Shown: positions 1 to 64,000 of the stretch, one piece after another | Layout: each line of letters starts with the position of its first letter | Numbering within the stretch: position 1 is the first letter of the stretch | Assembly: GCA_951406725.2 (NCBI GenBank) | Contig: OX597816.1 | Coordinates: 146,754,001 to 146,818,000 of the forward strand | Length of the DNA: 64,000 nucleotides | Direction: 5' to 3' | DNA from: Octopus vulgaris | Lineage: Eukaryota | Notes under the pieces: generated by a model | Database searches by the model: none | Told to the model about the DNA's origin: nothing | Seen by the model: the letters and a program-made list of their open reading frames with translations, nothing else | Translations under genes and position numbers: made by a program

Positions 1-1655
1 CTCATAACGTTATGTAAAGTATATGCATGAGATGAAAAAGAGCCTTGACCTAGTTACAACATTCTCAAAGTATGTAGAGTTGGAGTTTGGTCAGGATAAA
101 TGGCGTTATATGGTTGTGAAAAGAGGAAAACTATAAACCAGACTAGTTACACCTTCATCGATGATTTGGTTGCTTCCCCTGTATCTGACGAGGGCGGATG
201 AAAATATATCTTACAATGGCAACTGTAGCAAAACACCTGTCACTAAAGAATATTACAGACGAATAAAGAAAATTTGGATCTTAGATCTCTCTGCATTCAA
301 TAAAACAGTGGCCCACAATGTGCTTTCAATGTCAGTACTCATAGCAACATTTGGGCTGCTTGATTGCACGCTTGATGAAATCCGAGCCATTGATGTGAAA
401 ACCCGAAAAATACTACCAAGCACACATAATTTCCACAGTGACGCAGACCAAGCACACGTAATAAACAATAAACAGTGACGTAGATCGCTTCTGCCTAAAA
501 CGTGAAAAAGACGGCAGCAGCTTAACATCATTCCAAATTGCCTTTGAATGTCGTATCATATCCTTTCGGCAACATCTTTTAATCACCAAACGTCGAAGTG
601 CATCCTTTGCCCAAATAAGTCCCACGACACTACTGCAATATATCAGTCGATGAAAGGATGATCCTATATGAGCAGAAGTCTATGCATGGATATGTTAGTA
701 GAAACATATTAACATCCATCATCAAAACAGTTTATCATGTACCAATAGGCGGATTACTAACTCTTACTTTCAACGGTATGCATTTCAACCAAGTAGCTGA
801 TGCACAAAAGGGACAGAGATGCAGGAACATCAGTAAAATGTGACAACCGATGCAGACTTAGTGAAGTTTACAATGAAGATATAACCAACATCATAAGCAG
901 TTGTCCGAAAATGTTATGACGGTATTATCTGCCGATGAGACATGACGTTGCAGCTAGGAACTCTGTAATGGAATCTGTCGGAAAGTTAAGTCTGTGGACA
1001 AAGAAATAAAAATCGACAATATGGTAGAAGCCATAACCACTCATAATAAAAAGGAGTACTGGTGAAATGTATCAATGAAGACCTCAATAAAAGGTAAGCA
1101 CAACATACTTGATATAATGATTTGGGATAGAGAACAGAAACTGTGCATAGTTGTGGGAATTAGCTGCCCAGCAGATGTTAGTATAAAGCTGAAGGTCAGT
1201 GAAAAAGAGAACACCTATGCTGAACTGTGAGAAATGTGCAGTTACTCTATCCAGATTACAAGTTCAGGTTTATACCTGTATTTATTGGGGTCCTGGGATA
1301 TGTAAGAAACTGCCTAAATATCAATCTTGAGAAATTAGGCTTCTCAAAACCATAAAAGAGAAAGCTAATTCGGAGACTGCAGATCCAATCCATAACTGGA
1401 ACTGTAAAAATCTGTAAAACATTCCAGAATTTTATCATTTAAATATATATGAACATGTCTAGATATGTAACTATATGCATGAGAATACATACATAAAACA
1501 TACAAACCTGCACAAACATACATACATACACACATTCATACATACAAAAGTACCCCGTTGTTCATGTTGAAATTCCAACGAGGGAACATTTGATCGAGGT
1601 TAGAAACCCGTTCTTTCTCTATTGTTAAAAAAATATTGAAATAAACTAAATAATG
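1..1655 (+). mobile_element. Degenerate R4/Dong-clade (RLE) non-LTR retrotransposon, 3' portion: RT C-terminus, CCHC knuckle, restriction-like endonuclease and 3' UTR
   Basis: Frameshifted translation gives LVTTFSKYVELEFGQDK (RT, cf. FSxDIGMEFGLDKC), CRLS...EDITNIISSCPKM...RHD (zinc knuckle + RHD), KHNILDIMIWDREQKLCIVVGISCPAD...EKENTY (PD-(D/E)xK-type REL) and IPVFIGVLG...LQIQSITGTVKICKTF..* ending ~1442. Many stops. Confidence 0.88.
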
Positions 1656-1659
1656 ACAT

Positions 1660-1830
1660 AGAGATCCAATCCATCACAGGAGCTGTAAAGTCTAGTTTAT
1701 CATTTAAATATCTATGAGCATGAAAATGCATACATGAAGCAAAACATAAAAATCTGCACATATAAATACATAAATATATACATACATACATACATACATA
1801 CATACATGCATAGATATATACGTGCATACA
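1660..1830 (+). mobile_element. Second, 5'-truncated copy of the same R4/Dong element 3' end
   Basis: agatccaatccatcacaggagctgtaaa...tttatcatttaaatatctatgagcatg matches 1381-1460 (agatccaatccataactggaactgtaaa...tttatcatttaaatatatatgaacatg) and continues into the same acat-rich tail. Confidence 0.75.
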
Positions 1831-2351
1831 TACGTATAACTGATGAATAAGAGAAAATAGAGTGAACGACGTTCTTTATTTTACATTAATACAATTGTTC
1901 CCACACTTCGTCATGCCTGCAGTACATTGATGAGATGATATACTTATCGTATTGCGTATCGTTACCATCCATCAAAGATGTAAAATGTGTTTCTTCAGTT
2001 GCTGAATAAGTCCATTGTTACATCAGACTCTCATTTCACTCTGTACAAGAATGAATTCACAAATCAGTGTACTAATTGCTGCATGAAATAAAGAATGACA
2101 TTCAGTTCATTTTGTCAATTTTATGCAATTCATCTCTTGTATAGTGTCAGCGGATACTATGATATTCCAGATGTATATCGAACGGCAGGCGTTTTACCAC
2201 TGTATGATGATATTCAGTAGCCAATACCTGTTAATGACCTTTCTGTAGCTTATTACAAATCTTTCACCAAAACTGTATTGAACTCATGTATACATACACA
2301 CACACATACATATGCATATATGCATATAAGCATATATATTTTTTATGCATC

Positions 2352-2765
2352 TGTAGCTGTGTGGTAAGTAGCTTGCTTACGAACCGCATGATTCCGGGTT
2401 CAGTCCCACTGCGTGGCACCTAGGGCAAGTGTCTTTTACTATAGCCTCGGTCTGAACAAAGCCTTGTGAGTGGATTTCGTAGACGGAAACTGAAAGAAGC
2501 CCGTCGTATATATGTGTGCGTATATATATATATATATAGGTGTGTGTATATGTTTGTGTGTTTGTGCCCCCCTCCCCCAATATCGCTTGACAATCGATGC
2601 TGGTGTGTTTACGTCTCCGTAACTTAGCGGTTCGGCAAAGGAGAACGATTGAATAAGTACTAGGCTTCCAAACAATACGTCCTGAGGTCGATTATCTCGA
2701 CTAAAGGAGGTGCTCCTATATGGCCACAGTCAAATGACTGAAACAAGTAAAAGAGTAAAAAGAGT
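2352..2765 (+). mobile_element. tRNA-derived SINE, family A (near full length, internal TA/TG microsatellite)
   Basis: A-box-like gctgtgtggtaag, B-box-like gggttcagtccc, CORE-like cctagggcaagtgtctt, tail ggccacagtcaaatgactgaaacaagtaaaagag. Multiple dispersed copies in the window. Confidence 0.85.
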
Positions 2766-2782
2766 ATATCTACCTTTCTATA

Positions 2783-3603
2783 GAAAGCTGCTTGGCACAG
2801 AGTGACCATGAACTCTGCTATGCATGCGCATTAACTTCAAACGTTTTAGTTCAATTTCACTCTTCACAGCAGTGATTGGAAATAAAGTATGTAGCTTGTT
2901 TTCGTTGCTTTGACCACGGCACAGCTAGTTGAGCAGAGAATCTCCATTAAATTTTGCTAAAAGCTTGGCGATACCTGTTCAGAGAACTACGTAACAGTTT
3001 TCAAAAAGTTTTCATTGTTCTCAACACAATCAAGGAGACCCAAGTGTCTTCTTCATAAGCTGAAAGCAGTTTTTTCACAAACTTGGCAGACATGCGTCTC
3101 ATACCCAAATCTTCAGTGATAAAAGATTGAACTTGAACGTAACTAATCTGCACATTCCTTGGTAACTTGGGGGGGGTGATTCGACTTTCCCCTCACAGGT
3201 CGATGCAGATCTGCGGTGCCTTTCTTAGCTTTGCTGGTTGCGGGTTTCCCTGAACGTTAGTCAATATCGACATTTTTTTCGGCCGTCTTGGAAACGTCTG
3301 CCCCACTCTTACACTTGTGTGCGGTTCATACACTCCTCTCCATGCACCTTCTGCGACTTTGTATAGGCCTCTAAGCAGGTATCACCATGACAACATTCAC
3401 TGTCGTGGTCAATGCAACGTCCATGCGCTACGCCCCTTTCTTCAATACACTGCTGAACAGGATGGAAGTGAACTACAACGTCAAAACGCAGTGCGCACGC
3501 ATAGCAGAGGTTCAAGGTCAATTTTTGCCAAGCAGCTTCACTCTGTGCGCTTTAGCTTAATTACGATGCCAACATTCATTATACTTATTGATCAGACCTC
3601 TTA
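2783..3603 (-). mobile_element. Internally deleted mariner (Tc1/mariner) transposon with long terminal inverted repeats
   Basis: Minus strand encodes EAYTKSQKVHGEECMNRTQV*EWGRRFQDGRKNVDID*RSGKPATS...ITEDLGMRRMSAKFVKKLLS (mariner N-terminal HTH region). 2785-2830 (aagctgcttggcacagagtgaccatgaactctgctatgcatgcgca) is the inverse of 3490-3540. Confidence 0.85.
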
Positions 3604-3618
3604 TATATGTGTGTGTTT

Positions 3619-3660
<42 letters not shown>

Positions 3661-3784
3661 TATGTGTGTGTTTGTGTGCGCTTGTATGTGTGTATATTTA
3701 TACATATATGTATGTATGTATATTATTTTTACGTCAGTCTCTATATATCTATTCCTCTTTTTATGAACATATATGTATACCATC

Positions 3785-4720
3785 CGATCTCACTCAAATC
3801 TCATATCATCAAGGTATTTAAGAGGGCGATGAGATCCCAAATAATCCACTTTCTTGAAAGCAACAGACTGCTGAACTCCAACAAACATGGGTTCCGTAAT
3901 TGAAGGAACTGTGTAACGCAGCTTCTGCATCGCTTCATGACATTTTGAGAGCCTTGAGAGAGGGCTCCAAGACCGATGTAATCTACCTTGATTTCAGTAA
4001 AGCATTTGACAGAGTTGATCATAAGATTCTCTTGAAAAACAATCTAACATTAGTGTCTCTGGTAAGTTCTACAATGGGTCAAGTGTTTCGTGACAGACCG
4101 AACTCAACACGTTGTAATCGAAGGAGTAAGTTCAAGCCCAGCCAAAATTAGTAGTGGTGTTCTACAGTGCACAGTGTTGGGCCCACTTCTATTCATCATC
4201 TACACTAATGCCATTACTGACATCATCAAGCACCACAACAAAAGAAGGTCACCAATGGAGTGGGTACCCGGACATGCCTTCAATCAGACCTACTGGATGT
4301 CATCCAATGGGTGGGTGGAAAAGGTCAATATGCTGCTACACGAGTACAAATTTAAGTTAATCCACTTCGAAAAAGATGATCCTGAAACTCCCATACACAC
4401 TTCTTTCAAGTGAAACTCTCATAGCCTCCCAGAACATAAGAGACTTGGGAGTAATTGTGGACAGCAACATAGGCTGGGTCGCTCATATAAACAGCAAATT
4501 TGACATGGCCCGTAGAATGTGTTCCTGGATTCCCAGCATTACCCTTTTCTTCTCCACTTTTGCACGAACACACCTTGAATATAGTTGGGCATTGTGGTCC
4601 CTTCACACGAAACAAAGTATCATGAATGTCGAAGTACCTCAAATGTCGATTGCAAAATAGATAGATGGTATGACAGGCCTTGAATATTTGAGTGAATTAG
4701 AACAGCTCATGCTTTATTCG
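3785..4720 (+). mobile_element. CR1/L2-group LINE reverse transcriptase fragment (pseudogenised)
   Basis: SHIIKVFKR...LLNSNKHGFR, DVIYLDFSKAFDRVDHKILL, SGVLQCTVLGPLLFIIY, IRDLGVIVD, RTHLEYSWALWS across shifted frames. Confidence 0.9.
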
Positions 4721-4918
4721 AGAAATCCCGGATAAACCTCCTACACCTGGATATGTCTCCTTAAACAAGAACTCTCTACTTGAATGAGCCATGTTATCCG
4801 AATCTTCATTTGAATGACTTGCTAGGTGGTGGTATCAAGTTAGACATGACCTGGGTCAATACTGCTCGATACACAAGCACACACATACACACGCACACAC
4901 ACACACACACGCACACAG

Positions 4919-4953
<35 letters not shown>

Positions 4954-4960
4954 AAAAAAA

Positions 4961-5039
4961 TTACTTCTAATATAAGAATAAAATTTTCCAAAGAAATTTT
5001 ATCAGCGGCCAGCATGTTAAAAAAACCTTTCATTTATAT

Positions 5040-5102
<63 letters not shown>

Positions 5103-5369
5103 AATTTACTTCTAATACAAGAATAACATTTTCCAAAGAAAATTTATCAGCGGCCAGCATGTTAAAAAACCTTTCAAGGTGAAAATATAAACGATTGTAA
5201 AACAGGTCAAAAGAAAAAAAATTTCTATGTCAAAATGTTGAAAAATAGACCTTAGATCTTCTAACCACATACGATATTTTTCACTATAAATACACGCTGT
5301 ATATTTATAGTGAAAAATATATCGTATGTGCTTAGAAGATCTAAGGTTAATTTTTCAGCATATTGGCAT
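4961..5369. mobile_element. Partial tandem duplication plus terminal fold-back, putative Penelope-like pLTR derivative
   Basis: 4961-5032 is repeated at 5106-5176, each copy after a (CA)n(TA)n tract. 5227-5369 is an inverted repeat with ~70-bp arms and a very short spacer. Confidence 0.55.
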
Positions 5370-5394
5370 AAATATTTTTTTGTAATCATATATA

Positions 5395-5560
5395 TGCGTG
5401 TGTGCATGTCTGCGTCTATATGTGTGTCTTTTTGTCTACGGTTGTCCCCACCACCGCTTCACAACCGGTGTTGGTGTAGTTACGTTTCGTAACCTAGCCT
5501 TTTGTTAGTAGTGCTTTGCCTGGCCACAGTCTAATGAATGAAAGAAGCAAAGGATAAAAT
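5395..5560 (+). mobile_element. SINE family A, 3' half
   Basis: ccccaccaccgcttcacaaccggtgttggtgtagttacg...tggccacagtctaatgaatgaaagaagcaaagg matches 2570-2760. Confidence 0.7.
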
Positions 5561-6151
5561 ATATCACTAGTGTATCGCACTTAATCAATCACTTCAGATA
5601 TCAAATGATAAGACTGTGATAGCTGTAAAATTGTTTGAGCATTTGACATGGATTTTCAACTACTTTTTTCCCCTGTGAATTAAGTTATATTCTTCTAGTA
5701 GTTTTTCTCTTCAGTAGTTTTCATTAATGTACTAAACAATTATATATTCGAAAAGTTACATAGGTTATGGAACACAAATGTCATATGTTCAAACAATAAA
5801 TACCTATAATTAGACTGGCTAAACATGGTGAGTAGTTGATGATAAGTCTCCCACAGATGTTGCTGACATCGTTTCGTGTGCAAAGGATTTCCTGACAATT
5901 ATGTATTTCCGATAGACAGCTCTCACGTCAATCACTGTTTCGCTTCTTCTAAACTCTGGAAAAATATATATACATTCATGTTTTTATGTACACACACACA
6001 CGCACGCACACACACACACACACACGTATATATATATATATAAATACACACACTCACTCATGCGAAAAAACAGTAATACACAAATATATTTCCCTGCCAG
6101 TGTACGTTGGTATATGAATGTTGTATATATACACACACACACACACACACA

Positions 6152-6209
<58 letters not shown>

Positions 6210-6278
6210 CATACATACATACATACATATATTGATGTGTCGAAACGTGTTATGTATTGTACTCAATAAAAATCAAGT

Positions 6279-6313
<35 letters not shown>

Positions 6314-6323
6314 CATACACAGA

Positions 6324-6371
<48 letters not shown>

Positions 6372-6711
6372 CATCTCTGTGGATATACATACATATATAT
6401 ATATATATACATATATGCATATGTATGCATGTATATATGTGTGTATGTGCGTTTATGTGTGTGTAAAAATTTTAAAAAGTGGCTTATTTGCTACTTACAC
6501 TTTTATTGTTTTGAAAATCAGCACGTTTTCAACGGTGTTTCTCATAAGATTGACGAAGGGAGCTGAGTTTAAACACAGGCGTTAAGACCCTATGAGAATG
6601 AATGTGCTCTACACCAAAAATTAAAGTGGTCCACACCAAAAGGAGAAATCGCGATATGGCTATGTGCGCTAGGTACATGAGCCCCTTTGTCAGTCATTAA
6701 GTTAGCACCCT

Positions 6712-6765
<54 letters not shown>

Positions 6766-7150
6766 CACACATACGAATATAGTGGTACACGTACACACAC
6801 ATACACACACACACAGACATATATAGCCTCACACGTGTGTGAGACGGTAGGAAATTTGTTTTCCAGCCACATCATGATTCCGTATTCAAGTTGAGGTATA
6901 TCTGTGACCATGATATTCTGGTGATCTGAAGAGAAAGCCTGCAACGTCAGCAATCATCTGTAAGCCTAAAATTTTACAGTGCAATGTGTAGCATACAAAT
7001 TAATGCAGGCATTTAAAATATTGTAATATACACTGAAATTATTATTGTATGATGAAGGCTGCGAAACGGCCGTGATCCTACGAATAACAAGTAGCTGAAT
7101 AGATATAATCATTTCGCATACATCTTGCCGTTTTATGATTGATATATATA

Positions 7151-8098
7151 TTTTTTTTACTTTTTTTATCTAGTTTCAGCTCACGAGCTGAGGCCATGCA
7201 GGGGCACCGCTATTTGGTGTTGCTGCATGATTTTATTTCACGAATGCTTTTTAGCAACTGCCATTTGGTGCATGAGGGAGTTCGATGCAGCTGCCCTCAT
7301 CTGCACCTCCTACAGTGAAGTTGGTTCATCCGGGACACCTGACAGGAAGAGATCCAGTCCTACTTTAAAGACATCCGCATCCACCCCATGCAGGTCCCTC
7401 AGGTTCTTCGGGAGGATATTGAAGAGCTGTGGGCCTCTGAAGCCCAGGCTATCACAGTATATTGTCCTATATCTTGATAGCAAATTTGGAGTCCTTAGCA
7501 CCACGCAGTTCTGGCATTTGTGTAACTCTCGATGCCAAAATAAGGGGCTAGTCCTTCCAGGATCTTCCAGATGTATATTATGGCATATCTTTCTCGCCTA
7601 CGCTCCAAGGAATAGAGTTTTAATCCCTTGAGTCTTTCCCAGTAGCTTATATGCTGCACAGAGGCTATCTTCTTCGTGTAGCTTCGTTGGATCGCCTCAA
7701 GTTCTGTGATCAACATGACACTGGGGGGTGACCATAGCTGAGAGCAATAGTCAAAGTAGCTTAGGACAAGTGTCCTCCAGAGGACCATCATGGTTTCTTG
7801 TTCTCTCGTTCTAAAGGTTCAAAGAATCCATCCGGCCTGTCGTCTACATTTCATTGCCAATTTAGCAACATGTACATGAAAGGTTGCGTCATCACTCATG
7901 TAAATACCCAGGTCACGCACTGATTGTGCCTCTGGGATTGCAATCCCTCCGGGTCTAGTGTATTCATTGGATATTGCATTTAGTTTTGCATGCTGATAGC
8001 ATAAAGCTTGAAACTTTTCAGCATTGAACTGCATGCTATTCTTTTCAGCCCACTTGTATATTTTGTCTAGCTCATATTGCAGGTGTTTAGTGTCTTCA

Positions 8099-8099
<1 letters not shown>
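7151..8099 (-). mobile_element. CR1/L2-group LINE, 3' end with intact tail
   Basis: [64 protein letters not shown]. The tail reads gcggtgcccctgcatggcctcagctcgtgagctgaaactag on the minus strand. Confidence 0.92.
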
Positions 8100-8160
<61 letters not shown>

Positions 8161-8312
8161 GTATACATATATACATATACGTATACATATATATATACAT
8201 GTATATATATGCGTGTACGTATGCGAGAGTGCGCATATTTATATAGATATAAACGTTTATTTAAACGAATGTGTGTATATATATACACTCACAAATGTAC
8301 ACACATATATAA

Positions 8313-8370
<58 letters not shown>

Positions 8371-9100
8371 GTATATATATACACATATATGTACGTATGT
8401 GTGTGTGTGTATGTATGTATGTATGTATGTATGTATGTGGAGGGGAAACCGAGAAAATGAGATGGGACGATTTATAGAAATTGCCTGAGCTATAAAATTT
8501 ATTGCATTACTGAAACATATTAAGTATTTTTATATACATGTATCAATGAATAAGCTGCATTTCTCGCAAATACAGTTTATAAATGCGTATAATTATAGGT
8601 GTCTATATCCATATAATATATTTCAGAGTCATCTTCGTAAATACTATCACGTACACACTCCGGCATACACATAAACACCCATATCAATACACATACACTC
8701 AAACTCACATATGTAATATCCACTTTGTAAAACTGCAGGTAAGTGTGTGTATGTGCGTGCGTGTGCGTAAGTGTATTGGTGCATGTTATCCTCTATTTTC
8801 TTTTCCTCCCCTTGCATCCCCGACTATATAATTTATAATACTTCGGTTGTAATATGCGCTGCATAAAATTGTATTATGTTCAGTTATTTCTTTATGAAAA
8901 CCACTTTTGAATATTTCTACAGGAAAGTGACCGTGTTATATATCTTATTTATTCAACTTCATGACAGTATCAATCACGGGATGTATTTTACGAAAGAAGC
9001 ACAACACATTATATTAACGATGCTGTTGTCCACATAGGAGAAAGAAATCGTAGATGTAGGTATTGCTGCCTATTAAATTTTCATTTCAAATTCTGTTTAT

Positions 9101-9445
9101 AGGCGCAGGAGTGGCTGTGTGGTAACAAGCGTGCTTCCTAACAGCATTATTTCAGGTTCAGTCCCGCTACATAGCACCTTGGGCAACTGTCTTCTACTAT
9201 AGCCTTGAGCCACCCAAATTCTTGAGTGAATTTAGTAAACAGAAACTGAAAGAAGCCTGACGTATGTTTGTGTGTGTATGTGTGTGCTTGTGTCAGCATT
9301 TTCCCCATCCACCGTTCGACAACTTGTAACTCAGAAACTCAGAGTATCGGCTAAAGAGACCGATAAAATAACTACCAGGCTTATAAATAAAACGATTTCT
9401 GGAGTTGTTTCATTTTGACTAGAAACAAGTAAAACACAAGAAGAT
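9101..9445 (+). mobile_element. SINE family A
   Basis: aggcgcaggagtggctgtgtggtaac...aggttcagtcccg...ccttgggcaactgtcttctactatagcc...gaaacaagtaaaa. Confidence 0.82.
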
Positions 9446-10493
9446 ATATAATCTCGCTTCAAACTTTAATATATTTTTTATTAAATGTTTAATCCGGCAT
9501 TAATTTTAGTTAACTGTTTTAATATCATTGTATTAAATGATGCGCTGAAACGCTGCGAACTCATAGAATCGTTACTAGGCCGGACAGAATGTTTAGTGTC
9601 CCTAATGATCCAGATACAATTCCAACGTGCCTTTCATCATCTCGGAGTTGGTAAAACAAGTATATTCGACCCTCGTGTCTATAGGAGAAAAGATTATTTG
9701 ATACATTGTTTTTTTTTTCTTTCTCAGATAATCTTTCAATTGCGAAATGCGATTTTTATGAACTCGGATTTAATATACATAGTGGTGCTATTTTAAATTA
9801 CATGAATGTTGCAAGTTGAATTTAGGTTGAAAATTAATCAAAGAAATCACAGTTACATTTTAAAACCGAGATGTTATGATAAATTGTTATACATACATAA
9901 ATACATACACACATACATCTATACATATACACGTATACATATATGTATGTACGGTATCGAAGCGGTTATACACCGCTGATCACAATGATATACTGTACTT
10001 GTCGGTTCTCCCAAACCGAGCGATTAATAATTATCGGTTTCATGGTGACATGATGTGCATCAGTAGAGTCAAACTTGGCTGGCTTACATTCCGCGCTGGT
10101 AAAGAAACGTTCGAGCTTTGTTTTCAGTCTTACGAACGCCTCTATTTCGGAAGGCCTGGTTATAGAACAGGGTATGATTATTAAATATATCCTCATTAAC
10201 AGGCAGGTTAGAAACAGCAGCGATAATGCTTTAAGGGTAAATCTGGGATGATTAGACAGGATATTGGTATATTATAACAATTCATTCGGTCCATAGGAAG
10301 GGAAATATGTTAACGTCTATGTCGAGAGTTACGATAGTTGCTTTAGTACTATTTTAGAATAAAATAAGAAGATTAGAATTCTTAATGCACCTATGTCCCT
10401 CCATAGATTCCTTCTCAATTATAATGTGAATTGCAAATATCAAATTTCTAAATATCTCAGAGAGATATAAGCAGTGGTGGAACGATAGAGCAG

Positions 10494-10758
10494 TTGTATA
10501 CTGTCAACTTAACGTGACAGTCCCATAAAGGGAATCACACATCACTATTTAGCCCTAGGAAGCATCAACGCTTCCTGTCGGCCTTGACACATGTCCTTAT
10601 GTTTACAAAGGGGAGACAAGCACCCCCGTCTCCCCTTTGTAAACATAAGGACACAGGAAATGTGTCAAGGCCGACAGGAAGCGTTGATGCTTCCTAGGGC
10701 TAAATAGCGGTGATGTGATTCCCTTTATGGGATGTCACGTTAAGTTGAAAGTATACAA
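10494..10758. mobile_element. Fold-back (hairpin) element, MITE-like
   Basis: The ~120-bp arms are near-perfect reverse complements (ttgtatactgtcaacttaacgtgaca...tgtcacgttaagttgaaagtatacaa) around a ~10-nt spacer. TA-containing ends are compatible with a TA target site. Confidence 0.75.
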
Positions 10759-11893
10759 TGTGAATTACCTTGGTAAAGAATTTCAGTAATGTTTACCTAT
10801 AGATATTCTCAAAACAGAACTTGAGAATGAGGAAGATCTAAGCTTGAGACAGGTTAACAGCTATCGTAATTTGATACATAAATAATTAGTTGCAAATATA
10901 TATGAGAGAATATTCCCCTACCAAATACCCTCAAAATTTACACTCAAACGGCAAGACGTATACATCAATGTGATAGCTATCATACCAGGCAATACCTTTA
11001 TAGCGCTCCAACTCACTACGTATTTATCAAATCGCACTCAAAAGCATGTGATTCATTACTTCATCACCTAATAGATTTACGTGTATAATTTTCCTCACTC
11101 CTCTGGGCAGACATTCTACAGATCTCCTCTCCATCTTATTCTATTGATGCTTATTATGTTAAGATTAACTGTTAGAAATATTGATTGATTCAGTGTCAGT
11201 AAGTGTATGTAAATTATGCTGTAATTCACTGCAGCATTAATAACTGCACTAACTAAAGTAATGAACCGATTAGGGAACTTCTGCATACTTCAATAACCTG
11301 TTAGAAATAGCTACCGCATAAGTAAATGACAACTTACCTCCGTGGAAATTGCATACTAAATGTTCAGGAATGGGATATAGTATACTCAAAATGAAGCACT
11401 GGTTTGAATGCGCTTTACTGTGGACATTGGTGTTATCAATTTGAATTGACTTGAGCGTAAACAATATATATAAACTATAAATATTGTTTGTACTAATAAT
11501 GAGTTCGTGCATTAACACAAATTCTGATATGTTTTGACATACAGTTCAAATCAATTAAGCCTGTTCAATATGGCGCGCATTTACTGACTTTGGATGTTAC
11601 ATTTGTTCATTATACAGCAAAATATAAAAGATAGGATTTTATTAAGAAAGTAAATATGCTACAGTGCTCTAACTTTCCTAACACGACGATGAAGAACTAG
11701 AACGATTATATAGCGCAAGCCTGGGTACACAACACATAACATTGTCTTACCGTATTATATGGAACTATTTACTGCTAGTTCTTGCTGCCATTCCACAATC
11801 CTATATTTAAATTGGACTCATTTGACCATGCTTATCTTAACAAATTCTTCTCATATTTTTCTCTTCAAATGGTACTCGAAGAGGCTGAGCAGA

Positions 11894-12347
11894 TGAAGAA
11901 GAAGAAGAAAAAGAAGAAGAAGAAGAAGAAGAAGAAGAGGAGAAGAAGGAGAAGAAGAAGAAGAAGAAGAAGAAGAAGAAGAAGAAGAAATAGAAGGAGA
12001 AATAGGAGGAGGAGAAGAAGAAGAAGAAGAAGAAGGAGAAGGAGAAATAGAAGGAGAAATAGGAGGAGAAGAAGAAGAAGAAGAAGAAGAAGAAGGAGAA
12101 GGAGAAATAGAAGGAGAAGAAGAAGGAGAAGGAGAAATAGAAGAAGAAGAAGAAGAATAAGGAGAAATAGAAGAAGAAGGAGAAATAGAAGAAGAAGGAG
12201 AAATAGAAGAAGAAGAAGAAGAAGAAGAAGAAGAAGAAGAAGAAGAAGAAGAAAAAGAAGAAGAAGAAGAAGAAGAAGAAGAAGAAGAAGAAAGAAGAAG
12301 AAGAAGAAGAAGAAGAAGAAGAAGAAGAAGAAGAAGAAGAAGAAGAA
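11894..12347 (+). repeat. Long interrupted (GAA)n purine tract
   Basis: ~450 bp of gaa with gga/aat interruptions. It produces the spurious poly-K/R, poly-L/S and poly-F/L ORFs. Confidence 0.97.
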
Positions 12348-12590
12348 GGTTGTCATCATGCAAATAAAGGATACTAGAAAATGGACTCAAAAACGAAATT
12401 AGAATTGTAATGGGATGCTATTACAGAAGCGAAACTACGAAAATAGGATACCGAAGAAGAATACATAATATTTGGACCGAGATAGCAAAGACTTCTAGTC
12501 CGAACAAATTTAATCGTGAAAGGACGTTACTTATACAGAACACAAAGTAAAGAAAGAGGTAGACATAAATTATATACCTAGAAATTCTGC
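12348..12590 (+). mobile_element. N-terminal (Myb-like) fragment of an R4/Dong-clade ORF
   Basis: With one frameshift: MQIKDTRKWTQ/NEIRIVMGCYYRSETTKIGYRRRIHNIWTE, resembling the RxKWTxxExxxVMxCYYxS...GYRxRMxxIW start of R4-clade ORFs. Confidence 0.65.
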
Positions 12591-13203
12591 GAGGAGGGGA
12601 TCTGTCAATACTATCGCTCCAAGGACATGACTGGTATCTCCCATTATCGACCTCAGGGTGCTGTAAAATTTGGTAACAAAGAATATAATGAACCAGAGAA
12701 TATAACACGCGGTATATTTTCGAAGTAAAATCTTATCAGTTCATACATAAAAGAGAAATATATTTGCTACAAAACGTACTATAAGCGTGAAACAAGGTAA
12801 GAATATGATACAATAATTTTTTTAAATTTTGAGTATTTACTCGCTCAAAACAAAATAAATTGGCCTACGTAAAATGGAGAATGACGTTACTTATGTGGAA
12901 TAACATATTAAGGCCGCGTACCCCTCATACTCTACAACACTTTGCATAGTGAAACAGCCGAATTTGCCCTTGATCTATGCCGTAGTGTGAAGCAGGATGC
13001 TTTATAATCCTGCTGGGAGTGATCTTTTGGGGTTACACATAGATAGATGTATGTATATGTGTAAGTATATGCATATACGTGCGTGTGTGCGTGTGTGAGT
13101 GTGCGCATGTCTATATATATGTATGTATGTGTCTTTGTGTGTATGTATATGAGAGAGAGAGAGAGTACATTCTCCTGCCGATGTTGGCAAGTACATACAT
13201 ACG

Positions 13204-13271
<68 letters not shown>

Positions 13272-13789
13272 AGTACAACACGGCTCCAATGTTTACTGGA
13301 AATAGTAGTCGATAAATTTGCGACGCTATTGTAAAGCTTCACTGTATATCTCCTGGCAAAGACGTATGAGAGCGAACATAAAAAAAAAATTCGTTTTACT
13401 TCTAGGAAGAACATAAGATAAATGGACAACCCAGAATTGGATAATCTAGTAGTTCGGTTTAGGACTCTTCACATACGTTTGTTACCGTAAATTTGATTAG
13501 TCTTCTTCAATATTTACCTGCACAATATTTCAAATGTTGCATCATCAATGCCAGTATACTCACCTGAACGCCTAACCGTTAACAAAACCGAAAGCTGTAA
13601 CATAGATATAGATATATATATACACACAAATACATGCATAGATACATGCGTACATACATGCATACATACATACAGATGCACATACATACATACATACATA
13701 CATACATACGTAAATACATACATATAAACTATATGCATGACTGCGGAAATATAAGTGAGTTACGTGCTCGCTTGAACGGAAATTAATTG

Positions 13790-14000
13790 TTTCAAATTAT
13801 GGCAGAACGCCAGCCTTTTAAGCGGAAAGGAGTTAGTCAGTTACATCGACTCCACAACTTGACTTTTACCTTATTTTATCGATCCTGATAGGATGAAAGG
13901 CAGATTCGACCCTGACGGAATTTGAATTCAGCAACTGAAAAGGGAGAAAGGAATCATGCTAAGCATATTGCCCAGCGCACTAACGATTCGATCAGCAATA
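13790..14000 (-). mobile_element. tRNA-derived SINE family C (MetaSINE-like core), degenerate
   Basis: cttattttatcgatcctgataggatgaaaggcagattcgacc...ggaatttgaattcag...gctaagcat matches 14560-14700. Confidence 0.75.
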
Positions 14001-14467
14001 CGTCAGAATTTGAGTAGGTGTGATTATGCAATATTAAATTGTGCGGAAGCTATTCTACATTACTCACTTTACAATAACTATACCCGTTGGGGATATATAA
14101 TTGATACTTAATCACACTTGTCTCCAAATTAAAACGTTCGATTCTTGATATATGACTCCCAATTGTTAGCAAGATTGCGTTAAATTTTGCTGCATGACAT
14201 AAGTGATAAGTGCAATTTTCTATAGCTACTGGTGGCGAATGACCTGGCAATATGGAAATTGAACTGAACCCCGTCGTATGGATTGTATGAGTAATTGAAA
14301 GGCCATGTCTTGCCACATACTGTCACGCTGATTACTTCTAAGAAATATTGTTTAGTGATACACATATCATTGAATTACTCGGCTACTTACACGTTGATTC
14401 AACGAGCTTTGTAGCGAATTTATTGAAGCAAGTGAAAACTCATGTTTGAAAATTCCAACGGAGCTTC

Positions 14468-14703
14468 TTATTATTTCTTTACTGCCCACAAGGGGCTACA
14501 CACAGAGGGGACAAACAAGGACAGACAAACGGATTAAGTCGATTATATCGACCCTAGTGCGTAACTGGTACTTATTTAATCGGCCCCGAAAGAATAAAAG
14601 GCAAAGTCGTCCTCGGCGGAATTTGAACTTAGAACGTAGCGGCAGACGAAATACTGCTAAGCATTTCGCTCGGCGTGCTAACGTTTCTGCCAGCTCACCG
14701 CCT
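14468..14703 (-). mobile_element. tRNA-derived SINE family C (MetaSINE-like core), full length
   Basis: Minus strand: aggcggtgagctggcagaaacgttagc...aagttcaaattccgccg (B-box) ...gccttttattctttcggggccgattaaataagtaccagtt (Meta-domain-like). A closely related copy lies at 63462-63693. Confidence 0.85.
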
Positions 14704-15888
14704 TTATAGAAAGAAGCTCCAACCGAGCTTCTTTCGATATATATAGTCCTACAGTCCAGCAGAAGATGCCGTCCAATAGCTTTGAACTTGAAAATACGTG
14801 AATGCCAATTGCATGTGAAACTATTCGGGAGAGCTTTACTGAATTCCTTCGGGTTTTTCCTGAATAACGCATTTTCAAATACACTACATCTCAGTGTATA
14901 ACAATAGCAAATATTGATTCTGATGCATATGTGTGCGAATGATGTTTGTTATTAAGGAAATTGTTATTTAATGCTCAAAAATTTTAGCTTCCTGTGATCT
15001 TTTTCTTCATGAATATTGTGTTCGTTATACCTTTGTATTTAACCGTACATATCTCATAGAGGGTATTACATTCATAATCAATGACATCCAATATATACAA
15101 CAATAAGATGCAACCAGGGCGGGGCTTGTGAGAGCAAATGGTTATTCTCACAAGATTGCATTGCGTTTCGCAGCAAAAACATGTCGTTTTGAAAACACCA
15201 GTCACTAAATCTTCTTTGAAGCTTTGAATCCAATAATATCTTCAAAGTGCTAACGGGTATTCTGGCTCGACGCATATCGTATATTCCTTATCTATCTTTT
15301 AAACTATCTTCTACATTTCCAACTCATATAAACTTTAACCCAGAATTTATTCCGCTTCAGAGAACAGAAATTTCTTTCTCTATTTCTCTTTTACTGGAAA
15401 TCAATTTTTTTTGTCGCTTCCCCTCCCATCTATATTTTTCGATGAATGAATGTTTCAAAGTCATATTATATGTTACATTATTCTATGATAGCTTAACATC
15501 TGCAATGATATGATTATCCTTATTTCTGCACTGCAATAAGATTACTGGAATAGGAATAAATCCAAAAGGAAAAGAATGAATCTCCGATTATTCAAATATG
15601 CTGTAGGACCAAAGGAAATGAGTCAGATATAATATATAAATTTATGCGCGTGTGTATTTAAACTTATCAGTCTTGGTGTAGTGCTGTTACTGAATGTGTT
15701 TATCGTAAGAAAATCGATGTGTGAATTTTCTTTCTCTTTCTCTCTTTCCTCTCTATTTCTCTACCTCTCCTTCCCTCTCTAACTCTCTCCCTTCCCTCCT
15801 CCCTGTTTCACTGGTTATATATATGTGTGTGTGTGTGTGTGTGTATGTATGACACCATGATACTTATATGTATCTAAATGTATATGAG

Positions 15889-15932
<44 letters not shown>

Positions 15933-16091
15933 TGTGTGAAATGCAGAAAAGTGTGTGCGTGTCTAGATAGATAGATAGATAGATAGGTAGATAGATAGGT
16001 AGATAGATATACAGATAGATAGGTAGATAGACACATACATACATACATAATGATGCTGATACGTATAAAAAAAAAATATATACACATACAT

Positions 16092-16092
16092 A

Positions 16093-16163
<71 letters not shown>
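16092..16163 (+). repeat. (TAG)n microsatellite at the 3' end of the adjacent minus-strand R4/Dong element
   Basis: Perfect tag repeats. Confidence 0.95.
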
Positions 16164-16174
16164 TCATCGTCACT

Positions 16175-17905
16175 ATTATTATACATATACAGACAACAGA
16201 TTAGACTGTTGGAAAAGAAAAACTCCTAACGTCGGGCCACAACAAGTAACCTTAGATGTCAAGAACCCTCCTAATTATCCTAGCTGTCCCTAATAACACA
16301 GTTTTGTGGAGCTTTACTAAACTGGGTTTTATTTCCGCTATCCAACTGTTCATTGGATAGTTCCCAATGAGAACTAACTAATGGCATACACTTTACCAAC
16401 ATTTTCCATAAACTCTGTAATTCAATGGCTAGGTCCTGCTACTTTGTTATTTTTCTATAACTTTCATATTGATTTTGTCATCATTTGGCACTGTAAAGTC
16501 AATGATCAGGCACTTTCTAATCTTTTTATCTACTACTTCTAAATCAGGCCTTCTAGCTCCTATTACTCTGTCAGTCTGTATGTCGTACACCATCTTGTAT
16601 TTCGTACTTTCTAGTATTTTAGTAGGTTCTTATTCATACTTTTTATCAGTATGTTCATATCCTAGCTTTCTACATAACTCCCAGTGAATTGCTCTCCTTA
16701 AGATGTCATGTCTTTTCTTATAATCTTACTGTGCCAGCATACTACATTCACTTGCTATACACTTTCCTCATTTGTTTTGCATAACCTCTAATGAGAATTT
16801 AATTGATTTTAATTCATCTTGGCTTTTATCCAATTAATAATTAATACTTGATATTATGCTGCTATTAACAAACTTTCTGTCTCTCTCTTCAGCCCTCTTT
16901 TCTGCAACCATAAACATGTCTCAGTACTATTATTTGCTGCAACTATCTATGGGAATCTACCATACAACGCCTTTTCCTACCAGCCAGATAACTTCTGTTC
17001 TTTTTTCTGGTTTTTAAGTTCGTTTGGTCTTTTGGTTTCCCAATGTCTTGCTGTGACTCGAGCAACTTCTAATAAACTTTCTTCACCATTACCTACATAG
17101 GAGTCTATATCTACTATAGCTAGCTCCACGCAGTCTTCTACTGATATTAATCTACTTCCGCCTTCCTTTCTAAGTAAGTATAAACTTGCTACTCCTGCCC
17201 TTGTGAGGAGCCTTCCATTTATATTCAATTCCTACTTCGTTCTTCTGTCTAGCTTTGCTAATTCAGTTTTTATCCAATCTACTAAAGCTGTTCAGTATCT
17301 AATTAACGTCACTGCCCAAGTATTACAGCCTTCACTAGAATCAGACCATTTAGCTTTGACTTTATTAGTATCCTTAACCTTCTGATGTACTACTTTTTAA
17401 TTTTCGTTTTCATTTCTATAGTTAGTACTCTGTCAGATTCTAATACACCTAGATGCATATAACTCTCTCCTCCTTTCAATGATTTTAATGCCTGGCCATA
17501 TGGTAACTGTTCAATACCTGTCTCCTTCTGGTGGCTAATATTGTACATTTATCTATGCCAAATTCCATGCCTATATCTTCGCTGAAGAGTCTTACAGTCT
17601 GTATAAAGAAATCTATCTCCTTTTAATTTTTTACTAAATGCTTCAGACCATCCATGTACAGCAATTTTTATTTTTTCCCTTACAATTTCTGAACTGATAC
17701 GCTACCTTTGCTTCCCTTAATACTAATCTGAGGGGGATCACACATAAGACAAATATTAGAAGGAAAACTAGTCCCCGTGGAAAATTTCTCTTTTCTTATT
17801 AAGCTTCCCTAAAACTGTGTCACGTGAGTACAGATTTACTTTCAATTTCTTCATACTAAAATTAATTAATTCTCTTATGTTGTTTGCTATACTGAATATA
17901 CTCAA
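16175..17905 (-). mobile_element. Degenerate R4/Dong-clade RLE LINE (RT to C-terminus)
   Basis: Minus strand: IFHGD..., IPLRLVLREAKVAYQF, LLYMDGLK, TVRLFSEDIGMEFGIDKC, LYLLRKEGGSRLISVEDCV, and C-terminal LHKTVLLGTARIIRRVLDI*. The 3' UTR runs into taataa/(TAC)n. Confidence 0.9.
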
Positions 17906-18276
17906 ACACACACACACAAATTCACATATGTACATTCATGAATATACATTCACATAGATACGTGCATTGTATATAGACTCGCAGGGATATCCACACACTA
18001 ATGCGAACAAGCGCGTGTATAAGTGTATCTGCGAGTCTTGTGTGTGAATTTGTGGCAACTTGTAATTTAATGATGACGTATATGTTTGTTCGAAGCATAA
18101 ACATGAAAACTAGAAAAGAAAACTGACACAAAATATGTACAGATTCTGGTATATATAATGGCTCTAGGATTCATTCACCAAAATATACAACCAAAATCTA
18201 TACAGACGCACATACGCACAAACAAACGCAGACACGCGAGCACACAGATACACACATACACACACAGATGTATGTG

Positions 18277-18309
<33 letters not shown>

Positions 18310-18443
18310 TTTTGTGTGTGTACGTGCATGTGTGTGTATGTGTGTTTGTGTGTGTGTGTGTACACGGAAATATTCCAAAGCTAATTTTGCTTTCAACATA
18401 CATATACATCAATGAGTATATTATATATGAATGTGTGTAGGTG

Positions 18444-18516
<73 letters not shown>

Positions 18517-18609
18517 TAGTTATATATATATTTATATATACACACATATATATATATATAAATTTATATATATACGAATATATATTAGTTATGTATATCA
18601 ATATATATA

Positions 18610-18660
<51 letters not shown>

Positions 18661-18940
18661 ATATATGTATGTATATCCGTATATTGAAGGCAAAATAGCT
18701 TCAGAATATTTTCATATTTTAACAAGTTAAGAAAAGATTGATGAAGAATGTTATAAGCCTCTTGGCTGTCTGCACTGAATATACATCTATCCAACTGAGG
18801 TAAAGTAAAAGCCAGTCTAAAGATAATACATGAGCTATATGCAGCTCATTATATTACACATTCTTAAATATACATACAAATATATACGCACAATCGATAT
18901 AAGCCACATGTACATAAGCCCATATATGTATGTATATATA

Positions 18941-18978
<38 letters not shown>

Positions 18979-19637
18979 TATGTATATTTAAGTGTATTGC
19001 CTCTCTATATATGCAGGTATTGAGCTACATATCTATGTACTCTCTAGAAAGCACCGTCGAATAACGTGGTAGCATTTGGTACCGACTCCAAACGATAGTG
19101 GCGGACATTCTCAAGAAAGAAGAAAACACTAGTTTTGACATATCATTAAAGGAAAATAATTTATATTCTGGAAATAAAAGGACAATTGTTGACATGTTTC
19201 TCCTTCAATAATTTTCACCATCGCTGCAAATACCCTGCATTTCCTCCAACTGAGGACTTATGTAGAATGCATATACAGAAGGACTATGTAGAAAACACAC
19301 ACTGTGCTATGTTGTCCTTTAATGACTTTCAACATAGAAGAAAGAAATAATGAGGGAACTGGAATATTTTTGAGTAAGAACAATATATGGATGCACACAC
19401 ACACAAATACACGCACGCTCTACGTTCATATATGTGTGTGTGTGTGTGTGTGCGTGCGTGTGAGCAATCTTGCCTGTTTTGCTTGTGTGTGCGTGTATAT
19501 ATATATATGTATATATACACACATATATATTTATATATACATACATATATATATTTATATTTATACATATACATTCACTTATATATATATATATATATAC
19601 GTCTATATATGTATATATATATCTATGTATATATATT

Positions 19638-19908
19638 GGGACTCCCTTCGGTCACGACACTGACCATGGAATTGCACCTAGAAAGTTACCCTCCTAGTCA
19701 CAAGTCTGAGCAAGGTAGTTTATGGAAGACCAGCAGTCGCCAATGTATACCGGCCTCCCCTCTCAACGCCACCAGTGTTATCCAAGGGAAAGGCAACAGC
19801 CAATACAGCTTGGCACCCGTGACGTCGCAACTCATTTCTACAGCTGAGTTAACTGGTGCAACGTGAAATAAAATCTCTTGCTTAAGAACACAACACGCAA
19901 CCCGGTCC
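19638..19908 (-). mobile_element. SINE family D (5'-truncated)
   Basis: Minus strand ggaccgggttgcgtgttgtgttcttaagcaagagattttatttcacgttgcaccagttaactcagctg is homologous to 54945-55010. Confidence 0.65.
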
Positions 19909-19909
19909 G

Positions 19910-20065
19910 TGCTTACGTCTGCGTTCAAATTCCATTGAGGTTGACTTTTGCCATTCAACCTTATGAGAGCGATAAAATACTTACCAGTTGAGCATTGTGA
20001 TTGGTATAATCAACTAGTCTAGTCCCACCGAAATTTCAGATCTTGTGCCTATATTAGAAATGTTT
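19910..20065 (+). mobile_element. SINE family C, degenerate
   Basis: gttcaaattccattgaggttgacttttgccattcaacc...gataaaatacttaccagttgagcattg...cttgtgcctata. Confidence 0.7.
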
Positions 20066-21207
20066 ATTTGTTGAGACTAGAAAGGAGAACTTGTTCTTTG
20101 CAGGATCTGTGTGCTCGGTGTGTTTGATATACTTCTTAATCATTTACAGGTTAACAAGTGCAAGAAGGATATCAGCCATAGGATGTTAAAATTTCAGTTT
20201 CCCAGTACCTAGGGAGATGATTTTTGAGCATACTTGTCAATACGGGATGAGATATTTGGGCGCAACCAGATTATTTCAATTTCACGTGCACTTCAATGAG
20301 ATTCCTAATGGTTTTGGTTTTCTAAGAAGCCTACAATTCGTTTTCACCGTCTCCTTTAAGGACAACAGTTAAATTTTGTCGCAATGTTGCAATTCATTGA
20401 ACATTTTCCTGTAAATAAATATCCTTTGGGAAAATTATTTGCAAGAAGCCTTGTGGAACACAAGGATTTTAACATGAAAATTACCATCTGAATCACTTTG
20501 TGGAATATCAAGTTTAAGATGACACGCTACTTTCAATTACTTACAAGTACTATCATTACAATGTCCTAAACAGAAACCTGTATATACATCTATAATAATA
20601 AGAAAAAATACTTTGTCAGTAGTTTTAGCAGAAAATCTAATATATTCTACATACAAATATAACTTTAGCGCACATTGTTATAATGCGGCGTTGAGAAAAT
20701 ATCGATTAAAGAATAACTGAAATATATAAAAAGAAAGATGCGAAATATCAACACAATATTTCATATAAGCGTCCAACATAAGTAGAAACTTCCTAGAAAT
20801 GAGAAAAAATTATTTGTCATCAATAACAGTTAGACAGGATGCTTAATCAATGACATAAAGGAAACTAAGTTATATCTGAACGAAAAATTGATAAATCGAG
20901 CTAACTGAAATAACTCTGAAGACACTGACAGGTTCACCCTACCACACACACACACACACACACATACACGCCCTCGCGCGCACATACACGCATACATGCA
21001 CGTACAAACACGCACTTACAAAGACGCAAAACCACAAAATGCGCTGAAGTGGTACTAGCCTTACATTAGTATCTTCGACAGTTTGTTAGGAACAGCCTGT
21101 AATTCTCTCCACTTTGTTATATCTAGAATGTACATACATACATACATACATACATACATACATACATACATACATACATACATACATACATACATACATA
21201 CATACAT

Positions 21208-21552
21208 ACTTGCTCACAACATCATAAGCGGAAAGTGTAACCTCTCGAAAGAGCTGTTCTTCACTCCTGCTCCAGAGCGTCGGCTGCGGGGTCATTCCGA
21301 AAAGCTCTATCTGCGACGATTTCGTCTCATTCGAAGGAGAGGGGCTTTCTCCGTCCGGGTTGCGGATCCGTGGAATAAGCTGCCAGACCAGATGGTGAAG
21401 ATGCCGACGACCGCTCGGTTCAAAGTCTCCCTTGACCACAAGTGGCCTGAACTCTTTACATGAACACCACCCTGAACATAACTCCATGTCCCCCTACATG
21501 GCCTTGCTTTTTGCATTTTGAGCCAAAAAATTTAACTAACTAACTAACTAAC
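21208..21552 (+). mobile_element. Young-looking CR1-clade LINE 3' end with (TAAC)n tail, inserted in (TACA)n
   Basis: Open frame LAHNIISGKCNLSKELFFTPAPERRLRGHSEKL...FSVRVADPWNKLP...FKVSLDHKWPELFT* (CR1 RGHxxKL/FSxRVxxxWNxLP motifs), then a short UTR and taactaactaactaac. Confidence 0.9.
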
Positions 21553-21610
21553 ATACATACATATATACATGCATACATACATACATACATACATACATAC
21601 ATACATACAT

Positions 21611-21648
<38 letters not shown>

Positions 21649-21652
21649 GCCG

Positions 21653-21836
21653 TACAAGAGAGTGCTGAAAATTTCCAGGCATTGTTTAAAAGCATGTTCC
21701 CCTCTCAGATTCACATGCTTATTGAAGGGGACCTTCTGTTTTACTAAGCCCAGTAAAAGAAGTCGAAAGTTTGGGCTTCCAACCAAACCTTTCGTAATGC
21801 CCGTAAAGCCAGGGACATTTCAGCACACCCTCCGCA
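21653..21836. mobile_element. Mariner-type MITE
   Basis: Degenerate TIRs: tacaagagagtgctgaaaatttccaggc versus the right end read in reverse, tgcggagggtgtgctgaaatgtccctggc. Confidence 0.6.
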
Positions 21837-21857
21837 AATGTATATATATATATATAA

Positions 21858-22065
21858 AGTTAATCCAAACAAGAAAACACAGAAAAAAACACAGCAACGC
21901 GAGGACGTGGAACAATTAAAGTATTATTTGACGCTCAGGAAAGAATGGAAGGAGGGTTTAACGTTTCGAACGGAGCTCTTCGTCGGAAACAAAGGAGAAG
22001 GAAAGATCCCGAGAAGGGAAGACAGAGGAAAAAATATTTTTGCTGGTGGTGCTCAAGAGATCACA
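21858..22065 (-). mobile_element. Penelope-like pLTR-type fragment between (TA)n tracts
   Basis: A unique ~200-bp segment bounded by (TA)n on both sides and containing a hammerhead motif. Confidence 0.6.
21956..21990 (-). ncRNA. Minimal type-I hammerhead ribozyme motif
   Basis: Minus strand GUUU-CCGACGA-A-GAGC-UCC-GUUC-GAAA-CG-UU-AAAC. Helix I is GUUU/AAAC, helix II is GAGC/GUUC, helix III is the palindrome ACGU, and the site is GUU. U4C core variant. Confidence 0.7.
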
Positions 22066-22092
22066 CATATATATATATATATATATATATAC

Positions 22093-22281
22093 TCAAAATA
22101 AGCAACAAGAATGACTCCGGTAATTTGGTACGATAGAAACGATCGTACCAAATTATCGGAGACATTCTTGTTACTTATTTTGATTATAATCACCCCAAGG
22201 ATTTTTATGGATAACACCATACAAAATTCTGGTGCATCTAAATTAAGTACCATATTCATTTGAATATAAATTCTTGCTGAA

Positions 22282-22283
<2 letters not shown>
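22093..22283. mobile_element. Fold-back element (42-bp arms, 22093-22183) with one-sided extension, putative PLE derivative
   Basis: tcaaaataagcaacaagaatgactccggtaatttggtacgat / atcgtaccaaattatcggagacattcttgttacttattttga. Flanked by (TA)n. Confidence 0.6.
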
Positions 22284-22329
<46 letters not shown>

Positions 22330-22340
<11 letters not shown>

Positions 22341-22706
22341 GGCAGTTTGTCTGTGCGTGTTTCTGTGTGTCTGTTTGCTTGTACCCTCACCCTGACCACG
22401 GCTTTCAACCGATTCTGATGAAACTTGACACACATATAGCCCAATGTCATAATTCAAAACTAACGCAGCGAAAATTTTGAAAAATTCCTCCAGTTCTGAA
22501 AAAGAACGATAAATTCGACATGGGGTCGAGAATCAGGAATACGAACCACAAACTGTCTAGGGGATGCAACTCCACCTTTTTTAAATCTCAAAAAAAATTT
22601 ACCATCATTTTTTTCCATTTTTTTGCTATTTTTTGGCTATAACTCTCTAAAATGCTATATAGTTATTTCCCTTACAAACCTGAGCAACGCCGGGCGATAC
22701 TGCTAG
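22330..22706 (+). mobile_element. Non-autonomous Helitron
   Basis: 5' tatataaacggcagtttgtctgtg...ccgattctgatgaaacttgac. 3' GC hairpin cctgagcaacgccggg followed by CTAG|T. The 3' ~130 bp is shared with 43460-43591. Confidence 0.75.
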
Positions 22707-22804
22707 TATATATATATATTTATATATATATGCATATATACATACGTACTTACACACACACACATGCATGCATACATACATATATACATACATACATACA
22801 TACA

Positions 22805-22837
<33 letters not shown>

Positions 22838-24234
22838 GTGTGTGTGTATGTATGTATGTTCCTATGTATGTATACAATTTAAATGGTATAAGTGTGAAAG
22901 AATACCTTCACTACTTCACATTTGTAAGAGGTTGTTACATTTAAACAGTGGACACTCAGCGTCTTCGAGATGGAGATTTTGTTTTAAACAGATGTATTGC
23001 TATTTGCTTTATGACAAAAGTTTGATTGGATAAAATATTACATTTTATTACCATTTATTCAATTAATCCTCCATCGATGAAAATGAAACCTTAAATGAAG
23101 CCGAAAGCCCCAACATTTAATTCTGAAATATAATATTACATTTCTGCTGGTCCGAACACACATTCACCATTTGTTTCATTATTGAAGTCAGTATTTTATG
23201 TTTCAAATCTGTTAAATTTTGTTTGGGTTGTTCTCAAAACTATCTATTTATAGCAATCAGTTAATCTTCCTCTTACGTTTCCAAAGCTTTTATCGGGAAT
23301 TTATGTATATAATGAGCCATTAATTTTATGTTTTTCTATTTTTAATTAATTTCTACCAAAAGAATCACACCAAGTTTTATTATTCATAACAATAATGTTG
23401 ACAGGGGTTTTGGCATCGGTTTGTATATAATTGATATGATTATGTGTAAACAGAGTGCCTGTTCACCCTCCTGTACACATTGGTGTCATATATCAGTGAC
23501 CGAACTGCCCAATTTCACATATGGCGCCGACTGTGTTTCTTCTCACATTTGATTTTAATCTCTCGGAATTTTATCTAATGCACGCAAGTTTTACGAAGTG
23601 GTTATATAATATCCAATTGATTTTTGTTAAAACGCAGCATTAAATGATTCAGATTTCCCCATTCACACGCAAATACTTCAGTCACTAATCCAAGGTAGAA
23701 CATAGAGGAAATAAACTTCAGAGGTCTTCTCAAACGGATGTTTTCACAAACTTCATTGAAAATAATGTTTGTTGTTTTCATTTTAACTCCCTAGATGATG
23801 GCAGTATCGTTAAATCCTTTCCTTTTTATCTATCCATACTTAACTTCCGTATTTCCCAAAACTTACCGAGCCGTAAAACTTTCACTCATTCAAACTTATC
23901 CATGTGGCAAAATAGATAGCAACACCGACAGAATATTAAAAAGAAATGGCAACAGCAAATCAAAAAGTGAAGCCTGATCTAACATTTCACCTACTTCTGG
24001 CGAAATTCCTCGTTATGTGTCTTTTGCGTGTGTGTTAGTCAAGTATATTGTGCTATAAAACTTTGGTAAATCACGTTCTCATATGAAATACATAGTTATT
24101 GACAAACAAGTATATTTCAACAATAGATGATATTCAATGTGAATTGTGCTGCATACCATAGTAAGAAAGTACACATACACACACACACACACACGTACGC
24201 ACACACGCGCACGCACACACATATACACACACAC

Positions 24235-24305
<71 letters not shown>

Positions 24306-24310
24306 TGTAT

Positions 24311-24472
24311 ACATCGAAAAATAACCCAGGTTTGGAATTTCCCCAAGACACCTGATGAAGGCGGGAAGGTATATCTGCCAAAACGTTGTCTTAACAAAAA
24401 ATAAGATGATGCCAAATATCCATGAAATATAAATAATGTACATAATTCTTCATCTCTTAAATATGGAACAGT
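24311..24472 (+). mobile_element. Penelope-like pLTR fragment with a degenerate hammerhead (24347-24392)
   Basis: gacac-CTGATGA-a-ggcggg..tctgcc-AAAA-CG-TT-gtc (G12 to A). Its flanks match the PLE fragment at 32966-33025 on the minus strand. It follows a (TA)n tract. Confidence 0.7.
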
Positions 24473-24995
24473 ATTGCAGAATGAGTTATTTACATTGAGA
24501 TAACACGTAAAAACACTGAAAATTATATCGTTGACAGAGAGGAAGTATCTGCTACGTTTGTCGGAAGTTCCCGGTCACGTGATTTGACCTTGCACAGTGG
24601 TACACATCCAGCGTCTCGATGACAAAGGAATCTCTCGTCAAACATAAATGGAATCTAAGTGTCTATTCCGGCACGGATATTACAATTAGCCAAAACATCG
24701 AGAAAAGCAGTGTTAATACCAAAAAATAATCTTGATCTCCACATTTACTTGAAATTTCTGTTAGAACACAGAATATTGCATTCCTACCGTGTGAGGAACT
24801 TGCATATGACTCATGATAAAAACACTCGAAATTGTATCGTCGAGTACGGCAATCGAAATAATGTTTTAATAAGCCGACTGCCTCTTTCTCTCTCTATAAG
24901 TCTCTTTCCCTCTCTTTCTTTCTGTATACATGCATAATACATACATACATACATACATACATACATACATACATACATACACATACATACATGCA

Positions 24996-25098
<103 letters not shown>

Positions 25099-25988
25099 TT
25101 AAATTATCTGTAATCGTTGCTTTCTGCGATTTTTTTATTTTCCGGTCTCCTGAAGATAAATAGCTTAAATTATATACTTCCTCTTCCTTTTTGTTTATAT
25201 TTCTTCATTTGTCAGAATATTCACACACACCTGCATACGTATATATATGTGTGTATGCGTTTATGACTAGATTCATTGAGTATTTAAAAGTAAAGGAATC
25301 ATGTAATATTCATTTATATAATTCATTTGTTATATAATCTTCTGCAGAAATAGACATAGGCTTTCGATAATCTAATTTTACATTATTTCAGGTACACATT
25401 GGTAGTTTGGCTGATTCTTTGTCCTAGGCATAAATTTTGCTCTATAGACCAATCGTGTACATGAACCACGTACGATTTATCTTTAACAAAAAAGTAGAAC
25501 TTTGCTTTGTTAATACCGCTTCATAGTTAGATTACTTCATATATGCCGTATGTATCATATATTTGCTCAAACCAACTTGAAGGTGTCTAATTTAATTTTT
25601 TCCATGTGCTATATTATCTCTGATTTGGCGCAGAATTCAACATAAAAGAAAAATTCTTTCAATAAAGAAAAACATATTTATCTTTGCAATTCTCAGAATG
25701 GCAAAATTCCACGAAATAAAGCAATATTTTTTTTTCGTAGACTTTTCCTGGATGAATAGTAATGTTTCGAGACATGTACAATTACCGCATCGAATATTAA
25801 TGAAATGTCATTCATAAAGATACATACGTACTTAGACTCATATTCATATGACGTGTGCAGCAAAACGCTATAGAATTACATGCACATACTTTTGAGGCCA
25901 TACATGTATGTGTGTGTGTATGCGAGTGTGTGAATGTGCGCGTTTATCTATACGATATATACATATATAAGACGTGTAACTTTTATGT

Positions 25989-26019
<31 letters not shown>

Positions 26020-26230
26020 GTAATTACTTTGCTTTTTTTTACTTTAATACTTGATCAGCTGACTCCGAGACCGATAGCATTCTTATTGATGGTACACTTC
26101 TATCGATCGATCGACCAATTGAGCAAACGGAACAATGATAGTACGATATGAATGCATATCAGAGACAGCTGTAAGTCTAAAATGCACACATAACTAAATG
26201 TATAAAGGCCCATTATTTATTCGTTTTCTA

Positions 26231-26332
<102 letters not shown>

Positions 26333-26963
26333 GGTGATGATGATTTGACTTAGGAATAAATTTGGTAATGAGCACTCAGCATAATTAGGCTTTTGAGTGA
26401 GACCTCATGTGAATACAGAGCATACTATCAATTAATGAGCAACAAGAGAACAGGTCTTACTTTACAACACCTTTTTCTATAGCAATTATTGCTCTCATAC
26501 TTGTGTGAATTTTTTAGCAGATATGTTTGTCGGAAAGAGAGAGCAGGTAGGGAGAGAGATAGAACAGAGAAATAATTATTTCTGATTTCAGCACGTTTCC
26601 AGTAATTAAAAAGGAAACAGGTTAATGGATCCCATCGAATGGGCACGTTATTTTATCGACTCCGAATTTATGGAAGACGAAAGTTGATCTCGGTTACATG
26701 GGAACGAAGAACTTCACGATCTGAAACAAATAATTCTTGTTCAGGCTCAATTGTGGCAATTTTGCAAGAGAGTGCTAGTCTCTATCGTGGACTTATATTT
26801 GAATACGAACATTACAAACATATTTTCCTCTGTCAATACTCATTCACTTTTCTGGAATGTCCACAATTATATTCTTTATTTGCAAATGAATTTCTTTGTC
26901 TTGCTGCATTGAATTAGGCAACTGTTTGAGAAAATGTTCAAACTCATTCCAATATCTTTAGAC

Positions 26964-26999
<36 letters not shown>

Positions 27000-27060
27000 A
27001 ATGACGACGACGATGACCATGACGACAGCGGCAATGACGACGATGAAGATGATGATGACA
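26964..27060 (+). repeat. (GAT)n microsatellite, degenerating to GAC
   Basis: Direct observation. Confidence 0.95.
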
Positions 27061-27489
27061 ATCTTTCTTTCATTTAGTGAACAGAAAACCCGTGCATATA
27101 TGCAACGACGCCTTATGATACAGGTTTTGCAGAACGAGTTAGGTTAAAAGAAATATATACAGTTATTTAAACGAGCATATCAATACAAAAAATACTTTAA
27201 AGATTTTAAAATTTAATCGTATAGCATAATTACACGCACACATTTTCTTCGGATGCAAGGCCAACATGTTTACATGTTTGGATAATACTTCAGCACTTAC
27301 CCTATTTTGTCCATAATTTTCTGTTTATCCTCGTTTTTGTAAGATTCTTAGTGTGAATTCGTGTGTCGAAACAAAGTATTTTGTACCTTGGGTCATTACG
27401 CTAATAATAATAAACAAACAGCTGATTGATTGTTGAACAAAAAGATTAAAAAGATTAAAAAGATTTTTGTTGCATGATGCCACACATCT

Positions 27490-27757
27490 GTGAGATGCTG
27501 AGCTCACCTTATACTCTCCGAGTGCTACACGTCGGATTTACTTCTATGGCTTGGTGCATGTCCTCGGAATCCACTGTTTTAAGACAACATGACCTAGTCT
27601 GATCATCGAGGATCATGAAACCTGAGCAAAATTTCTCGAACAATCTGCTTAGAGTACTCAGATCAACTTTTCCATCACCTTTCGTACAACAAATGTTTCT
27701 GGTTGTTTCGATTGCCCTATGACCCGGTTCTAACGCATAAGTTCCCAGATTAGACTA
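27490..27757 (-). mobile_element. Mariner transposase N-terminal fragment (second mariner family)
   Basis: Minus strand LEPGHRAIETTRNICCTKGDGKVDLSTLSRLFEKFCSGFMILDDQTRSCCLKTVDSEDMHQAIEVNPTCSTRRV*GELSIS resembles Hsmar1/Mos1-type HTH domains. Confidence 0.82.
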
Positions 27758-28036
27758 CCCATGCTTCCAAGGGTGAATTATCCAAACCCCAAAGAATTCC
27801 TCTCAACACATGACTATAATTCTCCCCCACTACTTCTGGTCCTGATCAGAGATGCACATATCGTCAGCCACTAAGAGACATGCTCAATGGGTTAAGTTCA
27901 AACAAATGAGAAGCAAATCTGTGGTACGGAGCAGAATATTTGCTGTAGCCTATCTTTTTTAGCAAGAGAAAACAATGTAAATGATAACACTTCCAATCAG
28001 TCAAGATTAGAAGCCACTGCTTGGTACTGTATCAAG
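27758..28036 (-). mobile_element. Partial copy of the (TAA)n-associated non-autonomous element
   Basis: Homologous to 28397-28686 (ggtgaattat.caaaccccaaagaat...gatcagagatgcacatatcgtcagc...ggtactg.atca). Confidence 0.85.
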
Positions 28037-28073
28037 TTATAATCATAGTTATTATTATTATTATTATTATTAC

Positions 28074-28134
<61 letters not shown>

Positions 28135-28688
28135 GAGTGAGAGAGCAGTTCATGCCATCAAAGTGACACTGGGGTAAAATATACGAAGCCCAATATACCC
28201 ATCATGACTACCCGTCTGATAAAGGTACACCAGGCACATGCATCACAACCATATGTGCGCGACATGGTGATCTCATATCAAGATAAACAGCACATGACCT
28301 TGCAGGTGGAGCCCAGTTAGAATTTTCTTCAGGTTGAGTAGCCCATCCTGCTCAAAAGGTCCCTGAATAAGAGTTGCTTTAGGATGTTGAACGAAACACC
28401 TATGTTTCCAGAGGTGAATTATTCAAACCCCAAAGAATCCCTCTCAACACATGACCATGATGCTCCCCCACTACTTCTGCTCGTGATCAGAGATGCACAT
28501 ATCGTCAGCTACTAAGGGACATGCTCAACTGGTTAAGGCCAAACAACTGACAAGCAAATCTGTGGTATTGAGCAGAATATTTGCTGTAGCCCATCTTTTA
28601 TACCAAGACAAAACAATGTACATGATAACACATCCAATCAGTTAAGATCAGAAGCCATGAGAGCCACTGCCTGGTACTGCATCAGGGC

Positions 28689-28690
<2 letters not shown>
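28135..28690 (-). mobile_element. ~555-bp non-coding interspersed element embedded in (TAA)n; putative non-autonomous retroelement
   Basis: Flanked on both sides by long (TTA)n tracts (28050-28134, 28691-28766). Two further copies lie nearby. The orientation is inferred from the 5'-truncated copy at 30638. Confidence 0.8.
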
Positions 28691-28766
<76 letters not shown>

Positions 28767-30568
28767 GATTAGTATTATTAGATTAAATGTAATAATCGCA
28801 GAAATAAAAACTGTGTATTAAATCAGTACATTCACCTAAAATAAAAAGTATGAACTATTATACGACGTACTTGTTTGCTTTTAAGAATTTGGCAAGACTC
28901 TAAAGATAGCATCACTGTACATTATGAGGTTGCATAGATGAGAAATATTTAGACACACACATATTATTTGAAAAGTATACCTCATACTTTCTTTCATCAG
29001 TACGATCAATAGTGTTGAATAGTATTTTCAAAATACTATTATTAATTCACGAAAGAGGAAGCAACATTCTGAACAACTGCCAATAGTCTAGCACTGTCTA
29101 TAAACCTGCATACTTGAAGGTTATTAAAAGATAATTAGATATCGGTGTTTGTGTAAGGTTTTGAAGGGTTTAGTAAGTTGTCAGCCAAATATAGACTGGA
29201 AGCAGGAACCAATTATTTAGAAGATACAAACAAAATTCGTATATTTCTGTGCCAATAAATTGATCCTTCATCATATATGGAAATCAATTTGAATTATTAC
29301 TGAATAAAGATAGCAGAAATTATCTCACGCATAAACCGCTGACGAACCTCATTATCATACGAAAATAATTGTTATAAATCTAGGAGGACGATATCGAAGT
29401 GAGACCTGTTACATACAAATATTGTTGCTTCTTTTTCGCTAGAGCAGGCAGGCTCAGAGTGTTAAACATGATGCCGCGGGATAATGTGCTTAAAGAGTAT
29501 AAACATCGAAATCACAACTTGCATTTCAACTACAGATTGCAGTCACCTGAATGTCATATAGTATAATCAATTTTCCAGTACATTATACATCTAAAGAATA
29601 ATTAATTTATAAAAGAAAACATGGGAAAGCAAAGTGTACACAGTGAGTGGACTGGTTTTCAACCCGCACATAAGACAAATTCCATCCTTTACCGAGATTT
29701 GATCCTTTGATGAAGAAGATTCTTTATGAAGTTATATTACTGCGAAATCTTATCTGACTCTGTAGTTCAGATCAATACCTACTTCAACTTTTTCCTGATT
29801 CCGGAGACAGATAGTCTCGGAGCTACTTACGGTTTCAATTCTTTCAATTGTACAAGCCATTACGTATACGAATCCGCGAAAGCTTCTTTGCATTTTCTTC
29901 TCCAGATATACAAATGACATTGTTAAACTGATCTCTTGAACGGGAAATGAGAAAATATAATGTGTACAACATGATCAACAACAAAGAAAATTTGAATTGC
30001 AGCATTCCGATGACACCAAATTTTCTCTTTTTCTCATTCCCCATCTTTCTTTCTCTCTCCCTCTCCTTCTGTTCAGTGTCCGACTCAATGGCGCTGAAAA
30101 AACATATTTCCTATCAACTTACATACGAAATATACAGGGTTCAATTTGTGCGTTTCTGATCAGCAATATCTATTATTATCAAGAGTACTTACGTTCGAAA
30201 TATCAGCAGATGAAATAAAGTACGAGATAAAGCCGATATGGCCAAAAAATTTCAAAAGATTCTAAAAGATAACGCTTATCTAAAGCGTAACGGATTCCTT
30301 TGTCATAAACTCCTGCAAAATATTTTTTCTAGATCATTGACACTGCTACCTGTACACAATCTTCTATTTATTGTCTACAATTTAATCACAAAATCTGAAA
30401 TGTTGAGACACGGTATAACAGTTGTTATAATCGCCAGAAAAATCGACTGACAATCAACCACGCATAATATCTCTAACCTTCCGCAGGGACTGAAATTTTG
30501 GTTTAAAGTGTTAAGCACCATATTCTGCCATTAATAATGATAACAACAACAACAATAATAATAACGAT

Positions 30569-30637
<69 letters not shown>

Positions 30638-31040
30638 TCGGTTGTTTGACATTAACTAGTTGAGCATAACCATTGTGGCTGACAATATGTACATCTCTGA
30701 TCAGGAGCAGAAGTAAGTGGGGAACATTATAGTCATGTGTTGAGAGGAATTCTTTGGGGTTTGGATAATTCATCTCTGGAAACATGAGCGTTTCGTTCAA
30801 CTTCCTTAAATAACCCTTATTTAGGGACCTTTCGAGCGGGATGGGCTACTCAATCTGAAAACAAATTCTAACTGGTCGTGCGCTGTTTAGTTTGATATAA
30901 GATAACCATTTCACGCACATATGTTTATGATGCATGTGTTTGGTGTATCCTTCTCAGACGGGTATTCATGATGGGTATACTGGGCCTCGTCTATTTTACG
31001 TCAGTGTCACTGTGATGGCATGCTCTGCTCTCTCACTCAA
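30638..31040 (+). mobile_element. 5'-truncated copy of the (TAA)n-associated element
   Basis: Reverse-complement homolog of 28135-28550. It starts in (TAA)n (30531-30637) and ends ctctcactcaatgataataat. Confidence 0.85.
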
Positions 31041-31064
31041 TGATAATAATCATAATACGCACTA

Positions 31065-31180
31065 TATAAAAATAGCCATGCTAGGAACAGCCCACATCCT
31101 ACCCAAGACACTATCATTTCAATAATACAGCCTGAATAAAACAACGCACAAACACAAGGCACTCACTATACAGTAATTAT
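31065..31180 (+). mobile_element. Extreme 3' end of an R4/Dong-type LINE
   Basis: KIAMLGTAHILPKTLSFQ* matches the QKxxLLGTAxILRxVL C-terminus also seen at ~16260-16310 (minus strand). Confidence 0.65.
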
Positions 31181-31559
31181 CCATTGAAATAAACTTCCAC
31201 CTGCAAGCTAGATAACCGACACGTTACACACTCAACACACATCATTACAAGCAATAATACAGCAAAAGACTCCATACACCTCAAGAGAAAAAATGATGCA
31301 TAACAATAATGGGAAGTGTTTGTACACTCCTAACGAGAGAAAAGAAGACACAATGAAGCACACACTCCAGTAATAAGTAGGTGTAGCAAGTGATACAGTA
31401 GAAAGTTGTTTAAAACTGAAATAACACCTACAACAACATGATGGGTATCGAAAATGTGACACATCCCCAAAACATTTAAGACAGAAGTTGACGGATATAT
31501 ATATTAAACGTCTGGAAAATAAAAACGATACATGGACAATACATCGGAAAAATGGAAGG

Positions 31560-32540
31560 AAAAGACAAAATACAACTCTGGATGTGGATATAAGAGTGCT
31601 TGTAATTTACTCAAGTGCCAAATATATAATATATATTTACAGAAAAATCGATGGAGTGTAGCAAAAACAGAGTTAATTTACTTTCCTGCAGGAACAGTTA
31701 GGATATGTTAACGTACAGAGTGGTATACTTCTCGGAGACAGCTTATTGCCACGCTTATTTGTCATTCGCATGATCACTCTGAATCAAGTCCTTAGAAAAG
31801 TGAAAATGGGATATGTGCTTGATGGTATCACGCTCAACCATGTATTATTCATGAGTTATAGGCATTGAGAATAGAAAAGCATGAAATTGAAAGCTTAACA
31901 TCTACTATACACCTGATTAGTCAGGAAATTGGGATGAAGTTTGGGCTAAATGTGGTTTTGAAATCCTGAAAGGTGGAAAACAATCAAAGAGTAGGGTAAT
32001 TGAGACTGTGAATGGCCAGATTATTAAAGAAGTGGAAGATGAAGGATATAAGTATTCGGGAGTCTTTGAGTTGGATAAGATCAAAGAGAAGTAAATGAAG
32101 ATGCTTAAAAAAGAACATCTCAGGCGGGTGAAACTTTTAATGTTCTCTGAATTGAATGATAGGAATAAGATCAACGCAATGAATATATAGGCCTTATCCT
32201 TCATGCGCTACGGAGCAGAAGCTATTAAAAGGGGGAAAACCGAATTAGAAAGTATTAATAGAAAAACTAAGCAATTGATGACAGTGCATAACTAATTCCA
32301 TCCAAGGTTTAATTTGCAAGACATTATTGTTGGAAGAAAGAAAGGAGGTAGAGGAAATGTGTTAAAAGCGAGGAAAACAACCTAGTTTGGTACAACTAAA
32401 GGGCAACGTCATGTCAAAAGTAAGACACCTCTAAAATCTGTTAATGCAGTAAAACCGAATGGATGCAAAAAAAAAAAAAAAAATGAGTGAAACAGTATTC
32501 GTAAACAAATGTAAGGACAAACTAGACATAAAGTGGGCAT
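31560..32540 (+). mobile_element. Degenerate R4/Dong-clade RT fragment
   Basis: LGYVNVQSGILLGDSLLPRLFVIRMITLNQVLRKVKMGY...LNHVLFM, IGMKFG, YKYSGVFELD, LNDRNKINAMN, MRYGA, INRKTKQLMT. Confidence 0.85.
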
Positions 32541-32589
32541 AGAATTGAGATGTAGGTTTTGATGATTCCAGTGGTGATCGGAGCTTTAG

Positions 32590-32950
32590 GGTGAATATCG
32601 TCTGTCGCTACGTTCTGAGTTCATATGCTCCCTTTCATCATTTCGGGGTCGATTAAATAAGTACCAGTTACGCATTGGGGTCGCTATACTCGAGTTAATC
32701 CCCTCCCCCAATCTACCCTTGTGGCAAAATTTTTTATTATTATAATTAATAATTATTATTATTATTATTAATAGAACTGTTAGCACGCCGGGCGAGAGGC
32801 TTAGCGGTATTTCGTCTGTCGCTACGTTTTGAGATCAAATTCTGCCGAGGTCGACTTTGCATTTCATCCTTTTGGAGGTCGATAAATTAAATAATCGGCT
32901 TGCCCCTCACCCAAATTTTAGGCGTTGTGCCTATAATGGAAAGATTAATA
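32590..32950 (+). mobile_element. Two tandem SINE family C copies (32590-32730, 32770-32950) separated by (ATT)n
   Basis: Both contain ctacgtt.tgag.tca...tttcatc.ttt.gg.gtcgat.aa.taa. Confidence 0.8.
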
Positions 32951-32965
32951 ATATTACTATTATTC

Positions 32966-33375
32966 TTACTCAGTTCTATATTTCTTCGGGAAATTTTGAA
33001 CCTGTTTTTTTATGTTGTTATTAAGGCCACTGGAATCGAACTCAGAATCTTGAGGTTTGTAGCCCGCGGTCTTAACCACGCCATATGTCCGTGGGCAATT
33101 ATGGAGTGAATGTTAGGGCTTATAAATCTAATATTATCCTATCCTTCCCATATGCTCTTCATATCTGCAATTGGTCTGCTTAGGCGGTTGTTGTGACCTA
33201 GCATATGTGCTGCTTCTTTTAGTTTTCGTATTTTCCAGTGGTGTTCTGTCTATTATTTTAATTTCATCCCTCAGGGGGAGATGGTCTCCATTTTTCCATA
33301 CATGATCAGTTATGTCCGATTTATCAATATCTCCCCGTGTCACGGCTTTACGATATTCTTCTACCTTTATTTTGA
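32966..33375 (-). mobile_element. Penelope-like element 3' fragment: GIY-YIG endonuclease C-terminus, tRNA-like segment and start of pLTR
   Basis: Minus strand VEEYRKAVTRGDIDKSDITDHVWKNGDHLPLRDEIKIIDR/HWKIRKLKEAAHMLGHNNRLSRP...IW fits the PLE GIY-YIG C-terminal pattern (EH..KSAxxEHxW..H...I.D...R..KEA.HI). The downstream sequence matches 24311-24347 and 24459-24471. Confidence 0.78.
33025..33090 (-). promoter_or_regulatory. tRNA-like Pol III promoter cassette (degenerate A box, good B box)
   Basis: Minus strand ggacatatggcgtggttaagaccgcgggctacaaacctcaagattctGAGTTCGATTCCagtggcc. It is not a complete tRNA. Confidence 0.6.
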
Positions 33376-33562
33376 AGTGATGTATTACTTTTTAATACTG
33401 TCCTGATGTGATATGGGTCACATATCTTTTTGTATCTTTTCGGAGAGACCTTTCACATAGAGTAGACAGACTGTGGACAGTTTATCGGTTTCATTCTTTC
33501 TTTTACTTCATAACTGGAGTGGAGAGTATGCTCCAATAGCATACTATCAAGCGCATACTAAC

Positions 33563-34020
33563 AGGTGCATTCGTGGTTGTATGGTAAGAAGCTTCTTCCT
33601 AACCACATGTTCCAGGGTTCAATTCCACTGTAGTCGGGTTGACCAAATCCTTGTAAGTGAATTTGGTAGCTGGAAGCTGAATTAAGTCTGATGTATGTGA
33701 GTGTGTATGTGTGTGTTAGTGAGTGTGTGTGTGCGAGTGAGTGTGTGTATGTTAGTGAGTGTGTGAGTGGGGGGGATCGTGTACGTATGTGTGTGAGTGT
33801 GCGCGCACACGTGTGTGTGTGTCTGCATGTGTGTCTTTCTGTCTGTTTGTTTCCCACTACAACTTGACAAACTGTGCTGGTGTATTTACGTCCCCGTAAA
33901 GTAGCGGTTCAGTAATAGTGACTGATAGACTAAGTACGTGGCTTTAAACATGTAAGTTCTTGGACTAAAATTTTTTCACTGCCATAGCATGGCCACAGAC
34001 AAACAAATAAAAGATAAATA
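33563..34020 (+). mobile_element. SINE family A with expanded internal TG repeat
   Basis: gtggttgtatggtaagaagc...gggttcaattccactg...atagcatggccacagacaaacaaataaaag. Confidence 0.8.
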
Positions 34021-34811
34021 GAAATGTAAAATTATATACTCCTCCGTAGCTACAATCTAGATTATACTCTGGCCCTTCAGAACACTGTGCGTCTAGCATT
34101 CCTGTATACAAGTCATACTCCCAGAAATATCAATTCCTGAACGTAAACTTGTGGAACTAGAATGTCAGCGTATAAAGGTAGGAAATTCATTCACATTCTT
34201 CAGTTAGTTATTCGCTAGCAATCTAAGCTACGATTTTACAATTTGCTTTAATTTTTTTTTTTTTTTTTTTGATTAAGTATGCAGGACCTCCAGTCACTTC
34301 TCCAGTAACAGGTTCAGAAAGTACAACGTGTTCTCCTTGAATATTTATCTCACTGAAACCACTATAGAAACTGGAGTGGTCTGTTAGCCACTTAATCTTT
34401 GTATGCTGTTCACTGGATCTTTGTCATTCATAAAGGAAATATGTTTACCCTTTCACTTTGAAAATTTTAATCTGGGGATATTATTCACTATTTGTTTCAC
34501 TAACATGAATCATTTAATATGGTAGGTTTTCTTGGTTCTTTTTTATCTTCGCCTCCCAGTTTGTTGTATATCTTGTTGGTTCCTCGTTCTTTGAACTGAG
34601 GGCTAGGAAATTAGTTTAAGTTTTGTAGTTACGGCATAAGTTCCTATGAAAACGGACGCATCTCTGACTTATCATTAAAACCATGTTCACTCTCTTACTG
34701 TCATAACTCTATGAAATGTAAAGAAAGGTCATCTAGTTCTCGGATAACAGATAGGTATATCTGCTTATGAAAGTGTTTCTAAAACTGCTTTGGCTATTTC
34801 GTCACTTGCTT

Positions 34812-34867
<56 letters not shown>

Positions 34868-35176
34868 AAGCTGAATCCATAACTATCAAAGTCTGGCAAA
34901 TATAAAATAAATATAAATCAAAACTAGAAATGATAAGGAATATCTTGTAAGATGCTGTTGCCCGGAAGGTATATACTGGTATCTATTATTGTTTAAAATG
35001 TTCCCGTATTGTATGAAATTAATTGGCGTAACAGGCACCATGTATCCTTTTAGTATTTATATTCATGCACACATCCAAATGCAAATATACGTATATATGT
35101 GTGTGAATACAAACATATATACATACACACACAAACACACACACTGACACACGTGCGCATACAGACATACGCACAC

Positions 35177-35235
<59 letters not shown>

Positions 35236-36989
35236 TGTTTGTATTCATGTGACTACGTAAGCACACATTCGCACAACTGTGTACTCAGTTACACACGAAC
35301 TCAAATACACACGCACACATATATCGTTGTAGGTTTGTGTGAATCGAGAGAGAGAGAGGGAGTAAGACAGTAAGAGAGAGAGGTAGAGAAAAAAGTTGAA
35401 AAACTTGGGAGACTGAAGTGATTAATTTGATATGCTTAGTCACAAATTTTATTTTCATAATAGAAACAAACATATGGTGTGTTCTCAACAGATATTTTAC
35501 CAGCACAGAATTAATATTAAGGCTTAAGAAAATTCACTATCGTCGCAATATGCTTTTCAACTTGTAGAAAGGAGTAAATAACTGTACTAGAATAAAAATC
35601 GATAGTTTGGTTGAAGTAGTAGTATTTAACTAAATGTGTTATCACATAAAACTGTAGAATCCGGTAAGACTAACACTTGTCTCAATTGGCAAATAGTAAA
35701 GCAAAATGTTCAAAAATTGGAATAAATTTCATGCCACGATGAAGAAGGGAAGTCTAACATACCAGGCAGAATATTTTATAATGTTTAGCTTTGTCCCTCT
35801 CAGTACACATTACAAATATCTCCAGATTTAAAAACCCTTTTCAAGGTAGATGATATAAATAGCGTCAGTGCATATGCTTCGATTGAATTGTTTATAACGT
35901 AAAAGTAATAATTTGGCTTTGCGCCTAGTTAAAAAAAATATAATCATTAAGTATTGATGACTAAGCCAGATAAGTTTTAATCTTTACTAAAACATCTTCT
36001 ATACCTTTCTTTCTTATACGTGTATCTTTGAAAAAAAAATTGGCACAAGTACAACAGTATTGCTAAGGTACGTTGTTAAAATAATAAGGTCGAATAAACA
36101 GTCTGTATTTAAGGTGCCAATTTACAAACAGATATTAAGTTATGTTACCCATAAAAACTAAGAAAATTCTGTATTTTCTTCTAGAAATTATGTGTTTGTG
36201 TGTGTATGTCTGTGTGTGTGTATGTGTGTGCGTGTGTGTGCGCGTCCGTGTGTTGTGCGTTATGCATGCGTGGATGAGTTTATATGGTTGCATATTTGTA
36301 TGTACGTATTATGTATGTATATCGCTCCCCAGACGATTTAACGTTGCCGGGAATGTTTTCCAAGTTCTTCATAGATGCGGCTCATGTCTCCAGTTTTATG
36401 AGCATGTCTCCTGATGATTGAAATTAACTGCTGTTCAGAAATTAAGAAGGGATCTCTTCCTTGTCATAGAAATCGCTATTGAAGTCTCCTTTCTTTTTCT
36501 TTTTTCTTTTCCGATCTTTTAAAATACTCTTCGCCTCCAGAGGAAGAGTCATAATTACCAAATGATAATTATGACAAGCTCCGCTTCAAAAAGTTGGAGA
36601 TGAGATCATCTCAAGATGCAAGAATTTCTCATAAATTAGCATGCCATTAAGGAAAAGGAATAACGCATAGTTTGTGGATAAGAGGACAGCTGCTGATACC
36701 AGTTCCTAGCTCCTGGATAAGAGGATAGTTGCTGATACCTGTTACTAGCTCAATACCCATTAGCAGCACAACAATCGCCCAACATCATCACTAATAACCA
36801 AAAGACTTAGATTTCTCTTAAACAGAATAAAAACGGTTATGACCTAAGTAATCGGCATAATTTAAACAAAAAGTGTTAAGGGGCACGCATTTGCATAATA
36901 TAGACATGTATATCGTTATGGTTATGGTCACTGATCACTTTAACCATAACACATTTTACATCCTCGATATCTGGCATCCTCGCGCATCT

Positions 36990-37376
36990 TCGATATTTTT
37001 CTCAGTTCTGCAGGTTGCAGGCCTCTCTGAACGTTCCTCTCTATCGACATTTTTTTCGGCCGTCTTTGAAACGCCTGAACTACTCGTACAGATGTGTGCG
37101 GCTTATACAATTATTTCCATATACTTTCTGCAATTTTGTGTAGGCCTTTGAACAGGTATCGCTATGACAACTTTGTATATCATAGTCAATGCGACGATCA
37201 GACGTTACATACGTAAATTCGAAACATTGCTGTAAAGAGAAGTGACCTAGAATGTTAAAACTTAGTGCACATGCACAGCAGAGGTCAAGGTCAATCTGTA
37301 CCAAGCAGCTTCACTCTGGGTGTTTTAGCTTCGTTACTATAGCAGCAGTACTCATATTTACTGATCAGACCTAGTA
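36990..37376 (-). mobile_element. Mariner left end and N-terminal fragment (same family as 2783-3603)
   Basis: KAYTKLQKVYGNNCISRTHLYE...FKDGRKNVDRE. The TIR reads tactaggtctgatcagtaaatatg on the minus strand. Confidence 0.82.
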
Positions 37377-37392
37377 TGTGTATATATACATA

Positions 37393-38150
37393 TACGAGGT
37401 CTGATTAAAAAATACATTCGGTTTGTTGCCATAATAACGAAACTAAAGCACGCAACATATAGGAGGTCTGATCAACAATTATCTAGACTGTTGCCATAGT
37501 AACTAGGCTAAAGCACGCAACGTATACGATGCCTGATCGACGTGTAACACGTGATATGTAGGGCGTGATGTCTAATGGATTTTCCTTTATTTGATATAAA
37601 TTTAAAATAATGTGTAACGTGTGATTGTCGCACTGACCACGACAGACTAAGTTGTCATGGCAATACCTGCTCAGAGTCCCGCGCAAAGTTTCCGAAAGTG
37701 TATGGGAATAAGTGTATGAGCCGCGCACATGTTTATAAGTAGTTTAGATGTTTCCCAGATGGCCGAAAAAAGTCGAGTTGATATTGACGATCATTCTGGG
37801 AGACCGGCAACTACCAGAGCTGAGAATAATATCGCGTAGGAGCGTGCAGCTGTGAGGGGAAATTATCGAATCACCAGCCGTGAGCTATCTGATGTACAGA
37901 ATAGATACGGTTCAGTTCAGTCTATTATCACTGAAGATTTGGGTATCAGTGTATCTGATAACTTTGTGGCAAAACTGCTTTCAGCTGACCAAAAGTGACA
38001 CTTGGGTTTCAGTTGTACTAGATCTCCTTGGTTAAGTGTAGAACGATGAAAACTGTTTGAAAACTTTACCTAAGCCTCTGAGCAGGTATCGGCAAGCGTT
38101 TGGCAAAATTGATGGAGATTCTCTGTTATGGTCAAGGAGATGATCACATG
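37393..38150 (+). mobile_element. Mariner fragment (same family), head-to-head with the previous copy, with tandemly repeated TIR tips
   Basis: TIR tacgaggtctgat...gttgccata.taac...ctaaagcacgca. Coding remnant KVYGNKCMSRAHVYK*FRCF.DGRK...SGRPAT...ITEDLG...KLLSADQK. Confidence 0.82.
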
Positions 38151-38182
38151 CTTCGCACTTCCCTCCCAAGAGAGAATAATAC

Positions 38183-38203
38183 CTAGCTAGCTAGCTAGCT
38201 AGC

Positions 38204-38272
<69 letters not shown>

Positions 38273-38353
38273 GGATGGATGGATAGATAGATAGACAGAT
38301 AGATGGATAGATAGATAGATAGATAGATAGATAGCTATATAGATAGATAGATT

Positions 38354-38437
<84 letters not shown>
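38183..38437 (+). repeat. (TAGC)n followed by (GATA)n microsatellite
   Basis: Direct observation. Confidence 0.95.
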
Positions 38438-38438
<1 letters not shown>

Positions 38439-39360
38439 TCGGCTTAGGCAGCTGGCTGGATAATGCAGTTGTAAAATATTTAAGGATTACTGGAGTCTTT
38501 GAAACCTTGGTTCAGATTTAAATGCGATGGTCTTCATATATGTGTGTACGTATGTGTGTGAATCCAAACAAGTCAAAAGGATATCAAATATGTGAGGTTA
38601 GGTATGGGCAATAAGGTCCCGGCCAACATCTAATTGCTAGATACAGGATTCAGAATTCAATGAAACTCTGCTCGATGACAAATGGCCCCATTTCAATTTC
38701 GTCCCTAAGCATTCTGTCCTTTGATCATTGAATTACTTTATGAGTGGTTGTGAACGCCAAAGAAATTTGAATGTTTCAGATAATCTATATAATAACCAGT
38801 GTGATTCAATCAAAAAGAATTAAAAGCATTTCGCTTACAGCTACATTCCATCCAGTGGGTTTCCGAATAGAATCCTTTTACTCCACTTCACTCAAAATAC
38901 TATGGTTTTAAAAAATCCCTTGCCAAATTTTCTGCACACGTGAAACTAATCCCAAACTGAAAATTATGAAGCGAATATTGCACACAGTTGACTGTGCACA
39001 GTTGACTGTGCAGCGCATATTTGGCAAAACCTATTCATCTACATAAACATACAAATTTCACATCCATTTACATACACACACATATGCATACATACACGCA
39101 TGCAAGCATACGTACATACATGTGTGCATGCATATATGCGTGCATACATACATGCATACATACATATATGCATGCATACATAAATACATACATGTATGCA
39201 TGCATACTTATATATAAGTGCATACATGCATATATAAATGCATGTATACATACACGCATACATACATACACATATACATACACATACATACATACTTGCA
39301 TACATACATGCATACATACATACATACATACATACATACATACATACATACATACATACA

Positions 39361-39392
<32 letters not shown>

Positions 39393-40598
39393 CATAGACT
39401 CGTACACATATGTGTGTGTCTACATGCTTGTCTTTGTGCGTGTGGATGGGGCTAGGTCAGATAGAAAGAGAATGCGAAAGAGAGTCAGTTCTGATGTATA
39501 GTTATCGATTGATTAATTTATCTTAGATGGGTATTGAAAGCTTATTTTCTATAATAGCGTAATTATGTATCTTTATTGAGAGAATATGAAACAATGAATT
39601 CCATCAATGGTAATGCTAAAACTATTATTCATTCTAAAACAACTATAACAGCTATTTTTACAGTTTCACAAGAACTTTGAAACTGAGATCGTCTTCAAAA
39701 TTAAGTCAAGAGGTCTCGAACATTGCCACCTATAATGTATTATTGTAATGTATTATTTTAAATTTATATCAAATAAAGGAAAATCCATTAGACTAGCAGG
39801 AAAATATTGAAAGTGAAAATATATCAATCTTAAAGAACATTCGTGACTTAAATTTTAGCTGTTTTAATGAAAGCCTTTTATCGGTGAATCTTTATCTTTT
39901 CCAACCTCTCTTTCTTCATTTATGTTTCTCAATCTCTTTATTTTGTATTTTTCTCAGACTTTCTTAATCTTTCTCGATCTTTGTTTCACTCTTGCATTGT
40001 TATTTTGCTTGCCAACCTCTGTACATATACATATGAGAATGCGTGTGTGTATGCGTGTGAGTGTATGTATATGTGTGGATGTGATGCGCGTGTATGTGTG
40101 TTTGAGTCTAACAATCTCAGTATCTATGTTGTCTTCCTTCGATATCTATTAATATATAAGTGTGTGGCTCTGTCTACGTGTATATGAGTGTATTGGGTGT
40201 GTCCCTGTGCATGTGTGTGAATGTATTCACGTGTATGTGTGTGTGGAAGTGTTTGCGTGTGAGTACATGTGTGTGCATATGTATGCATGTGTATGGGTGT
40301 GTGCTCCCTACTTAATAACATTCGCAAGGTATAAGCCAACCGGACCATTAGTATAGTAGTCGACACATGTCTAATGTGCCACTCAGTCGAATCGTTCACC
40401 AGAAACGCGTTATTTTGTAGCCAACGATGAATATTCACAATTATTCCGAGCCTACTGCGTTTATTTTTCCTTACACTCACCTTTACTCACGTGTCAAGGT
40501 TAATGATTTTTAACATCAAATAGAACTGCCTATACCCCATCAGACGTTTGTGGCATTTTGCCCATATTAGGGAATAGTCTTTATGACATTTCTCCTGC

Positions 40599-40645
<47 letters not shown>

Positions 40646-41267
40646 ACACACACACACGTCCGCACACAAACAGTCTCTCTTCGCTTTGTGTGTGTGTGTG
40701 CGTGTGTTTGTGTCTGTGTTTGGGTATTTTTTTATGTATGTATGTATGTATCTATGTATGTATGCGTATACGAATTTAGGTTGATTTGCAGGTATGTATT
40801 TTCATATGTAACTGTATTCGTGCGTATATGTATACGTGACTGATTATGTGTGTGTATATAACAAAGTCTTCATACAAGGAGTGGTTAGCATAGAACTCTC
40901 CGAAGATTTCTCCATGTAAATGAAACGAAAAATGGCTAATCCCTTCTCACAGGTAAACAAAGCAGCAATGGAATGTCAGTTTATCTTCAACATCTCATCC
41001 ACTTGAATTTATTTCTCAGATCTCTAATATCGATCGTTCTTTCAACGATATTTTGAAATCACAAATAATCTTTACATAAACAACCGTACACATGTGCGTT
41101 CCACAAAATCGTTATCAAATTCTTAATTGTAAGTAAACACATACACAAGTTATTTGTAGCGTCAATGTCATAAAAAGTTAAAGAGCTTGAAATATTTAAT
41201 AACTAAACCGATGTAATTTATCTCATGATCATCGCATCCTTAGCCTCTGTTACAGATTCAGAAGAAT

Positions 41268-41415
41268 ATTCTTTTCTATTCTAGGCACAAGGCCTGGAAT
41301 TTTGGGGGAGGTGTCCAGTCGATTAGATCGACCCCAGTACGCAACTGGTACTTAATTTATTGACCACGAAAGGACGAAATACAAAGAAGACCTCGGCGGA
41401 ATTTGAACTCAGAAC
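41268..41415 (-). mobile_element. SINE family C, 5'-truncated
   Basis: ctaggcacaaggcc...gtcgattagatcgaccccagtacgcaactggtacttaatttattgacc...cctcggcggaatttgaactcagaac. Confidence 0.8.
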
Positions 41416-41496
41416 TATACATAGTTAGTACTATGCATATTTATGAATAATCTTACGAAAGTTATATTCCCGGAGGACAGAACCATTCACTTTCTA

Positions 41497-41533
41497 TGAT
41501 GATAAAGATAATGATAACGATGACAATGATGTC

Positions 41534-41608
<75 letters not shown>

Positions 41609-41685
41609 GAAAAAGAAGAAGAAGAAGAAGAAGAAGAAGAAGAAGAAGAAGAAGAAGAAGAAGAAGAAGAAGAAGAAGAAGAAGA
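41497..41685 (+). repeat. Compound (GAT)n(GAA)n microsatellite
   Basis: Direct observation. Confidence 0.95.
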
Positions 41686-41911
41686 ATTTTATTTGTGATT
41701 CGGGTCCATACACTGTACGGAAAGAAGAAAACATTGAAAAGAAATCTTTGAGTAAATCTTTAGGGAACCTCGTCAAATAAATAGCAAGTCTTGAAACAGT
41801 GGGTTTATCCCATGCAAAAATTAAATTCTGAGGTTGTACAACACCAACGCCGAGCCACAAATAGCCAGAACGGTAATATAACGAAAACTTTGCTAAACTC
41901 AAGTCAATATA

Positions 41912-43094
41912 TCTCTTATTATAAAAGGCAGATTTTATCTGCCTCCCTTTGGGAGTTATACAAATCTACAATATAGGATTTCTTCAATTACAATTTACCT
42001 AGCATTTTTAAGAGTACAATGCATCGCGTCATGCCAGGTCCAGTTTTTAAAATTTAAACTCCAATTAAGCAAAATTTACAGAAAACTCACATTCTGGTGT
42101 GTGTGTCAAATGCTTTTCTTAGTCTGGTTTACACCACACGCAAACGCACACACACAGTGTGCAACGAATAAAATGAAAGTAAATAGCGACAGAGTGATTT
42201 GAGGAAGACTAAACTGAAAGTATTTAAACCACTACTCAAAAAATAAAAAAACACAGCAAACAGAAACAAATAAATACATAACCATTTACTCCTCACACAA
42301 TTTCTTGAATTAGAATTTACCTAAGATTTTTCAGAGTACTTCAGTGGGTGATGCCATAAACAATTTCTTTCAATTTTACCACCAATTAAGACAAAATTCG
42401 AGAAAACTCAATATTTTAACATATCACTCCGAAAGCATTGATGTACATGTGTGCGTGCGTGAGTGTGTGCGTGCGTGAGTGTGTGTGTGTCATTCCTCAC
42501 ACACATGCATACACATACATATACAACTACATACAACTACATACACATACAACTACATACAAACACGTGTGTGTTTGTTATTAGTAAAAAAGGCGCCAAA
42601 AATCAACTCACTTATCATTCCAACACATTTGCAAAGACACACGGACGGACAGAAAAGGTAAATTGGTTTTTATTTTACTCTATATATTTTATTATATAAT
42701 ATTATATATAAATATATGTATATATAATTGCAGTATGAAACAGTGTTTATGTATAAACAGACGACACTTATATATAGTTACCAAGCCGCCCGATTTTACC
42801 TATTCATATTTAAATGAGAATATCAGAGCAAATCTCTTTAGTACATTCGTGAAAACACGTATTATACTTCGTAAACACTTCAACTACAGTTTTGTACAAA
42901 AATCGAAGTGTAATTTTAATTCCGTGAATTATGGGAGATTTTTTTCGAAATTTGTTCCTATTGTGTTTCCAAAATTTGTATTTCTGATAAAAAATGGATA
43001 CGAATTTCATTATATCAAGCAGCGAGTCAGAATTCGAAGGATTTTCTACTGAAGACCTTCATAAATCTAACTCTATGACTGAAAAAAAAAAGCA
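41912..43094 (+). mobile_element. Probable Helitron 5' portion, possibly a composite with the element at 43095-43591
   Basis: A|TCTCTTATTATAAAAGGCAG start resembles the tataaacggcag start at 22333. Internal diverged duplication (42045-42095 vs 42365-42415). No CTAG terminus of its own was recognised before 43095. Confidence 0.5.
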
Positions 43095-43591
43095 TCTTTA
43101 TATAAGAGTGAAGTTGTGTGTCTGTCTCCTACGATTTAGATTCCTAACTACTCCCACATTTTGCGGTGCAGTTTAACCAAAAGCGGGTATCTTATAGTCG
43201 TGATTCATATCGAGCCCTTCTGGGTATTAGCGTGCGTCTACGATGAGTCTACGATTTAAAAAAAAAATTACCATCATATTTTTCCCTTTTAATGCATTTT
43301 TTTCGCTTTTATATAAGGGAAGTAACTCTCTAAAAATATCTACGATGTGTCAACGATTTAAAAAAAATTTACCATCATATTTTTCCCTTTTAATGCATTT
43401 TTTTCGCTTTTATATAAGGGAAGTAACTCTCTAAAAATATCTACGATGTGTCAACGATTTAAAAAAAATTTACCTTAATTTTTTTTCAATTTTTAATGCA
43501 TTTTTTTGCTATTTTTTGGCTATAACTCTCTAAAAATGCTTATATAGTTATTTCCCTTACAAACCCGAGCAACGCCGGGCGATACTGCTAG
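43095..43591 (+). mobile_element. Non-autonomous Helitron with internal ~101-bp tandem repeat (x3)
   Basis: A|TC start, 3' hairpin cccgagcaacgccggg, CTAG|T end (AT target, no TSD). Repeat units start at ~43238, 43340 and 43441. Confidence 0.82.
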
Positions 43592-45231
43592 TAACAAATA
43601 AAATGAGAGGATTAACTATATCATTTTTAGCTCCCTTAGCAATCGCTCATAAATTCTTATATGTAATCGAATCGACAGATCTCTCAACTGAACAATAAGT
43701 CAAGGCTACGTACACTAACATGAATAAGATATGTTATAAACGTGATGCATAACTTGGGTACATACAACATTGAAAGAAGTGAGTGAAAATATTTGTACAC
43801 TACAGTTATTTCGATCCATTCCACACACACCCCAAAAAGGCAAAGTAAACGTTACACTGCGAAGCCTTTAATTATGAACATCTGGAAATTGACATAAATA
43901 TAGAGAGTGTCATAGAGGGGCGATTGATCATTACTCTTGTAAGAGAGTAAGAAATTAGCATAAATTATGTCTCCATTGAAGTCTAATGTCAATGGAGACA
44001 TAGAAAAACTCCATCAAAAACTAGCATGAAATATGTTTTCCTATTGTGAATTGCTATCCAGCTGAAGTCAACTTATTTTTCCATGGCTGTGCTCTATAAA
44101 ATAAAGTACCAGTCATGTACTGGAATCCTTATAACAAATATATCCATTCCACCATATTTCAGGCATTTGCCCTACACGTATTTATTTCTGTAAAGCATCA
44201 TTTAGATATGCCTTTGCGTCTGCTAATAACGATAACGAGGGTGTGTATTTTTCATATTTTCATAAGGTTAATTTTTTGACATCTATTGCCATAAGGTGTA
44301 AATCTTAATCTATGATTATTGTGCACACAACACTGGCCAAACCACATTAGCTTTGAGTTATTATATGTGCCAAGATGAACAGCGTTATTAAATGTATTGT
44401 CCCATCTGCTTAGATCTACATCATATTTTGAAATATATATCTTTTAAATGCTTTCCCATCACATCAAAGTTCTGAAGGGCGATTTTAGGTACATTTTCCA
44501 AGCATGTCCAATCAATATTAATCTTTTTGAACGAAAACATTTTATCAGCTGAGAAAGTCTGCGCTTTTGCAATGATCCATTTAATATTTATTCTTTATGG
44601 CAAAATTAACTCCAAGTGCAAATAATAATAAAACAGCTTGATACTACACTTTTATCTCTTCTGCTTGTGTTTTACCTTAATGCCCATGCCTCGCTTAATA
44701 TAGAAGTGAACTGTTTGAATGCCAGCATCAAAAAAATTGCAATTTAATTATATTGATGATTGAACAATTCACGCTACTACCCACGTTAATTAGAGTTATT
44801 ATCAAAAATCATTGCTGCTGTATTTCCATGTAGTATCAGAGATATCGAACATCTGTGACTAGAAGGAGTTGAACCAATGGTGCATCGCATTCACAAAGGT
44901 TACTAAGTGAAATTACAGAGGGGATAAGGAATTGGGAATAAGAGAGTTACTAGTTTAAAAAGGTTTAAAATTACTTCCCCAAATTTCGAGTTCAGTCGGT
45001 AATTTATAGAAAATCAGGGAGAAAATTAATGAGCATTATAGAACTAAGTTATACAAGTGTAAAGTAATTAGTTACAAACATTATTACTTTATTTCGTTCA
45101 TAAATATATGATTACTAGTCTGAAAAATTACTATCTAAGTTTATTTGTTGTTTTATTGGACTCTCCCTGCTATGTCATGTTTGTATATAATAAGTATATG
45201 TCATTGGTAAATTGATATTATTGTTTCAACA

Positions 45232-45500
45232 AAGGCGACAAGCGTGTAGAATCGTTACCATGCTGGGTGAAATGCTTAGCGACATGTCCGTCTTTATGTT
45301 GTGAGTTCAAATTCTGTCAGGATCGACTTCGCCTTTCATCCTTTCAGGATCGATAAAATAAGTAGCTGTTGAACCTAGGTGTCGATTTAATCAGTTTAGC
45401 CCCTTCTCCGAAACTGCTGGCCTACGGCCAAAAATTTGGGCCCGTGTCATTGTTTCAACTTTGATTATCTGTCTCAACGTTCTGAGTTCAAATTCTGTCC
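45232..45500 (+). mobile_element. SINE family C plus a duplicated B-box segment
   Basis: aaggcgacaagcgtgtagaatcgttacc...gagttcaaattctgtc...gcctttcatcctttcaggatcgataaaataagta. Confidence 0.78.
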
Positions 45501-45736
45501 AAATCTGCTATTACTTAAACAGATGCTCCAATGATGACAGATACAAATTAAAATCTATGCACACAGTAAAGAGCCGTGTGTTCAGCAATTGTTCACCATA
45601 AACGCTCTACATGCTTTGAATTTGATGCTTCGTTGGATAATTAACTTTTCTCTCTATCTCTCACCCCTCTCTCTCTCTCTCTGTCGCTCTCTAGCTCTTG
45701 CTCTCTCCGTATACACACACACACACACACATTTAC

Positions 45737-46247
45737 AACGAGGGGGTACCCAAAAGAAATCGAAATTTTGCAGATTTTTACCGACTTAGTTTTACATGTT
45801 TACTCTTTTATCGGCTTCTAAGTATTCCTGACGCGTTTTCCACTACTTGAAGCAGTCCCGGAAGTTTTGCGAAATGACGCATTTTAACGCCTCCGTCGTT
45901 TTTTTTTTTCGTCACCTCTTCCACATTTTCAAATTCCGTAGCACTCGTAAACCTCCGTTTTCCTCATGGCAGCGTCCATGAAAGCTGTTTCAATCATGGC
46001 AACTCTTCCGACCGCCGTTTACCCCAGCAGAAAGCAGAATGTCACGGAAGCACGCTGTTACATCGATTCAGCCACCGCAAAAAAAAAGTGCGAAGTACTG
46101 CTAAACAATGACACACCATGTAACAATACAACTCCACCAGATAAAGCCTAAAGGTTGCATTAAGCGGCTAGTAGCTGCAGAAGCCTTAACTATTAGGAGC
46201 TTGTCCCACAGAAAGTATTTCTGGTTACTTTTAAGTACGTTCTCGTA
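45737..46247. mobile_element. Mariner-type non-autonomous element (MITE)
   Basis: Left aacgagggggtacccaaaagaaatcgaaat versus the right end read in reverse, tacgagaacgtacttaaaagtaaccagaaat. TA at the right flank. Confidence 0.65.
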
Positions 46248-46264
46248 TATATATATATGTAGGC

Positions 46265-46490
46265 TTTTCGTCTTTTACCTTTTTCGATCATTAAACTGCG
46301 GCCATGCCTGGGCATCGCTTTGAAGAACATTAATCAAACGAATCGACCTCAGAATTACCGTTTCTAAGCTTGAAACTTCTATCCGAAAGCTTTTTGCCGA
46401 AACGCTGGGTTACGAGGACATAAAACCAGCAACGCTGTCTGTCAAGCGTTAGTAGGAGTCAAATACAAACACAAAAGCACACGCACATAC
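46265..46490 (-). mobile_element. SINE family A, 3' half
   Basis: ctgcggccatgcctgggcatcgc...aatcgacctcag...gccgaaacgctgggttacgaggacataaaaccagcaacgctgtctgtcaagcg. Confidence 0.7.
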
Positions 46491-46804
46491 AAAATTTAGC
46501 ATAATTTCAGTCTTTCTCACATCAGAACAAACATACTCGGCATAGAGTTATTAGAAATAAAACTGAATAAAGGATATATTTCATTTAATACGTTGAAGGT
46601 TCATAAAACTTATTGATAATTCCGTAAGTGATTACTTTGCTGTTTTTCTCATATGTATTTTTCTCGCTTTTACTCACCCTTGAAACCCTCGTGATAAGTG
46701 CCTTGTATCAGCATGAAGCATGTTCTAGCTGTTGAATAATTAAATGAGTGATAGATTAACGAAATTGTTTTCATAGATCCTATGCTGACTATATATGTAC
46801 ATAG

Positions 46805-46886
<82 letters not shown>

Positions 46887-46887
46887 C

Positions 46888-46930
<43 letters not shown>

Positions 46931-46968
46931 TATATAGATAGATAGACATATAGATAGATAGATTGATT

Positions 46969-47038
<70 letters not shown>

Positions 47039-47091
47039 CAGACAGAAGATAGACAGACAGACAGATAGATAGGCAGACAGACAGACAGATA

Positions 47092-47125
<34 letters not shown>

Positions 47126-47504
47126 GATATATAGATATAGATAGATAGATAGATATGTAGATAGATAGATATAGATAGATAGATATATAGATATATATAG
47201 ACATACTTGATGCAGTTTGCTTTCTCTATAGTTTGTAAACTACTATATTGAAGTGTATTATCAGTTATGAGCTGCAGAGCAAATATACAAACATGAACGA
47301 TGAACGTAAGTTTATACATAGGTTCCTACACATTCTCCGGTATTCTCCGGTATTCCGAAGAACCATGATCGGAAAACGAGCCTATGAACATTGATATAAA
47401 ATTCTATTTACCTTTCTTTGACATACATTCAGACATATATATATATATATATATATTTACATGTACGTGTGTGTGTGTGTGTGTGTGTGTACAAATATAT
47501 GGCA

Positions 47505-47705
47505 AAATGTGTGGCTATGTGGTAAGAAGCTTGCTTTCCAGCCACATAGTTCCGGGTTCTGGAACCTTGGGCAAGTGTTTTCTACTATAACCTCGGGCAG
47601 ACTAAACCCTTGTGAGTGGATTTGGTTTCCAGAATCTGAAAGGAGCCCGTCGTATCTATGTATGTATATATGTATATGTGTATATATGTGTGTGTGTGTG
47701 TGTGT
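47505..47705 (+). mobile_element. SINE family A, 5' half
   Basis: gtggctatgtggtaagaagcttgc...ccttgggcaagtgttttctactataacctcgggc...gaaaggagcccgtcgtat. Confidence 0.82.
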
Positions 47706-48109
47706 ATACTTCTGATTTTCATGACTGATTTACACAAAGATATATATCCTTCTGCATAAGTTTGTTTGTACACAGCGCTCACGTAAACTCCGTACTTTAA
47801 GGCAATAAGATCTTCGACTAGTTTGCATTGGTCCTAATAATTATAGCATGCAATATATAATTATAGATAGTTTACGTTACGTTAATCAACGAATGCGTTC
47901 TATATTTAAAATTACGTCCCCGAGATTGTCGAAACTATAAGCGAAATGATGCCTGCTTCTTACCAAGCGCCTGTATTACTCATTTTATATGTGTATGTCA
48001 CACTCGTTCCTTCTCTTTGTCTCTCTCTCTCTCTCACCCATTCACACATTGTCTCCCTCCTTGTCGTACGCGCGAACTCTATCTCTCTCTATCTTTCTAC
48101 AAGTCTACA

Positions 48110-48490
48110 TGTTCATTTATTTTGAGTGCGGCCATGCTGAAGCACCGCCATTAGTCAAACACATCGACCCCAATACTTATTCTTTGTAAGCCCAGTACTT
48201 TTTCTATCGGAGTCTTTTGCTGAGCCGCTATGTTACAGGGACGTAAACACATCAACGTCAGTGCTAAGCAATGCTGGGGAAACAACCACAGACACACAAA
48301 TGCATACATACGTACGTATATATGTGTGTATACATATATATACGACGGGCTTCTCTATGTTTCCGTCTATCAAACCCACTCACAGGACTTTGTTGGGCCG
48401 AGGCTATAGTAGAAGACACTTGCCCAAGGTGCCATGCTGTGGGACTGAACCCAGAACCAAGCTTCTCACCACACAGCTATTCCCGCGCCT
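48110..48490 (-). mobile_element. SINE family A, near full length
   Basis: Reverse-complement homolog of 2352-2765 (translated EAIVEDTCPRCHAVGLNPE here, EAIVKDTCPRCHAVGLNPE there). Confidence 0.85.
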
Positions 48491-48759
48491 ATGTATATAT
48501 TCGTGTATGTATATATAGATAGACATATACTTTTATATATATATATATAAACATATATATATATATATATGTATATAAACATATATACATATACATATAT
48601 ATGTATACATACATACACAAATGTGTATACATACATATATATATATATATAAACATATATATAAATGTATATATATATGTATATATATAGAGAGAGAGAT
48701 AGATACATACATACATACATGCATACATACATACATACATACATACATACATACATACA

Positions 48760-48790
<31 letters not shown>

Positions 48791-49362
48791 TAAATGTAAT
48801 ATATGTGAGTATATACTTATATATATATATAAGTATATAAACACCTGTTACATATAATACGCTCTGCATTAAAGATTCTGCGTTTATTCCCAGTATCCAT
48901 ATACAATAAAAAAAGCCATAGATGACATTAACCTGTCTATCTGCGTGCACAGTCGTAGTGAATGAGAAGCACTTTGCGTAGATGTATGTAGTTGCATTGT
49001 ATGTAGATGTGTGTAGTTGCATTGTATTTTAACACCTCAGCCTTTGTGTACTTAACTCCTACGTCGGCATGTTATATTCCCATACGAGCCTATCTTTCGT
49101 TATTCTCTTATATCTGATACTCAGTTACCATAATCAAATTTTTCTGCTTAAAAACGTTTAATTCAAAAACTGCTCTTTGCCCTCAAAAAACAAATTAAAA
49201 TCTCACTTTTGTATATAAAAAATGAATTTTTTGTGCATCAATGAATACCACATCTTTTACTAACAAAGTTCAAAGGCAGCTCAATTAACATTGAACTACA
49301 TTCACTCACACAAATCAACGCAAGCTGACATTTACCCTCTCGAAACATCTATGATACACACA

Positions 49363-49436
<74 letters not shown>

Positions 49437-49960
49437 AGCATACATAGAGTGTGTGGGAGTGAGAAAGAGAGCGGGAGAGAGAGAGACTGTGTTGGTAATG
49501 TATGTGTATATGTGTGTATGTATGTAAGAATTCATATATATATATGCGTGTTATTTCAATAACAAAACTGCTGTTCCTTCTACGTAAGTACTACTTCCAA
49601 ACGCCAGATCAAATGAACACACACACACACACACGCACACACACACACACACACACACACGTGCACACACACAAACCCACTCATACACATACACACATAC
49701 TGACATACAGTCAGGCACACACTCACATACATTGATTAAAATATACGTATATTCAATAACTAGTGATACATTGAGAAACATGCTTTACAATATATGACGT
49801 ACCATAGCTTACATGTACTCACACTTTTGAATCAAATAAATGCTATCTCTCATCTAATAAGTATGCCGAGGTCCGTGGATTGCTGGCAGGGTGAAACCGC
49901 TAATCAGTGTGAGGCATTGAATTTCTCATCACCTATAATAGTATATTTTATACATATGTG

Positions 49961-50021
<61 letters not shown>

Positions 50022-50059
50022 TATATATATATATAAAGAGAGAGAGAGAGAGAGATGTA

Positions 50060-50110
<51 letters not shown>

Positions 50111-53100
50111 GATTTCAGTGTATACTTAGACACTGAGATACTGAGTCCGAGGAAGAAAGTAGGAAAGATCTAGATGGTTAGAGTGAGCGATTTAAGCAAT
50201 GCAGTCACATAAGCCTAATATATTATACGTAAACTTCCAGATATTATTTCAATGCTAGCAAATTGCCGAAATGTAGTTGATTTGTAATCGATAAATATAT
50301 GGTCTCAGGAAACTAATATCTCAACAACATTAACAATACATCTTATGAGAAAACCTGAAAGATGAAAATAAGTAATATATAAGAAAACATAATCGTATTT
50401 TCAATTAAGATATGCCTTAAAGCGAAAACGATTCTATACTGTACGTTTATATAAGTCTATCAATATGTTATCAATTTATATGCAAAGACATGTATATATA
50501 ACGTTCTCTGCATTATATTTTGCCATTTCTTCTATTCATTGTGTGCGTGTGTGTTTCTATGTACGATTGTATAAGTGTATTTGTCCGTCAGTAATCATTT
50601 GCAAAAGAGATTTTACATATATTTGGTTTTAGCTGAAAGCTAGCTTAGATCTACTTGAAATCCATTTCCTGCTGTCCAAATACATTTTCTCAACCCATTG
50701 CACCTAATATTTCTCATAACTCTCCACTACATTCTAGAAAGCATAAGCAAATATCCGTACGCATTATATGATATCCTACAAATATTAATTGAACCAATTT
50801 TAACCCCTGAAGACATTATTTTAATTGCTCATACTGTTTTCTGAAACTATTTTATTCTATCGCATTGGCAGCAATGTTATTAACCTTGCCATTTTTCGCA
50901 ACATCACCATCTTCAATTATCCAATATGCTACGGAAGAAATAGAGTAATCACTTCGTACATTTTACACATTCTTCTACGTGAATATCTTTATTTTTTCCT
51001 TTCTTTATCTTATTTACAAAACGAAAAGTATTAAAGAGACTTCTAATAATATAATTGTTTTTTTTTTTTTTTGTTGTTTTCTTTGATTTTTTTTTTCTTG
51101 CTTCCAAATGTAATATTGATAATCGATTATCTTTTCATTGCATTCTGTATGTTTTATTTTATTTTATTTCTCTCTTCGAAAGAACTTTATTTCGTTTTCA
51201 TTGAAATTGGCTGCAAATAGGCTGTCCAATAATGCAACACTTCAATGTATTTTGTATAGGATTTGATTGTTTTATTTTTATTATAACTGTGGAACGAATC
51301 GCTAACTTTCCTAACGTAAATAAGACAAATGAACACGTACTTTACGTGTATTGTTGCCGCTGCTTATACGCACACATGTATATAAATACATACATATACA
51401 TACACATATATGCTTAAGTGTGTATATATATACTTATTTACCGAAGAATATTTTAGCACAACGGCAACACCTTTCTTTTTCTTTTTTTTTTTTTTTTTGC
51501 TTTCACATTCCATTCATATTTACTTACTATTTAATGTTTTACGTATTTCTTTTTGTGTTTTCGCTATTTTCGCTATTTTCGAGTTAGAGCAGTTGGCTAT
51601 TTGAAAGACGGATATGTAATTGATATTACAGAAGATAAGCAACTATTTTATCTCATCTCATTGCTTATTGAATTTGCTACAGATGTAATCTAATAGAGAT
51701 TGAAAAGTAGAATCAAGAGGACTGGATTGTGCAATTTATAAGAGATGTATGCGAATTCAAAAGAAGTTGATATAGAGGAATAGTGTTTATGTTGAATGAA
51801 AATAGGATTCAATATAAGAAGTATATACATATATATAGATTATGTAGTGAAATCAATAATAATTCCGACTTTATTACTCAATCTTTATCCACGAAGTTAT
51901 GTGAATGCAACTGTGTGATTAAATATAGAGTATAGTTACTAGAGCTGATGAGATTTAACAAACTATGAGATGTGTTAAAAATAAAATAGAAAGAAAATTG
52001 AGTGGAAATCGTAATAATTTCATTTATCACAGACTGATCGGAAATAATAATACGTGAGAATGTTAGTAAACACTTAGTAAATTAAACAAAACTTTCGTTG
52101 AGTAGCAATATTCTATTGTTTCCGAAGGTACGTTTCAATCCATAACCGCGGTTGTTTTGTTAAATTTCACATTTTCGCTTCTGTTTAGTTTTTATAATAC
52201 CTAACAAGTTTTAGAAAGCATTAGTATATTACACCTGGTGTTGACAACTTACCAAAATGTCGATGATTAGTATGAAATACTAGCGAATTTGGTGAATAAG
52301 AAATACCTTAGAATTTCAAATTACATCTATTGACGGGTGTGAATATAAAATAGACATTGATAAATACAACCATTCTATTTTACCCTGTACTGAAGAAGTA
52401 AATCTAATATCTCTGCTAGTATCTCATTTTTACAGGTATCACATTCATCCTTCGGGATTTTGCGAGCAAATCAGACATCTATGAGGCTATGATGCAAGTT
52501 GCTATTGTTGTTACTGTACTTGTTTACTACCACATCAAGTTTCATTGACCGGATTAAAGAGAGTTTGAGACAGCCACACTGGTTAAAGGAGTTTGAGACA
52601 GCGACACAGTCTAATTCTCAACCAGTACGCTTAGAAGTACATTAAGTAATGTTTCTTTAATCTTTAAAGACAGCACGTATCATACTGCGTCCCTCTTGGA
52701 GCACCGATGAACCTTCTTTTTGTATTCAAAACCCCTCTTAGACGAATTTGAATTAACGATATGTTTTCCATGAAGTGGCTAATAAGAGCAAAAGGACTAC
52801 GATGAACTAGCTGACTGATCAGGCAATTAATTAGGCAATTCATTTGTTAAATTAATAATCGGTTATGACTTTTTTTTCCATCTCAAGATTGTTACTATAT
52901 AGAGGCTTGGTCTCGAACAGACTTATCACTGAAATCGTTCTCAGTAATTAATTTTTAAATGGCTGTTTATTCTGTTTTGTCTGTTTTGTCGGTTTGCCTG
53001 TATACTAAAGGCAAAGCCGTAAAGAGACCAACACTGTTTGTCAAACGGTGATACGTAATTAAAACATCAAACATGAATGCGTATGCACACACACACACAC

Positions 53101-54624
53101 AAATACGCACGCGCACAAACACATATGTATATATGTATACAGAGAGTATGCTTATATGCAGATGGATACATAAATGAGTAGATAGCTACATACATACACA
53201 CATACATATATGGATACATATACACACATACATACATGGATGCATACATTCTCACAAGGAAAGTGTAGCATACAATTGATTTTATTACATATATCAAAAC
53301 TGTTTAATGAGCTTTCGAACACCTGAATATTGTTATGTTATATAATATGTGCAACTGCAGACTTAAGCTGTTATCATCATATTGTCACTTTTGAATGACA
53401 GCACATCAGACTCATATATTACATTATTTGTTTGAAACCTGTATTATCACAAATTTATACCAATAGCAAATATGTGTGCGTGTGTGTATGTGTTTGTATG
53501 TATACATCTTCCAATTGCGAAGAGACAGTTGCTTACAGATTATTTCATGCAACACGCTTGTTGCATAACGTAAATTTCCGGCAGTCCTCTAACCAACGAA
53601 ATTACTATTTTTATCGCTAAGAACAGAAATTATTAATAAAAGCTTAATACATTATAAATATGTCAGTACAAAGGAGTTACAAAAAAAACAATGTTTTTCT
53701 CTATATTATCTATTATATTGCAACAGAACATTTGTATAATTCGTCGAAATTTGGTGCTTTGATGCTTATTACGTGTATGTGAATGTGTGTATGATTATGT
53801 TTTTGTGAATGTTTGTATGTTTATGTGTGTGCTAGTATCAAGGTGCAGGTGTAATAGAATACTAGATGAATAATAAGGTATGTGGTGTAACTTTAGCCTG
53901 TGAACGTACCAAATTTATTAAGACAAATCACCTGTGAACACACCCAGTGTATTAAGGCAAATCATTTTATCTTAAAAAGAATTTACAATCCGAAATTTAG
54001 GTAACATAACAAGAAGTTACACACAATATCATACTTATATATGCAAAATATTGTAAAACTTAGAGAAAGAAATGTCGAAAGAAAGACTTCAGAAATAAGT
54101 TGAATGAGGAGTACAAGAGATTTTCTGTTTAGCCATGGACAAGGACCTGCAAAATATGCATGCATGAGTGCTTCAAATCGTGGAATCACCAATAAACTTG
54201 TGAATTATATTCTTCAACTCTCAACATTCAAATTTAGGCCATGATCACATTCGTTCACAGAATTTACTATTACAATCTAACACACACTCAAAAATTAAAG
54301 ATTAATATATCTATTCATATAGCATATAATTCTGTAATATACAAATTACATACATATACATTTGCATATATATGCACACCAACATTAACAGTCAAAAATA
54401 TTTGTACACTAATTTATATATACATGCATGTTTTTCTCTTGGTTGTCGGTCGTCTGGGTGTTTTGATAATCTGTTGACTTTGTAAACAGCTTATAAAGGT
54501 GGGACAACAGGCTTAAGGCGCGATAGATTTTTAAATTGCATTTATCAACCATCTTAAGCATGATAGTATTTGAGTCTTTTCACAGTGAAGGTAGTTTAAC
54601 CTCCATCACTTACGATTAAACCGC

Positions 54625-54890
54625 ATGAAAACAATTAGAGCTTGGAAGCGTTGAAATTGAGGAAGTAAAGAAATAAAGGAAAGAACCACGTTTACGTGGG
54701 GCAAACAGCGAAGACGCGCCGATATATGCATGCTAAAATCTCAAAGAGAAAAGGGCAGGGTGCAAGGCACTTAACGCAATGAAGAATGAACTCAAAACAA
54801 AACTAGACAATGTCATACGTACCAGACTCTTCAATAGCACCGTCCTACCAGCGCTCTTATACGCAAGTGAGACGAGAGCTACTACGAATG
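54625..54890 (+). mobile_element. RTE-clade LINE fragment
   Basis: KRAGCKALNAMKNELKTKLDNVIRTRLFNSTVLPALLYASETRATT (RTE thumb-region motif LFxSxVLPALxYASETW). Confidence 0.8.
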
Positions 54891-54913
54891 CTTACATTTA
54901 TACACATGTATAT

Positions 54914-55080
54914 GCATGGCTTAGTAGTTAGGGTTTCGATTGCTGGACCGGATGATGCATGGTGCTGTTGAGCAAAACACTTAATTTCACATTGCTCCAT
55001 GCCACTCAGCTTGTGAAGGAACGATGTTCCGCCCAGGTGGGGATTGTATATGCTATGAAAAGTGGAAAACCGACCCTATA
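54914..55080 (+). mobile_element. SINE family D, degenerate
   Basis: gcatggcttagtagttagggtttcgattgctggaccgg...gttgagcaaaacacttaatttcacattgctccatgccactcagc. Confidence 0.65.
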
Positions 55081-55700
55081 AGTCTACATGTATATATACG
55101 TGTTTGCGTGTGTGTGAGTGTGTGTGTGAGTGTGTGTGCGTGTGTGTGTGTGACTAAATTCATAAAGTGAAACCGTTAAACCGATAAATCTTTTAACTTA
55201 GGCGATAGTTATTAGTAAGGCATGTCATGATGTTATTAAAATAGAATTTTGATTATTTTCATCTTTGATCTTCACAAATGTTTGTTGGTTTGCATGTTTC
55301 TTTCAAGTTTTCATTGTTTTATAAGCAAATTGATCAGCAAATAGAAATTTTAATCCATGTTACACATAATAGTAGGAAATACCCTAAATAACAACAATAA
55401 GAAACTGACCAGCTAAAACATACCATCTGCATACAGTCTTCTGTTAATCCATAAAAATATTATTCTTGTTTAAGAATAATATAAATATAATATACATATA
55501 TACATATATACAAACATATATGTATATATAATATAAATAATATATATATATGCATATATACGTACGTATATGTACATAGTTACATATATATATATACCGG
55601 AGTAAACACATAAATGTGAAACAAGGTGGAAAAAAGTGTACTCCAATACCAGTGGTAGAGTAATATGCTTTATTTAAAGCAGCAGAAAATTCAACAAAAT

Positions 55701-55738
55701 CTGTTACTCTGAGTTTCTCGTTGCCGTTCATCAGACAG
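55701..55738 (-). ncRNA. Minimal type-I hammerhead ribozyme motif
   Basis: Minus strand CUGU-CUGAUGA-ACG-GCAA-CGA-GAAA-CUCAGAG-UA-ACAG. Canonical core, helix II capped by GCAA (A.A at its base), helix III ACUC-A-GAGU, GUA site, helix I CUGU/ACAG. Confidence 0.8.
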
Positions 55739-55765
55739 TTTTTGCTAGGATTTTTGTAGCAAAAA

Positions 55766-55803
55766 CTGTCTGATGAACGCCAACGAGAAACTCAGAGTAA
55801 CAG
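55766..55803 (+). ncRNA. Minimal type-I hammerhead ribozyme motif (inverted partner)
   Basis: CTGT-CTGATGA-ACG-CCAA-CGA-GAAA-CTCAGAG-TA-ACAG. Confidence 0.8.
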
Positions 55804-55835
55804 ATTTTGTTGAATTTTCTGCTGCCTTATATAAA

Positions 55836-55900
<65 letters not shown>

Positions 55901-55903
55901 TAT

Positions 55904-55959
<56 letters not shown>

Positions 55960-55961
<2 letters not shown>

Positions 55962-56275
55962 GGGTACAGGACGTCATAGAACGTAAACAACATGAAATGC
56001 AAAATGCGAAAACATGGAATGCGAACTTTTATTCTGAAGAACGAAGGAAACAAATGGAAAACAAAACAAATAACATAAAGAACGACCCTTCATCAGCTGT
56101 CGGTTGTTTTATCTACTCCGCATTTTGAGCAATTGCGACAAGAAGCACCTTCGTCGAAACAGCTGCTCCTACAAATTATCCTAAGTGAAATTTGGGATTT
56201 GCGGAGTGTCACAAATTCAAACGAAAAGAGGACAGTGAAAACTAAGCCATAACGAGGTGACGAGGAGAACGTTGA
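55960..56275 (-). mobile_element. Putative PLE pLTR fragment with two degenerate hammerhead-like cores
   Basis: Bounded by (TA)n. The minus strand has acagCTGATGAaggg...gacgtcctgt and gctgttTCGACGAag...ctcAAAAtgcggagta. Confidence 0.4.
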
Positions 56276-56287
56276 TATATATATATA

Positions 56288-56543
56288 ATTAATTAATAAG
56301 GGTGAGAGAATTAGATACTAATTTAATAGTATACCTATTCAACACCAAGTGGCCAGTGCAAAGAAACCTGGATTTTAATAATATTTTATACATAAATATA
56401 AGAGAGTGATCAAAATGTGGCTCACTCTTGCACTAGAAATAGATCCAATAGGTTTCAACCACAAAATGGGAAACATTTATTTTGTGGTTGAAACCTATTG
56501 GATCTATTTCTAGTGCAAGAGTGAGCCACAATTTGATCACTCT

Positions 56544-56549
<6 letters not shown>
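56288..56549. mobile_element. Fold-back element (palindrome 56397-56549 plus left extension) in (TA)n, putative PLE derivative
   Basis: ~73-bp arms with about one mismatch. GAAACC lies next to the centre. Confidence 0.7.
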
Positions 56550-56615
<66 letters not shown>

Positions 56616-56924
56616 TACATATATACATATATACATATATTTATTATATATATACACACTCACATATATATGTGTGTGTGCGTGTGTATATTACATCTCT
56701 AATGGCTCTATATGAGTGCTACTATCTGGAAGTATATAATCATATGCGTCAGCATGGCCGCAAATGTGAGCTGAAACTACAGAAAAGTATATATGTGCGT
56801 GTGCGTGTGTGTGTGTGAATGTGTGTATTTATTATCCATATATATATATAAATACATATATATATACACACACACATACATACATGCATACATACATGCA
56901 TACATACATACACACACACACACT

Positions 56925-56957
<33 letters not shown>

Positions 56958-58214
56958 GCTTCCAGATAGTACCACTCATATAAAACCATTAGAGGTGTAA
57001 TTTAAAAATCTGAAGTATGGAAGTTAGCTAGATGTTTTAATTGTCCGGGAATTTTAAGATGCTTCAAATACTCGAAAATTAATTGCTTTCTAAAAATGAC
57101 TGTCGGCACTTTTCGGTTTCGTAGAAAAACATGTTAAAATAGCTTTGTATATGGCAAATGGCACCGAAGTAAATTATGAATGTAAATGAATCTGGCTCCT
57201 ATACACAATAAAATTGTGCATACCAACGCATGTTGCGTGATTAAACACATTGTTTATGGTATTATTGAAGGATCGCTGAACGGAAATGACTATTGTTCTG
57301 TGAACTACTTTTATCTTCCTGTTTCATACAAAATGCACATAGTTTTCCATGCACATGTATGCACAGAGGCACAAACAAGTATATATTCATAAAGCTACAT
57401 ATAAATCCTCATATATATATATATATATATATAGTGCTTAAATATGCAGATATATTAATTTGTACACAGATATATATATATATATATTTACACATGCATA
57501 TATCTATATGAGTGCGTGTGTGTATATATGTATATATGTATACATGCATTCATGCACATGTATATGCTTAAGTATTCTACATTTAATGGCATTTTTACAG
57601 TTATATCCATATATCCTCTATCATATCATAATTGAATTTTTTTTTCAAGCAAGCATTTACATTTAAAATGTAGTATTTATTTTTGTATAATTAATTCAAA
57701 ATTGCGCAGATGTTTTTGAGACTAATGCCCGTTTCAATAATTTAATTCAGACAAATCTATAAATATTCTTGGCTCTAGGATATTATATATGGTTTTACAA
57801 AATATGTTTAAGCTTTATTTAGAAGAAACAAACATATCGTACTCAGTCAGGACTGGTGTACTGCATACATACACGCACGCACGTACAAAAAAAAGCACGG
57901 AGAAACGTGCAATGGTGCTGTACACACACATACGCATTCACACAGAGGACATATGAACACACGTACACACACGCAGATGATATATACACACACACACACA
58001 CACACTCGCACGCACACACACTCGCACACACACACACTCGCACACACACACACGTACGCACACTCGTATGTAATTTTGTTATGAAGATTTATAAGAATCA
58101 AGGCACAACAAATAGTAGGACACCACAAATGGTTAGGTACAAATGATAGGAAAGTGTGTAGACATCGCTGCACTGAGATACTGGAAATACTAAAATGTTC
58201 AGGTAATGTATTTA

Positions 58215-58425
58215 ACAAATCTCTGCCCTCGTGGCACTAAATAGGCTACAGAAAATCGCTGAGAAGGTATACCCCGAATCTCAGTGTGCTTTCAGAGCAA
58301 ATCACTCCACTATCGACATAGTCTTCTCTCCCCGGCAGCTACAGGAAACGTGCTGGCTGCATAGACAACCACTCTCTATCACCTTCATCGACCTCAGAAA
58401 GGCTTTTGACTTAGTAGAGACGGCT
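58215..58425 (+). mobile_element. RTE (BovB-like) reverse transcriptase fragment
   Basis: ALNRLQKIAEKVYPESQCAFRANHSTIDIVFSPRQLQETC...FIDLRKAFDLV. Confidence 0.9.
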
Positions 58426-58446
58426 TGTTCAATATATATATATATA

Positions 58447-58512
<66 letters not shown>

Positions 58513-58539
58513 TGTATGTATGTGTGTTTATGTATGTAA

Positions 58540-58872
58540 GGTCCCAGCTCTCACCTCTAGATTGAGGACCTTATATTGCAATAGCTTGGGATTCGAGGGC
58601 CCACAAATATTTGATGCCCTGCAAAACATCTGAAGTATATTCATGGAGTGAGGGTGGGTGTTTTCAAGAAACAACTTATTCTACTGCTATCCAATGTCCA
58701 GGATGAACCAATATCAAGGCAAGAAGCAGAAATTGGGGGTAGCAGTGTCGATCTATCTCCTTCACAGAAAACCAATCACCTAAGAATGGCCATTGAAAAG
58801 GTTAATAGACTGGTGGTGCCCCAGCATGGCCACAACCTTAGGGCTTCACCATAATAGAGTAAAAGAATAAAG
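58540..58872 (+). mobile_element. 3' end of a CR1/L2-group LINE (related to 7151-8099)
   Basis: SRLRTLYCNSLGFEGPQIFDAL...HGVRVGVFKKQL...VQDEP, compared with SRYRTIYCDSLGFRGPQLFNIL...HGVDADVFKVGL...VPDEP. Tail ggtggtgccccagcatggccac. Confidence 0.85.
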
Positions 58873-59097
58873 TGCACCTGTGTGTGCGCGTGTGCATATT
58901 ATGCGTATTATTTAATATCTTTCGTTTCTGCCATTGGACTGAGTATACGCTAGGGGTTCGTCGTGAAGTGTCTTCGTCGAACAAATAGTCGCTTACGCTG
59001 TTAATTATTCGTTCATAATTTTTGGCCGAACTTCTGGCTCATAGAAGCACAGACTCCGTTTGACAAGTTGAGGTGCGGGACAAAGATAGACACAAAG

Positions 59098-59145
<48 letters not shown>

Positions 59146-59378
59146 AATATGCACATACATACACACACTCACACATACACAGGCACACATTTCTTTCAGT
59201 TGCATTCTCTCAGAGTCACGCACAAAGCTTCAAGCCTATATAATTTACTAGAACTTGGGTCACAATGTGACTATTTAGTTTCAGTAAGCCATATGCTCTA
59301 CAGAATGTATTGAGCACTCTATTAATTCAACATAATATTCGAATCAGTGTATTTGTGTATATGAGTGTGTGTTTCTCT

Positions 59379-59417
<39 letters not shown>

Positions 59418-61167
59418 TGTGTGCGTGTACATATACATACATGTATATGTGTGTCTAACAAACTGATTGATGCATGAAAGTTGAGACGTAGTTAATGGTT
59501 CAGGAATTTCAAGGTACTTGAAAATTAATTGGTTTTCGTAGACATCTCCCGGCGGTTTTGTTCTGCCTCTCATCCGGGATAACAATTACTGATAGGTTAG
59601 CATTTAAAAATTTTTCTCTAGATGATAAATGCATCGGAAAGCACAAATAATCATATGCTGAATGAGACTCATAAAATATATTTGCATTATACGCACCTGT
59701 TCTTTTGTTTATTTTGTTATGCAGAATTATTCCGTGAAAGGAAAGAAAATATGCCACCACATATTAACACTCTATTTTTATACTGTGCAAAACAATTCAT
59801 AGTTGTATAAGGCAGTAAGAAAAGAAAGAATTAATGTTCATATTCATGATATAAATAAAGATTCTACTAATTTGAAATCCGTCGAGACATGTTCAAATGT
59901 AAATGAAGTTTACATTTCAAGTGTCTCCGATTTTATATGGCAAAATATATTAATTGTAAATACTAAGTATGTTTGAGTAAGTGAATGTAAATACAGCTGT
60001 GCTTCACTGAGTTGTTATAAAGAGCCTCATAAATACCTTCACACTTGCAAAAACACAAAGAATTCCACTCAGAGAAACACATAAAACGCACTGAAAAGCA
60101 CAACAGCAAACACATAGAAACAAGCTTGTGAATACGGGAGCATACTTATGCACAAACACACACACACGTGCGCGTGCATACACGCAAACAGACACATAAT
60201 GCACACGCACATAAATGCTCACATATACTCACACATACTCACACATAGATATACACATACAGCCTGAACTTAACTGAAAACACATACAAGATAAAGCAGA
60301 ACCACGTAAAAAGTACTTCCAGTCTGAAATACACACATATGAATATATATTCAGGCACAGATATGTGTATAGTGAAGACATTCACTACGCAGCTACATGG
60401 TTCTTTGTTCACTTCCATTGCAAGGCATCTTGCTCATGAGCATACCGACCTTTGTATAGGAGTTTTGGTTGAAAAGTCTTGCAGAGGCCTACAAAGTGTG
60501 TGCACATATTTTCCCTCTTGCCTTTCATTCTACATGTCTTCCTTCCATGAAACACCGTCCCATACTCATACTCAGATACACACACTGCTATTACAACCTC
60601 AATACTCTTTTAGCCTTCCCTTTTACCTCACACGTAATCATTCCCAAACTTTCACACACTCAATGCAGTTATATACACAAACCAACAACTCGCACCTGCA
60701 CTAACCTCTACCATATCATTTCAACACTTTCAGACATTTACATATAAACACGCTCTTTACATACCAGACATACAACCCATTATACGAATATCGAAACTCC
60801 GTTACATAGTAATGTGTACACTGTCACACGTTCCTCTACCGTTCTTAACTCCCTTCCGCATTTATAAAATGGCTGCTGAGGCCTATCCGATCGTCATTCC
60901 TTTCTTACTTTTCCTTCATCTCAACCACTATTCTTCTTTCTCACTCCTCTATACATTTCTTCTGCTGTAGCACTAACATTCTAAATACTGTATCTTTCAC
61001 CCTCCCTCTTTTAAACGCAAATTTAATGAAATATTGATGATACCACTAGTTCCTTTGTTGTCTAACCGTTTTTTATTTAGGTTCATAACATTTAAAATGT
61101 GTGCGTGTGTGTGTGTGTGTTCTTTGATACACACAATATTTTCTGACACAAGAGATCATAAATTATA

Positions 61168-61312
61168 AATTCCTTTCTACTATAGGCACATGGCCTGAAA
61201 TTTGGGGACAGGGGATTAGTCGATAAAATTGTCCTCCATGTTTAGCCTGTACTTATTTTGCTGACACCGAAAAGATAAAAGGCAAAGTTGATCTGGTCGG
61301 CATTTGAACGCG
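61168..61312 (-). mobile_element. SINE family C, degenerate
   Basis: ctataggcacatggcctgaaatttgggg...gtacttattttgctgacaccgaaaagataaaaggcaaagttgatctggtcggcatttgaac. Confidence 0.75.
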
Positions 61313-61566
61313 GCTTCTTAAGTTAAATATAAATAAACAAAGGTGGTGGTGGGAAATTCCTTTACAAATGGTGAAGGAAATTTGTTAAAGCGTTGCGATG
61401 TTTTCAGGCCCTTGTAGCTCTTACATTACAAAAGAAGTTAATATTCGAAATATAATTAGCACTTTCACCTACTCTGAGCTTCAAACCAACAATTTATACA
61501 GAATTAGATTTGTCATTTTTACTTTCTTTTACGCTACAAATATACATACATACGTACATACATACA

Positions 61567-61600
<34 letters not shown>

Positions 61601-61673
61601 ATATCTGGGCACACATGCACACACGTTTGTTTGCGTGTGTATTTTTTATATATAAAGAAGCACGTTCACTCAC

Positions 61674-61722
<49 letters not shown>

Positions 61723-62002
61723 CATACATGCAAGTTTACATGCATATATACATGCATAATATATATCTCGTTCTGCATGTAGCCGAATCAATATGTTTAA
61801 ATGCTTGCCACAATAAACATATACGTCAATTGAGTGGCTCCGAGGAAGTTGTTAGTAGGCGCACGGGCAATCAGCTCTCAAAAGCAGAGACAGCTATCAG
61901 TCATGGAAGTGATTATGTAATTCCTGCGATTTTGTCAGTTTCTCATTTATTAATCTATGCTACGCTTTTTACATCACTGACGCATAAACAATCACCAAAT
62001 AC

Positions 62003-62082
<80 letters not shown>

Positions 62083-62110
62083 GTTAGTTGAAACACTCCA
62101 GTCATAATCT

Positions 62111-62155
62111 GGGACCTTGAAGACTGCTATAACGCATGAAAGTATACTAGTCTCC
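62111..62155 (+). ncRNA. Degenerate hammerhead motif in a ~135-bp insert (62084-62218) between (TA)n tracts
   Basis: GGGAC-C-TTGAAGA-cTGC-tataac-GCAt-GAAA-GTATAC-TA-GTCTCC. Helix III is the perfect palindrome AGTATACT and helix I is GGGAC/GTCTC. C3 appears mutated. Confidence 0.55.
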
Positions 62156-62215
62156 TAATATTTTATGTTCAACATTTCATCTATTCAATAAGACAATCAA
62201 TACTTCATTTCATTT

Positions 62216-62253
<38 letters not shown>

Positions 62254-62339
62254 TATACTATATATTCTATATTCTACATTAATATTATAAAAAATATAAA
62301 TAAAACAAAAAACAGATAGAGTTGGATTTTTTAAAAATA

Positions 62340-62418
<79 letters not shown>

Positions 62419-62509
62419 AAATAAATGCGAAACACGGTGGAAGAATAGTACTCGAATATCAGAGGTAGAGTAATATGCTTTATTAAAAAGGAGCAAAAAT
62501 ATCACAAAA

Positions 62510-62547
62510 CTGTTACTCAGAGTTTCACGTTCTCGTTCGTCGGACAG
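62510..62547 (-). ncRNA. Minimal type-I hammerhead ribozyme motif
   Basis: Minus strand CUGU-CCGACGA-ACG-AGAA-CGU-GAAA-CUCUGAG-UA-ACAG, with a 3-bp helix II and a U4C variant. Confidence 0.72.
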
Positions 62548-62585
62548 TTTTGTTTAAAACTAAAACTATTTTGTTTTAATCAAAA

Positions 62586-62623
62586 CTGTCCGAAGAAAGG
62601 GAGCGTGAAACTCTGAGTAACAG
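62586..62623 (+). ncRNA. Hammerhead motif, inverted partner, helix II decayed
   Basis: CTGT-CCGAAGA-AAGGGAGCGT-GAAA-CTCTGAG-TA-ACAG. Confidence 0.55.
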
Positions 62624-62675
62624 TTTTTGTGATATTTTTGCTGCTCTTAATAAAGTGTGTGTGTGTGTATATGTG

Positions 62676-62718
<43 letters not shown>

Positions 62719-63461
62719 ATGTGTTTAGCCAATTCATTGGCAGGCATATAGTATTTTAAAATTTGCATCATAATTCATGTAATTTATATCGAATCGAATG
62801 TTGCTTTGGAATGGCGTCACTTACGGTTCGTAATTAAAATGAAATTGCGCAGCCGCTTGTGAGACTGCTGCCCATTGGAATAATTTAATTTAGACACATC
62901 TATAAATAATTTTCGCTGGAAAATATTGTAATTGGTTATACAAAATTCTTATGTGACGGTGAATATAAAAGCATCATATTCATTATCAGATGTTTCCGCA
63001 TTACTAGAAACACATGCGCGCACACACATACGCATAAATACACACACACACACACTCACACATACACACACGCACGCACACACAAAATCATACATGCATA
63101 CAGGCATTATACAAGCTTGCGTGCACAGAGTGGAACCAAGTAAAAAAGAACTGTAAAATCTTGAAATTAACATTTTAAACACGTATGAACTACTGAGAGG
63201 CTACACGCCAAGACACACGTGTATGCATGTGTGTGTTTGTTTAGTTGTGCATTCTCATTTATCTCTGTATATGTTATGAATACATAACTAAATATGTGCG
63301 TCTCTGTGGCTGTCTACGGACAGATATATGCGTTTATTCACATACACGTACCTAAGTAGTTACTAATCTCATAATATTCCTATTAGTCTTATGTTTCTCT
63401 CTAGAGGTTGGTATATCTGTTGATGTAAGATACTGGAGCAAGAGGTTTTTATGGTCGTATT

Positions 63462-63693
63462 TATCTATTTCTTTACTACCTACAAGGGACTAAACACAGA
63501 GAGGACAAACACGGATGGACAAACGGATTAAGTCGATTATATCGACCCCAATGCGTAGCTGGTATTTATTTAATCAACCCCAAAAGGATGAAAGGCAAAG
63601 TCGACCTCGGCGGAATTTGAACTCACAACGTAACGACAGACGAAGTACTGCTAAGCATTTCGCCCGGAGTACTAATGTTTCTGCCACCGGCGC
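63462..63693 (-). mobile_element. SINE family C, full length
   Basis: Closely matches 14468-14703. Confidence 0.85.
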
Positions 63694-64000
63694 TTAGAAG
63701 ACGTTTACAATGCTTATGTTACCTCTGAAGTTAATTCTGAAATTAAAACTTAAAGCTTTCTATTAAAGCTTTTTGCACTTTGCCTTCATAGCAGTTGTTC
63801 ATATTGAGGGTGATGAACCAGGTCATGACCTCAACAGCCACCCTTGTTCAACCACAGTCCTTTTGATATACCTCTGTTCAGTTTCAGTCACTCCTATTCT
63901 ACTCGCTTTGGTGAACATGAGATTAGCGTAAAACGACTTACAAAAGGTTTCGCACCGTGCCTCACTCCGAAACGAATTCCTTTACATTTTGTCTATACCG

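Follow-up and report, generated by a model that had tools for sequence, protein, structure and literature searches.

A tRNA-like head with predicted Pol III boxes in the 3' end of an octopus Penelope-like element, and its likely place upstream of a hammerhead

A short, decayed retroelement in the genome of Octopus vulgaris raises the question of whether a Penelope-like element (PLE) can carry a tRNA-like Pol III promoter between its endonuclease and its hammerhead ribozyme, and what such a promoter could do for the element. The locus lies in a window of 64,000 nucleotides (contig OX597816.1, positions 146,754,001 to 146,818,000), which is the whole stretch of DNA analysed and to which all coordinates refer. 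The window is AT-rich animal DNA with many microsatellites, and the 150 whole-window Rfam matches listed, out of 275, are mostly microsatellite noise.

Judging from its sequence matches, the region 33540-32973 (minus strand) is a dead, decayed copy of an abundant octopus retroelement of the Penelope/Poseidon type. Read on the minus strand, the order is the end of the reverse transcriptase (RT), the C-terminus of the endonuclease (EN), a stop, 29 nt, a tRNA-like head, a remnant of (AAT)n and two hammerhead flanks. Every block that a sequence-only reading had placed in this order was found at 32973-33540. The features are as follows.

33378..33530, minus strand: 3' end of the RT (thumb region), frameshifted, the 5'-truncated start of the copy (tblastn to P0003; repeat depth)
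33145..33376, minus strand: C-terminal part of the GIY-YIG endonuclease, frameshift at 33244 (P0001 match, contig indel)
33120..33146, minus strand: end of the family ORF, with its final codons and the stop (the window reads KDRIILDL and stop; P0002 ends KDRKMSGL)
33091..33119, minus strand: 29-nt 3' UTR (sequence reading and contig loose ends behind 33079)
33021..33090, minus strand: tRNA-like head with predicted Pol III type-2 promoter boxes (box letters, contigs, relaxed ARAGORN c[33021,33085])
33083-33076, minus strand: remnant of box A, 3 nt deleted in the window copy (intact in family contigs)
33042-33032, minus strand: box B (33-nt spacer from box A)
33005..33023, minus strand: remnant of the (AAT)n linker (family contigs show a short linker, then (AAT)n)
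32984..33004, minus strand: entry block upstream of the hammerhead (aligns to 24327-24347)
32973..32983, minus strand: tail-end block (10 of 11 nt identical to 24459-24469)
24311..24472, plus strand: a separate 5'-truncated 3' end with entry, minimal type I hammerhead and tail, no head, adjoining (TA)n

The gap between endonuclease and head, first given as about 45 nt, is 29 nt because the family stop sits at 33122-33120. Two other repeats flank the PLE fragment. At 32550-32940 (plus strand) there are two tandem copies, with a spacing of 214-230 nt, of a SINE-like repeat that we take to be CORE-type, and at 33574-33680 (plus strand) there is a further tRNA-type head with A and B boxes.

The coding part was compared with protein sequences by tblastn. 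The RT end matches P0003 at 76% over 33504-33430 and at 52% over 33440-33378, and the repeat depth of aligned contigs (80% likeness) drops beyond about 33530. The endonuclease C-terminus matches the O. vulgaris protein P0001 at 86% (33376-33245) and 85% (33246-33145), with a sum E-value of 4e-30, and the reading frame 33245-33391 (minus strand) matches an O. vulgaris protein at 86% and an O. sinensis protein at 77%. The 2-nt indel at 33244 is present in 28-31 contigs per large run. The earlier description of this piece as a GIY-YIG-like C-terminus holds for the C-terminal part, as the matches to P0001 show, but not for the GIY and YIG motifs themselves, which are deleted in the window copy together with the RT-EN linker, near 33378.

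Longer relatives share 54-60% identity with P0003, and one protein of the P0003-relative cluster (P0016, 806 aa) has an RVT_1 match (E 1e-8) followed by a homologous endonuclease C-terminus. For the intact endonuclease piece P0002 the nearest entries are GIY-YIG clusters in the ESM Atlas (score 0.96; PF01541 in 17% of the members), and Pfam gives no GIY-YIG match in the endonuclease piece or in the longer relatives. When the alignments were inspected by eye, the CCHH motif was found with CSC, H93 and H110 invariant in A2; the window copy has lost CSC plus one of the histidines. No extra zinc finger or CxxC was seen by eye in the RT-EN linker of alignments A1/A2, whereas Neptune and Nematis have an extra zinc finger there. 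The order in the window, RT end and then endonuclease, is that of EN+ PLEs, and the layout is, to judge from these motifs, the canonical one of Penelope/Poseidon as set out in the relevant part of PMC8557442, the clade being assigned by motif and not by a tree. A structure model of the endonuclease region has a mean pLDDT of 39, and a PDB sequence search returned only RT chains and chance matches. A sister PLE family that looks young, with an ORF of 806 aa, is represented by the P0004 cluster (38 members from ENA and Logan); its endonuclease is 72% identical to the octopus-type P0002.

What, then, is the tRNA-like head? In the family, box A agrees with 9 of the 9 specified bases of the Pol III consensus as quoted in PMC8969392, and box B, 33 nt after box A, with 8 of 9. 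The distance falls within the 30-35 nt that separates boxes A and B in tRNA-SINEs; in the window copy box A is broken. ARAGORN calls the head at relaxed thresholds only (it is one of the 11 calls made at -ps83 and is no longer called at -ps85 or higher), and Rfam gives no match, tRNA included, for 33090-33021; we reject a functional tRNA gene. No direct repeat was seen flanking 33021-33090, and the head is internal to the PLE at this locus rather than a flanked, free-standing tRNA-SINE. The exact head pattern has no match in viral, metagenome and prokaryote collections, where octopus DNA is not expected. Around the start of the head (33084-33097, minus strand), the 7 nt that precede it can be read in part as the reverse complement of its first bases, and the consensus of the loose ends in run X1 forms an 18-nt palindrome there; a fold-back junction may account for this, or else what is left of the 3' acceptor strand of a tRNA.

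The head has the full length of a tRNA and relaxed ARAGORN draws it as a cloverleaf, which would suit a role at the RNA level, where the fold is cut by RNase P/RNase Z or recognised by the RT and, jointly with the hammerhead, sets one end of the RNA. However, the T-stem of the window copy pairs poorly while the letters of box B are kept, and in the tests on this decayed copy the fold is no better than that of shuffled sequences (z -0.77), next to the missing Rfam tRNA match. We regard such a role as very improbable.

To ask if the head belongs to the family, contigs from 4 of 24 listed public runs were aligned to 32945-33560 at 80% likeness, giving 2869, 4174, 3406 and 240 contigs; the organism labels of these runs are, in order, A, B, D and B. 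Most of these contigs are less than 95% alike to the window copy. The contig depth is unbroken from about 33500 to 33030. From the side of the UTR, 52, 62, 65 and 8 contigs in the four runs reach into the head at 33078 with identical letters, and they restore the box A that is 3 nt short in the window copy. One contig of 258 nt covers 33078-33247 unbroken, reaching back from the start of box A into the endonuclease. Among the contigs listed there is one in which 33064 is joined to 33173, its shorter side being 35 nt long, and a second joint of this kind is weak, with a side of only 22 nt. Downstream, the loose ends of 41, 59 and 63 contigs before 33030 read a short linker and then (AAT)n. No single contig among those listed spans the whole stretch, or head and hammerhead; they break at (AAT)n.

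Many copies, in runs that bear three organism labels, have the ORF, the 29-nt UTR, the head and (AAT)n linked to one another. In three of the runs dozens of contigs lead from the 3' UTR into the head, so that the idea of a head confined to this locus fails, and these contigs, found under three organism labels, rule out a SINE insertion that happened only here.

The ratio of summed contig depth between head and endonuclease is 0.83, 0.99 and 0.44 in the three large runs, a rough measure that is not a copy number. Run X4, which is perhaps RNA, has a ratio of 2.25 and was left out of the argument. Because of these ratios the head is unlike a far more abundant free SINE. They bear on the proposal that there are two families, a free LINE-mobilised SINE (head plus AAT tail) without hammerhead, and a PLE that holds one captured copy of it. 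Contigs with unrelated flanks upstream of the head do occur in all four runs, none of those listed can be followed past (AAT)n, and several tRNA-derived SINEs are described from Octopus (Ohshima and Okada 1994, as cited in PMC4758252 and PMC10886601), all of which would fit two families. Yet the depth of the head does not exceed that of the endonuclease in the three large runs, and the head resembles the other SINE heads of the window only weakly, with a best E-value of 0.21. We consider two families improbable.

The link from head to hammerhead was followed by comparison with the 3' end at 24311-24472, which very probably belongs to the same family as the copy at 32973-33540, to judge from the aligned blocks. 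The hammerhead there (24347-24392) is damaged, with CUGAUGA intact and GAAA reading AAAA. Rfam gives no match to it, and in the predicted fold stems I and II form (z -0.41). The last two blocks of the window copy had been said to flank the hammerhead region, and they do align to 24327-24347 and 24459-24469; between the entry block (33004-32984) and the tail-end block (32983-32973) 111 nt are absent, hammerhead included, which bears out the claim that the ribozyme is deleted in this copy. When the entry block was compared with 2116 overlapping 180-nt windows, its best non-self match was 24311-24347, with a score of 32 against 27 for the next, and a score of 32 is reached by 5 of 5000 shuffles. 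The same match has an nhmmer E-value of 0.36 and is absent from the blastn report, so that taken alone it would be modest evidence.

Two proteins point to the same link. The N-terminus of P0001 finds its best window match in an antisense reading of the tail of 24311-24472 (9 of 14 aa, E 0.005, the next being 0.69), after which P0001 enters the same endonuclease. P0023, from the sister family, opens with the same type of hammerhead read antisense (13 of 31 aa, E 0.083), and this reading runs in frame into its PLE ORF. Both matches are short and weak when taken singly, and P0001 is a predicted gene model, possibly spliced. The antisense N-termini fit what an inverted pseudo-LTR (pLTR) would imply, an arrangement that PMC8557442 describes for PLEs in the part that concerns us; at 32973-33540 itself no pLTR structure, tandem or inverted, is visible.

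The similarity of the window copy to 24311-24472 and the two independent proteins thus strongly suggest that the hammerhead is linked to the head. Taken together, the individually weak matches make it highly probable that the parent element has the layout endonuclease, tRNA-like head, hammerhead, tail, as had been proposed; the contigs that join UTR and head, the similarity to 24311-24472 and P0001/P0023 all support it. A search with one candidate for predicted proteins reading across both head and hammerhead gave no match, and the antisense frame of 24311-24499 gave five matches, none of which covers the head. The hammerhead entry pattern was not found in viral contigs, where octopus DNA is not expected, and the family motifs are absent from the searched supplements of PMC8557442 and PMC4824008.

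A scan for related loci gave none in viral or prokaryote sets and four distant ones in metagenomes, which form two near-identical pairs. One pair (L001:3344 and L002:3344), a distant PLE at 51% identity, carries an intact minimal hammerhead about 160 nt past a deleted endonuclease remnant and no A/B-box head; because of this pair the head is not general to the clade. The remaining two loci have neither hammerhead nor head.

Is the promoter used? If Pol III starts at or just before the head, short copies should begin close to it. Among the contigs listed, 62, 88, 57 and 9 have loose ends upstream of the head and agree with the element only to about 33097, that is 14 nt before box A, and the flanks beyond differ between runs. 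Many head-bearing contigs part into unrelated flanks within the last 7 nt of the UTR. In the three large runs the loose ends listed upstream of the head have a median length of 34-63 nt and an agreement of 0.54-0.59, while those listed at the indel sites 33148 and 33247 have medians of 12-23 nt and an agreement of 0.70-0.81. Such long, discordant ends are what Pol III-initiated copies would leave, and we take them as a hint. A combination of 5' truncation and clipping at the 3-nt indel could mimic the upstream boundary, and the loose ends bear on the upstream side of these copies, not on the sequence that follows the head in them.

The main rival to a reading in which Pol III drives the head is a passive passenger, captured once in the 3' UTR and carried along with no useful transcription, with the short copies being plain 5' truncations. 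It would explain why head plus (AAT)n resembles a simple SINE insertion and why 24311-24472 has no head; this 3' end starts downstream of the head, like any 5'-truncated copy, and PLEs are routinely 5'-truncated according to the pertinent section of PMC8969392. The Penelope promoter characterised in PMC2377424 is described there as resembling TATA-less LINE promoters, and a recent burst would leave the boxes intact without selection. Against a passenger, box A is intact with identical letters under three organism labels although most contigs are less than 95% alike to the window copy, and the long discordant flanks are enriched directly upstream of the head. A passenger is in our view possible but somewhat doubtful.

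We lean, by a little, to the reading in which the boxes of the head still drive Pol III through hammerhead and tail, and would so give short RNAs that can be inserted by the RT and endonuclease of the element. No T4 stop is found in the linker, hammerhead and tail of the copies seen. Its absence is weak evidence, because 19% of random 290-nt stretches also have no T4, as is true of the upstream coding strand.

For the Pol III-driven reading we propose the following course. A tRNA retrocopy or a simple SINE (head plus AAT tail) would have landed once in the ancestral 3' UTR, and the captured head would then have amplified along with the element. Boxes A and B would be bound by TFIIIC, Pol III would start about 14 nt upstream of box A and read through linker, hammerhead and tail, and the minimal hammerhead, probably as a dimer, would trim tandem transcripts. 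The short RNA, of about 250-300 nt, would carry the 3' signals for the RT and endonuclease of the element, and its insertion would yield a SINE-like daughter that is non-coding. For the full ORF RNA, Pol II would probably still be the source, as in other PLEs. The wider picture, a PLE that carries its own SINE, with a Pol III promoter in the pLTR and each copy a source of ribozyme-trimmed RNAs reinserted by its own RT, is offered tentatively.

The head had also been suggested to explain the many hammerhead inserts of the window. This is not supported, as the other hammerhead-like inserts (55676-55829, 62490-62644 and 21990) have no detectable sequence in common with 24311-24472, which itself lacks the head. 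With inserts so unrelated in sequence, we reject the view that the window's hammerhead inserts all derive from the head.

These inserts can be described in their own right. A second minimal hammerhead family, its CUGAUGA and GAAAC cores intact, is present as an inverted pair at 55676-55829; the pair adjoins (TA)n and looks like the inverted pLTR of a PLE. A second inverted pair, at 62490-62644, has variant first cores and is kin to the family at 55676-55829 (nhmmer E 1e-7). At about 21955-21990 (minus strand) a minimal hammerhead-like motif occurs singly, its first core being a variant one; a long inverted repeat lies nearby at about 22095-22185. Outside the window, five proteins from ENA contigs (P0025-P0029) are antisense readings of hammerheads of the 24311-24472 type, which stand in tandem in four of the five (P0025 and P0027-P0029) with about four units in P0025; these would be retrozyme-like arrays of the sister family in another organism.

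How does the octopus element relate to known systems? EN+ Penelope/Poseidon PLEs with a minimal hammerhead in the pseudo-LTR are described in PMC4209133 and PMC8557442. In the parts of these sources that treat the layout, the elements share with the octopus family the RT followed by a C-terminal GIY-YIG and a short 3' UTR; the minimal type I hammerhead, the tail and an inverted pLTR next to truncated copies would probably be shared as well. The octopus family differs in having the A/B-box cassette and (AAT)n between stop and hammerhead; neither 'tRNA' nor 'polymerase III' occurs in the main text of PMC4209133.

The sequence-only reading did not recognise the SINE-like, PLE-mobilised system as a standard described arrangement, which overstates how new the short unit is. 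Short non-coding units in which a hammerhead comes after a Pol III promoter are already known from Schistosoma, in the repeats Sm-alpha as well as Sj-alpha (PMC6765202), and Sm-alpha is of tRNA-Gln origin (PMC2770079). The passages of PMC6765202 and PMC2770079 that deal with Sm-alpha do not present it as belonging to an autonomous PLE, whereas the octopus unit is joined to a PLE ORF. Cleavage by the Sm-alpha hammerhead is reported in vitro, while the octopus unit is known here from sequence.

Animal non-LTR retrozymes are proposed to be non-autonomous derivatives of PLEs (PMC7229834; bioRxiv 10.64898/2026.07.22.740005). As presented in the relevant sections, they are short hammerhead units akin to PLE pLTRs and are thought to be PLE-mobilised, but they are defined as tandem repeats, and the octopus unit is not seen in tandem within the window. 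The units found there are single copies, not the non-coding tandem units of retrozymes and Sm-alpha, each of which has an active hammerhead, and the copy at 32973-33540 is joined to coding sequence. The words tRNA, Pol III, promoter and Octopus do not occur in the main text of bioRxiv 10.64898/2026.07.22.740005.

Another parallel is found in the TRIMp3 elements Helenus, Ajax and Cassandra, which have a Pol III promoter derived from a small RNA inside the terminal repeat; according to the section of PMC10886601 on these elements, the promoter is proposed to stem from the insertion of a SINE into the repeat, which resembles the origin considered here. They differ in that they are true LTR elements, not autonomous, which have PBS and PPT but lack a ribozyme, while the octopus case is the pseudo-LTR of a coding PLE.

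In the literature searched no autonomous PLE is described whose pseudo-LTR holds a tRNA-derived promoter; Repbase, Dfam or the Zenodo library may hold the family. Octopus repeats are treated in parts of PMC8967140, PMC6962438 and PMC4758252. PLEs make up 6.83% of O. vulgaris according to the supplement of PMC13282606, which makes no mention of hammerhead or ribozyme. What is new here would be the presence of PLE ORF, promoter cassette and hammerhead in one element: a PLE origin is proposed for retrozymes and a Pol III promoter is known for Sm-alpha, and the sources covered do not bring the two together in a single element.

The finding bears on how the short hammerhead repeats of animal genomes are transcribed and mobilised. 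The probable row of ORF, promoter and hammerhead occurs at high copy number in a well-assembled genus, so that the question can be tested on genome and RNA data that already exist. Annotation is concerned too, as some octopus repeats that are filed as SINEs or tRNA pseudogenes may be the ends of PLEs. If the proposal is true, the octopus family would be an intermediate that shows how PLEs give rise to Sm-alpha-type repeats and tRNA-bearing retrozymes, and would stand as an example of SINEs driven by Pol III and mobilised by a PLE.
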